NCBI GenBank assembly: GCA_035363255.1 | Contig: DAOSES010000006.1 | Location: forward strand, 25,544-89,543 | Direction of reading: 5' to 3' | Source of the DNA: Caldisericia bacterium | Lineage (GTDB): Bacteria; Caldisericota; Caldisericia; UBA6126 | DNA: 64,000 bases | Shown: piece by piece, positions 1 to 64,000 of the stretch | How positions within the stretch are numbered: the stretch's first letter is position 1 | Layout of the letters: every line of letters begins with the position of its first letter | Notes under the pieces: generated by a model | Told to the model about the DNA's origin: nothing | Database searches by the model: none | The model's input: only the letters and a program-made list of their open reading frames with translations | Position numbers and translations under genes: made by a program

Positions 1-2
1 GT

Positions 3-1250
3 GTGAACAATGGAGAAACCTGGTCCAAGATGGGTCCAGGAACAATTGATCAACCTGTGGGAAACATAAACTCTATCGCTATCAATCCGAAAGATCCCTC
101 TCAGATTTTTGTTGCCACCAATGCAAGCGGAATTTATAAGTCAAGCGATGGCTCAGATACCTGGATCAGCTCAAGTCTTGGACTAAGCAATCAACATGTA
201 ACCACTATCTTGTATCATCCCGATAAAAGCAGTACTTTATACGCAAGTACTTTTGGAAGCGGTGTTTTTCGATCCACAGACAGCGGAACATCTTGGCAAG
301 AAATGAACCAAGGCTTAACTAACAAAACTGTCTATTCTATCTTTGTCGAAAACAACCGTCCCGATGTCTTGTATGCCTCAACTGATGCTGGTCTTTTTCG
401 AACATTACCAGGCTCTACTCAATGGGAACTTTTTGGAAATGGATTAGAAGGAGTTCCTGTGCGGGATGTCTTCGTCGATACAAAAAAGAATATTAACGTT
501 GCAGGCTCTTATGGGAATGGATGCTTTCTTTTGCACCAAATGCCCCCACCTCCTCAACTTCTCGAACCAAAAAACAACAGCGAAACAATATCTCTTCGTC
601 CAACCATGATTTGGAAAGAACCTCTTTATTATCTTGAACCTGTTTTTTATACCATCCAAGTGTCTGATAAAGAGAATTTTAGTGAAATTCGCTATGAGCA
701 TAAAGGAATTTCTGGAGACCAGTTTATTATCCCCAGAGACTTACTTCAAAAACATCGAAGCTACTATTGGCGAGTAAGATCCGAAATTGCCTCAGGGGGT
801 GGAAGATGGAGCGAAAAGTTTCAATTGCACCTTGTCACTGTGATAGTTTTGCGCATCAATCAAGCTATGATGAAGGTGGATAATAGCGATAGAGAAGTGG
901 ATCCCGGAAGAGGAACTGCACCCCTCATACGAAACAATAGGACTTTTCTCCCCATACGATCAGTTATAGAAAGTGTTGGAGGTAGCATTGAATGGGAAGA
1001 AAGCACTCGCACCGTTAGCATTAAACTAGCTCAAAATAGCATCGACTTGATCATTGATAGCGCTGAAGCAAAAGTAAATGGCAAAACACAACTTATCGAT
1101 TCTGCCGATCCCAAAGTGAGTCCCTTTATTCAAAATGGTCGCACGATGTTGCCATTACGTTTTGTTGGTGAATCTACCAACATGAGAGTGGAATGGCAAG
1201 CAGAAACACAAACTATCAGTCTTGTTTATCCGAATATTAAGCATGGCTAA
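3..1250 (+). CDS. 5'-truncated secreted cell-surface protein. It has BNR/Asp-box repeats, an FN3-like segment, and C-terminal copper-amine-oxidase-N-terminal-like (Cu_amine_oxidN1) anchoring repeats.
   Basis: ORF runs to the window edge. Repeated SxDxGxTW motifs (SSDGSDTW, STDSGTSW). The C-terminus carries GRTMLPLRFV and NNRTFLPIRSV motifs typical of the Cu amine oxidase N-like stalk domain. Confidence 0.75.
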   Translation: MNNGETWSKMGPGTIDQPVGNINSIAINPKDPSQIFVATNASGIYKSSDGSDTWISSSLGLSNQHVTTILYHPDKSSTLYASTFGSGVFRSTDSGTSWQEMNQGLTNKTVYSIFVENNRPDVLYASTDAGLFRTLPGSTQWELFGNGLEGVPVRDVFVDTKKNINVAGSYGNGCFLLHQMPPPPQLLEPKNNSETISLRPTMIWKEPLYYLEPVFYTIQVSDKENFSEIRYEHKGISGDQFIIPRDLLQKHRSYYWRVRSEIASGGGRWSEKFQLHLVTVIVLRINQAMMKVDNSDREVDPGRGTAPLIRNNRTFLPIRSVIESVGGSIEWEESTRTVSIKLAQNSIDLIIDSAEAKVNGKTQLIDSADPKVSPFIQNGRTMLPLRFVGESTNMRVEWQAETQTISLVYPNIKHG

Positions 1251-1953
1251 ACTACAACTAACTAAAGAAGAAAGAAACAAACTTATTGTAGATCATCTTT
1301 GGATTGTAGATTATTTGGCACATAAATTTTCTGATGGAAAAAATATTGCCTTAGAAGACTTGAGGTCAGTAGGTGGAATAGGTTTAGTTAAAGCAGCAGA
1401 CAATTATGAGGACAACATGGGTACAAGCTTTTCCACCTATGCTACTTTAATTGTGCAAGGGGAAATACGACATTATCTACGAGACAGAGCTGATATATTG
1501 CGTATTCCTCGAAAATATGTTGATAATTATAAAATTATTCAAGAAACAATACAGGAATCACTTAATCAAACCAAACAAGCACCAAGCCTCGAAGAAATCC
1601 ATCTAAAAACAGGACTAGAAAAAAAAGAAATTGTCGAATCTCTTGAAGCTGCTCATGCCAAGTTTCCTTTGTCTTTGGATGAACCTTTAAACCAAGATGG
1701 AGAAAAGCTGAAAGTTTATGATACTGTGCCTACTCAGGGTGATGATCCTGCCACAATGATCCAGCGGATTACCATCAATACAGCCTTGCAAAAACTGGAA
1801 CCCACTGAACGAAAAAGTATAGTACTAAAATATCAGTATGATTTAACTTATGAAGAAATTGCAGAAAAGTTGGGACTAAAAACTGGTAAAGTAGTTAGAT
1901 CGATACAAACTGGACTAAAGAAACTTAAAAAGTATCTCATTGAGGGAGAATAA
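1243..1953 (+). CDS. Sigma-70 family alternative sigma factor, group 3 (FliA/SigF/WhiG-like).
   Basis: Region 2 (TYATLIVQGEIRHYLRD) and region 4 helix-turn-helix motifs of alternative sigma factors. Start is ambiguous: TTG at 1222 or ATG at 1243. Confidence 0.75.
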   Translation: MAKLQLTKEERNKLIVDHLWIVDYLAHKFSDGKNIALEDLRSVGGIGLVKAADNYEDNMGTSFSTYATLIVQGEIRHYLRDRADILRIPRKYVDNYKIIQETIQESLNQTKQAPSLEEIHLKTGLEKKEIVESLEAAHAKFPLSLDEPLNQDGEKLKVYDTVPTQGDDPATMIQRITINTALQKLEPTERKSIVLKYQYDLTYEEIAEKLGLKTGKVVRSIQTGLKKLKKYLIEGE

Positions 1954-1989
1954 GGAGATGTTTCACGTGAAACATCTCCTTATTCTCCC
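1944..1989. terminator. 46-nt perfect palindrome (23+23, centre CACGTG) spanning both stop codons of the convergent sigma-factor and mnmG genes. Putative bidirectional terminator or RNA stem.
   Basis: gggagaataaggagatgtttcac|gtgaaacatctccttattctccc is its own reverse complement. TAA at 1951-1953 and TTA (complement TAA) at 1980-1982 both lie inside it. Confidence 0.7.
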
Positions 1990-3851
1990 TGCTCAGGTTT
2001 CCTGATATACCCTATCAAAGCTAAAATATCTGCGGGAGTTACTCCAGATAATCTTGTGGCTTCTTGTATCGTATCTGGTAGTTCTTCACTAAGAATTTTC
2101 CTTGCTTCTTTTGACAAAAAAACCAATGAATGGTATGGAATACTTTTACTGAGAGTGTAGCTAGCCATACGTTGCATCGTTTTCATTTCATTGTGTTCTC
2201 GCAAAATGTATCCTTCGTATTTTGCTTCAATCTCCAGCTCTTCTTTAACTTCCTCAGATAGCTCAGAAAAAGCTGTCGAAAGCTGTTCAATTTGAGACAA
2301 TGAATAATCAGTACGCTTTAAAAGTTGGAACAAGCTGGTATTTTTGTTAATTTCTGAAAAACCAAGGGTGCACAATAATTCAAGGTTTTCTTTACTTGGG
2401 GACAGAGTACTTTCTTGAAGAATATCTTTTCCCTTTTGTAGTTCGTTCATTTTTTGTGTAAATAGCTCAAAATGTTGATCGGTCACCAAGCCCAACTCTC
2501 TTCCTAAAGGGCTTAGACGCTGATCCGCATTATCTGCTCTGTTGAGCAAACGATACTCTACATGAGCTGGACTTATACGATAGGGCTCATCTAGTCGGCG
2601 ATTAATCATATCATCGATCATTACTCCAATATAGGATTCATATCGATGGAGTATCAATGGTTCCTTTTCTTTTACTTTTAAAACTGCGTTAATTCCAGCA
2701 AGTAGTCCTTGAGCTGCTGCTTCATCGTAGCCCGTGGTACCATTGAGCTGTCCTGCACAAAATAAAGCACTAATCTTTTTTGATTCCAAGTTCAAAGCGA
2801 GTTCTGAGGGATCCACAAAATCATATGCAATTGCATAAGCAGGGCGCATGATCCGAGCATTTTCAAGACCAGGCAAACTATGTAGTATTTCTTCCTGGCA
2901 ATGGGGGTAAACACTCATATTTAAGCCTGCGGCATACAACTCGTTGCTGTGAAAACCTTCCTGTTCGAGAAAAAAATTATGACGCATTCTATCGGGGTAC
3001 CATTTCACTTTTTCTTCGATTGATGGACAAGTACGGGGACCAACTTTAACCATTTGACCAGTGGAAGAAGGTTGATATTGTAGGTGTTTTTTGGTAATTT
3101 CAATCGTTTTTTCGTTGGTCCAGCCTAAATATGCGGGTAGTTGAGGATGATATATCTTGCGAGGAGAACGAAAAGAAAACTGAATCATACCCAAGTATCC
3201 ATCTTGACGATTCAACTGTGAAAAATCAACGCTTCTCTTATCGATTCTGGGAGTCGTACCCGTATTAAATCGTCTTATACTAAGACCTGCTTCAGCCAAG
3301 CTTTCAGATAAGCTTTTTGCTGACAATTCCGTACTGCGTCCCCCGTCATAAGCTGTAAAACCACAATGAATTCGTCCTTTGAGATATGTTCCAGTGGTAA
3401 GAATTACTGCACGAGCATGATATTCTTCGTCAAAAATATCTTTTACTCCGATACAGCGGTGGTTTTCGATGAGGATGGAATTGACCATGGTTTGATGTAA
3501 ATCAAGTAGGCTTTGATTTTCCAAAGTTTCTTTCATAGCTTGACTATACATCCACTTATCACATTGAACTCTTTTGGAACGCAGAGCCAAGCCTTTAGAA
3601 GTGTTTAATATTTGAATTTGAGATAAAGCTTTTTCTGCGTTAACAGCTATTTCTCCTCCTAAAGCATCAACTTCAGCAATAATCTGAGATTTACCTGAAC
3701 CTCCAATTGCTGGATTGCACGGCATCCAAGCAATAGTATCAAGATTTATAGTTAAGAGAAGAGTTTTGCATCCCATACGAGCAGAGGCTAATGCTGCTTC
3801 ACAACCCGCATGCCCAGCTCCAACCACAATGATATCGTATTGCTTAAACAT
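1980..3851 (-). CDS. mnmG: tRNA uridine-5-carboxymethylaminomethyl(34) synthesis enzyme MnmG (GidA).
   Basis: N-terminus MFKQYDIIVVGAGHAGCEAALASARMG (FAD fold) and the family length. Start taken at the internal ATG (3849-3851), not at the ORF-track start 3917. Confidence 0.93.
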   Translation of the reverse strand: MFKQYDIIVVGAGHAGCEAALASARMGCKTLLLTINLDTIAWMPCNPAIGGSGKSQIIAEVDALGGEIAVNAEKALSQIQILNTSKGLALRSKRVQCDKWMYSQAMKETLENQSLLDLHQTMVNSILIENHRCIGVKDIFDEEYHARAVILTTGTYLKGRIHCGFTAYDGGRSTELSAKSLSESLAEAGLSIRRFNTGTTPRIDKRSVDFSQLNRQDGYLGMIQFSFRSPRKIYHPQLPAYLGWTNEKTIEITKKHLQYQPSSTGQMVKVGPRTCPSIEEKVKWYPDRMRHNFFLEQEGFHSNELYAAGLNMSVYPHCQEEILHSLPGLENARIMRPAYAIAYDFVDPSELALNLESKKISALFCAGQLNGTTGYDEAAAQGLLAGINAVLKVKEKEPLILHRYESYIGVMIDDMINRRLDEPYRISPAHVEYRLLNRADNADQRLSPLGRELGLVTDQHFELFTQKMNELQKGKDILQESTLSPSKENLELLCTLGFSEINKNTSLFQLLKRTDYSLSQIEQLSTAFSELSEEVKEELEIEAKYEGYILREHNEMKTMQRMASYTLSKSIPYHSLVFLSKEARKILSEELPDTIQEATRLSGVTPADILALIGYIRKPEQGE

Positions 3852-4761
3852 GTGGAGTTTCCTTGTGGAGATAAACATTTCTGCAGGGGAAGGAGATGTC
3901 AATCTGTTCAAGATCAAATCTTTGCTTTAAAGTTTTTACCAACTCATGGCGAACGGGAAAAGAATCCATATAGTCTGAAAGTTTGATGCCAATGGAAAAT
4001 TCAATGTTTGAATCTCCAAAAGCTTTAAAGCGTACGGAAGGAATATGTTCATTGAAAGGAGATGCTTGCTGTTTTTGAATATTGGTGGCAATTTCTCGGA
4101 TGATGTTTTCAGCATGGTCAAGCTTACTATGATATGAGATTCCGGCTGAAAAAAAATAAATAAAGGCTTTTTCTGGGCGATGGAAATTTGTCACAATACT
4201 TTTCAACACAGTGGTATTCGGTATGAGAACCACGTTGTTGCTAAAGGTTTTGATGTGGGTGCTTCGCCAGGTAATGTCTGTGATGGTCCCCTGTAATTCA
4301 TTGATTTCCACAAAATCCCCCAATTGGATCATGGGATCGCTGATCAGTTGAAGACCAGCAAAAAAATCTGACAAGGATGATTGCATTGCTAACCCGATGG
4401 CTAGACTTGTTACTCCAAACGCTGTCAAAATGGGAGTGATATTCATATCAAGCTGAAGCAGGATCATTTTAATGGCAAGGATGTAGATAAGAATGTCACT
4501 TACTCGAATAAGCATATTGGGAGCTTTAGCAAATTCTTTTTTTATTTTCCATCGCGAATGAATGGAATAGGTAACAAGTTGAGAGCATAAAACTGCAATT
4601 CCAATAATTAAACCAATAACCCAGGTATCATTTACCCACTCCAAGTGGATATCTATCCAGGCAAAGTAATGTGCAACTGGATACAAAACGATCCAAACAA
4701 AAAGGTATATTAGCACCCGTCTGATTTTTTGGAGTATTTTATTTAAGTTGTGAATTTTCAT
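3844..4761 (-). CDS. MscS-family small-conductance mechanosensitive channel.
   Basis: Multiple N-terminal TM helices followed by an MscS beta-domain motif (GTITDITWRSTHIKTFSNNVVLIPN). Confidence 0.8.
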   Translation of the reverse strand: MKIHNLNKILQKIRRVLIYLFVWIVLYPVAHYFAWIDIHLEWVNDTWVIGLIIGIAVLCSQLVTYSIHSRWKIKKEFAKAPNMLIRVSDILIYILAIKMILLQLDMNITPILTAFGVTSLAIGLAMQSSLSDFFAGLQLISDPMIQLGDFVEINELQGTITDITWRSTHIKTFSNNVVLIPNTTVLKSIVTNFHRPEKAFIYFFSAGISYHSKLDHAENIIREIATNIQKQQASPFNEHIPSVRFKAFGDSNIEFSIGIKLSDYMDSFPVRHELVKTLKQRFDLEQIDISFPCRNVYLHKETPHV

Positions 4762-6284
4762 TGAAACGTGTCCTCGCTTTCTGTTGTAAGATGGTTAATA
4801 TCCTTAATCCATTTACCATTAAACATGATTAATTCAGGGACAAGGGCAGGTAAACGGGAGGAAGGAATCGAAAATAAATCTTCTTTCAAAAAGAACATAT
4901 CAGCATAATTTCCAAGCTTTATCGCACCTTGAAACATCTGAGCTGATATACACTCCGCTCCAGCATGAGTATAACAATAAAAGGCCTTTTTTCGACTCAT
5001 AAAAGTTTCAGATGCTTGGATGTTTTTAAATGGATTAATGTCTTCAATTGGCGAATCTGTGGAAAGGGATACTTTAAGATTTTGATCGATCATCGCTTTA
5101 AAGGGATATGCTAATTTGTGAAAGCGTTGCTCAGAAAGACGTTTGATTGCCATTTCTTTGTCAGCATGATAAAAAATGCTTTGAATCGATAAATACAAAG
5201 ACAATTTGTTAATCAGATCAAGCTGTTGGGAGGATGCCATTTGCACATGGATCAAACGATGTTTCAGGTTTAGGTTGTTGATCTTACTGTTTTTAAAACT
5301 TTCAAGATAAACTTCTAATGCCTCATCGCCAATTACATGAAAAGCAGTCGACCATCCGCAGCGCTCTGATCTGTGCAAGATATCTTGTAATTCGTTCGAG
5401 GAATAGTATAAAACTCCTTTAGTCTTGGGTTCATCAGCATAAGGAGAGCTTAGGTAGGCACTTCTCCCCCCCAGAGAGCCATCCAATATGAATTTGAATG
5501 AGGAAAGGGATAGAAAGGGGGTACTTCGATAATAAAATGAGAGAGTATCGGGATTCATAATTTCTTGGTAGGAAAAGGGTGGAGAAAGATTAAGGTGTTC
5601 ATAAATACGCAAATCAGTTTGAGCATCCAAAAGAGATAGTAAGTGCTGTGCGCTTGATGTATTCCAGTCATCGGTATGAACTGATGAGATCCCATAGCTT
5701 TTACAAAGATTTGTAGCTTGCTCCAGACAATCTTGCAAATGCTTTTTGCTATACTTGATACAAGCTCTTGCAAAATCTAAAACTCTTTCTTTGATGACTC
5801 CTTCTTCCAAATTGCTTTCATCTACTTGATGAAACTTTTCCAACTTAAATAGCTCAATGGCTTTGGTATTTACATAGCCAATATGTCCACATTTTCCAAT
5901 CAGTAAAACAGGTCGTTGTGCTTCCAGTTTATCCAAACACAAACGATTCATCGTATATGGTAGCGAGTCAGGGATCCAACCGCGCAAACAAAGCGTTTCT
6001 TCATCAAGTTTTTTGAAGATTTCTTTTAGCTCCTCCATGCTACTCACAAGCTCCAGGGAGGGCTCGATAAGCTTTCTTCCAGTGCCGATCAAATGGCAAT
6101 GCGACTCGATAAAAGATGGATAAGCAAAATAAGCACTAAGGTCGATCCAAGGTTCTGCTTCTTGTTCGTTCAGATGTGAGTCTATTGCCTTGATCATGCT
6201 TTGCTCTATGCGAAGATCACAGCGCTTGAAGCTTTCTTCCAGAGGATCGTATATATTCACTTGTTTTATCAACATATGGCTCAT
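4758..6284 (-). CDS. Amidohydrolase-family metal-dependent hydrolase (TIM-barrel).
   Basis: Metal-ligand motif SHCHL near the N-terminus and HVIGDEA later. Start placed at MSHMLIKQ; the upstream extension of the ORF track lacks an RBS and reads as nonsense. Confidence 0.7.
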   Translation of the reverse strand: MSHMLIKQVNIYDPLEESFKRCDLRIEQSMIKAIDSHLNEQEAEPWIDLSAYFAYPSFIESHCHLIGTGRKLIEPSLELVSSMEELKEIFKKLDEETLCLRGWIPDSLPYTMNRLCLDKLEAQRPVLLIGKCGHIGYVNTKAIELFKLEKFHQVDESNLEEGVIKERVLDFARACIKYSKKHLQDCLEQATNLCKSYGISSVHTDDWNTSSAQHLLSLLDAQTDLRIYEHLNLSPPFSYQEIMNPDTLSFYYRSTPFLSLSSFKFILDGSLGGRSAYLSSPYADEPKTKGVLYYSSNELQDILHRSERCGWSTAFHVIGDEALEVYLESFKNSKINNLNLKHRLIHVQMASSQQLDLINKLSLYLSIQSIFYHADKEMAIKRLSEQRFHKLAYPFKAMIDQNLKVSLSTDSPIEDINPFKNIQASETFMSRKKAFYCYTHAGAECISAQMFQGAIKLGNYADMFFLKEDLFSIPSSRLPALVPELIMFNGKWIKDINHLTTESEDTFQ

Positions 6285-6417
6285 CCTGTATAAAAAATTT
6301 ATCTCATAAGCTATGGCTAATATTTTACAATTATCTGCTAATAAACTAAAATGAATATGCAAATAGGACGCAAAGTGTGAGTTTTTTTTCACAAGAATGC
6401 AGTAAAGCGAGGACACG

Positions 6418-7170
6418 ATGAAAGAATATGCTGAGTTGCTGAAAGAGTTTCTTAGTCTCGATACCGAACCAGTAGGAGTTAAACTTTTCAAAGACCGTAG
6501 CGAATGGAAGGGTTCACTCATCAAAACCAAAACCAATTTATGTCAAATGGTATCGATGAGTCGTTATCAGGGAAGCACTTGTGCACAGGTGGCTGAAGGA
6601 ATGATATGTGTTCTTGGTGCTTGTTGTTTAGGTTTAATCAAAACACCTACTCGATTTATCAATGGAGAAGCAGTGGTAGGAAAATACACTATCGATGCTG
6701 AAGTTGGCAAAAAATTCATCGAAAACACCTATATGCTGGGCAATCAAGGCAAATTGTATGACTTGGTTCTCACCGCTCCCCTAAAAACAATTGATGACCC
6801 TGATATCGTTGTGATATATACCAATCCTGCCCAAATACTTCCATTGGTGCATGCCTACATCTACGACACAGGAAACAAAATCGCTGCAGATACTGTTGCA
6901 GAAGCAGCTCTATGTGCTAGTCTTGCCTTTGCACATGGCGAGGACGCACCCATCATTGGTTTCCCTTGTGCCGGGGATAGACGCTTTGCTGGAACTCAAC
7001 ACCACGAGCTTCTTTTTGCCTTGCCTTCAAAACAGCTACCTCATTTGATCGAAAACCTTAAAATTAAACGTCAAGCCAACCCAAGGCTGTATCCTGTAGC
7101 TCCATCAATGCAATGGGTGCCCATGATGCCCCCAGCTTATACCCTAAGTGACGATGATTTGGTGGATTGA
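6418..7170 (+). CDS. Conserved hypothetical protein, possibly DUF169 family.
   Basis: 250 aa soluble protein. The N-terminus (MKEYAELLKEFLSLDTEPVGVKLF) resembles DUF169 proteins. Assignment is from memory only. Confidence 0.45.
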   Translation: MKEYAELLKEFLSLDTEPVGVKLFKDRSEWKGSLIKTKTNLCQMVSMSRYQGSTCAQVAEGMICVLGACCLGLIKTPTRFINGEAVVGKYTIDAEVGKKFIENTYMLGNQGKLYDLVLTAPLKTIDDPDIVVIYTNPAQILPLVHAYIYDTGNKIAADTVAEAALCASLAFAHGEDAPIIGFPCAGDRRFAGTQHHELLFALPSKQLPHLIENLKIKRQANPRLYPVAPSMQWVPMMPPAYTLSDDDLVD

Positions 7171-7768
7171 TTTTTTTAGTAATTTTCTGCTCTGTTTGTT
7201 TTTTTTGTATTTAATTTTACGCCCCTTGATTTTAAGAAAACCCTTTGTTTTGAGCAGTGCAGTTTACTGCTCTATGATCATGTTGGGTCTCTTGATTTTG
7301 TCGCTAAATGATTACATGGTTTTAAGCTCAGGTTCATGGAATAATGCATTTACTCATTGGAGAGGTTTTTTGTTTGTGCTAGGTTTTCCTTTATACCTAT
7401 TTTTAATACCACGAATCCGAAGAGAATTTTATGTATTCCATGTTTCTGAAAGTGTATTTAGGGAAAAAACTATAGCTTATCTGCGCCAAGCAAAAATACC
7501 ATACACCATCGATCCAGACAAATTAAGCATCAGATCGGAAAGTGACAACACTTTTGTTAGTTTTTATAATCCAACGATGCGATATGCTGTTTGGGTGTTC
7601 AATTCTTGCGATCTTGACCTTGTCAATGCAAGAAAACAACTTAAATATGAGCTATCCAAGGAAAAGCCTTATACTGGTTTTTCATGGCATGTGGTTTCAT
7701 TTTTCCTTATTTTCAGTATTCTACTTTTAAGAATGACGATGATGATTGTTCAGAAGGTAAACAGCTAA
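7148..7768 (+). CDS. Hypothetical integral membrane protein.
   Basis: Several hydrophobic helices. Start overlaps the stop of the upstream gene. Confidence 0.55.
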   Translation: MTMIWWIDFFSNFLLCLFFLYLILRPLILRKPFVLSSAVYCSMIMLGLLILSLNDYMVLSSGSWNNAFTHWRGFLFVLGFPLYLFLIPRIRREFYVFHVSESVFREKTIAYLRQAKIPYTIDPDKLSIRSESDNTFVSFYNPTMRYAVWVFNSCDLDLVNARKQLKYELSKEKPYTGFSWHVVSFFLIFSILLLRMTMMIVQKVNS

Positions 7769-7769
7769 G

Positions 7770-8216
7770 ATGAAAGATATTTTCAGCAATCCATGGCTTC
7801 TTGTGGCTTTGGCAAGTGGAATTATTGCTCAAGGGCTAAAAGTACCTATTCATTATATTCGAAAAAAAGAATGGGATATCAGTCTTTTTTTTAGCAATGG
7901 AGGCTTTCCGAGTTCACACACAGCCACCGTTCTTGCCCTAATTACCCGAGTAGGAAGAGATTTTGGTTTTGGTTCTCCTTTTTTTGCTATTAGTGCTGTT
8001 TTTGGAACTATCGTGATTTTCGATGCTACCGGAGTAAGGCAAGAAGTCGGCAGACATTCGAAAACCCTCAATGATATTCTTGAAATGTTAAAGCTGAGAG
8101 AAACACTCAATTTTGAAATTCTTGAGGAGTTGGTGGGACACACTGTTTTAGAGGTAATTGCGGGATTTTTTCTTGGAATCGGACTGGCTTTTCTTTCCTA
8201 TATGGTGTTTCCATAA
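7770..8216 (+). CDS. Divergent PAP2 / acid-phosphatase-vanadium-haloperoxidase-related membrane protein (DUF212).
   Basis: KVPIHYIRKKEWD...GGFPSSHTATVLAL motif characteristic of the DUF212 family. Confidence 0.75.
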   Translation: MKDIFSNPWLLVALASGIIAQGLKVPIHYIRKKEWDISLFFSNGGFPSSHTATVLALITRVGRDFGFGSPFFAISAVFGTIVIFDATGVRQEVGRHSKTLNDILEMLKLRETLNFEILEELVGHTVLEVIAGFFLGIGLAFLSYMVFP

Positions 8217-8219
8217 GGC

Positions 8220-8660
8220 TTACTGTTCGGGCAAGCCAATAAGGTGTAAAAAACCAAGACTTGCCAAAGTAACGATGATACCTGCAAGACAAACTCCAAG
8301 TAGAATCATGAGCAAGGCTGTGCCTTTGGATAATCTTAAAATCCAAGCTAAAAGCGAACCAGTCCAGGCACCTGTTCCTGGAAGGGGAATGGCTACTAAT
8401 AGAAGCAAACCCATATATCCAAAACGAGATATCCATGAGGCTTTTTGCATGGGCTTAGAGGTAAAGAGCTTCCACTTTCGTAAAAAAGGCAATCGATCAA
8501 ATCCATATAAAATAATTAGGGGTGGTATCATATTCCCCAATAATGATAGTACAAATACGATCAACCAGTGCATACGATGAAGACCTATTCCAAAGGGAAT
8601 AGAAACTCGTAATTCCCCAACAGGTGTCATCGCCAATAAAAAGATCGTTACTGCATCCAT
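8220..8660 (-). CDS. Putative small multidrug export protein family (COG2426) membrane protein.
   Basis: 146 aa, 4 TM helices, PVGELRVSIPFGIG...PLPGTGAWTG motifs. Confidence 0.65.
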   Translation of the reverse strand: MDAVTIFLLAMTPVGELRVSIPFGIGLHRMHWLIVFVLSLLGNMIPPLIILYGFDRLPFLRKWKLFTSKPMQKASWISRFGYMGLLLLVAIPLPGTGAWTGSLLAWILRLSKGTALLMILLGVCLAGIIVTLASLGFLHLIGLPEQ

Positions 8661-8766
8661 AGTTACTCAAGATAATACAAATTTTGCTAAATAATGCAAA
8701 TCAGCAAAGGCTCGTTTCTATGCGGACGTTGTGTTTCAGCTTTTTTTTGTTATAAAACCTAGCAGG

Positions 8767-10380
8767 ATGGAATATTTTATGAATGAGTTTGTACTTTTGT
8801 TTACTATTTTATTTGTTGGATATAGTATTGGAAAGTGGTCTTTTAAGGGTATCTCTCTCGGAAGCACTGCAATATTAATTATCTCCTTATTGTTTGGCTA
8901 TTTTGGCTTTACGCTTTCCCATGAAATCATGGAACTTGGTTTGATTTTGTTTGTCTATTCCGTTGGCATCAGCGTTGGTGCAAGATTTTTCAGATCGTTT
9001 CGCAAAGAAGGATGGAAATACGTATTACTCGGGATTGCAGGTCCAAGTTTTGGCGCCCTGAGCGTATTTCTTCTTGCAGGTTTTTTTCATCTTCCGTTTG
9101 ATCTTGCCACAGGCCTCTATACTGGATCATTAACCAACACCCCTGCCCTTGCAGGTGTTCTTGATACCTTGACTCGAACCTCTCCTGACAAAATGGCAAA
9201 CGTTTCAAGCGCTTATGGAATAGCTTATCCTTTTGCTATGATAAGCCTTGTATTAATGAATCAGGTACTACCTCGCTTCAAAGGAGTTAACCTCAAAAAG
9301 GAAGAAGAAAACTTTAACAAAAGCGAGGAAGCATGGAGTTGTCCCCTAAGCATCCAACAATATAAAATCACCAATCCAGCTTGTTGGGGGAAAAGCATTG
9401 CTGAGATCAATCCCAACAGGATGATTTCAGCCAATTTTTCATGTGTTATCCGAAAAAAAACCATCATTCCCGCTAATTCAAACTTACATCTTGAAGAGGG
9501 CGATATTGCGCGAGTGGTTGGATCAGAAGAAGAGCTTAACAAAATGGGACTTCTTTTAGGGCAACAACACACTATGGAAGAGTTTACGTCCAAAGATTAC
9601 AATTTTATTGATGTTAAGATTCTAAACAAAAAATATACAGGCAAAAAAATTCAGGATATCCCCCTTTGGTCCAAGTATGAAGTTGTAATAACCCGAGTCC
9701 GGAGGAGTGATGTTGAGTGGTCCCCCAAGGGATCTCTTGTGCTGGAATGGGGCGATAGTCTTCGTATAGCCGGTATGGAACAAAACTTAAAACCCCTTGC
9801 CAAGGAAATCCAGGGCGATCTTAAACAATTGGAAGAAACCAACCTTATTCCATATTTTGCAGGATTATTGCTTGGAATTGCATTAGGATCCATTCGAGTC
9901 CCTCTGGGTTCGCAACTTCATTTGAGCCTCGGAAGTGCTGGGGGTGCTTTTTTGGTCAGCTTAATGCTTGGGCATATTGGCAGAATACGGTCCATTCCTT
10001 TCTATGTTCCCCCTGCTGTTAAGCATTTTTCAAGAGAATTCGGACTCTTACTTTTTTTAGCTGGAGCTGGTACCATGGCAGGATCCAGGATCATGCCCAT
10101 ACTGAAAAGTCAAGGTATATCCTTGTTGTTGCTTGGAGCTTTACTGACTATCATGGTAGTCTCAGTCAGTTTTATCCTTGCTCGTAAAGTGTTTAAACTC
10201 AACATATCAGCAACGATGGGTGCACTAAGTGCAATCATGACCAATCCACCTGCTTTGTCTTCTGCTCAAGCAAAAACAGATTCAGTCGAACCTTTACTGA
10301 ACTATGCAAGCATTTACCCCATAGCTTTAATAAGCAAAATTGTCTTAGCTCAAGTGTTGATTTTTTTGTTAGGGAAATAA
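8767..10380 (+). CDS. AAE-family (AspT/YidE/YbjL-type) duplicated transporter with central TrkA-C (RCK_C) domains.
   Basis: Two homologous membrane halves separated by two soluble segments of roughly 80 aa (IARVVGSEEELNKMG; LRIAGMEQNLKPL). Start may be 8731, 8767 or 8779. Confidence 0.75.
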   Translation: MEYFMNEFVLLFTILFVGYSIGKWSFKGISLGSTAILIISLLFGYFGFTLSHEIMELGLILFVYSVGISVGARFFRSFRKEGWKYVLLGIAGPSFGALSVFLLAGFFHLPFDLATGLYTGSLTNTPALAGVLDTLTRTSPDKMANVSSAYGIAYPFAMISLVLMNQVLPRFKGVNLKKEEENFNKSEEAWSCPLSIQQYKITNPACWGKSIAEINPNRMISANFSCVIRKKTIIPANSNLHLEEGDIARVVGSEEELNKMGLLLGQQHTMEEFTSKDYNFIDVKILNKKYTGKKIQDIPLWSKYEVVITRVRRSDVEWSPKGSLVLEWGDSLRIAGMEQNLKPLAKEIQGDLKQLEETNLIPYFAGLLLGIALGSIRVPLGSQLHLSLGSAGGAFLVSLMLGHIGRIRSIPFYVPPAVKHFSREFGLLLFLAGAGTMAGSRIMPILKSQGISLLLLGALLTIMVVSVSFILARKVFKLNISATMGALSAIMTNPPALSSAQAKTDSVEPLLNYASIYPIALISKIVLAQVLIFLLGK

Positions 10381-10382
10381 AA

Positions 10383-10410
10383 AACCCCCTCAGCTTTCAC
10401 TGTGGGGGTT
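10383..10410. terminator. Bidirectional rho-independent terminator between the transporter (+) and the RRM gene (-).
   Basis: aaccccc-tcagctttcactgt-gggggtt: a 7-bp GC-rich stem with an A-run upstream and T-run downstream. Confidence 0.7.
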
Positions 10411-10429
10411 TGAAGTCAAAAAGAAAAAA

Positions 10430-10726
10430 CTACCAGACTTTACGATTGGTGCGTTCGCCGGTGCGTGGACGATTTGCGCCTTCGGTGCGTGGACGGGCAG
10501 CAGCAACGTTAAGATTGCGTCCGCCAAAGTCTTTGCCGTTGGTGGCTTGGATGGCAGCTTCAGCCTGAGCGTTGTCAGGCATTTCAACAAAACCAAAACC
10601 ACGAGAACGATTGGTAAATTTGTCTTTGATGATGTTTAAGGTGGTGATTTCGCCGTACTGACTAAAAAGGTCTCTGAGTTCTTCTTCGGTAGTGTCATAA
10701 GACAGATTGCTTACATAAATATTCAT
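10430..10726 (-). CDS. RRM-type RNA-binding protein (glycine/arginine-rich C-terminal tail).
   Basis: RNP2 (IYVSNL) and RNP1 (RGFGFVEM) motifs. 98 aa. Confidence 0.9.
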   Translation of the reverse strand: MNIYVSNLSYDTTEEELRDLFSQYGEITTLNIIKDKFTNRSRGFGFVEMPDNAQAEAAIQATNGKDFGGRNLNVAAARPRTEGANRPRTGERTNRKVW

Positions 10727-10732
10727 GTTTCC

Positions 10733-10774
10733 TCCAACATGTAATCAAATTATCACTAGGCCGAACATGTTGGA
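10733..10774 (-). promoter_or_regulatory. 10-bp inverted repeat in the 5' leader of the RRM gene that can pair with the Shine-Dalgarno region.
   Basis: tccaacatgt (10733-10742) and acatgttgga (10765-10774) are perfect reverse complements. In the mRNA the 3' arm (GUUGGA) lies within 2 nt of the GGAGG Shine-Dalgarno site. Confidence 0.45.
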
Positions 10775-10928
10775 CACCAAAAAACTCGCACCAACAAGCC
10801 GCACGCTAATAACAATCCATATTATGATGGTTCATACCTAAAATGCAAGACTAAATAATACTTTTTTTCGTTATTTTTTTGAAATGTAAATTTTTCAATT
10901 TAGGTATCTTTTTTTTTCATACTTGGGG

Positions 10929-10934
10929 TATACT
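10929..10934 (+). promoter_or_regulatory. Candidate -10 box (TATACT) for the acidic-protein gene; the -35 is weak.
   Basis: gggGTATACT lies about 37 nt upstream of ATG 10972. RBS AGGAG at 10961-10965. Confidence 0.35.
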
Positions 10935-10971
10935 GATTAAAAGAAAAAACTGACACAAAAAAGGAGACGAT

Positions 10972-11382
10972 ATGAAGCGATTGACGAGTTATGAAGAAAT
11001 CAGAGAAGCTTTAAGCGAAATGGACAAAGAGTCAAGCTCCGACGAAATGGATGCAGTAATGGAAGCTGTGCACGAGCAAATCGAAAATCCTGTAGCGTCC
11101 ACCTTAAAAAATTATATGGATGCTGTGTATGACGTGATCGACGAACAAGCTCCCGATTGGGTGGATTACATCGACTTTGCTCTTTACCTATCCGATATTG
11201 CCAACGAAGAAGAAGACTATTTCCAAGTATATCAAACCGATTCTGGCTATTGTGTAGTTTACGAGGATATGGACGAAGACGAAGAAGATGACGACGACGA
11301 CGAAGAAGAATGGGACGAAGACGAAGAAGACGATGAAGAAGCATGTTGCGATGAATGCAACTGCAATGGAGCTTGCGGATAG
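10972..11382 (+). CDS. Small, extremely acidic protein with a Cys-rich C-terminal tail (ACCDECNCNGACG).
   Basis: Strong RBS (AGGAG, 6 nt spacer). About 40 % D/E in the last 50 residues, then 5 Cys in 12 aa. No recognisable family. Confidence 0.6.
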   Translation: MKRLTSYEEIREALSEMDKESSSDEMDAVMEAVHEQIENPVASTLKNYMDAVYDVIDEQAPDWVDYIDFALYLSDIANEEEDYFQVYQTDSGYCVVYEDMDEDEEDDDDDEEEWDEDEEDDEEACCDECNCNGACG

Positions 11383-11397
11383 TATCATTCTGATCCC

Positions 11398-12591
11398 ATG
11401 AGCAGTGATTCCTTCAATGCCCCGGTAGGGTATATTCAGAGCCTCCGGGGTATTGCTCTTTTATCTGTGCTTGGCATCCATACTCTCAGTTTTTTTTCTG
11501 AAGCCAAACTGAGCTACCCCTTAATCAGAGTCTTAGTGTATCTTTTGCTCGTATTCATTGTTGCAGTTCCACTCTTTGTTTGGATATCAGGATTTGTATT
11601 AGCGTTGCGTTATTTTTCACAGCTGGATGTCAAAGCTTTTTTTCGTCGCAGATTCAGCACTATCATACCTTCCTATTTGATGTTTTCTGTAATTTACACC
11701 GTTTTTTCAGCGTTTGACCCACAGAGTTACACTTGGAGCTTTCCAAATCTTCAAACTTTCCTGGTATTGTTGTTCACTGGTTCATCCTACAGTCATTTGT
11801 GGTTTATTCTTTTGCTTATTCAGTTTTACTTACTTTTTCCCCTCCTATGTAATGCAAAGGTGAAAGCATCGCTTTTGAAGCATAGTATGGCTTGGATTGC
11901 AGGCGCTTTTATCCTACAAACTTTATGGCAGTTGTTTGTTCCAATCTTAGCGTCAAGCCTGTTTTTTGGCAGCACCTATGGCAAGCCAATCATCCTGCTG
12001 ATATCTCGTTCTTTTCCAGCATATTTGGGCTTTTTTATTTGTGGAATGGTGATGGGAGCCAGCTACAAGAAGCAGGATCAGCCAAGAAATTACCCCAAGA
12101 TCATAACATGGCTTCTGGCATTGCTTGTATTCACGGGTTTATTTCTGATATGCATGCAATGGTTACAGGGGATTCACCAGTATGGGTCAATATATGCCAC
12201 TACTGAATCTCACCGATGGATAGAAAAAGTCCTTTTCCCCATAGTATATCTTTCCATGATACTTCTTTGTCTCAGGCTTGCAGTTTCAAATCCAACGAAA
12301 GGAAAACTTAACGCAATACTCCATTTTTTAGGAGATCGCTCCTTTGGGGTTTACCTTCTTCATGCTGGAGTGCTGATATCTTTAGCACATCTTCTGAAAA
12401 TGATGGGAATCACTACCAGGCAAAGCCTGTTCTACGTACTTCTTTTTTCTGGCACCTTGAGTTTCAGCCTTCTACTTGAAGAAGTAATGGCACGGATACC
12501 CTTGCTATCGTGGATGATTGGAAGAAAAGTTAAAAATCCTTCCCCTTTTCCAACTCTTTTTCCCAAATCTGACCCGAAGTCTTGTGAGTGA
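11398..12591 (+). CDS. Acyltransferase-3 family (OatA-like) integral membrane O-acyltransferase.
   Basis: About 10 TM helices and an LRGIALLSVLGIHT motif near the N-terminus. Confidence 0.8.
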   Translation: MSSDSFNAPVGYIQSLRGIALLSVLGIHTLSFFSEAKLSYPLIRVLVYLLLVFIVAVPLFVWISGFVLALRYFSQLDVKAFFRRRFSTIIPSYLMFSVIYTVFSAFDPQSYTWSFPNLQTFLVLLFTGSSYSHLWFILLLIQFYLLFPLLCNAKVKASLLKHSMAWIAGAFILQTLWQLFVPILASSLFFGSTYGKPIILLISRSFPAYLGFFICGMVMGASYKKQDQPRNYPKIITWLLALLVFTGLFLICMQWLQGIHQYGSIYATTESHRWIEKVLFPIVYLSMILLCLRLAVSNPTKGKLNAILHFLGDRSFGVYLLHAGVLISLAHLLKMMGITTRQSLFYVLLFSGTLSFSLLLEEVMARIPLLSWMIGRKVKNPSPFPTLFPKSDPKSCE

Positions 12592-12994
12592 TGCGAAGCA
12601 TTACTTTTTGGTAAGAGTCCAAAACAGGAAATTTTATCAAAAACGCTCTTTGACCGGCACTATCAGAGGTTTCTTCTGTGCTGGGATAAAGGAGGCTTGC
12701 ATTCGATGTTTCATCCAGTGATATCAGTGTAAATGAATAGCTGGATATAAGATCTGCATTCATAGGTCTGATTTTGCATATTGCTTGATCTTTTTCTGTA
12801 GTCAGCTCAAGATACTCAAATTCCAAGGGAGCAAAAGCACCCAAACTGCCACATCCACCCTTACCGCCACCTTCACCGTTACCACCCCCACAAGCTTCAT
12901 CGTTGCAGGCTAAGTTTTGATTTGAGCAGGCAAAATGGAAAGACAGCAAAACGAGCAAAATCATCGAGACATATAGTTTAACAACTTTTTTCAT
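12530..12994 (-). CDS. Hypothetical secreted or lipoprotein with a Gly/Cys-rich N-terminal region.
   Basis: Signal peptide MKKVVKLYVSMILLVLLSFHFAC. ATG overlaps the bioY stop (ATGA). Its 3' end overlaps the acyltransferase 3' end by 62 nt. Confidence 0.55.
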   Translation of the reverse strand: MKKVVKLYVSMILLVLLSFHFACSNQNLACNDEACGGGNGEGGGKGGCGSLGAFAPLEFEYLELTTEKDQAICKIRPMNADLISSYSFTLISLDETSNASLLYPSTEETSDSAGQRAFLIKFPVLDSYQKVMLRITHKTSGQIWEKELEKGKDF

Positions 12995-13593
12995 TCATGA
13001 TCTCCTTCATCGAGGGAACATTCCATCGTTAAGACTTTTTTATACTTTAACAACAACAAACGAACCAATAATATTTTCAATATATCCAAGGGGAGATAGG
13101 GCACAAAGCCAAGCAATAAAGCTTTTGAAAAAGAAATCTGAGTGAGGATGGCTAAATAGGAAACCCCACAAGCGTAAATAATCAACAAACCCATGATAAG
13201 CGAAAACAGCATGTTTCTTTTGCTTAGTGCTCCCATTAGGGGCATGGCTATTAAAAAACCAAAAAGGTAGCCACCGGTGGGTCCAACGAGCATATGCAAG
13301 CCTCCATGCATCCCAGAAAACACAGGCAAGCCTATAGATCCCATCAAAAGATACAAAAGGATAGCGGCAAAAGCTCCAGAACTACCGAGAATAAAGGGGC
13401 AAAGCAAAACAATGAGCAATTGAAAGGTAAGCGGAACAGGGCTAAAAGGCAGAGGGATAGTTATCCACGCCCCAATAATCATTAATGACACTAACAATGA
13501 GATTTGCAGCCAGCGACGAAGAGAAAAAAAACTATAATTGCTGCAGTTTTCAGATCCTGTGTCGGTATCAGGCTGTGAAGGCTGGGATAACAT
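12991..13593 (-). CDS. bioY: BioY biotin transporter, ECF S-component.
   Basis: BioY signature LHMLVGPTGGYLFGF; 5-6 TM helices. Confidence 0.85.
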   Translation of the reverse strand: MLSQPSQPDTDTGSENCSNYSFFSLRRWLQISLLVSLMIIGAWITIPLPFSPVPLTFQLLIVLLCPFILGSSGAFAAILLYLLMGSIGLPVFSGMHGGLHMLVGPTGGYLFGFLIAMPLMGALSKRNMLFSLIMGLLIIYACGVSYLAILTQISFSKALLLGFVPYLPLDILKILLVRLLLLKYKKVLTMECSLDEGDHE

Positions 13594-14767
13594 GAAGTTC
13601 CTCTGTTAATTCATAATGGAGTTGCATAGGGATAAAGCCCTTGCTATGGGCCAAACGTGCCTCATCATCATCTTTAACGCGGCGTATTTTATCTTGCTGA
13701 TCTTTCAAACCTAACTCATCCACAAAAGCATCAATCATGCCAGCAGGGCAGGCATAGACAAAGAGATGACCTTCCACAGTGGCAAAAATGGGATTAAACT
13801 CGATACAGGGAATTCCCAGACGATCTGATATTTTTAACATCCCTGCTTCCCGAAGTTTTTTAACAAAAAGCTGACGTGCAGGCAATGATCTTGAAAGAAC
13901 CTTGCTGATTTCTTCAAACAAAAGCGGAACAGTAGCGGTTTGCAAAGTACGGGTAACATCCAGTCTAAACCACCAGAGATCGTAGCTCAACAAAGCATCG
14001 CGCTTAGCCACCTTGCTCATTTTACCCACATACATGTTGCGAACATATAATTCATTGGGATAATCAAAGATACAAGAAGGCTTGCTCGGGCTGCCTGGTT
14101 GATCTTCATAATGTTCTTCTGCAATGGTGGTACCTTCCAATAGGGGGTTCCAAAAACGTACTAAAGGAAGCAAATCGATTCGATTGAGTGGTGAAGATTT
14201 AATACGAATTTTAGTACCTTCTATGGTGCTGTTGGTTTTTCCTAAAACAACAAAAAAAGTTCCTTGTCGAGTTTCAGGTGATAGCACTATATGGTAGGCA
14301 TCGTTACGAGCAAAAAGTGTTACGGGGATTTGATGAGCTACCAGATGAGTAGCAGCAAGTTTCAATCCTTCACCATAATAGCCACGCATCCAACTTTCTT
14401 TGGTGACGCCACCCATTCGAAAAGCGTCCAGCGTAATCCCTCGACCATTATCTTCAATCCAAAGCGTGTTCCCTTCCTGCCGAGTTTGAGCTGATGGCTT
14501 TCCAGAAACCAGTTCTGTTTCATCCAGAGCATTTTGTATAAACTCTCTCATGGCAATCATGTGAGAAAATTCTCTTCTCAAGACGTACTCAGGGGAAAAA
14601 CCCAGAGGTAATATTCCATGAAAAGTAAGGTCGGGATTGTTTTCACAGAGTCTTTCCCACGAAGAGGCAGAAAAAACTCCTTTCTCAAGGGCTTCTTCTT
14701 TGGTCATCGCCAAAGCAGCTAAAGTTTCAGGGATTTGAAAAGCTTCAACAAATTCTTTTCTGTTCAT
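13568..14767 (-). CDS. Orphan GHKL-superfamily (MutL/MORC-like Bergerat-fold) ATPase, function unknown.
   Basis: Motif I EFIQNALDE, motif II IEDNGRGI and motif III GYYGEGLKLAA, with MutL-like spacing. No histidine-kinase H-box, no TM segment, and the protein is only 399 aa. Confidence 0.6.
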   Translation of the reverse strand: MNRKEFVEAFQIPETLAALAMTKEEALEKGVFSASSWERLCENNPDLTFHGILPLGFSPEYVLRREFSHMIAMREFIQNALDETELVSGKPSAQTRQEGNTLWIEDNGRGITLDAFRMGGVTKESWMRGYYGEGLKLAATHLVAHQIPVTLFARNDAYHIVLSPETRQGTFFVVLGKTNSTIEGTKIRIKSSPLNRIDLLPLVRFWNPLLEGTTIAEEHYEDQPGSPSKPSCIFDYPNELYVRNMYVGKMSKVAKRDALLSYDLWWFRLDVTRTLQTATVPLLFEEISKVLSRSLPARQLFVKKLREAGMLKISDRLGIPCIEFNPIFATVEGHLFVYACPAGMIDAFVDELGLKDQQDKIRRVKDDDEARLAHSKGFIPMQLHYELTEELHVIPAFTA

Positions 14768-14778
14768 TTCCTATCCTT

Positions 14779-15672
14779 TCAAAGCACTATGCTTTTTTTT
14801 ATGTATTGGGCACTCGGACTGACAGCCAAACCGCCCATGGAGGTTTCTTTCAAGGAGCAGGGCATTAAATTGCCAATTTGCGCCATAGCATCAATCACCT
14901 CATCCAGAGGAATCAGGGTGGGGATTCCAGCCAATGCCATTTCAGCACAAGCCAGAGCATTGCTAGCCCCCATCACATTGCGCTTAACGCAGGGTAGCTC
15001 AACTCTTCCAGCTACCGGGTCGCATACCAGGCCCAGGATATTTTTTAACGCAAAAGCTGCAGCACTTTCCACCATGGAAGGTTCGCCTCCCATCAAATAT
15101 ACCAAAGCACCAGCACTCATAGCACTCGCAGAACCAACTTCAGCTTGACATCCATGGGTAGATCCCGATAACGAAGCTCGAAGGGCTATGATTTCTCCAA
15201 TTCCTCCTGCCACAAATAATGATTTTACCAATTCTTCGTCTGTTTTGCCATGGTTTTCTGCAATCGTTATCAAGACCCCAGGCATAACTCCACAAGCGCC
15301 AGCCGTAGGTGCTGCAACGATACGACCCATACATGCGTTTAGCTCCGAAACCGCTAAAACTCGACTTATCATGAGAGAGAAGTTTTTGCTTAGCAATGAA
15401 GCACCTTTTTGAGTAAATTGTTTCATGTGAAACGCTCCACCCTTTATTAATCCGCTTTTTGTCCGATTAGGCTCTTGTAGTCCTCTTTCGATGGATTCTC
15501 TCATAATGGTTAGATGATGATGCATTTTCCCTATCAATTTTGCTTCTGATATTTCAGTATTTTTGGCTTCGTAGCTCAGAAAAAAGTCGTAAAGATCAGG
15601 CAATGCCAAATCTTTCATTTGTTTGATAACATCAGCCCAGGCTTTGATGCGGATGCGTTTTGGTAAAGTCAT
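14779..15672 (-). CDS. sdaAA: L-serine dehydratase (Fe-S dependent), alpha subunit.
   Basis: AAPTAGACGVMPGVL and SLSGSTHGCQAEVGSASAM motifs. ATG overlaps the beta-subunit stop (TAATG). Confidence 0.9.
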   Translation of the reverse strand: MTLPKRIRIKAWADVIKQMKDLALPDLYDFFLSYEAKNTEISEAKLIGKMHHHLTIMRESIERGLQEPNRTKSGLIKGGAFHMKQFTQKGASLLSKNFSLMISRVLAVSELNACMGRIVAAPTAGACGVMPGVLITIAENHGKTDEELVKSLFVAGGIGEIIALRASLSGSTHGCQAEVGSASAMSAGALVYLMGGEPSMVESAAAFALKNILGLVCDPVAGRVELPCVKRNVMGASNALACAEMALAGIPTLIPLDEVIDAMAQIGNLMPCSLKETSMGGLAVSPSAQYIKKSIVL

Positions 15673-16343
15673 TATATGTCTTCTTTCCAACGAGGGACAG
15701 CTACAGCAGTATAAATGCCCTCTTTGTTTTTCAGAATTTCCATAAGGGTTTCAGGAACAGGAGTATCCAGTTTGAGTACTGCCAGAGCTCGTTCTTCAAT
15801 AGCATCTCGCGAAATCTGCATGTAAGCTATATTGATAGTATTTTTAGCCAGCAAATCGCCCACAAAAGCCACCATTCCGCAAGTGTCACGATACTCCAAT
15901 ATCAGAAGGTCGTGCTTACCCGAAAACTCGACCTTGTTATGGTTGATGTCCACAATTTTTGCATGCCCTCCGCCGATGGATATTCCACTGATGGTAAAAG
16001 GGTTTTGCTGATGCTGTTGGATCGTGATGGTGACGTAATTTGGATGTTTTTCAGGATCTTCCAAAAAAGTAAAATTAACTTCTATGCCCTCTTTTTTAGC
16101 TATTTCAAGGGCATTAGGGATGCGTTCGTCATCCATGGAAAAACCAAGCAAACCCCCTACCAAGGCATGCTGAGTGCCATGACCAGGGCCAGTATCTGCA
16201 AACGAATTGTACAGGCATATGCTTACTTTGTTAAATGGCTGGTGATAGACATTTCGAGCCAAAAGACCTATTTTGGCAGCTCCAGCCGTATGCGAGCTCG
16301 AAGGACCAATCATGACCGGGCCAATTACATCAAAAATCGACAT
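15672..16343 (-). CDS. sdaAB: L-serine dehydratase, beta subunit.
   Basis: N-terminus MSIFDVIGPVMIGPSSSHTAGAAKIG. C-terminal ACT-like domain. Confidence 0.9.
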   Translation of the reverse strand: MSIFDVIGPVMIGPSSSHTAGAAKIGLLARNVYHQPFNKVSICLYNSFADTGPGHGTQHALVGGLLGFSMDDERIPNALEIAKKEGIEVNFTFLEDPEKHPNYVTITIQQHQQNPFTISGISIGGGHAKIVDINHNKVEFSGKHDLLILEYRDTCGMVAFVGDLLAKNTINIAYMQISRDAIEERALAVLKLDTPVPETLMEILKNKEGIYTAVAVPRWKEDI

Positions 16344-17222
16344 TTATACTGCCCTTCCTTTTTCAAAGCTATGTTTTTCCAACATATGCCGAATCGCATG
16401 AGCTACGCCCCCCTCATTATTACTCGTACTGATAAAACACGCCAAGGCCTTAACTTGTTCCAGCGCATTGGCAACAGCAACAGGATAGCCTGCAGTCCTC
16501 ATGGCGTCAAGATCGTTGTAGTTGTCGCCAATAAAGAGCACAGACTGAATGGGAATTTCAAGGTAGGTACAAAGGTGGTGAAGCGATTGGCTTTTGGAAA
16601 CCTCAGGACCCATAAGCTCCATAAAAGTCTCTCCCTGCCATTCAAAGCTTTTTATAATACTAAACTCTTTGCCAAAGGCAGTATGGGTTTCAGCGATAAG
16701 CTGATGCATTTTTTCTTCAGAACCCAGAAGAATCAATTCGCTGATTTCTCCCTCCACAAAAACTTCGCTATCACACTGAAGAGAAAAATTGATTCCGTGC
16801 TTTTCCAAGTAGGGAAGATAAATCCCTTGGTAGGGTTTGTTGAGCCAAAGACAAGCATCTTCTAACCACCCCCTGGATATTACACAATGTAGATCGTGTT
16901 CCTCGGCTTTCCTATACACAAAATGGGCTATCTCAACGTTCAAAGCAATGCTTTGGAGGATGGTACGGCTTTTTGGACATAGCATCAAGGCTCCATTTTG
17001 AAGCATCAAGGGGGCATGGCTGTTAAAATGTTCCAGAAAAGGCAAGGCCGACACAAAGGACCTGCCAGTAGAGATGGTATATGGGATATCCTGCTCTTCC
17101 AAGAGCTTTAGAGCCAGGAGGTTTTCCTCGGGGATGCTTTTGTTATCATGCAAAAAGGTGCCATCCAGGTCAATCACGACCAACTTGATGGGATGAGGGC
17201 AACCATTCATGAGCTTAGCCAT
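16344..17222 (-). CDS. Cof-type HAD-IIB family phosphatase/hydrolase.
   Basis: HAD motif I VVIDLDGTFL, plus FIGDNYNDLDAM (motif IV). Confidence 0.8.
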   Translation of the reverse strand: MAKLMNGCPHPIKLVVIDLDGTFLHDNKSIPEENLLALKLLEEQDIPYTISTGRSFVSALPFLEHFNSHAPLMLQNGALMLCPKSRTILQSIALNVEIAHFVYRKAEEHDLHCVISRGWLEDACLWLNKPYQGIYLPYLEKHGINFSLQCDSEVFVEGEISELILLGSEEKMHQLIAETHTAFGKEFSIIKSFEWQGETFMELMGPEVSKSQSLHHLCTYLEIPIQSVLFIGDNYNDLDAMRTAGYPVAVANALEQVKALACFISTSNNEGGVAHAIRHMLEKHSFEKGRAV

Positions 17223-17856
17223 GAGCCACCGCAGTCATATATACCGGAAGTTCAGGAAAAGTTTTGTTGATTGCTTTTTTGCAGGCATGAAGAGTACTGC
17301 CCGATGTAAAGACATCATCGAGCAACAATACCGATGCTGGCTGAAAGGAGGAGAAAAGGGGAGCTTTTGCAGTAAAAGATAAAGAGGGATTTTTCATACG
17401 CTCCTGAGTTCTTAAGCCTTTTTGCTCTCGATCCTGCAGGCTGAAATCCTTATATAGAAGCTTTGAATATAGAGGCAAACCCGAGCAGACATGAAAACTT
17501 TGAGCAAGCAGTTCGACGGGTTGATATTTTCGACGAAACAATCGGTGCACCGAGCTGGGAACAGGCACAATAATGCTTTTCTGCCAGGGGTAATAGGCTT
17601 GAATGGTTTTCCAGAGTTCCTGTGCAAAAAAACGGGAAAGATGAAACGCCTTGCGATATTTGAACTTCAACATCAAATCCCGGGTCAGATCTACATAGTG
17701 AAAAGCAAACATGACCCAATCGCCCATAGGAGTTTGGCGAAGCGGAAGGATACAACGCGCTTTGTCCAGTTGGTCCGAGCAAGTAGGACAAGCTTGATAG
17801 GCTCGAGAGGTTTCGTTGAGGCAAATCGGACAAAGAGGGCTCATTTCAGCGAACAA
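17215..17856 (-). CDS. ComF-family protein: N-terminal double zinc ribbon plus phosphoribosyltransferase domain.
   Basis: CPICLN...CPTC zinc ribbon and PRTase motif LLLDDVFTSGSTL. Confidence 0.8.
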   Translation of the reverse strand: MFAEMSPLCPICLNETSRAYQACPTCSDQLDKARCILPLRQTPMGDWVMFAFHYVDLTRDLMLKFKYRKAFHLSRFFAQELWKTIQAYYPWQKSIIVPVPSSVHRLFRRKYQPVELLAQSFHVCSGLPLYSKLLYKDFSLQDREQKGLRTQERMKNPSLSFTAKAPLFSSFQPASVLLLDDVFTSGSTLHACKKAINKTFPELPVYMTAVAHG

Positions 17857-20768
17857 ACAAAATCCTCCAGGTCCTTTTGATTGAGACTATTTCTTTCTTC
17901 CAGCTCCTTCAATGCACTTTGATACGAAACCGGGCTTTGGGCATAGGTCGAAAAAGCTTGAAGCTGAGTGTTCATTTCATCCTCCGTAGCACCTTTTCGC
18001 CAGGCATGGCTCAAAGATAGTTGCTCGCAGAGGGCAGCCACCTTGGGGTCATAAATAATGGGCAAAATCGGCTTGCTCAGGCGGGAGAGAAAAACCAGAA
18101 AATGCAAACGCATCCCCACGCCAAAGCTGGCTCGAGACAAAAGAGAAAACATCTCTTCTGGCAAAAGGAAGGTATCTACCAGGTAGGCAGGCTGTTTCAT
18201 CAGCTCCATGACCTTGCGGGAAAAACGACTGTCGTAGGTGCCATAAAAGGGCGTAAAAACACAGGGTTTTCCGCTCAGTTGGCTCAATTCGTCCAGACAA
18301 CGTGCAAAAGTTTCTATTTTGCTGGAAGTTTCCCGGCTGGGTCCCAGCGACACGGCAATAAAGTCCTGATAGGCGGGATAGGGATCCTGCACTTTCTGTG
18401 CCTGGTATGAAAAAATAGGATCCACCGTGAGTTGGCTTTTGCGAATTCCCCAGGAATGTAATAGATCTTGAGAATGCTGATCTCGCACGCTGATTTTGCT
18501 GGCTCGTGCCAGGATTAGTTTGGATAAACCACGATTTAAAGGCGAATGCAGGGGGCCAATCCCATTAGCATATACAAAAACACGCTTGCCCATCAGACGG
18601 GATAAAGCGATGATTCCAAGATAATACCAGGGGCTTTTGAGACTCGTCACATCCTGGATCAGACCTCCCCCGCCACTGATAATGCCATCTGCCCGAGAGA
18701 GCTCCTTCCAAAGAGAGCCCAGGGCAAAACGCTGGCTGGAATAGACTTCGGCAAGGGTGGTGGTCATGTGGGGGTTGATCGAAAGCACTGAGATTTGAAA
18801 GGTTTCGGCATGGGACAAGGAGTGCAAGTCTTTGATCAGGGTTTGAAGGATAGTTTCGTCGCCGATGTTTCCATAGCCATAATAGCCCGATATCAAGATC
18901 CTACGAAGGGGTGAACGAAGAGCTTTTTTCATCCTCAGCAAGTCGGGCACTGTTTTCAGAAAACGACGCAAGCGAAGGCGAGGTTGGCTCAGAATGCGGT
19001 AGAGCCATTCGAGGTTGAGCTTCAAAGCCCATCCTGGGGCGCGCTTCATTTGACCCGCCCACAAGTCGAGACTTCCGCCCACTCCCATAGCCACTTTCAC
19101 TTTTAAGCTTTGTTTGTGGCGATGGATCAAGCAATCTTGCTTGCCAGCTCCCATGCCTACCAGAAGGAGGTCGGCTTTGCTGGCGTTGATGCTTTGGATG
19201 ATCCCCGATTCTTCAGCTTCATCAAAGAAACCATGATGCGTTCCGGCAATAAGCAGGCGAGGGAAGCGTTCTAATAGGTTTTTTCTTAGCAAGTCGAGGC
19301 TGGCTTCACTGGTGCCCAGAAAAAAGATCTTCCACTGCTGAATTTCAGCACGCTTTAAAAGCTCTTCTCCCAGCTCTACTCCAGCAACCTTTTCGCTGAT
19401 GTATTCCCCCATCCATCGGGCAAGCTTCAAAATGCTTATTCCATCAGGCACCACCAAGTCAGCTTCCTCGATGCTTTGCCTGAAAGAGGCTTCTTTCTGA
19501 GCACGAGAGATCATCTCCAGATTGATAGTGATGATTTGATGACAGCTTTGACCCTGCATCCATTGGTCAATTCGGGGCAAAAGGTCTTTCATGGAAAGAT
19601 TATCCACTGGAAGACCCTTCATAAATATGCGATCTTTTTTAAGTTTTCGATACAAAAGGGCAGTTTTTTCCACCATGCGATCCTGGGTAAAAAAGCGACG
19701 CACCATTTGCGCTCCATTTTCGGCTAGAGCTTTGCGTTGATCAGGATTTTGGCTCAGAGCTATGATCGCCTTAACCAGCTCCTCCTGTTGGGAAAGAATG
19801 CGTCCGTTGTAGCGGTCCAGCAAGAGCTCCTGGATGCCTCCCACTTTTTTTGAAACCACCACCCGTTTGGCATTCATACATTCGAGCAGAGCTATTCCGA
19901 GAGCCTCCGATTTGGGCGAAAACAGCATCAAGTCGCAGGCAAAGATATAGGGGCGAGGATTTTTTTGAAAACCCACCCAGCGCAGGTGATCGGCTATGCC
20001 AAGGTCTTGAGCAAGCTTTTTCAAACTGGTTTCCTCTTGGCCTCCTCCAATAATCAGCAGGTATAAAGCTTGCTTGGATTGCTTCAAGCAGGCAGAGAAA
20101 ATTCGTAGCATTTCGTCGTAGCCCTTCACCTTGACCAAACGCCCCAAAGAGCCAAGCACAAAGGCATCCTGAGGGAGCTTCCACTCCTTGCGAATCGTTT
20201 CTCGAGAAGCCTTTTCGTAGGCTTCATCCGGGGCAAGAAAGTCCACCCCATTTTTGATGATAGTGATTTTGTCGCGATCAATGCCACGACGTTCCAATTG
20301 GGTGGCTATTTCATACGAAACCGCAATAAAATGATTGCTTCGGTGCAGGCTCAACTGGTCGATCAGGGTAAAGAGGAGCCCCACCAGGATATTTTGATAG
20401 TCATAAAAGGGATGACTATGATAGGTGGTGATCAAAGGCAGAGAGGAACGGTAAAAAGCCAGACGACCATACATATTGGCTTTCAAGCCATGGGTGTGGA
20501 TAATGTCGAGACGATGTTCTCCGGCCCAGGCATGGATGGCCTTGAATATGCGAGGGTCGGCTTTAGACCTCAGAGGATAAGCAGTAAAATGCACCCCTTC
20601 AAGCTTTTCGACCGAGTGGGACAGCGCACCTTCGCCCAAAGAAAAAAAGTAGCAAGCAATGCCTTGATCCGCCAAGCGTGAAAGGAGGGCCAAAATATGC
20701 GTCCGAGCTCCTCCAGCATCGCCACCATCTGCAACAAAGCCAATTCGTCTTACCACTCGTTCATTCAT
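17841..20768 (-). CDS. Tri-domain cell-wall glycan enzyme: GT4 glycosyltransferase, WecB/TagA/CpsF (GT26) glycosyltransferase, and polysaccharide pyruvyl transferase (CsaB-like).
   Basis: An N-terminal segment of about 390 aa with GT-B fold motifs. The middle has VVPDGISILKLARWMG...VGMGAGKQD (WecB/TagA family). The C-terminus has ISGYYGYGNIGDE...MRLHFLVF (PS_pyruv_trans). Start is ATG 20766-20768 (975 aa) or GTG 20786 (981 aa). Confidence 0.75.
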   Translation of the reverse strand: MNERVVRRIGFVADGGDAGGARTHILALLSRLADQGIACYFFSLGEGALSHSVEKLEGVHFTAYPLRSKADPRIFKAIHAWAGEHRLDIIHTHGLKANMYGRLAFYRSSLPLITTYHSHPFYDYQNILVGLLFTLIDQLSLHRSNHFIAVSYEIATQLERRGIDRDKITIIKNGVDFLAPDEAYEKASRETIRKEWKLPQDAFVLGSLGRLVKVKGYDEMLRIFSACLKQSKQALYLLIIGGGQEETSLKKLAQDLGIADHLRWVGFQKNPRPYIFACDLMLFSPKSEALGIALLECMNAKRVVVSKKVGGIQELLLDRYNGRILSQQEELVKAIIALSQNPDQRKALAENGAQMVRRFFTQDRMVEKTALLYRKLKKDRIFMKGLPVDNLSMKDLLPRIDQWMQGQSCHQIITINLEMISRAQKEASFRQSIEEADLVVPDGISILKLARWMGEYISEKVAGVELGEELLKRAEIQQWKIFFLGTSEASLDLLRKNLLERFPRLLIAGTHHGFFDEAEESGIIQSINASKADLLLVGMGAGKQDCLIHRHKQSLKVKVAMGVGGSLDLWAGQMKRAPGWALKLNLEWLYRILSQPRLRLRRFLKTVPDLLRMKKALRSPLRRILISGYYGYGNIGDETILQTLIKDLHSLSHAETFQISVLSINPHMTTTLAEVYSSQRFALGSLWKELSRADGIISGGGGLIQDVTSLKSPWYYLGIIALSRLMGKRVFVYANGIGPLHSPLNRGLSKLILARASKISVRDQHSQDLLHSWGIRKSQLTVDPIFSYQAQKVQDPYPAYQDFIAVSLGPSRETSSKIETFARCLDELSQLSGKPCVFTPFYGTYDSRFSRKVMELMKQPAYLVDTFLLPEEMFSLLSRASFGVGMRLHFLVFLSRLSKPILPIIYDPKVAALCEQLSLSHAWRKGATEDEMNTQLQAFSTYAQSPVSYQSALKELEERNSLNQKDLEDFVCSLK

Positions 20769-20840
20769 ACCCCAAAAGTATAGCACAGCATAGCGTAAAA
20801 AAGCACAAACAAACTATTGTTATAGATACATTGATTCATA

Positions 20841-21206
20841 GGGACGGGGGTGTTGACTCAATGACACCAATGACGTTAAACACTCTTGAATACAGCATAA
20901 AGAACAAAAGCAAAGATACTCGCAAGCACCGAAAATCTATAATTTTACGATAGGTATGTTTTGAAGCAATAGCCAGTAAAGCTTTATGAATAAAGAAATT
21001 ATATGTGATATGACAGTTTTTGAGAAAACTTAAAAAAATAAAAACTTATAAAAAGCACCATAAAGATTGATTAAAAGTGATTCTGTGGTTTACCTACACA
21101 ATTATCCCTGCTTTACTTACTTGGTCCCAGAAAAGATTAAAAACCTTACTATGACTATATTTAAATGAGTGAAAAGTGAGTCAACACCCCCGTCCCTCTG
21201 ACTCAA
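20841..21206. mobile_element. MITE-like non-autonomous element, copy A (about 366 bp). It has perfect 20-bp terminal inverted repeats (GGGACGGGGGTGTTGACTCA), an AT-rich interior and no ORF.
   Basis: Left TIR 20841-20860. Right TIR 21177-21196 is the exact reverse complement, followed by a conserved tctgactcaa that closes a 7-bp hairpin (tgagtca/tgactca). Confidence 0.8.
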
Positions 21207-21250
21207 TTTATAATCAAACAGGCAGAGCTCCTCGCAGATGAGCTGAATGA

Positions 21251-21278
21251 TTGAAGATTACTAAATACGACCTATAAT
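21251..21278 (+). promoter_or_regulatory. Near-consensus sigma-70-type promoter (TTGAAG-16-TATAAT) for the wHTH regulator gene, about 45 nt downstream of MITE copy A.
   Basis: -35 TTGAAG at 21251-21256; -10 TATAAT at 21273-21278. RBS GGAGG at 21300-21304; ATG at 21310. Confidence 0.6.
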
Positions 21279-21309
21279 ATATATCATATGAACTATGATG
21301 GAGGTCAAT

Positions 21310-21636
21310 ATGCTGGCAAAACTCCTTGGAGGGGAAACAGCAGAGAAGGTTTTAATCTACATGACGGTGTATGAAGAAGGATACGCAAGACAAATAAGCC
21401 GTCTTTTTGGTGTTGCCTTCGACCCTGTCAATAAACAGCTGAAAAAGTTGGAAGATGCTGGGATTTTGGTGGGTATAATGAAAGGGCGCACCAAGATGTT
21501 TTCCTGGAATCCACGATATCCCTTTTTAGCGGAGTTGAAGGCTTTATTTAAAAAAGCCTATGAATATCTTCCAGAAGAGGATAAAGAAAAGTATTACCGA
21601 CAAAGGACTCGCCCAAGAAAAAGCGACAAAAGGTAA
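21310..21636 (+). CDS. Small winged-helix (MarR/ArsR/PadR-like) DNA-binding regulator with a basic C-terminal tail.
   Basis: AEKVLIYMTVYEEGYARQISRLFGVAFDPVNKQLKKLEDAGIL is a wHTH pattern. Strong RBS 5 nt upstream of ATG 21310. The ORF-track start at 21295 is less likely. Confidence 0.6.
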   Translation: MLAKLLGGETAEKVLIYMTVYEEGYARQISRLFGVAFDPVNKQLKKLEDAGILVGIMKGRTKMFSWNPRYPFLAELKALFKKAYEYLPEEDKEKYYRQRTRPRKSDKR

Positions 21637-21821
21637 TGTGTCCACAGTCCTTAGAACAGGCTATTTTGGTTAGCCTGAATCATGCCATTTCCTATCAAGT
21701 GGTTCATGAATGGGCTATCGAGGAAAGATCAGAAGACAAGTACGATGAGTATTTAAGACAACTAAAACAAAGAAGGAGAGCTATATGCCAAAAATACTCA
21801 AGTTTCGCCATAAGCTTCTAG
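21636..21821 (+). CDS. 61-aa hypothetical protein translationally coupled to the regulator (TAATG overlap).
   Basis: Its ATG overlaps the regulator's stop. Its 3' end overlaps the start of the next gene. No known family. Confidence 0.35.
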   Translation: MCPQSLEQAILVSLNHAISYQVVHEWAIEERSEDKYDEYLRQLKQRRRAICQKYSSFAISF

Positions 21822-22621
21822 TCCTTGCTTTGACAGGATTAGTTTTTTTGTTGAGCTTCTTTTTTTTCACTCGCTCAAACAATTCTTCTCCAGATGAAAT
21901 CATATTTCCCACAGGGTATATTCGAGCCGAAAACCATGCAGATTATGGATCTTATCTAATGTTTATTGAACACCCCGATTTTAACTATATTGCTGGGCAT
22001 CCAAATCCCATGTTCCCCCAGGAAGTAAACGCTTACCTTGAAAAAATGCATCAACTGATGCCATTGTTTAATCAATACTCGCTTAAAAAACAAGGTAGAG
22101 TATTTCCAGTGGTCTCCGAGGGAAAAGAAATGATCCTTGTGGCGTATTATGAGCCATTTGATGCAAGCTTAACCTTAGTTGATACTTCCCTCAAGGTATT
22201 GGATACCAAGCAAATCTATGAACCCCATTTTCAATACTTTGTTAGTGCAAACTTTCGAGATAGGCTTTGGATTAAAGGTGCTGATGGGGGAAACCAAGCT
22301 TACTTTGAAATGGTTGAGATTAGGATTTTAAACAATAAAATCGTTCCCCGTAAAATCAGTTGGGGGGATCGGTATTTTGAGGATACCTACAAAATCATCC
22401 ATCCTTCTACTAATCCTGAGATGAGGATACACCAAAGAAAAGAAGATTTTGGGTATTATCGTTATTGGTTTTTCATGATAATATTCACTTTCCCAATTTA
22501 TATCATTGCTTTTTTTAATGCATATCGAGTCCTTGTTTTGTCTATTTTGTTAGCTCTGGCTTTGTTTATACTTTGGAAGCTATTTATCAAAGACAGACTC
22601 GGTAAGCGGAAGAAAGAATAA
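21785..22621 (+). CDS. Hypothetical bitopic or polytopic membrane protein: N-terminal TM, extracytoplasmic domain of about 200 aa, two C-terminal TM helices.
   Basis: Hydrophobic LLVLALTGLVFLLSFFFF at the N-terminus and FFMIIFTFPIYIIAFF...LVLSILLALALFILW at the C-terminus. Confidence 0.55.
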   Translation: MPKILKFRHKLLVLALTGLVFLLSFFFFTRSNNSSPDEIIFPTGYIRAENHADYGSYLMFIEHPDFNYIAGHPNPMFPQEVNAYLEKMHQLMPLFNQYSLKKQGRVFPVVSEGKEMILVAYYEPFDASLTLVDTSLKVLDTKQIYEPHFQYFVSANFRDRLWIKGADGGNQAYFEMVEIRILNNKIVPRKISWGDRYFEDTYKIIHPSTNPEMRIHQRKEDFGYYRYWFFMIIFTFPIYIIAFFNAYRVLVLSILLALALFILWKLFIKDRLGKRKKE

Positions 22622-22624
22622 AAA

Positions 22625-22647
22625 AGAGGGAGCCTTTAAGCCCCCTC
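22625..22647 (-). terminator. Rho-independent terminator downstream of the PQQ-propeller gene (minus strand); it is also placed after the plus-strand membrane-protein gene.
   Basis: Minus strand reads gaggg-ggcttaaaggct-ccctc followed by TTTTT. Confidence 0.5.
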
Positions 22648-22675
22648 AGAAGGTGAAACGGTAATTTAAGTTTAC

Positions 22676-23917
22676 TTATTTAAGCAACTTGATTGCATAG
22701 ATCTGATCCTCGGTGCTAAAACAAACCAAGTTTTGATCAACAGCAATTGAAGTAATTTCACCAAGAGCATTATATTTCCATAGTGTTTTTCCAGATTTCG
22801 CCTCAAGACAATAGAGGGAATCTTCAGTGTTGAAAAAAACATGGTCGTTATTAGCGCTGAGATTAAAAATGATCTCATCAAAAGTTTGTTCCCATTGCTT
22901 CTTGCCATTTTGTGGATCCACTGCGAAAAGCTTAGCTTTTATCTCCTTGGTCGAGGAGCTCAATATATCATAAGTGCTTATCAAAACGTGATTGCCAGAT
23001 AATATGGGTCCGTGGTTCGATGTTCCCGTAGCTGTGAATTCCCATAGCTTTTTTTGGTTAGCCAGATTCAAGGCCAGTAAAGTAGTTTCAACTTTTTTTT
23101 CCTCGATAGAGGCATTCTGGGGCGTATTCGGATTAATTGCTCGAGAAAAGGAGTAAAAGGCTGTTTTGTTGTGGATGAGGGGGTGGCTCCAAATGTGTTG
23201 ATCTTCTTGTTCGGAAGGTGTCTCATTATGGAACCTGACTTTCTGACCTGTAGCAGTATCAAGAGCAATAAGCGAATCAAAGCTTTCATTGTTGAGGTAT
23301 AAGTTGCCTTCATCGAAACCTAAGCCATCAATCAAAAAAGGAAAATCCTGGGTATGAATATGATTTTTTAAGTCCAAACTCCATAGTTTTGACCCATTGC
23401 TAATATCAATGGCATGAATAACCCCATTGTCACTGGCATAATAGAGAGTATTCTGATCGATCAGGGGAACGCATGTAAACTTAGATGATGATGCGGCAGG
23501 ATATTTCCATAATAGTTTTCCTGAGGTTGAATCTAAAGCATATAAATAAGCATCACTGCATGCAAAATATACAACTTTGTCCGAAACAGCAGTGCTTGCA
23601 TTTATATAGTCAAACTTACCTGAAAAGCGCATCGCAAAACCCTCGGATTTGTAGTCCCAAAGAAGGCTTCCCTTTGTTTTGTCAATCGCGCTAAAAGTAC
23701 CATCTTGAGTGGACAAAAAGAGATTGTCTTTGCCAAGAACGAGCATGTTGTTGTGTCTTATGGGAAGATCTATCTTCGAAAATACCCACAGAATCGAAGG
23801 TAGATATGGTGTTTTTTCATACATGCTCAAGTTTGGGTCAATTGGTGATTCAATCTTTTTTGCGCATCCAACAGGTATCAGAAGGATTACCAGTAAGGAC
23901 AAAAGAACTGTTTTCAT
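22676..23917 (-). CDS. PQQ-like beta-propeller repeat lipoprotein (BamB-like fold).
   Basis: Signal peptide plus lipobox MKTVLLSLLVILLIPVGC. Repeated PQQ-type motifs (AIDKTKGSLLWDY; YALDSTSGKLLWKY; HAIDISNGSKLWS; ALDTATGQKV). Confidence 0.75.
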   Translation of the reverse strand: MKTVLLSLLVILLIPVGCAKKIESPIDPNLSMYEKTPYLPSILWVFSKIDLPIRHNNMLVLGKDNLFLSTQDGTFSAIDKTKGSLLWDYKSEGFAMRFSGKFDYINASTAVSDKVVYFACSDAYLYALDSTSGKLLWKYPAASSSKFTCVPLIDQNTLYYASDNGVIHAIDISNGSKLWSLDLKNHIHTQDFPFLIDGLGFDEGNLYLNNESFDSLIALDTATGQKVRFHNETPSEQEDQHIWSHPLIHNKTAFYSFSRAINPNTPQNASIEEKKVETTLLALNLANQKKLWEFTATGTSNHGPILSGNHVLISTYDILSSSTKEIKAKLFAVDPQNGKKQWEQTFDEIIFNLSANNDHVFFNTEDSLYCLEAKSGKTLWKYNALGEITSIAVDQNLVCFSTEDQIYAIKLLK

Positions 23918-24072
23918 TTTTTTGTTACCATCTTTAGATAGCTCCAGCATTCCCACACCCCCAACCTTCCTCCTTATTGTTTGCATTTATTTTATTACTT
24001 CTTTTACTTGATACAAGCTTTAGAGTGTACGATAATCCAAGGATGAATGTAAGAAATTTTATCTGATACACA

Positions 24073-24440
24073 GGGACGGGGGTGTTGACTCAATGATACC
24101 AATGGCATTAAACTCTCATGAATACTCCATAAAGAACAAAAGCTAAAATACTCGCAAGCACCGAAAATCTATAATTTTAAGATAGGCATGTTTCGAAGCA
24201 ATAGCTAATAAAGCTCCATGAATAAAGATAATACACGTGATATGACTGTTTTTGAAAAAACATAGAAAAAATAAATAATTATAAAAAAGTACAACAAAAC
24301 CACTTGAGAACTAATTCTGCGGTGCACTGAAATATTTGCCTAGCTTTAAGTTATTAAATCCATGAGAAGATTAAAAGCCTTACTATGACTATATTTGATT
24401 GAGTGAAAAGTGAGTCAACACCCCCGTCCCTCTGACTCAA
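24073..24440. mobile_element. MITE-like element, copy B (about 368 bp). Same orientation and the same perfect 20-bp TIRs as copy A; the interior has diverged.
   Basis: Left TIR 24073-24092; right TIR 24411-24430 plus tctgactcaa. The first 200 bp or so are about 85 % identical to copy A; the centre is divergent. Confidence 0.8.
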
Positions 24441-24463
24441 GGTAAAGTAAGACATTTATTTCC

Positions 24464-24491
24464 TTGATAAGCATGTGATGTAGCATACAAT
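24464..24491 (+). promoter_or_regulatory. Sigma-70-type promoter (TTGATA-16-TACAAT) for the LamG-domain gene, about 25 nt downstream of MITE copy B.
   Basis: -35 at 24464-24469; -10 at 24486-24491; ATG at 24498. Confidence 0.55.
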
Positions 24492-24497
24492 ATAGTC

Positions 24498-27080
24498 ATG
24501 AAGCCCCAAATTAGAAGAACTATTTGGATCATAGGCAGTAGTGTGCTGGTTTTCACATTAATGACTGTTATGTCCTGGTTTTTATTGCCAAAGTCTGTTA
24601 CAGAGCCTCCGAAGGATGTCATCAAGAAGAAGGAACCAGTTTTAGCAGAGCCGAACTTAAAAAACAATACTATTGTCTACTCAGAACACGATCAGCCAAA
24701 GTTAGAGCGAATATTTTCCAACACCAAATTGGTAGCATACGATTTTCCTCAAGCTCCTGCAACGATTCATGCTCCTTCCGATAGGGGTCAAAAATCCGAC
24801 CAACTTATCATCAGCGACCATTTGTATCGCAAAAAAATTGTTTTGAAAACCACAGGAAGCCCTAACCCGATGAAAAATTTCCCGATTTGTATCGACCTGG
24901 ACACCCAGCAATGGATTGAAGAGGCCAAGCTGTCTATGATCAGCGAAAACCTATACTTTACCGACGAAGATGGCATCACCCTGCTTCCCTTTCATATTGC
25001 ACATGGCTATGGAAACGAGGCTACCCGTATATGGCTGATTATTCCTGAGCTTCCAGCATGGACAACGCAAAAGGAAATTTATTGTTACTATAGCAGGTCT
25101 TCGGATTATCCAGGTTTTAAACAAATTCCAGGCTTCCCACTCCAGGAAAGCTATTACGGCTGGTATGTCTTAGACGAGTTAAAAGATAAGCATGTGGTGG
25201 ATTTGTCGGGAAACATGAATCCTGCGGAACTGATTATTTCTTCGTATGAATCGGGCTGGTGGGGGCACAACTTTTCCGAGAATGAATCCTATATCTTTTT
25301 CAATGATTGGCGAAAATGGTATGAGCATGAAAGAAACAAGGGAGTTTATCTTACGTTGCCTGGAAAAAACCTTCAAGCACTATCCCAAAAAGGTGCTGTG
25401 GAATTCTGGTTCAAGCCTTATTATATCACTGAGCCCATCATCCAGCATTTTATGACCGATACAGGTCAGCATATCATGATAGGTATGCTTCCCGATCGAT
25501 CCATCTTTCTCCAGTTGGGATCCCGTCAAAACCGAATCATATGGAATACTTTTATTCACCAGGGCAATTGGTATCATCTCCAGCTCAGTTGGGATTTTGC
25601 AAAAAAGCAGGCAAAGCTTTACCTTTACGGAAAAGAAGTGCCTGTAAGATCTGGGCTTTCTTCTTTTTCCTGGAACCCTCCGACAGTATTAGGAGATCTG
25701 CATTTTGGGGGCTACTATGTAGAAAGTTCAAGTTATGGTTTTTCGGGTTTCATGGAAGGATTTCGTCTCCACAAAGCACCCTTGTCTCCCGAGCAGGCCA
25801 ATCAAAACCACAAATACAACCATTTTCGCTATTATTTTCCTACCCATACCATGGAAAAAGAAGAAATTGCTCAGAGCAACAAAGAAGACCAGCTTTCTCT
25901 CGATTTTACTACGAGCAATACTCTCCCCGTGAATGAAAAGATTTCGATCAATACCATCTATGCCATGCCCATTCATTACAGCGATGCTTGGAGTGGAAAA
26001 GTTTACACTGGCAAAGAGGATTTGGTCAACATTATTCAAAATCCTGACGAATACCAGGAAGTATTTGGTATGAGCTCTCATTTCTATTCCTATGTGGGCA
26101 CGGAGGTCAGCATTCAAGAAAGTTTTCTTTTGGAATACATTGCTTTGAAAATTAATGAGCCCAAGCTTATTGAGGATATCAAGATCAGTTTTTCCTGGCT
26201 GGTGGATTGTAAGCACCCATATTACCCCTACCTTTATAGTTCCTTGTCTTGGACGGATAAAGCTCTTGCCTGGCTTTTCCCTCCTGCAAATGCCTGTGGT
26301 CCTTTTTATTCGTATAAGCTGTTGGGGGAAGCCAAGTTGAAGCTGGTGGGCATTGTGAATGGAGTTTGCTGGTATAAGCCGGAAAAACCTTTATATGTAA
26401 ATCCCCTGGCTACAATTATGCAATTGGAATACTTACCCTCCAAAGAAAAAGGAGAGCTCCATATCAAAATGGAAGACTTAATTTTTCTGGACAGTGCCAA
26501 GCAATTCCATCGATCCAAACTACATCGATCCAAACCTGAGCTTTTGTTTGAATATGAGCGAATTGATGAAGAAATCTATCATCATTTTAATTCTGAGTAT
26601 ATTGCCAAGCAGATGCCTATGGAGAAAGGATCTGTGGAGTTGACCACCAATGAGCAGAATGAACTGGTTTTAATGTTGCGCAATATTGGAACGGATCCAA
26701 TTCAGTTAAACGTGAAAAGTAGATATTATTTTCAAGAAAACCTCTTTACTCACTTGTTGATTTCAACAGAGGATCAGCAAACAATACTCGAAATTAGTTT
26801 GTTAGATTTTTACCAGTATCTGAATGATGCTCCTATCCCTGTGGGACATTACCTCTACATACCCCTTCTCTTTGAAGATGAAAGTAAAAACTATGGCGAC
26901 TTAAAAGTGACGCTTCTGCGAAAAAAAGGTTATCTTGATGATTTTGACCAACAGACAAAAATCATTTCCTGGGCATTAGACAACAAGCCTTTCGAATTTC
27001 GTTCCATCAACGAGGAAGGGATGATTTGGAAGGAAGTCCACAAAGACAGCCAGGGTCGTTTGCGCATAGGAGGAGACTAA
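24498..27080 (+). CDS. Membrane-anchored (signal-anchor) protein with a LamG/concanavalin-A-like jelly-roll domain; 860 aa.
   Basis: N-terminal TM IWIIGSSVLVFTLMTVMSWFLL. The central region (WYHLQLSWD...KLYLYGKEV...GFMEGFRLHKAPLSPEQ) matches the LamG pattern. Stop overlaps the next start (TAATGA). Confidence 0.6.
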   Translation: MKPQIRRTIWIIGSSVLVFTLMTVMSWFLLPKSVTEPPKDVIKKKEPVLAEPNLKNNTIVYSEHDQPKLERIFSNTKLVAYDFPQAPATIHAPSDRGQKSDQLIISDHLYRKKIVLKTTGSPNPMKNFPICIDLDTQQWIEEAKLSMISENLYFTDEDGITLLPFHIAHGYGNEATRIWLIIPELPAWTTQKEIYCYYSRSSDYPGFKQIPGFPLQESYYGWYVLDELKDKHVVDLSGNMNPAELIISSYESGWWGHNFSENESYIFFNDWRKWYEHERNKGVYLTLPGKNLQALSQKGAVEFWFKPYYITEPIIQHFMTDTGQHIMIGMLPDRSIFLQLGSRQNRIIWNTFIHQGNWYHLQLSWDFAKKQAKLYLYGKEVPVRSGLSSFSWNPPTVLGDLHFGGYYVESSSYGFSGFMEGFRLHKAPLSPEQANQNHKYNHFRYYFPTHTMEKEEIAQSNKEDQLSLDFTTSNTLPVNEKISINTIYAMPIHYSDAWSGKVYTGKEDLVNIIQNPDEYQEVFGMSSHFYSYVGTEVSIQESFLLEYIALKINEPKLIEDIKISFSWLVDCKHPYYPYLYSSLSWTDKALAWLFPPANACGPFYSYKLLGEAKLKLVGIVNGVCWYKPEKPLYVNPLATIMQLEYLPSKEKGELHIKMEDLIFLDSAKQFHRSKLHRSKPELLFEYERIDEEIYHHFNSEYIAKQMPMEKGSVELTTNEQNELVLMLRNIGTDPIQLNVKSRYYFQENLFTHLLISTEDQQTILEISLLDFYQYLNDAPIPVGHYLYIPLLFEDESKNYGDLKVTLLRKKGYLDDFDQQTKIISWALDNKPFEFRSINEEGMIWKEVHKDSQGRLRIGGD

Positions 27081-30000
27081 TGAAAAGTTTTGGAAAAGCT
27101 GTTTCCAGACTCTTATCCTGGATTATCGTAGCCTTGCTCTCGTTGGGGCTAGCCCTGCCTTTCGGTCCCAGGCCTGTGAAAGCTCAAAGCAGCACTCTGG
27201 CAGACCTATACCTTGATTTGCCTTTCAACTACCGTATGGAAGCCTTCAAGCCCAAGTTTAACCTTGAAGACTACCAGCTCTTTGAAAAGTTTTTTTTACA
27301 TGCGAGTTTGTTTGAAAACCGATATATTCTCAAACGTTCCTATTTTGCCAATTACAGCAAATCTTTTACCTTGATAGACAAGCGTAGTAATGATTTTTAT
27401 ACCCTCCATCTACAGATTTTAAGCTACCTGGTCTTGGAAGATAAGGATAAGATTGAATCGGGGATTCCTTTTTATTTGTCTTTTATCCAAAACTCCCAAG
27501 GGCAAGCTCTGGCCTTTATCCATCGTTCGGAAATGTATGATTTCCCCTTGTATGGCGTGCTTTGTGAAAGCGATGGAAGTTTGATCAAGGAGTGGGAGCT
27601 GTCAAAAAAACCCAATTTAAGTACGTATTCCTATTTTACTCTCTATCAAGAGCTAGCTTCAGATTTGACAAATTCTGGTATGCAGGCCTTTAACAAACCG
27701 CTCAGTGCTTTGTTTTCTGCTTGGATGTGGGGCACTTATCTGAGTGAGCAGAATATACAGACTTCCAACCCCAATCCCTATACCTGGGACTTGCTCGGAG
27801 TTCCCAAAGAGCGAGATGATTTGATGGCTTATTGCTCCGAACAATATCTCATGGAGGAAACCGTGTATTCCTGGAACGAGGATGATTCTCTGCAAGCACT
27901 ACAATGTATTCAAATCCTTTTTCAGGATAGGCGGGAGCTTAGCCAAACTACTTTCACATTTGATCGATCGTATCTTGTGCATCACCCCAATGAAACTATG
28001 GTTTATCTTCCCCTGCTTCAGGTAGTGACGCGTCAAGGTAAAGGCTCCAGTGGAGCCGCTCTATCTGGACTGAAAGATGCTCAAGGCAGGTGGAATTTTT
28101 GGATTCAAGGTAATTTTTACTTTTCAGATCAGACTTATCTGAGATCCCCATCTCTTTATCATACCTTGTTTTCTGGCTATCCTGCTTCTGATAGTTCTTA
28201 TGTGCATTATCTTACGACTCTTGGACTTGCTCTCTATCAGCAAATAGATTCTTCTTGTCTTCCTATGATAGTTTTGTCCCATGCGATTGCGCTATATGAA
28301 GCCAATACTTATAAGAATACAGCGCATACAGCTGATCTTGCGCTAGAAGAACAAACCATGGCTCCTGTTCCCCGAGGAAAACACGCTCATTTGTATCCTG
28401 ATGCTGAAGTTTTTGCAAAGCAGTTTGCTGAAAATACCGAAGTTCAGTCTGACACTCTGGAATATTCCAAAGAGGACTTGGATCAATTAGTACATTTATT
28501 CTTAAACTCAGTTAACAAGCAAGATAATGAGCTTGCATCCTATGATTTTACTCTTCACAAATCGTTTCGCCTTCTCGACCAGAAAACTAAGCAAAGCTAT
28601 CGCTTTTTGCCCAGTTTTAACCTTACGGTCAAGTTTAAAAACCATTCAAGCTTTCCTTTTTTCTCAAATTCTGCCCTTCAATTGCCCGATAAGACCTGGC
28701 TGATTTACACTGGTTATGGTAGCCTCTGTTTCAAGAGTGGTTTTGTAAGTGATTTAGCTTCATGGCCATCCATGAGTATGTATTTAAGCGAGATATATCT
28801 CTCCTACCTACTTCATTATAGTTACCTGCTTCGAAAGCCAATCACCAACGAAGAGCTGAGAGATTTTACTTTCCTCTTTGGGGCAATGTCATGGAGTAAG
28901 TTTGATCAATTGACGAGAGTCATGCCTTATCCAAGCCTAAAAAAGACAACATTATCTTCCGCCAACATGGTGGTAACTGCCAAACCCCGTAAGGTGCAAA
29001 GAGGTGCGAATTATTATATCGACATGCGACTCACTAAAAACCTGGAAAAGAGTGAATGGATCAAGATAAAGTTTCCCAAAGCTTGCGTTTTCCCCTCTCA
29101 AGAGGGCACCAAACCACCAGGAGACCATCTTCCCGAATACATGGAACTCGACTACGAAAACAACATTATAACACTTACCCTTATGAAAAAACTCTTCATA
29201 AAAGAATATGAGGATGGTTGGATACGTATTACTATTCCTGATGTTTATGGCTTCAAAAATCCTCATTTGAGTGGAGCTTATTATTTTGAGTTTTCTACCT
29301 CTGCTGAGATCGAGTGGCAAAAGTCAGACTCAGTCTTGTTTGTGGAAAGCCGTATAGGAGTGCCTGAAGGTATTCCTGAAGTTAACACTGTTCCAAGTAT
29401 CGCAGGGCAAAATGCAAGCTATACGATAGCCTTTAATGTTGGTGAGGGTGGATGGCTTAAACAAAATGAAGCCCTTATAAGGCTCAGATTTCCCAAAGAT
29501 ACGGCATTTTCCATCAATCAGATCCCTGGCGAAATGATTTTAGTTAATGGAGTCCCTTTATCTGTTCGCCCCTCTCCCAGAGGGCAAAACCTTATTTTCA
29601 ACACTCCCGTGGAAGTCGAAGATTCTGAGAGAGTGGTGATCCAGATTGATGCTAAAGCGGGAATTATCAACCCTGCGCAAGCGGGAGACTATACTATTGA
29701 AGTATCCACCCTGCCTGCAGACCCTGAGTGGGTAGCTTCCAAAGCTTTTACGATTAGTCAATCATTCGCTATGGAAGTCAAACCGAGAAAAATAGGGAGC
29801 TCTGCAAGCTATAATTTCACTTTTGAAATAGAAAAAACTCTGGAAAGCTCGGATTGGATTAAACTTGGCTTCCCTCAAGGTACCATCATTGATCCTCCCA
29901 TCCCCGAGCAAGAGCCCGAAAGGACGCTACGTTTAAAAAGATTCAATGAGATTATTGTTATTGGACTTTCTCCTTGTGGTCCTTGTCCAACTCTTCCCAA

Positions 30001-32158
30001 GATCGAGTATTATCCCGATGGCTCCATGAAAAGCATCCAGGTATATACGCCCATTAAAATAGATCCAAGTCTGCCAGGATACAATATTATAAACATAGTT
30101 TGCCCTGAGGAATGCGGATTTAAAACTCCCGCAAAGGAAGGGTTTTATGAGTATAGGGTTTCCACCCAAAGGGAGACCAAAGAAATCAGCACAAGCTTTG
30201 AAATTGTTCAAAGCCAGATAGGTGTTCCGACAGGGGTGCCTCAGGTGATGGTCGATCCTCCGAGCGTGGATGCTCAAGCAGGATACAAGGTCAATTTTAA
30301 TGTAGGTCGAGGGGGATGGTTAAAGGCTCATCGTGATTTTATCCGTTTACGCTTTCCCAAAGGCACTCTTTGGGCTGTTTCTCCCGACAAATTCAAGCCC
30401 GAGTGGATCAAAATCAACGGCAAACCCTTATCCGCCAAAGCAAATCTGAGCTCTGAAACCCTTAGCCTGTTGGTGCCCATGGATATTGAAGATTCGGAGC
30501 GGGTGTTGGTGGAAATCAGCGAAGCTCTTGGCATAACAAACCCTCCCATAGCCGGGGAATATCAAGTGGAAGTAGCTACCTCAGCAGATGCCTGGGCAAA
30601 GTCTGAAGTCTACACGATTACAGGAGAATTGGAGGAAGACAGAATAAAGATAGTGAGTTTTATGATTGATCCTCACCCTCCCTATGCTCATGTCATTAGT
30701 GACTATCAAATTAGAATTCGTTTCAGCGATACCTTGCCCCCCAAAGAAGGCGATCAAGTTCAAATTGATTTGGGCCATCAGGGTTTATTTCTCACCAAAA
30801 CCATTTCAGATCCAAAAGATATGAAGGGGCTTTCTTTGCTTTTGAGGAAAATTCCAAATCCTGACCCTGGGGAATACACTTTGAAGGTTACCCTTCTGGA
30901 AGAGAGCGCAAGCTATACTTATCGAATATTGCATCCAATTCCTACGAGCCGTATTATTCTCGAAGGAGGGAAAAAAGGTAAGAACAATTGGTGGCTTGAG
31001 CCTCCGAAGATTTCATTCGAAGTATCCGATCCTGAGGCTAAAGTGGTTTTCTGGTGGAACGATGATAAGCCAAAGCCAACCAACGTTTCTTATCAAACGC
31101 AATATCCCTTGCCCCGCGTGTTGGATGGGGGTCAATTCAAAGCCAAGCTATGGTATTATGCTTACACCGAATATGGAGAAGAGGAACCCAAGTTTGAAGA
31201 AATCTGGGTGGATACGGTTTTGCCCGAAATAGTTATCGAACAACCTTCAAGCCAAAACGTACTTACTCGAGAGAAAGAGCTTGAAATCAGTGGGCGTGAC
31301 ACCTTAGTTAAAATCTCAATCTATGGAAAAGAGGTTTTAATATACGACACCCACCTTCTCAAGATTAATGGAGTGCTTGTGGATAGAGACCCAAAAGATG
31401 GGAGCTTCTCGCATCAGCTCCTTCTCGAAGAAGGCGCAAACCTGATCCTCATTGAAGCGGAAGACGAGGCTGGCAATCGATTGACCAGAGAATACAAGGT
31501 AGAGCTGGATACCACTCCTCCTGATATTCAGATAGAGTCTCCAAAAGCTATGCAAACGGTAGTCAACCGTGAAAAGAAAGTGCTCATCAAAGGGCGTTTG
31601 GACGACCCCGGAGCAGAGCTGTTAATTCAGGGAAAGATCGTTGATATAGCCGAGGATGGGCAATTTGAGCATGCTTATATTGTCTCAACAGGGCTCAACA
31701 CAATTTCATTAATGGCAAGCGATAAGGTGGGTAACATTCAGAAAAAAGAGCTTCAATTCTGGTTTGGACATACCATTCTCATGCAAATAGGCAACAAAGA
31801 AGCCAGCAACAACGGAATTAAACAGCAACTCCTACTGGCTCCCTTTATTCAAAATGGACGCACCCTGGTGCCTTTTCGATTTATCGGAGAAGAGCTGGGA
31901 GCTAGAATCGATTTTACGTTCCATCCAACAAGCAGATTGGTTCATACAGTGTCCTACCAACTGGAAGAAGACCTGATTGTACTCACCATCGGAAGCAAGA
32001 CTGCTCAGGTGAATGGAGAAGCTGTTGGTCTGGATGTTGCACCTCAGATTATCCAAGGCACTACCGTGGTGCCCATCCGCTTTATCGCAGAAAACCTGGG
32101 TTGTGAAGTGCTTTGGTCGGTACCCGAGCAAAGGATTAGTATCAGCTATCCTAGATAG
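27079..32158 (+). CDS. Giant secreted surface protein (about 1693 aa). It carries Ig-like repeats, a C-terminal [AED(E/D)AGN...LDTxPP] module, and two Cu-amine-oxidase-N-like anchoring domains.
   Basis: Signal peptide MKSFGKAVSRLLSWIIVALLSLGLALPFGPRPVKAQS. Three diverged repeats of about 120 aa (NFNVG(R/E)GGWLK...RLRFPK). C-terminal GRTLVPFRFI and GTTVVPIRFIAENLG motifs. Confidence 0.75.
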
Positions 32159-32753
32159 ACATCATTGATTCATTTATTATAGGCATAAGGCTATTCCAGG
32201 CGAAAATTATCAGCGCAATCGTAAAAACAATACCTAGCACTTGGAGAATAAAAAAGACCATGCCTACCATGTTCCAGTTTCTTTCTCCCTGTTCGAACGA
32301 CTCATAATCCTTCCATTCGCAACGGTTCCAGGAAAGACGACGACAGTGAAAACATTGGAATAGCTTGACAGCAAAAAAGATTAGCAGTATGACCACTAAA
32401 CCAATCAGGATCATAGGAAAAAAAGAACCAAATAAAGAGCTGAAATCTGGGGTAAAATCCATGGTATCCATGGAGTTCAGACTGCTAAACATTCCAGTAA
32501 ACATGTTGATAAGAAAACCTATATACATGAAGTAAAACACAAAGAGATAAAGATAAGAACTAGCCAGTTCCATCACATAAAAATCCCAGAGATTGTGAAA
32601 AAAGTGATACAGATTGTAGGGGACAAAAGGCCCAAAAGAAAACGAGTTGATAAATTGAAGCTTATCTTCCACCTGATCCAGCTCTTTGATTTCTCTTAAA
32701 GAAAACCATTTAAAGGTAGTGCGTTCCAGATTCTTGAATTTCATTAGATCCAT
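32151..32753 (-). CDS. Hypothetical polytopic membrane protein, last gene of the YtrA-like ABC operon.
   Basis: 200 aa with 5 TM helices; co-directional and tightly spaced with the permease genes. Confidence 0.5.
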   Translation of the reverse strand: MDLMKFKNLERTTFKWFSLREIKELDQVEDKLQFINSFSFGPFVPYNLYHFFHNLWDFYVMELASSYLYLFVFYFMYIGFLINMFTGMFSSLNSMDTMDFTPDFSSLFGSFFPMILIGLVVILLIFFAVKLFQCFHCRRLSWNRCEWKDYESFEQGERNWNMVGMVFFILQVLGIVFTIALIIFAWNSLMPIINESMMSI

Positions 32754-32762
32754 GAGAACCTC

Positions 32763-33551
32763 CTAAGTAAAATCTATTTTGTTATCAATTTGCAGTAACA
32801 TTGGTAGGCATAAGAGAGTTGTCCAACCAATTAACAGAGCCACTGAGTTAAAAAAAATCAAGATATTTGTTTGATCAATAAATGCTTTTTTTATGGTGAA
32901 ATAGGGCATAAACATGATCACATCAATAAAATTGTTGTAGATAAACACAAATACTATTGCCGCAAGGACATAAAAGAGATAGTGCGACAGGAGTTTTTTG
33001 AGTTTGTTTTGTTGACTCAAAGAGATGAAGGTAAAGAAAAAAATGCCCACCGCATTGAGGAAATTTAGGCTGAGTATCATGAGTATGTGAAAATAGAAAG
33101 AAACAGAAACATAGGTCATGATTAAGCTATGAGCTGAAGGGTAGTCTTGACTAACTGGAGAAATATAGATTTTTAACAAAATCAGAGAAACAAGATATTG
33201 AAAAGTGCTATAAAAAAAGAGCTCGAGATTAAAACCAATCAGTTTAACTAATAAAACTTGTTTGCTTCTCACTGGCAAAGGACGGAAAAAAGAAAAATTT
33301 TTCAAACGGTAAATATCGTAGCTGGCAAAAAGAGCTAAAAATGTCAGAGGAAGGATATAAAGTAAACCGATCTTTGTAGTAAGAAAGCTGATATACAATT
33401 CAGTACGAAAGAAAATATCAAAGTGTTTGCAAACGGGAAGGAGGTTGAAGTAAACAAACTGAATGTTGTAAATCATCAAGAAAGGAAAAACTATGACAGA
33501 GCGCCTCAAGCGCAGTTTGAAGTCATGTTTTAGTAGTTTTGATGTGTTCAA
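32763..33551 (-). CDS. ABC-2-type membrane permease (paralogue 2 of a tandem pair).
   Basis: 262 aa with 6 TM helices; about 30 % identical to the adjacent 262-aa gene. Confidence 0.6.
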   Translation of the reverse strand: MNTSKLLKHDFKLRLRRSVIVFPFLMIYNIQFVYFNLLPVCKHFDIFFRTELYISFLTTKIGLLYILPLTFLALFASYDIYRLKNFSFFRPLPVRSKQVLLVKLIGFNLELFFYSTFQYLVSLILLKIYISPVSQDYPSAHSLIMTYVSVSFYFHILMILSLNFLNAVGIFFFTFISLSQQNKLKKLLSHYLFYVLAAIVFVFIYNNFIDVIMFMPYFTIKKAFIDQTNILIFFNSVALLIGWTTLLCLPMLLQIDNKIDFT

Positions 33552-33563
33552 TTTGTGTCCCTA

Positions 33564-34352
33564 TCAGATAAAGTCAAGTCTCTTATCGACCAACACCATG
33601 AACGGAATACTAAAAAACAAAGACCCTCCAATCAAAAATAATGCGATATAAATAGCATTGATGGGGCTTACACTCTCAATGTAGTTTTTGTAAAAAGTAC
33701 TTGAAATGAAGGAAACCATGTTGTTGAAGATATGGTTAAAAAAAAGAAGACACAGAATGGCTATACTCGTGTGAATTAGGTAAAAACCGATTTTTGATGA
33801 AGACTTGATATGATTGTTGAAAGAGAAGTAGGAATAAAAAAACAATACGATGGCATTGATCATGTTGATCGCTAAAAGGGTCAGACAATGAAACAACAAG
33901 GAAGAGGATACAAATGTTTTAAATAGGGCATGACTTTCAGGATAAGATATACTTTGAGGCAGGATGAAAGCATAAAAAAACACTAAACTTATCAGGTATT
34001 GAAGAGTGCCAAAGAAAAAAAACTCCGCATTAGCTCCTATCAGCTTTGCCCAAAGGATTCGAGTACTGGAATGGGGAATTTGTCGAAAAAACGCATAGCT
34101 TGGCAGATGATAAATGTCAACAAAAGCAAAAAAAGCTAAAATTGCTAAAGGAAGAAAGTAAACAAAACTTAGCTCGTTGATTAAGAGAGACACCCCTTCG
34201 TTTCGAGCAAAAGTGCTTGTAAGAAGCTGAGAGGCAGGAATGTAGTGAAAAAGCAATACTAGTAAGTTGTAAACAAGAACACCCGAAAGCCCTATATTTA
34301 ATCTATGAATACGCTTTCTATATTCGTATTTGATCAAGCTTAGAATGAACAT
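33564..34352 (-). CDS. ABC-2-type membrane permease (paralogue 1).
   Basis: 262 aa with 6 TM helices; placed immediately after the ABC ATPase gene. Confidence 0.6.
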   Translation of the reverse strand: MFILSLIKYEYRKRIHRLNIGLSGVLVYNLLVLLFHYIPASQLLTSTFARNEGVSLLINELSFVYFLPLAILAFFAFVDIYHLPSYAFFRQIPHSSTRILWAKLIGANAEFFFFGTLQYLISLVFFYAFILPQSISYPESHALFKTFVSSSLLFHCLTLLAINMINAIVLFFYSYFSFNNHIKSSSKIGFYLIHTSIAILCLLFFNHIFNNMVSFISSTFYKNYIESVSPINAIYIALFLIGGSLFFSIPFMVLVDKRLDFI

Positions 34353-35040
34353 ATTTTTCCCAGTATAGGTTTACAATGGACATATTTCGCTCTATGCGTA
34401 AATCTTCAGCGTTGGCTGTGAGTTCAATATGGCCTTGCCTGATAAAAATCACATCACTTAAAATATGTTCAATTTCCTCGACATGATGTGTTGAAATCAT
34501 CATGGCGCAATTATCGTGAAATGCATTGAGGATCTCAGTTAAAAACATATTGCGTGTGACGATGTCCATAGCTTCCAAGGGCTCATCCAGAAGATATATC
34601 GAAGCTCCTACTCGACATAAAACTAAGATTAGTTTTAATGATGAGATGTTTCCGCTGGAAAGTTTGGAAACCATGATTTTGGGGCTAAGATCAAATTGCC
34701 TTAATAGTTTGTTGCAATAAGCCAAATCAAAATCGGGAAAAAAATCCTTGTAAAAATCTACTGCATCAATCACCCTCATCCAGCGAGGAAAGGGATTCCC
34801 CTGTATGAAGCCAGCTATCTGCTTCATTGAAGAGTGATTTAATGGAGCTCTTTGATACAAAATTTGACCCATGCTGGGCTGTGTGTAACGCAACAGAAGC
34901 TTGAAGAGAGATGTCTTCCCGCTACCGTTGGGCCCCAACAAACCAAGCAAGGACCCTGGAAAAATAGTTAAATTTATATCTGTTAAAGCGTATTGAGTGG
35001 AGTACTTTTTATATACTTTTTTTAGCTCAATCGCGCCCAT
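34318..35040 (-). CDS. ABC transporter ATP-binding protein.
   Basis: Walker A GPNGSGKTS, signature LSSGN, Walker B IYLLDEP, H-loop. Confidence 0.85.
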   Translation of the reverse strand: MGAIELKKVYKKYSTQYALTDINLTIFPGSLLGLLGPNGSGKTSLFKLLLRYTQPSMGQILYQRAPLNHSSMKQIAGFIQGNPFPRWMRVIDAVDFYKDFFPDFDLAYCNKLLRQFDLSPKIMVSKLSSGNISSLKLILVLCRVGASIYLLDEPLEAMDIVTRNMFLTEILNAFHDNCAMMISTHHVEEIEHILSDVIFIRQGHIELTANAEDLRIERNMSIVNLYWEKYVHSKLDQIRI

Positions 35041-35407
35041 GCAGATCATCCCACTGATCTGAATATGGCTTAATAATGGTGATGAGTTCTGATTTTGAAA
35101 TACCAAGGCTTCTGAGTTCCTGGAAAAATTCGCTCAGTTTTTCTTTGTAGGCATCTTCTTTGAGGCGGTTGATAAGGTTTTTGTCGTCAGTAACATAATA
35201 ACCTACTCCACGAGCTGGAATTAAAAGCCTGTCACGTACAAGTTCAAACATAACGCGCTGAATAGTGCTGTTGGTAACGTTGTATTCGGCGGCAAGGGCT
35301 CTTACGGAAGGAGTCATGGATCCTGCTCGGTATTCTTTGCGTAAAATTTTGTACTTAATTTGATCTAAGATCTGCAAATAGATTGGCACCTTTGTGTTAA
35401 AATGCAT
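35027..35407 (-). CDS. GntR-family transcriptional regulator, short YtrA-like subtype.
   Basis: 126 aa. GntR wHTH pattern: PIYLQILDQIKYKILRKEYRAGSMTPSVRALAAEYNVTNSTIQRV. Confidence 0.8.
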   Translation of the reverse strand: MHFNTKVPIYLQILDQIKYKILRKEYRAGSMTPSVRALAAEYNVTNSTIQRVMFELVRDRLLIPARGVGYYVTDDKNLINRLKEDAYKEKLSEFFQELRSLGISKSELITIIKPYSDQWDDLHGRD

Positions 35408-35523
35408 TTTATCACCCTTTTCTTATGTTATCATAATTTTAAACTAATAATATTATAGTTAATTCATTCGTCAATACTTTCTTTAGAGTTTTTCTTAAGA
35501 ATTACCTATTTTAATTTGCCTTG

Positions 35524-35532
35524 TGGTATAAT
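35524..35532 (+). promoter_or_regulatory. Extended -10 promoter element (TGgTATAAT) for the nitronate-monooxygenase-family gene.
   Basis: tggtataat at 35524-35532, about 40 nt upstream of ATG 35573, in the divergent intergenic region shared with the GntR operon. Confidence 0.5.
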
Positions 35533-35572
35533 ACAGAAAAATTGTTTTCTCTTAATTGAGCAAGGATGCATC

Positions 35573-36667
35573 ATGAAGAATCTGAAGTTTCCAGCCCTTA
35601 GAATTGGGGATTTACTGGCATCTCTTCCCATTATACAGGGGGGCATGGGAGTTGGAATATCCTTATCGGGTCTGTCCTCTGCAGTTGCAAACCAAGGAGG
35701 TATTGGTGTTATTGCAGTTGCAGGAATTGGTATGGCTGAACCCGATTTTTTCAAAAACTATATGCAAGCAAATATTAGGGCTTTGCGTGAAGAAATACAA
35801 AAAGCAAGATCCATGACTAAAGGGATTATTGGTGTCAATATCATGGTTGCGCTTTCCAATTTTGGAGATTATGTAGCCACAGCCATACAGGAAGGGGTAG
35901 ATATCATTTTTGCAGGAGCAGGGCTACCTCTCAATCTTCCCTCCTACCTCAGTAACAATGTTAAAACCAAGCTTGTACCCATTATATCAAGCGCAAAAGC
36001 AGCTAACCTTCTCACACGCCGATGGCACGAGAAATACAACTATGTACCTGATGCACTTGTGGTGGAAGGTCCGAAGGCTGGAGGCCACCTTGGTTTTAAA
36101 CCTGAACAGATCACAGACCCTTCCTTCCAACTGGAATGTTTGCTTACTGAAGTGATTAATGAAACTCAACATCTTGAAAAAAAGTATGGCAAAGCTATAC
36201 CCGTTATCGCGGCAGGTGGAGTTTATACAGGAGCAGATATCCGTAAATACCTTGAGCTGGGTGCAGCTGGAGTTCAAATGGCAACGCGCTTTGTAGCTAC
36301 CGATGAATGTGATGCTGATGAGGCTTTCAAACAAACCTATCTAAGCTCTCAGGAAAAAGATATAACAATTATTAAGAGTCCAGTAGGTCTTCCTGGAAGG
36401 GCTATCAAGAACTCATTTTTGTGTGAAGTCGAAGCAGGAGAAAAAAAACCATTTTCTTGCCCATTTCACTGCATTATCACTTGTGATTACAAGAATGCTC
36501 CGTATTGCATAGCCTCTGCGCTCATCCATGCAAAAAAAGGAGATTTTTCTCAAGGCTTTGCTTTTTCTGGTTCCAATGCTTGGAGGTCTAAAAAAATTAT
36601 TCCTGTGAAAGAGCTGATAAAAAATCTTCGTACAGAATACGAGGATAGCGCTAAGGAAACAACATAA
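35573..36667 (+). CDS. Nitronate monooxygenase (2-nitropropane dioxygenase) family FMN oxidoreductase, possibly FabK-like enoyl-ACP reductase II.
   Basis: PIIQGGMGVGIS FMN-binding signature; TIM-barrel length. Start at ATG 35573 (RBS AAGGA). Confidence 0.75.
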   Translation: MKNLKFPALRIGDLLASLPIIQGGMGVGISLSGLSSAVANQGGIGVIAVAGIGMAEPDFFKNYMQANIRALREEIQKARSMTKGIIGVNIMVALSNFGDYVATAIQEGVDIIFAGAGLPLNLPSYLSNNVKTKLVPIISSAKAANLLTRRWHEKYNYVPDALVVEGPKAGGHLGFKPEQITDPSFQLECLLTEVINETQHLEKKYGKAIPVIAAGGVYTGADIRKYLELGAAGVQMATRFVATDECDADEAFKQTYLSSQEKDITIIKSPVGLPGRAIKNSFLCEVEAGEKKPFSCPFHCIITCDYKNAPYCIASALIHAKKGDFSQGFAFSGSNAWRSKKIIPVKELIKNLRTEYEDSAKETT

Positions 36668-36781
36668 AAATAACACTTAAGAGATACCTATCACGTTATA
36701 CCAAATTTATGATATTATATAGAGTAAAAATATGAAAATAAGCATAGTTGAGCTTGATATACAGCTCGGGAGGAAGAGTCA

Positions 36782-37549
36782 TTGAATCCGAAGAATTTAG
36801 TTGAAGCAAAAAAGGTGGTCAAAGGCCTCTTAAAGAACGAGCTTCGAGAAACCCATCTACGTTCAAACAATATCGATACCAATTCAGCAATTTTGCAATC
36901 AGATAAGATTTTTTGTCTGGTTCAATATATGGATAAAATCCATGACGACCTAAATCACATCTTGCCTGAAACAGCTACAAAGATAAATTGGAATAGCTAT
37001 GTACTTCTCGAAAAAACAGTCTTTGAATCCTACGCTGAACAGCTTGAAAATATAAAAAAAGAGCGTCCTGCCAAGGGGACGGTAGTTTTTGTATTACGAT
37101 CTGGCGAAGTCTATATGATTTCTCCCTATGCTCTGATGGATTTTTTAGATGAATACCCTCTATTGGTAAATATTGAAAAAGTGGAATACTTTTCTTTTCC
37201 CACAATTTTCCTCCAGGTGCCTGATGGAGCGCCTCGATCAGAAGAAGAGCTTGAAGCACAGCATCGTATTGCTTTAATCTCTCAAATCAACAGCCTTAAA
37301 CCCGCAGAAGTTGAAGATTACGAATTAGACGACGAAGACCTTGACGAGTATGAAAGAGATTTTTATGCCTCCTTTTTCTCTGATAGGTCCAGAAAAGGCT
37401 TTTCGCCTGATCTTAGATCCAAATATTCTGAGCTTGCTGACGATGATATTCGAAATATTACTATCCATCTCCTCTACGAGATGTCTAAAAATCTTACTGA
37501 GATCCGAAAAGAACTAAAAAGCATAAAAAAAATCATTAACGGTCGATAA
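36782..37549 (+). CDS. Hypothetical protein with an acidic C-terminal region.
   Basis: TTG start with strong RBS GGGAGGAAG. No recognised motifs. Confidence 0.5.
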   Translation: MNPKNLVEAKKVVKGLLKNELRETHLRSNNIDTNSAILQSDKIFCLVQYMDKIHDDLNHILPETATKINWNSYVLLEKTVFESYAEQLENIKKERPAKGTVVFVLRSGEVYMISPYALMDFLDEYPLLVNIEKVEYFSFPTIFLQVPDGAPRSEEELEAQHRIALISQINSLKPAEVEDYELDDEDLDEYERDFYASFFSDRSRKGFSPDLRSKYSELADDDIRNITIHLLYEMSKNLTEIRKELKSIKKIINGR

Positions 37550-37554
37550 GTGCA

Positions 37555-38136
37555 GTGTTCGTAATAGCAGGCTTAGGCAATCCAGGAGCTGAATACGATC
37601 TAACTCGTCACAATGTTGGATACATGGTGCTCGATCGGTTTGCTGCAATCTACAACACCCGAATTCGTACCGTTCAATGCCAGGCACTAACTGCCAATAT
37701 ACAGCCCAAAGAAGGCGAAGCTTTTTTACTTGCCAAACCCTACACCTTTATGAACTTATCTGGCGATTCGATCGCTCCATTGCTAAAAAAACTGCAGATA
37801 CCCTCAGAAAAATTGATAGTCATTCACGATGATTTAGATCTTGATTGTGGAATTGTTAGGATCAAGACGGATGGAAGTACAGCGGGGCACAAGGGTTTAA
37901 AGTCAATCGCTGAGCGACTAGGCACCACGAATTTTATCAGAATTCGAGTAGGAATAAGTCGTCCATATGAAAAAGAAGATGTAGTAGAGTATGTGCTTTC
38001 AAAGTTTCGTTCGGGCGAAAGAGCTTTGCTGGATGAAGCTCTGGACACTGCTTGCAAGATGGTACTGGACTATATGAACAAAGGTTTTGCCTATACAGCT
38101 AATAAATTTCATCGAAAAAACTCCACTGAAGTATGA
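37555..38136 (+). CDS. pth: Peptidyl-tRNA hydrolase.
   Basis: VIAGLGNPGAEYDLTRHNVGYMVLD signature; GTG start. Confidence 0.9.
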   Translation: MFVIAGLGNPGAEYDLTRHNVGYMVLDRFAAIYNTRIRTVQCQALTANIQPKEGEAFLLAKPYTFMNLSGDSIAPLLKKLQIPSEKLIVIHDDLDLDCGIVRIKTDGSTAGHKGLKSIAERLGTTNFIRIRVGISRPYEKEDVVEYVLSKFRSGERALLDEALDTACKMVLDYMNKGFAYTANKFHRKNSTEV

Positions 38137-41100
38137 ACTGGCCTTCATTTACTCGTCTTTTTCAAGCATATCCTCCCTTTTCTCTTGATCCTGCAATATT
38201 TGAAAAGGATCGATATCATTTCTCGATATATAATGCTGTTGGAGCTGCAGCTTCTCTTGCGGTAGCTGAAATTATATACAAAAATCCTGGAAAGCTACTG
38301 ATTACAGCCAAAAGTGAAACCCAGCTTGAGCATATTTTAGAAGACCTATACGCTCTTCTTGAACCCGAACAATCATCCCGTCTGGTGCTATTTCCTGACA
38401 CTGCTGTATTGCCCTACGAAAAAATCTCCCCTTCCATAGAGCAAATTGGGGAACAGATTCAGGTCTTAAACCTTTTACAGGAAGATCATGTTATTGTTCT
38501 TGCTCCTTATTATGCTTTATTCAATCCAGTATTAGACCCCATCGATCTTCAATCTCATGCTATCCACTTGAAGCTTGAACAGACCCTAAGAGTGGAGGAG
38601 CTCCTCACCACCCTCATTCCCTGGGGATATCATCATGAGCTGAGTGTTGAGCGAGTGGGTGATCTGAAAGTCAAAGGTGGGATTGTGGACATCTTTTCTC
38701 CCAGTGCAAAGTATCCGGTTCGAATTGAATGGGTAGGAAAGACAATATCAAGCATGCGCTTCTTTGATCCTATCACTCAGCTCAGTGTAGAAAAGATATC
38801 ACACTACAAGATTCTTCCTGTGACTCATGTGATAGCTAATGAAGAGCAATTTAAAAAAACCGCTCAAGCTATTCGACAATGGATGGGTCAAAAAAGACTC
38901 CCTATATCAGGACCTATTGTGGAAGATCTTGAAAAACTAGAACAGGGCATCTTGTTTTCTGGCATCGAACACTATCTCCCCTTTTTGCGCACAAGAGAGT
39001 GTACGTTGATTGATTATTTTGACGATTCAAGTCCTATTGTTTGGCTTCAAAAGGAAGAATTCTCTCATTCTATGGAGTGTTTAACCCAGGAAATTTCTGA
39101 AATCAGGTCGGTCGAGAAAGAAAAGAAAGAAATCCTACCCTTTCCATTTGAAGCGTTTATTGAAGAGAACAAACAAAAGTTGATACTAAAACCTCGCCAA
39201 TGGGAGCTTGAAGCTCTACCTTTAGCTGTTTCTACTTCAAGTCATTATGCCTTACCTGTCAGATATATGGACACCATCGTTCAGAAAGATTTAAAAACAA
39301 CTGTCGATCAGCATCTATCTCGTCAAGGTCACCTTATGATAGCCAGCAAGCAAAAGAAGCGAGTCTTGGAGATCTTGTCCAGCCTTGGAGTTGACTTGCT
39401 TAATCCTGATCTAATTATCCATGATGCCCACTTATCTAGAGGCTTTTCAGCTCCCGAGTTGAAAACAGCTCTCCTGACCGACCTGGAACTTTTTGGCTGG
39501 AAACGACCCCATAAAACACATAAACGTTTTAAGGAAGGTATCCCGATTAAGTCGGTGGACGACTTAAAACTTGGAGATATTTTGTCCCACTATTCCTATG
39601 GTATCGGTATTTATCGTGGCCTAACTGTAGTCAAAGACGCTGAAGGCAAGCAAAAAGAGTTTTTATTGATGGAATATGCCAAGGGTGATAAGCTATATAT
39701 CCCACCCGAGCGTATTCATATGGTGAACAAATATATTGGAGATCCCGAAAATACCCCCCTCAATTCGCTTGGGAGTGCCGATTGGGAAAGAGCAAGAAGC
39801 AAGGCAAAAAAAGGAGCAGAAGAGCTTGCGCAGGAGTTGTTAGAGCTTTATGCAAAAAGAGAAGTATCCAAGGGAATCCGGTTTGCAAGCGATACTCCAT
39901 GGCAAGAAGAAATGGAAGCACTTTTCCCCTACGAAGAAACCATTGATCAAATGCAGGCAATACATGATGTTAAACAGGATATGGAAGCTCCGCAGATCAT
40001 GGACAGGATAGTCACAGGTGATGTAGGATATGGCAAGACAGAAGTAGCTATTAGAGCGGCTTTCAAAGCTATCATGGATGGCTTCCAGGTGGCTATGGTA
40101 GTGCCAACCACCATTTTAGCCAATCAGCATTACGAGAATTTTAAAGAACGATATGCTCCTTATCCTATTAAAGTGGCTTGTCTGTCTCGACTAGTTTCGT
40201 CAAAAAAACAAAAAGAAATCCTGGCAGGGCTCGAAAAAGCTTCGGTAGAAATGGTGATTGGAACACATCGCATGTTTTCCAAGGATATAGCTTTCAAAAA
40301 TCTTGGTCTTCTTATCATCGATGAAGAGCACAAGTTTGGAGTTAAGCACAAAGAGCAAATCCGGAAAATCAAAGAAAATGTGGATGTTTTAACTTTATCG
40401 GCCACTCCCATTCCCCGCACTTTATCAATGAGTATGAGTGGGATCAAAGAGATATCACGTATTGATACTCCTCCCGAAGGACGTAAACCAGTAAAAACTT
40501 ATGTTATGCCATATGACGAAGAATTGCTACAACAAGCCATTCGCTTTGAGTTGGCAAGAAATGGTCAAGTATATTATGTTCACAACCGAATACAGGATAT
40601 TCTCAGAATACGAGATAATCTTTTAAAGATTCTCCCCGAAATCAAAATCGGTGTAGCCCATGGTCAAATGAAAGGGGACACTATTGATGGGGTGATTACT
40701 GATTTTTTAACAGGCAAGCTCAATGTATTGCTTTGCACCACCATCATCGAATCAGGCATCGATATAGCTACGGTTAATACTTTAATCGTAGATGACTCCG
40801 AGTTTCTTGGACTTGCCCAAATGTACCAACTCAGAGGAAGAGTGGGTAGATCTCATCGAAGAGCGTATGCTTATTTCTTTTATGACCCCAAACGAGCAAC
40901 CCAGTTTAAAGCGGAAGCCCGGCTTGATGCTATCCGAGAATATGTAGAATTAGGATCTGGACTCAAAATCGCCTTCAGAGATATGGAAATTCGAGGAGCA
41001 GGAAATTTTCTTGGACCTGAACAGCATGGTCACATTCGCTCAGTGGGATATCATATGTATATCCAGCTTTTAAAAGAAGCCATCGAGGATCTTCGCTTTA

Positions 41101-41549
41101 AGAAAGGCATTGGCCCCGAACCAATTGATCTGCCTGAGTTTCCTCTATCAGGGTATATCCCTGACTCCTTTATGAAGGATGAAGGAGAACGACTCGCAAT
41201 TTATCAAGAGTTGGTTACCATAAAAAAACGAGATCAACTTAACCGCTTAGTAAAAGATCTTCAAGATCAATATGGGGTTTTTCCCAGCGAAATGGAAGAG
41301 TTTGTTCATAATCTTGATTTAAGAATTCAAGCATACGAAAAAGGGCTGAGTTCAGTACAAATTGAAGACATCTTCATTCATTTCAACTTTGATTATCAGC
41401 ACCATCGTTTTAAAATGGAAGCAAAAAGTCTTTCGCAACTGGTTGCACAATTTGGTAACCATATCCGATTCAAACCAGAAGCAATCATGATCCGAAAAAG
41501 TAAAACCGATTTGATGCAAGTGATTGAGGGGGTTCTGAAATGTCTTTAA
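38133..41549 (+). CDS. mfd: Transcription-repair coupling factor Mfd.
   Basis: 1138 aa. Superfamily-2 helicase motifs (GDVGYGKTEVA, IIDEEHKFGV), TRCF/CarD-like domain. ATG overlaps the pth stop. Confidence 0.92.
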   Translation: MNWPSFTRLFQAYPPFSLDPAIFEKDRYHFSIYNAVGAAASLAVAEIIYKNPGKLLITAKSETQLEHILEDLYALLEPEQSSRLVLFPDTAVLPYEKISPSIEQIGEQIQVLNLLQEDHVIVLAPYYALFNPVLDPIDLQSHAIHLKLEQTLRVEELLTTLIPWGYHHELSVERVGDLKVKGGIVDIFSPSAKYPVRIEWVGKTISSMRFFDPITQLSVEKISHYKILPVTHVIANEEQFKKTAQAIRQWMGQKRLPISGPIVEDLEKLEQGILFSGIEHYLPFLRTRECTLIDYFDDSSPIVWLQKEEFSHSMECLTQEISEIRSVEKEKKEILPFPFEAFIEENKQKLILKPRQWELEALPLAVSTSSHYALPVRYMDTIVQKDLKTTVDQHLSRQGHLMIASKQKKRVLEILSSLGVDLLNPDLIIHDAHLSRGFSAPELKTALLTDLELFGWKRPHKTHKRFKEGIPIKSVDDLKLGDILSHYSYGIGIYRGLTVVKDAEGKQKEFLLMEYAKGDKLYIPPERIHMVNKYIGDPENTPLNSLGSADWERARSKAKKGAEELAQELLELYAKREVSKGIRFASDTPWQEEMEALFPYEETIDQMQAIHDVKQDMEAPQIMDRIVTGDVGYGKTEVAIRAAFKAIMDGFQVAMVVPTTILANQHYENFKERYAPYPIKVACLSRLVSSKKQKEILAGLEKASVEMVIGTHRMFSKDIAFKNLGLLIIDEEHKFGVKHKEQIRKIKENVDVLTLSATPIPRTLSMSMSGIKEISRIDTPPEGRKPVKTYVMPYDEELLQQAIRFELARNGQVYYVHNRIQDILRIRDNLLKILPEIKIGVAHGQMKGDTIDGVITDFLTGKLNVLLCTTIIESGIDIATVNTLIVDDSEFLGLAQMYQLRGRVGRSHRRAYAYFFYDPKRATQFKAEARLDAIREYVELGSGLKIAFRDMEIRGAGNFLGPEQHGHIRSVGYHMYIQLLKEAIEDLRFKKGIGPEPIDLPEFPLSGYIPDSFMKDEGERLAIYQELVTIKKRDQLNRLVKDLQDQYGVFPSEMEEFVHNLDLRIQAYEKGLSSVQIEDIFIHFNFDYQHHRFKMEAKSLSQLVAQFGNHIRFKPEAIMIRKSKTDLMQVIEGVLKCL

Positions 41550-42745
41550 CCATGAACTGGATCATGGATGAGGTCCTGGCAATTGGTCCTTATCCTACGC
41601 AGAGTGATATTGAGTATCTCCATCAGCAGGGATTTAGAATGCTTATACGTTTTACAGAAGAAACGAAAAGTACCTATCATCTTCCTGAAGAATGGTTTAA
41701 AGGATTGCATTTGCCAATAGCGGATTATGGCTTGCCAACAGTTGAGCAGGTGTCTCAGCTTGTAAGACATGTCCACTTTTATCAGCAACAGGGTGTAAAA
41801 GTCTATATGCATTGTAGAGCTGGTTATGGGAGGGCAGGCACTACAGCCGCTCTTGTTTTGGTTTCTTACGGGGAAGCTCCACAGCGTGCAATCCGGATAG
41901 TTAGATCAAGACGGCCAGGTACCATCGAAACCGAGGCGCAACAGGCCATGATTCTTAGTTCGGATGAATGGATGAAAGCTATTATGAATGCTGATGACTT
42001 GCAATGGTTCAAGTCATGCAAAATGATTGAAGTTTTGCGAGAAAAATGTCCCTGGGACCAGGAGCAAACCCATGAAACACTGGTGGAGTCCTTAATGGAT
42101 GAGGCTTATGAAGTAGTGGAAGCAATTAGAAGCAAAGATATGCAACAACTCAAAGAGGAGTTGGGGGATTTGATGATACAGCCCTTGATACAAGCCCAGA
42201 TTGCAAAAGAAGAGGGTAATTTTACCATCAACGATGCGATGGATGTGATGTTAGAGAAGCTTAAACGAAGACATCCACATGTCTTTGGATCCATTGTTCA
42301 GCAAACTCCCAAGGGAGTGGTGCATCAGTGGTCAGACATCAAAAAAACGGAAAATGGAGAAAAAAAGACCTATCCCTCGCCTTTAAAAGAGATCATGGAT
42401 ATATCGTTGGAAGCGTCTGCTGATGGATTTGAATGGGAAAAAGCAGAAGAGGTATTAGACAAAATTGGTGAAGAATTGGACGAAACAAGACATGCCTTAA
42501 GCGACGGTGATCAACGATCAGTAGAAAATGAGCTGGGAGACTTGCTTTTTGCAGTTTTTAATGCCATCCGTTACTTAAAAATCGATCCCATCAAAGTCAT
42601 GGAAAGAGGGAGAAGGAAGTTTGAGATTCGTTATCGTACTGCTCAAAAAATGATGCAGGAAGATGGCTTAGACTCGCGTAAACTTTCCTCCCTTGAGCTT
42701 AATAATTATTGGGAAAAAGCTAAAAAGTTTAATTCTCCTGTTTAA
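41540..42745 (+). CDS. Fusion protein: N-terminal dual-specificity/Tyr protein phosphatase domain plus C-terminal MazG nucleoside triphosphate pyrophosphohydrolase.
   Basis: CX5R P-loop VYMHCRAGYGRAGT in the first 150 aa or so. Two MazG EExx(E/D) helices (EELGDLMIQ; ELGDLLFAV) in the C-terminal 250 aa. Confidence 0.75.
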   Translation: MSLTMNWIMDEVLAIGPYPTQSDIEYLHQQGFRMLIRFTEETKSTYHLPEEWFKGLHLPIADYGLPTVEQVSQLVRHVHFYQQQGVKVYMHCRAGYGRAGTTAALVLVSYGEAPQRAIRIVRSRRPGTIETEAQQAMILSSDEWMKAIMNADDLQWFKSCKMIEVLREKCPWDQEQTHETLVESLMDEAYEVVEAIRSKDMQQLKEELGDLMIQPLIQAQIAKEEGNFTINDAMDVMLEKLKRRHPHVFGSIVQQTPKGVVHQWSDIKKTENGEKKTYPSPLKEIMDISLEASADGFEWEKAEEVLDKIGEELDETRHALSDGDQRSVENELGDLLFAVFNAIRYLKIDPIKVMERGRRKFEIRYRTAQKMMQEDGLDSRKLSSLELNNYWEKAKKFNSPV

Positions 42746-43343
42746 ATTGCATACGAAAGACATAGACATGTTGGTTTTTCATCAGTTTGTTCCAGGCGAT
42801 GGGATCTTGCAGAAAGACAGCTTCCTCAATTGCTTCCGGGGAGGATGGGTTGCGAGTTAACACAAAGAGCATCATGGCCTGATTTAATACTACTGCTTGC
42901 TCGGGACTGCTTTTCCATCCGGTAGCTCCACTGGGATCTGCGAGGTTGATGTTGCGAGTCATGCGATGTTTGCCAGTGATAGAGACAGTCCAAAGCTCAT
43001 CAGTTGAGCCAGGGATGGAAGCAATTTGAGTTAAAAGGAGTTTTGTGCTGCGTTTTCGGTCTTTCATGCTGAAACCGCTATTAAACTGTTTTTCAATAAA
43101 TTTGCCGTTGTAGTAATAATCCACCCAAAATTCAGCCCATTGAATATCTTTGGATAAATCCATTCGAAAAGCAGCCTGTCTGCTAACACCTATGTCAAGC
43201 AAAAGGGAAGCTTCGTTGGCATTAAGCTGAATGGGTACAAGTTTGTTGGTGTCTGCTTTGGAAGCACAGTGTAGATTGTTCAAGGCAAAGAAAGCAATAA
43301 AAAGTAAGGATAGGGAAAGTTGTACTAATTTAGTTCGTTTCAT
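42729..43343 (-). CDS. Hypothetical lipoprotein.
   Basis: Signal peptide plus lipobox LLFIAFFALNNLHC. 3' end overlaps the mazG fusion by 17 nt. Confidence 0.5.
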   Translation of the reverse strand: MKRTKLVQLSLSLLFIAFFALNNLHCASKADTNKLVPIQLNANEASLLLDIGVSRQAAFRMDLSKDIQWAEFWVDYYYNGKFIEKQFNSGFSMKDRKRSTKLLLTQIASIPGSTDELWTVSITGKHRMTRNINLADPSGATGWKSSPEQAVVLNQAMMLFVLTRNPSSPEAIEEAVFLQDPIAWNKLMKNQHVYVFRMQFKQEN

Positions 43344-43492
43344 TCAAATATACCTCTCCTATGCTTCGTATTTTAAAAGGTATTATACCTTAGCCGAAAA
43401 AAAAGCATAGCTTATTCAGCTCAACAAACTTTTTCAAGAGCAAGTTTCCTGTTATAATTAACGTTTAGCTTGAATAGCAGAAGGAGCATTCA

Positions 43493-45106
43493 ATGAAAAA
43501 ATGGGTGATATATCTGTTACCGTTGCTTTTAGTGATCTGTTCAATAGGCGCGCTGTTTTTTACAAAACACCGGATTGAGCAATTTGTGGCAATGTCGCGA
43601 CAGATGCCAATACCTATGGATGTAGAGGATTTGGTTAAAGAGGAATCATTTAATCGGCCCTTACCTATCGATCCAATATACCCAAAAGTAGCTCTCTTGC
43701 TATTGAATGGGATGCCAGAAGAAGTATATGAACTAGTCAAACAAGCCCAAGCAGAGCAAAATGATACTCAGATGAAGTTTTCAAGCACCTTTCTTGCCTG
43801 GGAAACTATGCATGATCTTGACTTTAACTATCAAACCCTTCAAGCTGGGTTAAATCCTCTCCGTGCAGATGCTTTTTTGAAAATTGCATCCAGAGAGTCA
43901 GACGCTTTGCTCAAGATAGTTCAGGATTATGGATTCAAAGCCTACACTACCGACGTTCTTCAAGAGCTATCCTATCCTGAAAAGGATTGGAACGATGCTT
44001 CTTTGATTGTATTAAATGCCAGCAACGACTCCTGGTCTTCAGCTTCTTTTAATGCTCAAGAGATGGCCGACCAAATCGTCGAATTGATCCAGAAAACCGA
44101 TCCAGGAACCTTGTTAGTTATAAGCTCTCTGATTCCAAACCCTCGATTACCTATCTCTTTTAAGCCTCGATATCATTACACAGTTCCCCTAGCCTTTATT
44201 GGCTCCAAAGTTGATCCATCCATTGAACTTCCACTGATGAATGTTCAAGAACTTACTGCCACTATATCCTATGCCCTTGGTTTGCCCTCACCTACTGGTT
44301 GTATGGCAGTGCCATGCTTTACCCTTTTTCCTCAAGAGGATAAGGAGCTATTAAATCGTATGCTTTTCTCAGGACACAACTATCTTAGCAATGCCTTATA
44401 TGGTCTGAGCGACTTTGGTCTCGATGAAGCCATTTCAACCGGTTACTTTTTTCAATATTCTGACAAATTGGAATATGCCAAAAGCACTGACTACAAGCAA
44501 ATGTTGTCTGCAATCCAGCAAATGGATCAAGATTACCGTGAGTTTCTTGACAACGAAAACCAAAAAGCCAATATGATTCCAACGATTGTATCAGTTATTT
44601 TGTTGGCACTGCTCTTGATTGCCTGGTTGTTACTATTGCCCTATTTTTATCGCGGGATCTTGTTTGGTTTGCTTTGGATTGCCTTATGGCTTGTATTTTT
44701 CCATGGAGTATTTCGTTTGCCTATTCAATTGCCCTCCTTACACCAATTTTCCTGGGTTTGGATCCTTTCAGCTCATCTTTGGCCTTTGATTTTATCCACT
44801 CTGGTGCTGGGAACGGGCATGACGCTTATTGCTGGTTTTTGGCTCGACTTACAGCTCAAGGATCTTTTTGTAGATTTTCAGTCTGCGGCTGGTACTTTCC
44901 TTGTTTTTCTCCTTGCGCAGGGTGCCTTTTTTTCAATTCGTGATGGTTTTGTAATTGGCCGAATCATTCCAGCTTTTTTTACTCAAGCCTTAATGTTTCG
45001 AAATCTTGCTCATATCATCTTGCTTCCCTTATTCTTTGGTTTAATGCTTTTATTAGCATCCTCCATCTATGGGATATCTTTAAAAATAGCCCAAAAAAGA
45101 GGGTGA
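43493..45106 (+). CDS. Hypothetical membrane protein: N-terminal TM, extracytoplasmic domain of about 330 aa, C-terminal bundle of about 6 TM helices.
   Basis: Strong RBS AAGGAG. Hydrophobicity pattern; no known catalytic motif recognised. Confidence 0.55.
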   Translation: MKKWVIYLLPLLLVICSIGALFFTKHRIEQFVAMSRQMPIPMDVEDLVKEESFNRPLPIDPIYPKVALLLLNGMPEEVYELVKQAQAEQNDTQMKFSSTFLAWETMHDLDFNYQTLQAGLNPLRADAFLKIASRESDALLKIVQDYGFKAYTTDVLQELSYPEKDWNDASLIVLNASNDSWSSASFNAQEMADQIVELIQKTDPGTLLVISSLIPNPRLPISFKPRYHYTVPLAFIGSKVDPSIELPLMNVQELTATISYALGLPSPTGCMAVPCFTLFPQEDKELLNRMLFSGHNYLSNALYGLSDFGLDEAISTGYFFQYSDKLEYAKSTDYKQMLSAIQQMDQDYREFLDNENQKANMIPTIVSVILLALLLIAWLLLLPYFYRGILFGLLWIALWLVFFHGVFRLPIQLPSLHQFSWVWILSAHLWPLILSTLVLGTGMTLIAGFWLDLQLKDLFVDFQSAAGTFLVFLLAQGAFFSIRDGFVIGRIIPAFFTQALMFRNLAHIILLPLFFGLMLLLASSIYGISLKIAQKRG

Positions 45107-45119
45107 ATCGGAGGTCAAA

Positions 45120-48100
45120 ATGCTTAAACGCCTTATCATTGCTGTTCTGATCAGTCTGATGATGATGGCATGGGCTTTTCCCTTTGAGATCCATACTAGC
45201 AATGCTCGAGATTTGCGAATGGACTTCAGGACTGATCCTGAACGTTTTGTGCTTGAAGATTCTTATCTTCATCTTTATGTTACCTGCAACGATGCATCCT
45301 GGCTCACCATCGAACTACTCATGGGTCAACAAACGATATTATGGCAAGAGCATATCGAAGTATCAGCTCAAGTGGAAAAATACCTTCAAATTCCAGTAGT
45401 TTATCCTTTGCTTGAAGATTTTGAAGTTCGTATCCTTGCACAAGCTCAAAACAGCACTTCCAAAGCTCAAAATCAGCGAAAATTTGTTATTCAAAGAAAA
45501 CAGCAAGGTTCTTTAAGCCTCCAGGGAAGAATCACACAGTGTTCTCCATTTCAACCTTTGGGTTTGGAAGGTGCATTGATTGAAATTATCAGTGGCCCGT
45601 CTGCTGGAAAAGAACTGACTGAAGATGAGGGCTATTTTGTTTTTAAACAGCTTCCTCCTGGTACCTACAAGGTGCGAGTAAGTCATCCCTGCTCATCTGA
45701 TGCTCTCGAAAAGATAATATTTCTTGATGAAAAAACTTCTTTCCAGGAATGGTGCCTTCAAACCTACCGGATACCCGACATGGATTTATGGCTCAACAAG
45801 CCTTCAGGGAGTGTTTTTGAAGTGGGCGAAACCATGACGGTTTTTTTACGTTCCTCTGTTTCAATGAAAGCTGATGTAATGATTACAGATTCTCGTGAGA
45901 CCAAACCACTATTTCGGGGCTTACACCTTCAACAAGACCAGATACAACGGTTTTTTTGGCGACCTACACCAGCACAACGCTTGGGCAAGGTCGAGTTGGC
46001 CTTGGTTCCTGCTGAAGAACAGCTCTGCGGTGAGGCTCGTTACCAATTTCAACTCATATCCAACATGCAAACTGGAGTCATCGGAGGTAGAGTACGATTG
46101 GGTGGCAAGGCGATGCAAGGAGTTAAAGTATATTTACCCTTGCAATCTACAGCCCCAGCTTTTACTGACGAACGAGGCTTTTTTGAAATACCCGATGTTC
46201 CTGCTGGAATCCACGTTGTTCGTGTAATGACCAGCGAAGACATGTATGCAGACAAGCATGGGGTTGAAGTTAGCAAAGGCAAAATCACTGAAGGAGTGGA
46301 AATTGATCTTCCTAATGAAAACATTAATTTTGTATTGGATCCACCTCAAATCTTTGCCACCACCCATGAACGCAGGGAAAAACAAGTCCCATTATTAATA
46401 TCACTCGACGAAGGAAGCATTAACAATCTTCAAGTTAAAATAGTGGAAGGACCCTCTGAGTTATCTGTTTTCCCCTCTTCTCTGCCTTCCTTATTGCGCG
46501 AGAAACGACGTGTTTGGCTCGTAATACCTGAAAACTGCCCTGTAGGAGATCATTCTGTCACAGTGCGTATTGGCAACAACCTTCACTCGGTTGAATGGAA
46601 GGGACTTATCCAGGTCACTGGTCTGTCTCGAGGCACTTTTGATGCTTCGATTGCACCACTCAAGAAGACAGTCATACAGGGTGAAGAAGCTATTTTTGAG
46701 GTGAAAGTTGAGAAATTCACCAATTTTAATGCCAAAGTATCAATCAAAGCTGAAACGCTTCCTCCTTATTCCGAATTTCAAGCAGAGGAAGCCAAAACAG
46801 CCCCCGCAAGTATTCAGTTTAAAGTACGAACCAGTTTAAACACTCCCCCAGCACAATATAGTGTATGGATCAAAGCTGAAGGAGATCAGCTCAGTTCCTG
46901 GTATTCCTGCCAACTTGAAGTGTTAAAAACTGGAGGCACTCTTGCAAGTGTACCTGATAGCACCTGGAATCCCATCGTTTCCGCAGGGCAACACGTGCAA
47001 TCCACTATCTCCTTATGGAGCCCCAAAGGAGAAACACGCCAGGTTCGCATCCAATTGGCATATGGACCCACCTGGCTCAGATTTGAAAATCGCAACATAG
47101 GAACTGTGGGTGAGAGTCCTATCGAGGTTCCGTTGATAGTTCAACCCGATAATCAAGTGGTTTCTGGAGCATATAACTATTCAATAAATCTGATCTATGG
47201 AGAGCGAAGTGAGGGTTTCTTCAAACTGGAAGGTCAGATCTATGTCCAACAAAATGAACTCGATACCCCCACCAACCTAAGAGCAAGATATATCAGAGAA
47301 AAAGGTAGCATTACTCTTACCTGGGGTCCCCCTGCAGAAGCGGCAGATCAGGTCGTAGGATACAACTTGTATCGATCATTACGATATCCCACCCTTGAGC
47401 ATGCTGTGCCTCTCAACTACAGCTTGATCACAGATCGTACCTACGTAGATGATGACTTTTTAGTAGGAAAATCTTACTGGTATGTAGTTCGAGCAGTAAG
47501 AAGCGATGGTAGTTTGAGTCCTCGATCCAACACAGCCGAAATTCGGATCAATCCTTCTTTTGTTTTTTCAATGAAATCTTCTTTCAGCAAAGGGGAAAAA
47601 GCTGTCTGTTTTGTGGGCGAACAAATAGGACTCACCTTAAAACCTTCTCATTCAGCTTCAGTGGAAGTTTGGATCAAGCAGAATGAAAGTTCCGTTTTAG
47701 TGTTGAGCCAGTCCTTAATTGGCAAAGCTCTGCAAGATTTATACTTTATTACTCCAGACCTGGAGGGAGAAGCGCTCATAGAAGTGAAAGCAGTAAAAGA
47801 GGATGGACAGCAGTCAATTTCCCAGCATTCCATTAACATCAAAAAAAATAGGAAGGGAAACATACAAGTCAAAGGAAAGCTCTTTAATTCCCTCTATCAA
47901 AGACCCATATCTCATGCGCGTATTTGGGTGTGGGATGGATTTAGCAGAGCTGAAAGTTACACGGATGCAGAGGGTCATTTTGTCTTAAAGGATCTGGAAG
48001 AAGGAATGTATCGATGGATGGTGGAGTATGCAGGCACCAAAGCTCTCACTGAAGCTCGATATGTCAGCGCAAATCAAAATGAACCATTGGAACTTGATCT

Positions 48101-50669
48101 TCCCTTATCATGGACTCCCCCCTTTTATGCCTGGCAGAAACCTGGCACTGAAAAGGATTCTTACCATCCAGGAGCTTCAATAGAGCTTGCAGTTTTTCCT
48201 TCGATGGATACTCAGCTTAGCATTTCAATTGAAACACAGGGTAAAGCGCGAAGATTGCTGATCGACAAAAATTTCACTGCATCAGTGATGCAAGCAGAAA
48301 CAATCCTCATCCCAGAAGATCTCCCCCCTGGAACTGCCTATTGCTTGATTGAATCAAGCCAACCTCAGGGTTTGGTAAGGATCCCTTTGCTCGTTCAAGA
48401 ACAAAGACATGAATGGCAGGGACAAGTGGTGGATCCTTTTGGAAATTTGCTGATGGGGGTTGACATTAAAGATGGGGAAGGAAAAGAGAGCATAGCAAAA
48501 ACCAATGAATGGGGTTATTTTGCTTTAGACCAAGCAGATTCAGCAATCAGCTTTCATCAACAAGCCTATGCTCCAGTATTTCTAAAAAAATCAGAAAATA
48601 CCTCTATGCAAGTGGTCCAATTAAGTTATGAGCTGGAGGATTCGGATATTACAATGCAAGATATTACCGTCTCAGATGATTTTACAGAGTTTGAATGGAT
48701 GATTCCATTGCGATCGGGATGGATTCCAGCAGTGGAGTTTTCCATATATTCAGGCATCAAAGAAGAAGTTGGGGAGGGTGAGGAAGCTCCAGAAGAAAAG
48801 CCATGGAAAAGCTGGCCAAAAAGAGACTTGTTTCCTGGCCATTGTTATCGTTTGCATATTGATGGAGTCCCTCTATCTTCAGACACGCGCCTGGAATGGA
48901 AACACTCTGATCAACGACATTCGGTTCCGATTGTTAAAGGCTTGCCCTATCGATGGCATGTAGAAAGTTTACCGCCTATACCCATAGTGGATGCTGGCAA
49001 AGAGCTTGTGCTTGAGTTGGACTTATATACTCATGGATATTACAAGAAGATTGTATATCTTGAAGTGGCAAGTGAAAATCCTGAAATCAAGGCTTGGCTG
49101 CTTCCTGAGCGTTTTGTATCAGGACAATTGCTAAGACTTATGCTTGACATACCTAGCCATGTTCCTGAAGGTACTTATCTGTTTTACCTCAGCATGAAAC
49201 TTGACGATCACAAAGATATCCGACCCTTACGAGTATCGATTCGTCAACCGCGAGCAGTTGAAACCAAGAACTTGAGCTGGCAGCCCACCTTATATGAAAA
49301 TCAAGCTATTGAGCAAAGGTTTTTCTTTAAAGATGGAATAGAAGAGCCTCAAAAATTCCCTGCACTTCCTGATGGAGTCAAGGTTCAATATTTGCCCTCT
49401 GAGCTACTTGTTCAGCTACAAAGCCCGAAACCTATTCCTAGCTTTTCATTGCCAGTGCACCATGCTGGAAATAAGCTTGCAGAAATTCAAGTTAATCCGC
49501 TGGTGCTTCCAAAAAAACAAATCACTGTGCCTGAGCTAACCTCCACTAGCGAAAGAGAAGGCGTGATGCTTCATTTGAATCCGCTTAGTGCAGGAACTTA
49601 TTATCAAATCTTTCGATCTCAAGCCCAAGAGAGCAAGATACCTCAACATTTTGATTGGCGCAGCACAGCAAATTATCTTGATACGAGTGTCAAAGAGCGA
49701 GAAACTTATCATTATCGTGCTTTAGTCACCGACGGACAACTTGAAGCGGTTTGGACTGAAACAACCACTCTCATTTACCGGCAGTTGTTTATTGTCATCC
49801 ATATTAATGATGGGCTTATCAGCAATCGAAAACAAATTGACTTGAAGGGGTCTGTGTCCATTGGTGCACGTTTATTCATCAACGACGAGTCCATCACCCT
49901 CGGTAGAAATGGAGTATTTGAAAAAACTTATTCCCTCAAGGAAGGACCCAATCGCTTTATTTTCAGAGCTGAGGATGATGCTGGGAATGTACTTGAAGAG
50001 CATCGTACGATATATCTTGATACTGAGCCTCCTCAGATTGAGTTGATTTCTCCCGATCAAAACATTACCCACACCCTTCAAAACAACCTGCAAATGAAAG
50101 TAAGATGTGAAGCAAAGGCTTATTTGGCTGTTAACGGAAACAAGCTTGATCTTGATGAGTCAGGGGTAGCCACATTTTCAACAAGCTTAGCTTTTGGTAG
50201 AAATGATTTTCAGTGGTTTGCTACCGACAGGGCGGGAAACCAAACCAAGCTAAACACCTGGGTATATAGATATAAGGCACAAACCCTGCTCAAGCTTCAA
50301 ATTGCCAATCGAACAGCATATATTGGCGAAAAAGCTATAATTCTTGATGCTCCTCCCCAGATTGTGAGTGGTAGAACCCTGGTTCCTTTAAGATTTATAG
50401 CTGAAGCTATGGGGAGCAAAGTGGAGTGGATTGCTTCGAGCAAGGAGATAATTCTTCGTTTGGGCGATAAAACCATCAAACTTCAAGTCGGGCTGAAAGA
50501 AGCCTTGATAAATAATCAAGATAAAGTTATCCTTGATGTTCCTCCAATGATAATGGAAGGACGAACTATGGTTCCCTTGCGTTTTGTTGCGGAGGTCTTG
50601 AATAGTAAGGTTGACTGGTTGCCTCAAACCAAAGAAATACATGTATTGGTGTGGGTTTGGGAAGCATAA
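45120..50669 (+). CDS. Giant secreted surface protein (1849 aa). It has carboxypeptidase-regulatory-like/Cna-B-like beta-sandwich domains, FN3, a C-terminal [AEDDAGN...LDTEPP] module, and two Cu-amine-oxidase-N-like anchoring domains.
   Basis: Signal peptide LIIAVLISLMMMAWA. Motifs GYFVFKQLPPGTYKVRV and GFFEIPDVPAGIHVVRV. C-terminal GRTLVPLRFIAEAMG and GRTMVPLRFVAEVLN. Confidence 0.75.
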   Translation: MLKRLIIAVLISLMMMAWAFPFEIHTSNARDLRMDFRTDPERFVLEDSYLHLYVTCNDASWLTIELLMGQQTILWQEHIEVSAQVEKYLQIPVVYPLLEDFEVRILAQAQNSTSKAQNQRKFVIQRKQQGSLSLQGRITQCSPFQPLGLEGALIEIISGPSAGKELTEDEGYFVFKQLPPGTYKVRVSHPCSSDALEKIIFLDEKTSFQEWCLQTYRIPDMDLWLNKPSGSVFEVGETMTVFLRSSVSMKADVMITDSRETKPLFRGLHLQQDQIQRFFWRPTPAQRLGKVELALVPAEEQLCGEARYQFQLISNMQTGVIGGRVRLGGKAMQGVKVYLPLQSTAPAFTDERGFFEIPDVPAGIHVVRVMTSEDMYADKHGVEVSKGKITEGVEIDLPNENINFVLDPPQIFATTHERREKQVPLLISLDEGSINNLQVKIVEGPSELSVFPSSLPSLLREKRRVWLVIPENCPVGDHSVTVRIGNNLHSVEWKGLIQVTGLSRGTFDASIAPLKKTVIQGEEAIFEVKVEKFTNFNAKVSIKAETLPPYSEFQAEEAKTAPASIQFKVRTSLNTPPAQYSVWIKAEGDQLSSWYSCQLEVLKTGGTLASVPDSTWNPIVSAGQHVQSTISLWSPKGETRQVRIQLAYGPTWLRFENRNIGTVGESPIEVPLIVQPDNQVVSGAYNYSINLIYGERSEGFFKLEGQIYVQQNELDTPTNLRARYIREKGSITLTWGPPAEAADQVVGYNLYRSLRYPTLEHAVPLNYSLITDRTYVDDDFLVGKSYWYVVRAVRSDGSLSPRSNTAEIRINPSFVFSMKSSFSKGEKAVCFVGEQIGLTLKPSHSASVEVWIKQNESSVLVLSQSLIGKALQDLYFITPDLEGEALIEVKAVKEDGQQSISQHSINIKKNRKGNIQVKGKLFNSLYQRPISHARIWVWDGFSRAESYTDAEGHFVLKDLEEGMYRWMVEYAGTKALTEARYVSANQNEPLELDLPLSWTPPFYAWQKPGTEKDSYHPGASIELAVFPSMDTQLSISIETQGKARRLLIDKNFTASVMQAETILIPEDLPPGTAYCLIESSQPQGLVRIPLLVQEQRHEWQGQVVDPFGNLLMGVDIKDGEGKESIAKTNEWGYFALDQADSAISFHQQAYAPVFLKKSENTSMQVVQLSYELEDSDITMQDITVSDDFTEFEWMIPLRSGWIPAVEFSIYSGIKEEVGEGEEAPEEKPWKSWPKRDLFPGHCYRLHIDGVPLSSDTRLEWKHSDQRHSVPIVKGLPYRWHVESLPPIPIVDAGKELVLELDLYTHGYYKKIVYLEVASENPEIKAWLLPERFVSGQLLRLMLDIPSHVPEGTYLFYLSMKLDDHKDIRPLRVSIRQPRAVETKNLSWQPTLYENQAIEQRFFFKDGIEEPQKFPALPDGVKVQYLPSELLVQLQSPKPIPSFSLPVHHAGNKLAEIQVNPLVLPKKQITVPELTSTSEREGVMLHLNPLSAGTYYQIFRSQAQESKIPQHFDWRSTANYLDTSVKERETYHYRALVTDGQLEAVWTETTTLIYRQLFIVIHINDGLISNRKQIDLKGSVSIGARLFINDESITLGRNGVFEKTYSLKEGPNRFIFRAEDDAGNVLEEHRTIYLDTEPPQIELISPDQNITHTLQNNLQMKVRCEAKAYLAVNGNKLDLDESGVATFSTSLAFGRNDFQWFATDRAGNQTKLNTWVYRYKAQTLLKLQIANRTAYIGEKAIILDAPPQIVSGRTLVPLRFIAEAMGSKVEWIASSKEIILRLGDKTIKLQVGLKEALINNQDKVILDVPPMIMEGRTMVPLRFVAEVLNSKVDWLPQTKEIHVLVWVWEA

Positions 50670-50694
50670 GTAAGGACACAAATTGGAGGATGCG

Positions 50695-51126
50695 ATGAAA
50701 GCTAAAAAAATTAATCCTGACCGTTGGGTAATTCGACTTGAAAAAGGCGAAGAAATCGTGCAGACCTTGAAGGCTTTTTGTCAGAAGAATCACTTGACCG
50801 GAGGATCAATATCGGGTATTGGAGCTAGCAATTCAATTACTATCGGACTATTTGAATGTGAAAATAAACAATATCAATCCCTCGAATTGGTAGGCGATTT
50901 TGAAATAACAAGTCTTTTAGGAAATCTATCCACCTTCAAAGGAGAGGTTTATCTTCACCTACATGCCACGATTGCAGACAAAAATCAAAGGGTCTTTGGA
51001 GGCCATTTAAACCAAGCCATCATCAGCGCTACAGCAGAAATTGTTCTGCAAGAAATGCCAGGGTTTGGAGATCGCTATTTTGACGATGAAATAGGTTTAA
51101 ACCTGTTAGATTTACCTGATGCATAA
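50695..51126 (+). CDS. PPC/DUF296-domain protein.
   Basis: GGSISGIGASNSITIG...LHLHATIAD pattern of the PPC domain. ATG 50695 with RBS GGAGG; the ORF-track start 50683 is a TTG codon. Confidence 0.55.
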   Translation: MKAKKINPDRWVIRLEKGEEIVQTLKAFCQKNHLTGGSISGIGASNSITIGLFECENKQYQSLELVGDFEITSLLGNLSTFKGEVYLHLHATIADKNQRVFGGHLNQAIISATAEIVLQEMPGFGDRYFDDEIGLNLLDLPDA

Positions 51127-51207
51127 ATCTCAATAATTTTGAACGTTTCCTTGACAGCTAAAGTATGTTTAAAGCATAAAATGAATTTGGATGGAGGTTG
51201 CAACTAA

Positions 51208-52356
51208 ATGGCACAAGAAGTTAATCGGAGATATTTCACGTCTGAATCTGTCACAGAAGGACACCCAGACAAAGTGTGTGACCAAATCTCAGATGCTATA
51301 CTGGATGAAATTCTTGCCAATGATCCCCAGGGAAGAGTGGCTTGCGAAGTGGTTGTCACAACGGGACTCGTGATGGTGATGGGTGAAATCACCACTTCAT
51401 GCTATGTCGATATTCCCAAAATCACCCGTCAAACCATCTCAGAAATCGGATATCACAATCAAAATTGTGGTTTTGATTCTGAAACCTGTGGGGTAATCAA
51501 TACGGTAAAAGAACAATCTCCCGACATATCCTGTGGAGTGGATACTGGTGGAGCAGGAGACCAGGGCATGATGTTTGGATATGCTTGCAATGAAACTCCT
51601 GAGTTTATGCCTCTGCCTATTTCTTTGGCTCATCAACTGGCCCATCGGCTGGCAGAAGTTCGTAAATCAGGATTGTTGCCTTATCTTCGACCCGATGGGA
51701 AAACCCAGGTAACGGTGGAATATGATGAGAATCAGCAAGCGCTTCGAGTGGATACCGTTTTGATTTCCACCCAGCATACTCCCAATGTTTCCCAAGCTAC
51801 TATCGCCAGAGACTTAAAAGAACACGTTATACTGCCTGTGATTCCTGCCTCCCTTCTGGATGAAAATACCCGCTATCTCACCAATCCTACTGGAATATTT
51901 TGTATTGGGGGCCCCGAAGCTGACTCAGGTTTAACTGGTCGTAAGATAATTGTAGACACCTATGGAGGCTATTCCCGTCATGGTGGGGGGTCCTTTTCCG
52001 GCAAAGATCCCACCAAGGTGGATCGTTCTGCGGCATATGCCACCCGTCATGCAGCTAAAAATATTGTAGCTGCTGGTCTTGCTGATCGTTGTGAATTGCA
52101 ATTGGCTTATGCCATAGGGGTAGCCGAACCTATTTCAGTCTATATTGATACTTTCGGAACTCATAAAATTCCAATGGAAGAGCTCTACCGCAAAGTACTC
52201 AAAACCTTCAACTTTCAACCCAGGTCCATTATTGAGTATTTTGGACTGCGTAGACCGATCTACCGAAAAATAGCAGCCTATGGGCATTTTGGTCGCACAG
52301 ACCTGGATCTCCCCTGGGAAAAACTCGATAAAGTGGAGGCATTAAAAAATGCTTGA
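51208..52356 (+). CDS. metK: S-adenosylmethionine synthetase.
   Basis: [24 protein letters not shown] and [19 protein letters not shown] motifs; RBS GGAGG. Confidence 0.95.
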
Positions 52357-52897
52357 ACGCCAAGAAGCACTGACTTTTCTTCGTCAGCATATTCACAAGG
52401 AAAACCTGGTCAAACATATGCTGGCCACTGAAGTTTGCATGCGCAAATTGGCTGAAACTCGCAAGGAAGACCAGGAATCCTGGGCTTTGGCAGGGCTTTT
52501 ACACGATATAGACTACGAATTGACTGCAGAAAACCCTCAGAAACACGGAATCATATCGATGGACATGCTTGCTGGCTCCGACCTTAGCCCCGAGATCCTT
52601 GATGCCATCAAATCACATTCAGGGCATTGCGAACGAAGCACTCCCATGGCTAAGGCTCTTTATGCCATCGATCCTTTGACAGGTTTGATTGTAGCCTCTG
52701 CCTTGATGACACCCATGCGTAAGCTTTCTGCCTTAAATACTGAAACTGTTATGAAGCGCTACAAAGAAAAACGCTTCGCTGCTGGAGCTTGCAGAGATCA
52801 GATAGCATCATGTACTGAGTTGGGTTTAACTTTGGATGTGTTTGTAGGATTATGCGTTGAGGCGATGCAGAATGCTTCCGATGAATTGGGGCTCTGA
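52349..52897 (+). CDS. HD-domain phosphohydrolase.
   Basis: H...HD motif (HMLATEV...AGLLHDID). Start overlaps the metK stop. Confidence 0.7.
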
Positions 52898-53502
52898 TGA
52901 GACCTGATTTCATTATGTCTCTGCTTATAAATATTCCTGCTGTTTTGGTTGCCATCACCGTCCATGAGTTTTCTCATGCGCTGGCGGCTTATAAAATGGG
53001 GGATACCACTGCCGCCGACCAAGGGCGCTTGAGCCTAAATCCATTGGATCACTTGGATCCTATCGGCACCCTAATGCTTGTAATATTTCGATTTGGTTGG
53101 GCTAAGCCTGTGCCTATCAACCCTTATCGGTTCAAGAACTATAAAAAGGGAGTGATTATCGTTTCCCTTGCGGGGCCTGCTTCCAATTTAATTATGGCTA
53201 TGGCAGGTGCTATTCTGGCTCGTTTCATTATTCCTATGGGTATCTATGTTTTGAGCCAGTTTATCTACACTTTTATTTTTATCAACATCGTATTGGCTAT
53301 ATTTAATCTCTTACCTATTCCTCCCCTCGATGGATCCAGGCTGATTACCGTTATGATTCCCCCCAAATACAATCATATTGCTATCTTTCTGGAACGGTAC
53401 GGATTTCTTATTCTTGTGGTCATTTTATTTGGATTCCCAGGGATATTCAGTGCAGTGGTTCAGCCTATTGCGAACTATCTTTTGAACCTTTTTCTTTTCT
53501 AA
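52897..53502 (+). CDS. Site-2-protease-family (M50) zinc metalloprotease, small membrane-embedded form.
   Basis: HEFSHA (HExxH) within TM1; LDGS-type motif in a later TM helix. Confidence 0.7.
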   Translation: MRPDFIMSLLINIPAVLVAITVHEFSHALAAYKMGDTTAADQGRLSLNPLDHLDPIGTLMLVIFRFGWAKPVPINPYRFKNYKKGVIIVSLAGPASNLIMAMAGAILARFIIPMGIYVLSQFIYTFIFINIVLAIFNLLPIPPLDGSRLITVMIPPKYNHIAIFLERYGFLILVVILFGFPGIFSAVVQPIANYLLNLFLF

Positions 53503-53505
53503 GCT

Positions 53506-54105
53506 ATGTTTTATTACTTTGCTTTGTATGTGGTTCGAGCCCTCTTATGGCTCCGATGCAGTATCAAAGTAGAGGGACTGGAAAACTTACCTCTGCAGGG
53601 AGGAGGCTTTCTCCTTGCTAATCATGCCACAGTGCTTGATCCAGTGATCATTGGTTCTGTAATCACCAAACGTAAAATTCGATTTATGGCAAAAAAAGAA
53701 CTATTCAATTCCTGGGGTATGAGAACCCTGATATCTCATCTTGGAGCTTTCCCAGTAGATCGAGCATCCACCGATCGTGCTTTTATCCACCAGGTGACCC
53801 AATATCTGAGTCAAAATCAGGAATTGATTTTGATTTTCGGTGAAGGCACTCGAAACCGTACCCAAGAGCTTGCTTTGCTTCCTCTCAAATCAGGTTTCGC
53901 TTTTTTAGCCAAACGATCCTCAGTTCCAGTGATACCTCTTTATGTGAGTGGAGTTCGATCGCTTTTCAAACCAATCTTTCGACCCAGAGTGCAGGTATCA
54001 TTTGGTGAAGCCATGTATATCAATGAAATTCGAAGTGCGGTTCAAATCATGCAAGAAACCATGGAAAGCCTGGCATGGAAGCACAAGCAGGAACAAGCAC
54101 AGTAA
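53506..54105 (+). CDS. plsC: 1-acyl-sn-glycerol-3-phosphate acyltransferase (PlsC family).
   Basis: NHATVLD (HX4D) and FGEGTR motifs. Confidence 0.8.
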   Translation: MFYYFALYVVRALLWLRCSIKVEGLENLPLQGGGFLLANHATVLDPVIIGSVITKRKIRFMAKKELFNSWGMRTLISHLGAFPVDRASTDRAFIHQVTQYLSQNQELILIFGEGTRNRTQELALLPLKSGFAFLAKRSSVPVIPLYVSGVRSLFKPIFRPRVQVSFGEAMYINEIRSAVQIMQETMESLAWKHKQEQAQ

Positions 54106-54162
54106 ACGAGAGCTGAAGGTGATTTTGTGGTAAGCTTTAAAAAAGGGTATAATTAAACTGAT

Positions 54163-55773
54163 ATGGATAGGATTTCGGATATTTTTGCAGAAGATATAGC
54201 ACTTTTCCTGCAAGTATTTCCCTTGGAGCTCAGAAAGAGTATTCAAGAAGCAGGAGATTTGAACGACCTTATTGAAGTGATTCTGGACGTTGGAAGACTT
54301 CCAGAAGCACGGTTTTATCATGCTGTAAAAGCCTTATCCAGCAAAAAACTTGAAAAAGCAGATCTAAACCTCATCTTGGAGCAATTTGATCATTTTGACC
54401 ATGACAATCGTGCGGGAATTGATCGCACCCTTCATCGTATATCAGCCATACGTAACCGGCATGAAGAAATTGTGGGTCTCACCTGTCGAGTTGGCAGGGC
54501 TATTTTTGGTACAGTTGACATTGTCAAGGATATGGTAGAATCTGGTAAAAACATTCTACTCCTTGGCAAACCTGGGATAGGCAAAACCACACTATTGCGC
54601 GAAAGTGCTCGAGTATTAAGCAAAGAATTATCCAAGCGAGTGGTTATTGTTGATACCTCCAATGAAATTGCAGGGGATGGCGATACTCCTCATCCCGCTG
54701 TGGGACTTTCCCGTAGAATGCAGGTTCCTCCTCGCCGCGAGCAATATCAAGTCATGATCGAAGCCGTAGAAAATCACACTCCCGAAGTCATTATCATCGA
54801 CGAAATCAGCACTTCCGAAGAAACTTCCGCTTGCCGTACTATCGCTGAGCGTGGAGTCCAACTTATCGCTACTGCCCATGGCAACACACTCGAGAATGTT
54901 CTTTTCAATCCCACCATTAGTGATTTAGTGGGAGGGATCACCAGTGTGATTTTAAGTGATGAAGAAGCTGCAAGACGTGGAACCCAAAAAACAGTACTTG
55001 AGCGAACTTCCCAGCCCACTTTCAATGTGTTGATCGAAATTCATGGACGCGAAGAGTTTGCAATATATAAAGATGTACAGAGCACGGTGGATCGCTACTT
55101 AAGAGGTTTTCCAGTTGCTCCTGAAGTAAGAAAACGCAGTAATGACGGAGCAAGCTATGTGGTCGATAATCCAAGCACTGAACGCATTGATCTACAACAA
55201 GAAAACTCCCTGTCTGACCAACACTTTCTCCAACGAAAAGGATCCAAAATATCCGAAGATCCCTTACTCAGCATTTCCCAACGAAAGCAGGTTCGAATTT
55301 TCCCTTTTGGGATTAGTGCCCACTATTTAAATCGAGCCCTAAAAGGGGCTCGTTTTGATGGAGTAATGGTAAAGCGCTTGCAAGATGCCAGTTTGATTTT
55401 AACAACCGAAACCTTTCGAAAAAAGAATTCAGATGCTTTGCGCATGGGCGAAAACATGAACATCCCCATCTATTCTATCTATTCCAATACCCTCAGCGAA
55501 GTGAAAAAATTTGTTTCGCAATACCGGAGCCATGAAAAGCAAGCAGTATTCAGCCTGGAACGTATTGAAAAACTCATTGAGCAAGTATTCATTACCGAAA
55601 CCCCAGTTAGTTTGCCTGCAGCAGACTCCAAAATTCGAAAGCTTGAACATCAACTAGCAGCCCGATTTGGCTTGAATTCAGAAAGTTATGGAGAGGAGCC
55701 TTCACGTTTTGTGGTGGTGTATCCTCCTGGTAAAGATGAAAAGGAGTGGTCAAATGAAGACGAAATTAATTAA
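54163..55773 (+). CDS. SpoIIIAA-like / Ycf45-like AAA+ ATPase with a long C-terminal extension.
   Basis: N-terminal EVILDVGRLPEARF, Walker A GKPGIGKTT, Walker B VIIIDEIS, then a C-terminal region of about 250 aa. Confidence 0.65.
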   Translation: MDRISDIFAEDIALFLQVFPLELRKSIQEAGDLNDLIEVILDVGRLPEARFYHAVKALSSKKLEKADLNLILEQFDHFDHDNRAGIDRTLHRISAIRNRHEEIVGLTCRVGRAIFGTVDIVKDMVESGKNILLLGKPGIGKTTLLRESARVLSKELSKRVVIVDTSNEIAGDGDTPHPAVGLSRRMQVPPRREQYQVMIEAVENHTPEVIIIDEISTSEETSACRTIAERGVQLIATAHGNTLENVLFNPTISDLVGGITSVILSDEEAARRGTQKTVLERTSQPTFNVLIEIHGREEFAIYKDVQSTVDRYLRGFPVAPEVRKRSNDGASYVVDNPSTERIDLQQENSLSDQHFLQRKGSKISEDPLLSISQRKQVRIFPFGISAHYLNRALKGARFDGVMVKRLQDASLILTTETFRKKNSDALRMGENMNIPIYSIYSNTLSEVKKFVSQYRSHEKQAVFSLERIEKLIEQVFITETPVSLPAADSKIRKLEHQLAARFGLNSESYGEEPSRFVVVYPPGKDEKEWSNEDEIN

Positions 55774-56992
55774 GTGGACTCATTGGCTCGTGGTCATGTT
55801 CATGGTATTATCACTTATTAGCGTCAATCAAGGATGTCGACGAGGCATCAAAGATTCAGAAACAGCTCTAATTGGAGTGATTACCGATGTTCAAAACCAG
55901 GTGCCAGTTGGAAAAGTACAGATTGAAATACGCAATACAAGCAATGGAAAAACCTTTAAAGGCACAAGTGATCAACAGGGAAGATTCAAAATCTTTTCCG
56001 AAGCTGGCTATTACGAGCTTAAAGCAGAACATCCCAAGTTTCATGCTTATCAACGCAGTATTGTCCTTGGAAAAGGCACTAATCAAGAAGATTTCTATAT
56101 GTCACCCATGCTCGAAAAACCAGGCAGCTTCGAAGGTGAGATTATAGCTGAAGATACCAAAAAACCTCTTGAAAACGTTACCGTTCAGATTGGCACAAAC
56201 CTTGCCAAGACCGATGCCAAGGGTCGTTTTAAATTTGATTCCCTACCTTTGGGGTCTTATCCAGTGTGGGCAACTATTCCAGGATATCAGGCTGTAAATG
56301 AAACTGTCACTATCGTCCGTGGTGTCAATAAAGTCAAATACACCTTAAAGCGTTTAAACTTGTCAGACGTTACCAAACCCGCTGAGCCTTTACCCCGCAA
56401 TCCTGTCTATGTGATCGATCCCACGTTCTTGGGTGATTTCCGAGCTCATTCTGTCAGGATTATCAAACCATTGAATGAACGACATGAGTACAAGCTAATC
56501 TCTGAAAGCAGACATCGTAGATACTTAAATTATGATGAACAAGTAGATAAGGGAGAAGTGCTTTATGTGGATGATGCCATCTATGTGAAATTTTTAGACA
56601 AATGGCAAGAACCAAAACAAATCAATACTTCCAGTAGGCCTGATGCTTTTATTGCCGACGATATCCTCATGGTATCCCACTACTTCAACTTTACCGACAA
56701 GGATTTCGATATAAAAGAGCTTGGATCAGAAAAAATGAATGGCTACAACACCAAAAAGTATCAGTTATCTTCAAAAGCTACTGCTACCCCAGAAAAACAT
56801 ATCAATGTTCAACTTTGGATGATATTTGACGAATCCAACCCAAGAATACATCGAATGATTACTCGCATCAAAGGGCGAGTACCCGAACTGCTCAATATGG
56901 ACACTTGGGCAGAGATTGATACCAATATCACCCATATCAATCAAAGCAACAAAATTGAGATTCCAGCCATCCATAAAGCAGCCAGCTCATAA
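55754..56992 (+). CDS. Secreted protein or lipoprotein with two carboxypeptidase-regulatory-like (CarbopepD_reg) domains.
   Basis: Signal peptide [28 protein letters not shown]. Two GxVxD...P..A.V......TD..GRF motifs. Start at ATG 55754 with RBS AAGGAG. Confidence 0.65.
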
Positions 56993-57009
56993 AATTTTTA
57001 CGGAGGTGT

Positions 57010-57723
57010 ATGATGGATTTGACCACTTTATTCAAGCTGAGTTATGGATTATATATCGTAAACTCAGCGTATGAGCAAAAACGTAGTGGACAGGTAGTCA
57101 ACGTGGTTTTCCAGATTTCAGCCGAACCACCCACCATTGCCACCAGTATCAATCGCAACAATTTTACCCACGAATTGATTAGCCAAAGCAAACGATTCAC
57201 TGTCATGATACTTGAAAAAGATACTCCCCTTTCCCATATTGGCAGGTTTGGTTTCAAATCGGGCAGAGAATTGGATAAGTTCGACGGATTGGAACTGATG
57301 ACCGATAAGCTCAATGTTCCTATCATCAAAGATTATTGCGTGGGATATCTCGAAGTTGAGGTAGAAAAATCCATTGAAGTAGAAACCCACACCATTTTTA
57401 TCGGCAAATTGATCAGCGCAGAGCAGTTAAACAAAAAAGAACCCATGACTTATGCCTATTACCATGAAGTCAAACGAGGCACCACTCCTCCAACTGCCGC
57501 AACCTATCAAAAATCAGGCGAGGATAAAGCTTCATCAATACCACCCAAGGAGGGTAAAAACATGTCTAAGTATCGATGTGTGATTTGTAATTATGAGTAT
57601 GATCCTGAGGTTGGCGATCCCGATTCCGGCATTGCTCCTGGCACCCCTTTTGAGGAAATCCCAGAAGATTGGGTTTGTCCCATCTGCGGAGCTGGCAAGG
57701 ATCAATTCGAAAAGATTGCTTAA
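57010..57723 (+). CDS. High-molecular-weight rubredoxin (flavin-reductase-like domain fused to rubredoxin), Hrb-type NADH:FprA oxidoreductase partner.
   Basis: N-terminal flavin-reductase-like fold. C-terminal rubredoxin CVICNY...CPICG. Confidence 0.8.
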
Positions 57724-57795
57724 TTTCTATTGCTAAGGTCGGAAGCAAGCTCTTCCAGCCTTGTTTTGTCTAATCGTATCTGAGGAGGTAATATA

Positions 57796-58968
57796 ATGGC
57801 ATGCTTACGTCCAGTAGCGCATGATGTTTATTTTGTTGGAGCCATGGATTGGAACCGTCGTCTGTTTGATTCTTTGATTCCCCTGCCGGATGGTACTTCC
57901 TACAATGCTTACCTCGTCAAAGCTAGTGAAAAAACAGCCTTGATTGATACCGTCGATCCTGTGATGTGGGACTTGCTCGATACCTTGCTGGATAAAAGCT
58001 GTGCAGGATCCCTTGACTATATCATCATCCAACATTCCGAGCAGGACCATGCAGGCTCTTTGCCAAAGGTGCTTCAAAAGTTCCCCATGGCAAAAGTAGT
58101 ATGCAACAAAACCTGCAAAGACCTACTTATAACACACCTACACATTGCTGAAGACAAGTTTATGGTCATCGAAGATGGGCAAACCCTCTCCTTGGGCAAT
58201 CGTACCCTGCAATTCAAAAACACACCCTGGGTGCATTGGCCTGAGACCATGGTCAGCTTCCTTCAAGAAGACCGTATCCTCTTTTCCTGCGATTTCTTTG
58301 GATCCCATATGGCCTCGAGTGAGTTGTTTTACGAAACTGGGGATAGTAGTTTTTATGAACCTTGCAAACGCTACTTTGCAGAAATCATGCTTCCATTTCG
58401 TCGGATTATAGCCAAAAACATGGATATTGTCTCTCAGCTTGATCCGCTCATGATCGCTCCTTCCCATGGACCTATTTTCAAGGATCCGAGCATGGTGATG
58501 AAGGCTTATGCCAGATGGATCAACGATGAAACTGCCGATGAAGTGATCATAGCCTATGTTTCTATGCATGACAGCACCCGTTTAATGGCTGAAGCCCTGA
58601 CACAGCTCCTTTTAGATCGCCGGGTGAAAGTAAAAGTCTTTGATTTGGTGCATGCGGATCTTGGAAAAGTTGCCGAAGCCCTGGTGGATGCAAGAGTCTT
58701 GTTGCTTGGTTCTCCTACCGTGCTTGCTGGGGCTCATCCTGTAGCAGCCAATGCCGCCTTTTTAGTCAACGCTCTTCGTCCCAAAATACGCTACGCTGGC
58801 GTTTTTGGCTCTTACGGCTGGGGTGGAAAGATGGTAGAGCAGATCGCAGGAATGCTTTCAGGGCTCAAACTGGAACTACTCCCCACCGTATTAATCAAAG
58901 GCATGCCCCGAAAAGAAGACTACCAACAACTCCAAGTCCTTGCTGACCACATCGCCTCCCTCCCCTAA
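57796..58968 (+). CDS. Flavodiiron protein (FprA / rubredoxin:oxygen oxidoreductase-type NO/O2 reductase).
   Basis: Metallo-beta-lactamase-like di-iron motif HSEQDH; C-terminal flavodoxin-like domain. Strong RBS GAGGAGG. Confidence 0.85.
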   Translation: MACLRPVAHDVYFVGAMDWNRRLFDSLIPLPDGTSYNAYLVKASEKTALIDTVDPVMWDLLDTLLDKSCAGSLDYIIIQHSEQDHAGSLPKVLQKFPMAKVVCNKTCKDLLITHLHIAEDKFMVIEDGQTLSLGNRTLQFKNTPWVHWPETMVSFLQEDRILFSCDFFGSHMASSELFYETGDSSFYEPCKRYFAEIMLPFRRIIAKNMDIVSQLDPLMIAPSHGPIFKDPSMVMKAYARWINDETADEVIIAYVSMHDSTRLMAEALTQLLLDRRVKVKVFDLVHADLGKVAEALVDARVLLLGSPTVLAGAHPVAANAAFLVNALRPKIRYAGVFGSYGWGGKMVEQIAGMLSGLKLELLPTVLIKGMPRKEDYQQLQVLADHIASLP

Positions 58969-58992
58969 CAATTGGGGACGGTTCTTTTTTGT
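58969..58992. repeat. GGGACGGTTCT-box intergenic repeat, copy 1 (caattggggacggttcttttttgt), immediately after the fprA stop.
   Basis: 23 of 24 nt identical to the reverse complement of 63949-63975; the 11-mer core also occurs at 60040-60050. Confidence 0.6.
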
Positions 58993-59161
58993 CAATCGAA
59001 AACTAAAACGGCAAAGTTTTAAAGGCTAGTCTAAGCTCCATGAGCACTGATATATATAGTTATGCATGAAAATGTATAACTCTACTATATGTAAAATAGG
59101 AATTCCTTATTTGCTAAAATTATATGCAATAGTTTGATATTTCATATACGGAGGAAACCTC

Positions 59162-60040
59162 ATGAATAGAAACGAAATTCAAAATATCTCTTCAAGTCAA
59201 ACTCACTATATTATACGTCCAGTCGAGGAAAATGATTACTCCGATGTTGTAAAGATATCTAAGGATATCTGGGATGGCAATGACTACGTGCCAAAGATTT
59301 TTCATACTTGGCTGAATCAGGCAGGTCTTTTCATTGGCGCAGAAGATTTTTCAAGCAAAGAGCTTGTTGCAGTAAGTCATGTGGCACTATTACATGATGG
59401 TTCAGCTTGGTTGGGTGGTCTTCGTGTACGACCTGACCATCAAGGAAAAGGGATAAGCCACCTGATGATTAAGGCTCAACTTGAGTATGCCCTGGAAAGG
59501 CTTCACCAAGGATTAGTAAAGCGCATTGCTTGTGCCATCTTTACTAAAAATGAAGCTAGCAAACATTTATGCTTATCTTACGGTATGCAAATTAAACAAA
59601 GCTATCTGATTCTCAGTTGGAATGAGGATTGCAAGCCTCGACCTCTTCAAGTGGAACCCTGGGAGCCAAGCTGGGAAGAAATCGAAGCTTTGCCCTATTT
59701 TAGGGATAGCGAGGGACTTATTATTCAATACTTCAAAATGCAGAAAATCAGTCAAGCTTGGTGGGAGCAAGCGAAAAAGGATTTTCAGCTATTTAAGATC
59801 AATGGCACTCGGGGTTGGATTGAACAGAGCCAAGAACCTCACTGTATTGTGCTGGAACCCTCCGTTTCCTCTATTCACGACTGGTTGCAATTTGCCAGCG
59901 AACGTTTTGGAGAAGATGCAAATACGGTAATATTTCCTAAGCCCAGTCTGGTCGAGGAGTTAAAACAAAGCTCTATAGAAGCATGGTCAGAATGGGAGTC
60001 CGATTGCCTTTACTTTGTTTATGAACCTAAGAACAAGTAG
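59162..60040 (+). CDS. GNAT-family N-acetyltransferase-like protein.
   Basis: VRPDHQGKGISHLM matches GNAT motif A (Q/R-x-x-G-x-G/A). 292 aa, so probably two GNAT-like lobes. Confidence 0.55.
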   Translation: MNRNEIQNISSSQTHYIIRPVEENDYSDVVKISKDIWDGNDYVPKIFHTWLNQAGLFIGAEDFSSKELVAVSHVALLHDGSAWLGGLRVRPDHQGKGISHLMIKAQLEYALERLHQGLVKRIACAIFTKNEASKHLCLSYGMQIKQSYLILSWNEDCKPRPLQVEPWEPSWEEIEALPYFRDSEGLIIQYFKMQKISQAWWEQAKKDFQLFKINGTRGWIEQSQEPHCIVLEPSVSSIHDWLQFASERFGEDANTVIFPKPSLVEELKQSSIEAWSEWESDCLYFVYEPKNK

Positions 60041-60056
60041 GGACGGTTCTCATTTG
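60040..60056. repeat. GGGACGGTTCT-box, copy 2.
   Basis: gggacggttctcatttgt directly after the TAG stop of the GNAT gene. Confidence 0.5.
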
Positions 60057-60092
60057 TTGTTGAGTACCACAAACCTCGAATCGATGGGGCAT

Positions 60093-60119
60093 GTGCCAAA
60101 GGGATGGGGGTGTTGGCAC
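60093..60119. repeat. Hairpin with loop AGGGATGGGGGTG and a 7-bp stem (gtgccaa/ttggcac). It is related to the MITE terminal hairpin by loop identity and compensatory stem changes.
   Basis: The reverse complement of the MITE right-end hairpin is tgagtca-GAGGGACGGGGGTGt-tgactca; here it is gtgccaa-AGGGATGGGGGTG-ttggcac. Confidence 0.55.
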
Positions 60120-60120
60120 G

Positions 60121-60156
60121 TTAAAATGTCGCAAGTGCTGGATCCCCGTGTGACAT
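60121..60156 (-). terminator. Rho-independent terminator (repeat module copy 1) for the 722-aa beta-propeller gene.
   Basis: Minus strand reads atgtcaca-cggggatccagcact-tgcgacat + TTTT, abutting the stop codon. About 36 nt shared with 62355-62389. Confidence 0.65.
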
Positions 60157-62324
60157 TATTTTGCCTTTTTCCTTTTGGCAAATAGTATCCCCCAAATTCC
60201 CGCGAGGATCAATGCTGGAACAAGGAAAAACGGGATAGCCCAGGGGGAAGATGCACTTTGAATGGGGCTTGAAGCCTTACTCTCTGGTCGGGATATCTCT
60301 TCATTTATCTCACTTTCCAGCAATTGCACTTCCGTTTCGATTTCCTCCACTTGATTTTTTGCATCTGCATAAAACAAAGAAATCTGCCCTTCTGAGGATA
60401 TTTGGAATATCCCTCGGACACCTTGCTCAGTTAACGAAGAGAATAAGTAGGCTTGATCCTCGTGAGTGTAGATATCTTCGGTATACAAGGAGGTAACTTT
60501 GCTTTTATTGGTGCCATCCTTCCGGATTCTATAAACCTCTGTAGGCAAGCGATCAGGGATATAGTAGATCCAATTTTCACTCAGATTGTAAGTCCTTACA
60601 GGCTCTTCGATTAGGGATACTTCATGGGTGCGCTGGTAATCCATACGATACAGATGTTTTTCTTCATTTAAAAAGTAGAGGTGGACAGCATCAATGATCA
60701 AATCGCTTGCTTTACCCTCTCGCAAAACCTTGTAATCGCTTCCATCGATTCCTACTCGGATAACATTCCCATCCTCTGCTCGTGCATATATTAGATACTT
60801 TCCCTTTAAATTCAGACAATAACTATGATCTTTACTGATACCAAAACGCTCCCCAGTAACAAGATGTTGCTTGAAAAGCTGATAACCCTGAGCTTTAGTT
60901 GAAAAGTAAATCCAAGGATCCTGCACCAAATAAGAAGCAGGGAAATCCAGGATTTGCCTGGGCTTCGCGCTTTTCCATGGATCCAAAAAGAGGGTTCCAG
61001 AGTAGATGGAATCTCGATTGACATAATCCTGCCTATACAACAAACCTTGCGAAGTGTAGCGGATATCATACCAAAGAGCATCATCTTTGATAAGCTCTTC
61101 TTCATCAGTAATTAGGGACTTGTGGATGATCTTGCCACTGAATACTCCATCAGAATACAAAAAATACACCTGATTCTCATGGAAACTCATGTGCCCCCTT
61201 GAATTTCGGTAAGGGATGAGTGCTTGATTGTTTTCATCCAGTTCTTGGGTTTGCGTCTCTTGCGTTATAGGCTTGCTTTCGATTAAGGCATCAAAATTAC
61301 GATGACTTTTATCCATTGGATTAAAAATCTTCCAATTCCAGTTTTGTATATAGAAAACATGATTTTGAGCTATATGAATAGTTCCATCAGTATTGGAAGC
61401 CAAAAGCTCAAGATGCTTTCCATTTGAGTGTATCCGATACAATGTGAATGAATCTGTTGGGTAAGTATATTCAGGAAGATTTTGACCAGGAGTCTCTGTG
61501 ACTGAAAAATAAACCCAGGGATCAAGCACATTGATGGATTTGATGCCTTTGAGCTGACTTAGTCGGCTTTTCTTGCTTCCATCTTTTTTCATGCGATAGA
61601 GAGTGTTGTTTTCTTTTGAATGCAGATAATAGATCCAATCCCCTTCCACCAGAAGGAAGCTGGCAGGGTCAGGCCCAATCTGCTTTGCTTCTGTTCCGTC
61701 TCGCTTACAAAACATGATAAAAGCCTCATCGTCCTTGGCTTGGGTGAAGTAAAAGCCTTCCGGGGCAAGATTTAGCTGATGAAGCAATGAGGTATAGCTT
61801 TCAGTGGAGGGCTGGTTTGAGGAAGGGTAAACAGAATACACCGTTTTTTTCTCTGCAATGTTGCTTAAAGACCTTTTGATGATGCTAGTTGTGGATAGGG
61901 AATATATCCATTCACCGTCCCAATGGTAATCAAAGCTGGAGTAAATGGATAAATCATGTCCTTGATCCAGGTTGTTTAGATTTAAGTACTGAATACCGAC
62001 TTGCTCTCTAAACAGCAATTCATCGCCAATGATGTTAATATTATCAACTGTTCGACTTGATGACAAAGGGGTGTACTCCGATCCATCCAATTTTGATCGA
62101 AACAAGCTACAACCACGGGTGCAATTGGAAAAGTAGATGTATTCTCCTTGCGAAGCGAGAGAACCCCAGTTGTGTAGGTTGCCATTGGTGTTGCCAGTAA
62201 TAAAAGTGTTAGTAGCTTGGATTTGATGAATTCGAACTGGAATAACGTTTAAAATGAGAAATAAGGCAAACAAAAGTATTAAGCAAAACTGCTTATAAGG
62301 GTTTTTTTTTACTTTCATTGACAA
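60156..62324 (-). CDS. Large exported beta-propeller-like repeat protein with a C-terminal TM anchor (DUF5050-like 'x-Y-R-x-x-x-DGS' repeats).
   Basis: N-terminal signal/TM. Repeats LYRMKKDGSKK, LYRIHSNGKHL, VYRIRKDGTNK. C-terminal FFLVPALILAGIWGILFAKRKKAK. Confidence 0.6.
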   Translation of the reverse strand: MSMKVKKNPYKQFCLILLFALFLILNVIPVRIHQIQATNTFITGNTNGNLHNWGSLASQGEYIYFSNCTRGCSLFRSKLDGSEYTPLSSSRTVDNINIIGDELLFREQVGIQYLNLNNLDQGHDLSIYSSFDYHWDGEWIYSLSTTSIIKRSLSNIAEKKTVYSVYPSSNQPSTESYTSLLHQLNLAPEGFYFTQAKDDEAFIMFCKRDGTEAKQIGPDPASFLLVEGDWIYYLHSKENNTLYRMKKDGSKKSRLSQLKGIKSINVLDPWVYFSVTETPGQNLPEYTYPTDSFTLYRIHSNGKHLELLASNTDGTIHIAQNHVFYIQNWNWKIFNPMDKSHRNFDALIESKPITQETQTQELDENNQALIPYRNSRGHMSFHENQVYFLYSDGVFSGKIIHKSLITDEEELIKDDALWYDIRYTSQGLLYRQDYVNRDSIYSGTLFLDPWKSAKPRQILDFPASYLVQDPWIYFSTKAQGYQLFKQHLVTGERFGISKDHSYCLNLKGKYLIYARAEDGNVIRVGIDGSDYKVLREGKASDLIIDAVHLYFLNEEKHLYRMDYQRTHEVSLIEEPVRTYNLSENWIYYIPDRLPTEVYRIRKDGTNKSKVTSLYTEDIYTHEDQAYLFSSLTEQGVRGIFQISSEGQISLFYADAKNQVEEIETEVQLLESEINEEISRPESKASSPIQSASSPWAIPFFLVPALILAGIWGILFAKRKKAK

Positions 62325-62354
62325 CCTACCTCCTTATTATATGCTACCTGATTC

Positions 62355-62389
62355 CAAAATGTCGCAAGTGCTACGTCCCCGTGCGACAT
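62355..62389 (-). terminator. Rho-independent terminator (repeat module copy 2) for the 511-aa lipoprotein gene.
   Basis: Minus strand reads atgtcgca-cggggacgtagcact-tgcgacat + TTTT, 7 nt after the stop. Confidence 0.65.
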
Positions 62390-62396
62390 TAGTCCT

Positions 62397-63932
62397 TTAT
62401 GGTTCATATTGAAAGACTTCTCCTCTGTTGCTGAGGACAAGATGAGTGTGGTCCTTTCTGGGGATAACAAACAGATCGTATGGAGGGACAAAAAAACCAG
62501 GCTCATTGGATTCCATCTTTTCGAGAAGTTCGGGCTTATCTTCAAAGGAGGCGATAGGGATGAGTTTGCCAGTTTTGCTTATAGTTCGTAGTAAAATTTG
62601 CTGATGATTGGGCTGACGATAGCTTAGAAGAAAGACAAAAGAATCAAGGAGACGAACTTTCGTGTGCCAATCTTTTTCATGCTTCCAATGGTATTGCCAC
62701 TGGATTTTTTGATCTGCTTTGTTAACGGATGCAAGCCCCTGGTCAAAACTGATCAGAAAACGATCTTCAAGCATTTGCCACTCTTCTACCGTTTTCTCCT
62801 CATTTAAGCACAATTCACTTTTCAGCTTGCCTGATGTTTTATCAATCCCAAGCAAATAGGATCGCATAAAAGTCTTATCGGAAACCAAGGAAGAAGTTTG
62901 TTGCAGGATTAACCAGCAATGGAGTGAATCTGAAAACAGCTTGGGATGGAAAAAAGACCTTTCCTTGGTTTGATCCACCCATAAGTCTTGGGGCAATTCA
63001 AAACTCCACAACTTATCCAAAGTCCCCTTACCATCCCAGTGATAGCGATCAAGCACTAGCTTTCCCTGGTAGTGGCGATAGAAAAACAAGGCATCCCCCT
63101 CTTGGTGGAATAAATCATCAGCTTTCCAGAGAAGAGCTTCATAGTTTTCTGCTACATGGGCAGTGTTTGACAAGAAATCTGCATTGATCAGTTTGCCATC
63201 CAATCGGTTGAACACCCAATAAAACAAGGTGCTATGTTCTGTGACAAGGTTTTTTGCAGATGAAAGGTCCGAGGGAGCAATTACTTCAGCATCATAAGAA
63301 AACAAAAGAATTTGATCGTTGTTTTCGTAAATAAGTGGTAGAAACTCTGTATTAATAGCAAGTTTAGCTTTGGATTGTTCTACCAATGATATGGTCCAAC
63401 TTGTTTTATCAGTTAATGAAAAAAAAGACATTGTTTCGATGCTCTGTGTTCCGTTCAGAGTGATGTAGTAATCCTCAGCAATGCTTAAGCTATTCACACC
63501 AGAAGTTCCGAGGGTGCTTTCCGCAAGATTAGATTTGGAAAACAAGAGTAAAGTGGTTGTTTTTGAGGCAGAATAAAACCAATAATGTCTGTTCTCTCCT
63601 TCATAGCCTCCAAAATTATAGATTTTTTCACTTTTATCCACGATCTTGCCCGTTGAAGGATCAAAGCGGAAAATGAAGCTATTTCTTTCTACATCCTCAT
63701 TGCTTTTAATTAGCAAACCGCCATCCTTGCTATAGTGCAAATCACTCAGGATCGTGTCATTCAGGTCTGTTTTGAGCAAAGGATAAGGGTTTCTTTTTGC
63801 CTGTCTTGGAGGGATTTTCTGAGTTATTAAACGGGAAAAATCAGTGTAATAAGTGTTCGAGCTTTGGCAGGACAGCAAAGATAGGTTAAAAAGAGCTAAT
63901 AACGCAAGCAAAATCGCCTTTGAACCGATCAT
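62397..63932 (-). CDS. Hypothetical lipoprotein.
   Basis: Signal peptide plus lipobox MIGSKAILLALLALFNLSLLSC. No recognised motifs. Confidence 0.55.
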   Translation of the reverse strand: MIGSKAILLALLALFNLSLLSCQSSNTYYTDFSRLITQKIPPRQAKRNPYPLLKTDLNDTILSDLHYSKDGGLLIKSNEDVERNSFIFRFDPSTGKIVDKSEKIYNFGGYEGENRHYWFYSASKTTTLLLFSKSNLAESTLGTSGVNSLSIAEDYYITLNGTQSIETMSFFSLTDKTSWTISLVEQSKAKLAINTEFLPLIYENNDQILLFSYDAEVIAPSDLSSAKNLVTEHSTLFYWVFNRLDGKLINADFLSNTAHVAENYEALLWKADDLFHQEGDALFFYRHYQGKLVLDRYHWDGKGTLDKLWSFELPQDLWVDQTKERSFFHPKLFSDSLHCWLILQQTSSLVSDKTFMRSYLLGIDKTSGKLKSELCLNEEKTVEEWQMLEDRFLISFDQGLASVNKADQKIQWQYHWKHEKDWHTKVRLLDSFVFLLSYRQPNHQQILLRTISKTGKLIPIASFEDKPELLEKMESNEPGFFVPPYDLFVIPRKDHTHLVLSNRGEVFQYEP

Positions 63933-63948
63933 TTTCAGTCCTTCCCTA

Positions 63949-63975
63949 ACAAAAAAGAACCGTCCCCGATTGTTG
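63949..63975. repeat. GGGACGGTTCT-box, copy 3 (reverse orientation), in the 5' leader of the lipoprotein gene.
   Basis: Reverse complement reads aacaatcggggacggttcttttttgtt, followed by the RBS and ATG of 62397..63932. Confidence 0.55.
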
Positions 63976-64000
63976 GGGTTTTACCAGGTGATTTCAGGTA

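Follow-up and report, generated by a model that had tools for sequence, protein, structure and literature searches.

The hairpin at positions 60092-60120 of the DNA stretch analysed here (64 kb of a Caldisericia bacterium contig, hereafter the window) is very probably one copy of a REP-like repeat that goes with a Y1 (HUH) tyrosine transposase, in a system of RAYT/TIRYT type. The repeat unit is 29 nt long, with arms of 8 nt on either side of a 13-nt loop (RGGGACGGGGGTK). Repeats of this kind, selfish or domesticated, are already known (REP/RAYT, "TIRtron"), and the hairpin is not a new regulatory RNA. A single repeat system occupies four intergenic regions of the window, i.e. two MITEs, a hairpin doublet and a solo type-2 hairpin, and every copy in the window is located between ORFs. 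The following features were distinguished:

20832-21205, no strand assigned: MITE copy 1 (MITE1), 374 bp, with inverted type-1 units at both ends and an AT-rich non-coding interior, between divergent genes
20832-20860, plus strand: left terminal unit of MITE1, TGATTCAT-AGGGACGGGGGTG-TTGACTCA, with a degenerate 5' arm and no stable fold
21177-21205, minus strand: right terminal hairpin of MITE1, TGAGTCAG-AGGGACGGGGGTG-TTGACTCA, identical to the units flanking the Y1 gene of locus L077
24064-24439, no strand assigned: MITE copy 2 (MITE2), 376 bp, between divergent genes
24064-24092, plus strand: left terminal unit of MITE2, TGATACAC-AGGGACGGGGGTG-TTGACTCA, with a degenerate 5' arm
24411-24439, minus strand: right terminal hairpin of MITE2, TGAGTCAG-AGGGACGGGGGTG-TTGACTCA
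60092-60120, plus strand: type-1 hairpin unit, TGTGCCAA-AGGGATGGGGGTG-TTGGCACG; 39 bits with model R1, the seed of which includes this very sequence; folding as ssDNA at -6.2 kcal/mol (z = -3.2)
60127-60155, minus strand: type-2 hairpin unit, TGTCACAC-GGGGATCCAGCAC-TTGCGACA, followed by TTTT; weak R1 match of 9.6 bits
62360-62388, minus strand: solo type-2 hairpin unit, TGTCGCAC-GGGGACGTAGCAC-TTGCGACA, followed by TTTT; R1 match of 12.1 bits

The perfect 7-bp stem of the original prediction is read directly from the sequence: positions 60093-60119 are GTGCCAA-AGGGATGGGGGTG-TTGGCAC, with a 13-nt loop, and addition of the outer T:G gives the 8-pair unit 60092-60120 (seven Watson-Crick pairs and one T:G). 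Its neighbours are convergent, a GNAT gene ending at 60040 (plus strand) and a gene for a 722-aa beta-propeller protein ending at 60156 (minus strand). An identical copy of the hairpin was found in six further metagenome contigs of the same strain. Six nucleotides away lies its diverged inverted partner, 60127-60155, which adjoins the stop codon of the minus-strand gene; the two units form a 64-bp inverted doublet, with long-range pairing between them in the RNA fold, and this type-1/type-2 arrangement recurs in two of the loci recovered from other sequences (L038 and L056). The partner is closely related to 62360-62388, of which L038 holds an identical 29-mer. The latter unit fills part of a 72-bp gap between two minus-strand genes, and its 3' arm constitutes the first hexamer of a promoter-like site.

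The site had been described as unrelated to the MITE termini, with a stem differing from theirs at essentially every position. Alignment anchored on the loop contradicts both statements: the two hairpins pair in register, with 22 of their 29 bases in common, and the site belongs to the repeat family of the MITE ends as a homologous copy. Among the eight stem pairs, four (2, 4, 6 and 7) are identical, two show compensatory double changes (pair 3, A:T to T:A; pair 5, T:A to C:G) and two (1 and 8) are altered on one side only. The loop of the MITE terminus had been reported with one T mis-transcribed; it comprises 15 nt on a 7-bp stem, or 13 nt if a G.T pair is included. The perfect stem ascribed to this terminus exists at the right ends, but not at the left ends, where the degenerate 5' arms (TGATTCAT and TGATACAC) give no fold.

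Chance likeness of a G-rich intergenic palindrome to the MITE ends might be considered, given that most matches with the AGGGAT loop variant in the sequence collection are stemless chance hits. Its probability is negligible, and we rejected it on the basis of the in-register identity, the stem pairing and the presence of the same stem subtype in other genomes. No other 29-mer of the window lies within 9 mismatches of either hairpin. The solo unit pairs at 8 of 8 positions, compared to a mean of 3.3 and a maximum of 6 in 32 distinct chance loop matches (loci outside the family). Other genomes carry its stem subtype, GTGCCA/TGGCAC, together with the family loop; the subtype was found in L014, in L056 (at 6463) and in the outer arms of one Y1 paralog (L078a). 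The loop motif itself has five exact matches in the window, and eight with up to two mismatches, against 1.19 expected (0 of 100 shuffles reached eight). Two window matches, 27759-27787 and 37064-37092, were discarded as probable chance hits, as they are stemless and located inside long ORFs. The 60092-60120 hairpin is real and goes far beyond chance expectation.

The search for further instances that the original prediction called for was productive. In a scan of the collection, the loop and a portion of the 3' arm were constrained and the 5' arm was left free. In total, 39 loci were retrieved, against approximately 35 estimated for chance; in six of them (L012, L014, L035, L038, L039 and L040) the free 5' arm forms at least six Watson-Crick pairs, compared to a chance estimate of ∼0.16. 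Two further loci, L017 (5 pairs) and L034 (4 pairs), were added to the family from their context. The family loci hold more unit copies nearby, and 99 distinct unit sites were collected from the fetched family loci. The hosts are genomes labelled Bacillota, Desulfovibrionaceae and Cloacimonadota, as well as Caldisericia-like metagenome contigs. The units are intergenic and occur as solos, tandem arrays, inverted doublets and termini of MITEs of ∼335-420 bp. A REP-like density was observed in a Natronincolaceae locus (L081), with 10 units in 8.7 kb, placed in the gaps between called genes and including a triple tandem array and inverted doublets of ∼100 bp. The implied direction, with a MITE terminal repeat reused elsewhere, gained no support: the 29-nt unit is the basic repeat of a REP-like family, and a MITE is a pair of units around non-coding DNA.

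The 5' arms of the family are TGAGTCAG, TGTGCCAA, TGTGTCAG or CGTGACAA, with no GTAG/GTGG tag; type-1 units read GGGGACGG or GGGGGTGT, and the sister units of L035 read GGGGACAG. Truncated modules, consisting of a 5' arm and RGGGACG, directly precede full units in five places at four loci (two in L081, and one each in L059/L078, L062 and L091). More than 25 distinct inverted-pair elements were inspected, and none is flanked by direct repeats that could represent target-site duplications.

The view of the hairpin as a structured, reused motif in which pairing is held by compensatory change was borne out by an analysis of 63 distinct units. In these, 76% of the stem cells are paired, compared to 14-46% in slid-register controls, and 42 cells carry double changes, compared to 23.5 +/- 4.1 in shuffles; covariation is seen at pairs 3 and 5. 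Pairing is similar at unit sites with and without a facing inverted partner (6.4 and 6.3 pairs, respectively). The counts of G.T and A.C (34 and 26) reveal no strand asymmetry except at the closing pair. Nevertheless, ∼24% of the stem cells are unpaired (pair 5 in 31 of the 63 units), and many element termini combine the 5' arm of another subtype with the 3' arm TTGACTCA. In view of this imperfect pairing and the hybrid termini, a hairpin may not be strictly required, and TIR-to-TIR pairing or double-stranded recognition is possible in place of an intra-unit hairpin.

In the latter case, the arms could be half-sites of a dsDNA operator for a dimeric protein, e.g. the HTH tail of the Y1 protein repressing its own promoter, with no hairpin extrusion. 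The arms do form an inverted repeat, TG[AT]GNCA...TGNC[AT]CA, the 3' arm overlaps the -35-like hexamer that precedes the Y1 gene, the Y1 proteins have weak C-terminal matches to HTH domains, and a dsDNA site would tolerate the imperfect intra-unit pairing of many termini. We nonetheless consider an operator unlikely. The best-conserved portion of the unit is the asymmetric 13-nt loop or spacer and not the arms, and half-sites should conserve their sequence, not covary (A:T to T:A; T:A to A:T or C:G). Moreover, the HUH/Y1 enzymes with solved mechanisms act, to our knowledge, on ssDNA hairpins, and the closest structure to the Y1 protein, 4ER8, is of this kind of enzyme.

The origin of the 5' arms was also considered. 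They might be palindromic target DNA acquired at insertion, and in the Y1 elements the outer arms do match at both ends. However, MITE copies at different loci keep similar outer arms, and other MITEs have unlike outer arms at their two ends. These observations tentatively suggest that the 5' arms are a fast-changing part of the unit and not target DNA.

The proposal that the partner of the hairpin is a hairpin-recognising DNA-binding protein gained support from the family loci. In seven of them the unit accompanies a Y1/HUH transposase gene (∼253 aa), and in the six complete ones (L012, L077/L098, the two paralogs of L078, L081 and L091) inverted units are present on both sides, forming an element of ∼0.9 kb. 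In the seventh, L034, the locus ends within the homologous gene, so that a unit is visible on the upstream side only. The 271-aa ORF between the inverted units of L012 matches Pfam Y1_Tnp (E = 2.5e-15), and L039 contains a decayed element in which the sequence enclosed by the inverted units weakly matches the Y1 C-terminus (E 0.019). Promoter-like sites preceding the Y1 gene take their -35-like hexamer from the 3' arm of a unit (TTGACT). The Y1 proteins (252-254 aa) carry the motifs NHVHLL, YLFQDRY and YIHQNP or YIFQNP, and weak matches to HTH_31, HTH_23 and HTH_38 at residues 224-252. Their best NCBIfam match is the REP-associated tyrosine transposase (NF047646), at 71.8 bits, i.e. below the cut-off of 80; the IS200 model, which has a cut-off of 55, gives 17.2 bits. 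Among solved structures, E. coli TnpAREP (4ER8) comes closest, and its HUH and Y motifs align with those of the Y1 protein. The protein is RAYT-like and, by its motifs, on which the subclass assignment is based, appears to fit TnpAY1 subclass 2.1/TIRYT.

The L077 Y1 gene, from a Caldisericia MAG, belongs to the window's own organism. It is flanked by the exact hairpin of the window MITEs, its product (HOI25654.1) and the MetK of the window (HOI24498.1) are both named "Caldisericia bacterium", and the gene and the window contig share samples (JGI 3300009707 and SRR5007460). Caldisericia Y1 genes on seven contigs represent two places with the same downstream genes, and those of Natronincolaceae are always beside recR. 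In tblastn searches against plasmids, the Y1 protein retrieved only distant relatives (<40% identity), with no sign that the clade is plasmid-borne.

The window MITEs would be non-autonomous pairs of units, built like the transposase-bearing element. MITE1 and MITE2 have 87% mean column identity (in an alignment of 473 columns including ∼40-55 bp of flank on each side). By tblastn with the Y1 protein, neither a whole nor a partial Y1 gene was detected in the window, and, as far as sequence comparison goes, the MITE interiors are not derived from the Y1 gene. A 96%-identical strain also has MITE2 in this position, and at MITE1 its synteny with the window is broken ∼10 bp outside the element. 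A search for an empty site of either MITE recovered none, the flanking proteins being found only on the window's own contig, and the exact ends of the mobile unit are therefore not fixed.

Several known systems were compared with the repeat and its gene; a literature search with the loop sequence itself returned only unrelated HCV papers. The closest is known under three names: TIRtrons or TIRYT (Di Nocera et al. 2013, PMC3733652), TnpAY1 subclass 2.1 (Quentin et al. 2018, PMC6006769) and RAYT Group 1 (Bertels et al. 2017, PMC5581495). Members of subclass 2.1 have the motifs NHVH, FQ or W[EQ], and Y..(L/.)NP, a length of ∼238 aa and a C-terminal HTH-like domain (Table 1 in PMC6006769). The resemblance to TIRYT extends to (i) a Y1/HUH protein of ∼240-250 aa with NHVH, FQ, Y..NP and an HTH-like C-terminal tail, (ii) a gene between inverted repeats starting with a G-run, (iii) repeats elsewhere in the genome as singles, dimers and clusters, some of them self-complementary, and (iv) a wide, patchy phyletic distribution that includes Clostridia. 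However, the published TIR motif is GGGGWSAS, and only the L035 sister type (GGGGACAG) fits it, the other units having RGGGACGGGGGTK. Furthermore, automatic and manual searches by Quentin et al. (PMC6006769) yielded no REP-like hairpins for subclass 2.1, whereas the repeat that flanks the present genes is a discrete 29-nt hairpin whose stem covaries around a conserved loop of 13 nt, reaching REP-like density in one genome and forming MITEs in another.

With the REP/REPIN-RAYT systems of Proteobacteria (E. coli, Pseudomonas and Stenotrophomonas), the family shares palindromes that are short, extragenic and numerous, their arrangement in inverted doublets (REPIN-like) and clusters (BIME-like), a cognate Y1 gene between inverted copies (REPtron), and the pairing of different paralogs with different repeat subtypes. 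The Y1 gene may likewise be at a single genomic locus (domesticated), although L078 has two paralogs (75% identical, 4 kb apart) and three Y1 protein clusters come from Geosporobacter. The differences are the absence of the canonical 5' GT[AG]G tag at the hairpin foot, conservation in the large 13-nt loop in place of foot and stem, a longer protein that has an HTH tail and falls below the NCBIfam RAYT equivalog cut-off, and the hosts (Caldisericia and Clostridia, not Proteobacteria).

Two other kinds of element were excluded. The IS200/IS605 elements (IS608 and ISDra2; single-strand "peel and paste") have the same HUH/Y1 catalytic core, use end hairpins as recognition signals and produce no target-site duplication, but their TnpA is ∼150 aa long with a Y...Q motif (here 253 aa and Y..NP), and their ends are not inverted repeats but two unlike subterminal hairpins, left and right, that share one strand (here 29-bp inverted repeats). 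Membership is ruled out by protein score, motif, length and end architecture. DDE-derived MITEs resemble the 374-376-bp window elements in size, terminal inverted repeats, non-coding interior, intergenic location and multiple copies. They were rejected because of the missing target-site duplication and the autonomous partner, which encodes a Y1/HUH and not a DDE transposase; in addition, the terminal repeat here is a hairpin that also exists alone. A likeness in logic only was found to the nick-site hairpins of HUH Rep proteins at the origins of rolling-circle plasmids and CRESS-DNA viruses/geminiviruses, in which the loop sequence is conserved and the stem can covary freely. The enzymes are of different classes (Rep there, Y1 transposase here), no replicon is present here, and cleavage in the loop is suggested here solely by the junctions after GGGACG.

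By analogy with IS608 TnpA and E. coli TnpAREP, the unit is most likely a REP-like recognition hairpin for the Y1 enzyme on ssDNA. When the DNA becomes single-stranded, in replication or repair, the unit would fold into a stem-loop. A Y1 dimer would then recognise the stem by shape and read the conserved loop bases, and would cut and rejoin one strand via a 5'-phosphotyrosine intermediate. Units, or the DNA between two units (as in the MITEs), would be moved or copied without target duplications. Cleavage or joining may take place at the junction after GGGACG that recurs in truncated units. Recognition of this type would explain why the loop is nearly invariant and the stem covaries, since the stem needs only to pair. 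The fold, the folding strand and the cut site are all predicted.

The position of the units next to genes could alternatively indicate a cis-acting RNA element, i.e. a terminator or a 3'-end mRNA stabiliser selected primarily for its RNA fold, to which the link with mobile DNA would be incidental. The solo hairpin and its type-2 partner are each just 3' of a convergent gene and in sense to that gene, units immediately follow stop codons in L012, L014 and L081, TTTT occurs within 3 nt downstream at 30 of the 99 distinct unit sites, and the REPs of E. coli stabilise upstream mRNA. We regard an RNA element as improbable for several reasons. A Rho-independent terminator, in which a GC-rich stem with a loop of 3-8 nt is followed by a T-run, was ruled out: the loop has 13 nt, the sequence directly 3' of the solo hairpin (GTTAAAATG) contains no T-run, a consensus terminator scan made no call for the 7-8-bp stem with this loop, and the fold of the whole intergenic region does not surpass that of shuffled sequences (plus strand, z = 0.11; minus strand, z = -0.73). 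Nor would terminators be expected to keep a 13-nt loop nearly invariant from phylum to phylum. At the gathering threshold, Rfam 15 gave no match in the 64-kb window, and its only match in L052, L053, L061 and L077 was a lysine riboswitch. The units occur in both orientations as termini of MITEs and Y1 genes, in divergent promoter regions (MITE1 and MITE2) and in tandem arrays, and the repeated association with a Y1 transposase would be left unexplained. As a by-product of the REP-like repeat, the 60092-60120 copy may still provide the convergent genes with an RNA hairpin at their 3' ends, by analogy with the E. coli REPs.

As regards this particular copy, it is probably old and possibly inactive. 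Its loop has T at position 6, a column in which at least 90% of the 63 family units have C, and with such a change at a near-invariant position the copy may be inert. A further step would be to regard it as the fossil end of a decayed element, with a perfect stem inherited from another hairpin subtype and nothing acting on it now, which is a possibility, albeit a rather doubtful one. Besides the loop change, the strong divergence of the partner unit 60127-60155 is in line with it, as is the independent existence of the GTGCCA/TGGCAC subtype, because of which the two "compensatory" differences from the MITE hairpin need not have arisen on site. All other recovered copies of the site are from the same strain and are uninformative on constraint. 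On the other hand, the stem is still perfect, unlike the chance loop matches described above, and the related solo of L056 has kept seven pairs despite two loop changes, which hints at stem maintenance. Decay of this kind concerns the present activity of one copy only, and is compatible with the assignment of the family to a Y1 transposase system.

More speculatively, and with considerable reservation, the units may represent a REP class, the first to be defined for the largest group of RAYTs (TnpAY1 subclass 2.1/Group 1, which has been reported to lack REP-like hairpins), one in which the 13-nt loop and not a GTAG foot gives specificity, the loop is nicked after GGGACG, and a unit shared by Caldisericota, Bacillota and possibly Desulfobacterota yields solos, arrays, REPIN-like doublets and MITEs. 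If this is true, the nicking would occur inside the loop, as with Rep proteins at replication origins.

For the REP/RAYT field, the repeat provides a concrete candidate substrate for a large Y1 group that has had none so far. This 29-nt hairpin has an invariant loop and is found in nature with variant stems as well as in hybrid and truncated forms. The enzyme of the window's repeat system is identifiable in the same organism, together with matched non-autonomous derivatives, and binding, cleavage and mobilisation experiments can be designed directly. When MAGs of Caldisericia and Clostridia are annotated, the units account for contig breaks, for local inversions and for those "conserved" hairpins that recur between genes and could otherwise be mistaken for regulatory RNAs.

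The sequence at 60093-60119 reads GTGCCAA-AGGGATGGGGGTG-TTGGCAC and lies in a 115-bp gap separating two convergent genes. Its exact loop motif, AGGGAYGGGGGTG, occurs five times in the window, namely at the four ends of two MITE copies and at the hairpin site. Allowing up to two mismatches raises the number to 8, where 1.19 would be expected, and none of 100 shuffles attains 8. The features concerned are the following.

20832-21205, MITE copy 1
24064-24439, MITE copy 2
58969-58993, plus strand, third short repeat YAACAATYGGGGACGGTTCTTTTTTGT
60031-60063, plus strand, third short repeat, overlapping the stop codon of the GNAT gene, ∼50 nt upstream of the hairpin
End at 60040, plus strand, GNAT acetyltransferase gene, upstream convergent neighbour of the hairpin
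60092-60120, plus strand, 29-nt type-1 hairpin unit (the solo)
60127-60155, minus strand, type-2 unit, weak covariance-model match
End at 60156, minus strand, gene of a 722-aa beta-propeller protein, the other convergent neighbour
62360-62388, minus strand, type-2 unit, weak covariance-model match
63949-63975, minus strand, third short repeat

The right ends of the two MITEs (87% mean column identity in an alignment including flanks) read TGAGTCAG-AGGGACGGGGGTG-TTGACTCA on the minus strand, and the left ends have the same loop and 3' arm with degenerate 5' arms (TGATTCAT, TGATACAC). Folded as single-stranded DNA, the solo (z = -3.2) and the right-end units (z = -2.7) formed hairpins as expected, and no fold was found for the left-end units. 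When aligned by their loops, the solo and the MITE hairpin have a common pairing register in which 22 of 29 bases are shared; four stem pairs are identical, two differ on both sides in a compensatory manner (A:T to T:A and T:A to C:G) and two on one side only. The original prediction held that virtually no stem position is the same in the two hairpins, which is wrong, and that the site is unrelated to the MITE. Given the shared register and bases, the site is instead a homologous copy of the MITE-end unit. Six further metagenome contigs contain an identical copy of the site, but all belong to the same strain and hence carry no comparative information. In a strain 96% identical to the window (locus L095, 3229-3330), synteny is lost ∼10 bp beyond the right end of MITE1 (21206-21216), and the place of MITE1 and of a large glycosyltransferase gene is taken by a DarT/Macro (DarTG-like) gene pair.

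A covariance model built from 63 units recovered the five known window copies, all in its seed, and weakly matched the two type-2 units. The latter are closely related to one another (TGTCRCAC-GGGGAY..AGCAC-TTGCGACA, then TTTT); the hairpin TGTCGCAC-GGGGACGTAGCAC-TTGCGACA plus TTTT directly follows two minus-strand genes of the window. Type-2 units match the main family in the length of their arms, in having 13-nt loops and in opening the loop with GGGGAC. Copies of type 2 were also found in loci L038 (2839-2867, an identical 29-mer), L056 (∼7631) and L057 (∼5138-5166). At 62360-62388 a promoter-like site has the 3' arm (GCGACA) as its first hexamer and, after an 18-nt spacer, TATAAT; it lies just before the Shine-Dalgarno sequence of the next gene. 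The type-1 unit and the inverted type-2 unit, 6 nt apart, constitute a 64-bp doublet filling the gap between the convergent genes, and therefore the copy at 60092-60120 is half of a doublet, not a true solo. The same arrangement recurs in L038 and L056, and each doublet unit reads in the same direction as the gene that precedes it.

The third short repeat, found at gene boundaries, occurs three times in the window and three times in related contigs (L048, L056). It shares CAA...RGGGACGG...TTG with the hairpin family, has short AACAA/TTGTT arms and is often preceded by CCCC able to pair with its GGGG. The motif RGGGACGG occurs 8 times in the window (1.4 expected by chance).

The wider distribution of the unit was analyzed by scanning a collection with one genome per species, using AGGGAYGGGGGTGTTGNCNC as the query and leaving the 5' arm unconstrained. 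The scan returned 39 loci, against ∼35 estimated for chance. At least six Watson-Crick pairs between the arms were present in six of them (L012, L014, L035, L038, L039, L040), where chance would give an estimated ∼0.16. L017 (5 pairs) and L034 (4 pairs) were admitted to the family on context, and looser scans of the family loci yielded additional copies. The loci are labelled as three Bacillota MAGs, Oscillospiraceae, Sedimentibacter, Syntrophaceticus schinkii, Desulfovibrionaceae and a Cloacimonadota MAG. On the Bacillota chromosome OY762825.2 (L014), four tandem units with a 33-nt period (5056-5191, minus strand) start 2 nt past the stop codon of a 934-aa ORF; solos occur at 682 and 4479, and their stem, TGTGCCAA/TTGGCACA, is that of the window's solo. 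Downstream of the array, the region 4840-4960 is rich in GACGG/GGAGGTGACG short repeats. The 3-kb MAG contig L038, labelled Cloacimonadota, carries the exact MITE hairpin as well as the identical type-2 unit; either this contig is mis-binned or the element is common to phyla in digesters. The window was assigned to Caldisericia by protein names.

Two other sequences adjoin family units. In L035 (∼4955-5074, minus strand), two copies of a sister hairpin, AATGTCAA-GGGGACAGGTACA-TTGACATG, ∼90 nt apart, lie next to a perfect type-1 unit; their loop start, GGGGACAG, matches the published TIRYT motif GGGGWSAS. A ∼243-nt sequence ending in ...GCTTTTGGTAGCTAT-TGTACGAG abuts a unit in many contigs (positions 1-243 of L052, L053 and L061; L056 ∼7700; L071/L078-L080; L077 ∼14290), while the other flank of the unit varies. 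An Rfam search with this sequence gave no match; it may represent a hot spot or the terminus of a further repeated element.

Loop position 6 is C in at least 90% of real family units, and nearly all collection matches with T at this position are stemless chance hits. The window's solo, which has T, is therefore altered at a nearly invariant base. With this loop mutated and its partner unit diverged, the copy at 60092-60120 may well be an inert fossil, which is compatible with the reading of the family as a whole.

Stem covariation was examined in 63 distinct 29-mers from the family loci, chosen by loop only, over the 8-pair stem. Paired cells amounted to 76%, compared to 14-46% with the 3' partner slid by one to three columns. 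Cells changed on both sides numbered 42 (23.5 ± 4.1 in shuffles) and the covariation score was 0.217 (0.145 in shuffles), neither value being reached in 500 shuffles; this control ignores the relatedness of the units, so the numbers are supportive and not a formal test. Pair 3 is A:U in 27 units and U:A in 18, and pair 5 is U:A in 19, A:U in 8, C:G in 5 and unpaired in 31, while pairs 2, 4, 6 and 7 are nearly invariant. Many element termini are hybrids, with the constant 3' arm TTGACTCA behind a 5' arm of another subtype. The selection on structure originally proposed thus holds in that the stem is maintained, though not strictly. Family units average 6.1 pairs and 32 distinct chance loop matches outside the family 3.3, which, with the 22 bases shared in register, rules out chance resemblance. 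A role of the arms as a double-stranded operator, most conceivable at the Y1 transposase promoter, is of low probability; it explains neither the covariation nor the conservation of an asymmetric loop.

An all-against-all ORF comparison of the hairpin-bearing loci revealed a protein shared by L012 and L034, encoded beside units. In L012 the ORF lies between two inverted units and matches Pfam Y1_Tnp (E = 2.5e-15). The protein scored 71.8 bits with the NCBIfam REP-associated tyrosine transposase (RAYT) model, below the cut-off of 80, and only 17 bits with the IS200 model. It has 5806 relatives at E < 1e-10; the named ones among the best 120 are 'transposase' or 'REP element-mobilizing transposase RayT', and most of them come from organisms of Clostridia type. 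Among solved structures E. coli TnpAREP 4ER8 is the nearest (E = 2e-4), and the HUH and tyrosine motifs align.

Scanning metagenomes for the MITE-type repeat gave 35 loci; among these, Y1 genes (252-254 aa, 50-53% identity to the L012 protein) and the inverted units around them form elements of 896-898 bp. The Y1 gene of L077 (HOI25654.1, 'transposase [Caldisericia bacterium]') is flanked by the exact hairpin of the window's MITEs. Its organism name is that of the window's MetK (HOI24498.1), and it is present in both samples that hold the window contig, on contigs sharing downstream genes. From the names, accession series and samples, rather than from a closed genome, the window's organism very probably encodes the Y1 enzyme. 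The outer arms differ between two Y1 paralogs that are 75% identical and lie 4 kb apart (GTGCCA in one, TGAGACA in the other), echoing the rule that each RAYT has its own REP subtype; the window's solo, with its GTGCCA stem, may thus be of the subtype that goes with the GTGCCA-armed paralog. Upstream of both Caldisericia-type paralogs, a promoter-like site with 10/12 matches has TTGACT of the 3' arm as its first, -35-like hexamer and, after a 17-nt spacer, a TG-extended TAGAAT or TAAAAT.

L077 10169-10197, unit upstream of Y1, overlapping the promoter-like site
L078 4220-4192, minus strand, unit upstream of Y1, overlapping the promoter-like site

Such overlap of the putative recognition site with the promoter-like site would permit autoregulation.

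The Y1 gene is flanked by inverted units wherever both sides are readable. MITEs of 335-421 bp with units at their two ends in inverted orientation are numerous in Caldisericia-like contigs, and no flanking direct repeats or target-site duplications were found at those examined. In a Natronincolaceae genome the Y1 gene occupies a fixed locus adjoining recR, and the surrounding 8.7 kb contain ten units, every one between called genes, including a triple tandem array and ∼100-bp inverted doublets. Comparison of two metagenome samples (L081 and L089; L081 4800-6215) revealed a natural inversion polymorphism beside this gene: a ∼1.2-kb segment with NERD and DSBA genes, between two such doublets. 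Units occur dispersed, in tandem and as doublets, and the arm subtypes form natural hybrids. Four loci contain, at five places in total, a truncated module (5' arm plus RGGGACG) fused directly to a complete unit.

L081 4763-4840, truncated-module fusion
L081 7203-7250, truncated-module fusion
L059 ∼2280-2320 (= L078 ∼8330-8360), truncated-module fusion
L062 820-860, truncated-module fusion
L091 ∼4780-4810, truncated-module fusion

The break always follows GGGACG, a possible footprint of the strand-joining point. In the L062 fusion the two 5' arms are unlike each other, so simple slippage is not the explanation.

On the model of IS608 TnpA and E. coli TnpAREP, the unit would fold on single-stranded DNA, and a Y1 dimer would recognise the stem and read the loop. 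The enzyme would then cut and rejoin one strand, possibly after GGGACG, and DNA bounded by two units could be mobilised in trans. A primary role as RNA is unlikely. Rfam gave no match, both orientations are seen among the units, divergent promoter regions also contain them, the loop does not vary between phyla, and the association with the Y1 gene would be left without explanation. E. coli REPs are known for effects of their hairpins at RNA 3' ends, and a similar role here is plausible as a by-product of the main one; no terminator was recognised at the hairpin site.

In its behaviour the repeat system resembles REP/RAYT and TIRtron systems, and it is best classed among the TIRtrons. Canonical REPs have a GT[AG]G tag, which this family lacks, and the Y1 protein falls short of the curated RAYT model. 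An IS200/IS605 element was excluded by the Y1 protein and the end architecture, and a DDE-type MITE was also rejected. In its motifs (NHVH, FQ and YIHQNP), its length and a weak C-terminal HTH match, the Y1 protein agrees with TnpAY1 subclass 2.1 as described. Quentin et al. (PMC6006769) equate this subclass with Bertels' RAYT Group 1 and Di Nocera's TIRYTs, and found no REP-like hairpins for it. TIRYT genes have flanking inverted repeats carrying the GGGGWSAS motif, some self-complementary and some in dimers or clusters (Di Nocera et al., PMC3733652). To this the present analysis adds a specific and clearly delimited class of hairpins, which have a conserved 13-nt loop, are common to Caldisericia and Clostridia, plus other phyla as labelled, reach REP-like density and have MITE derivatives.
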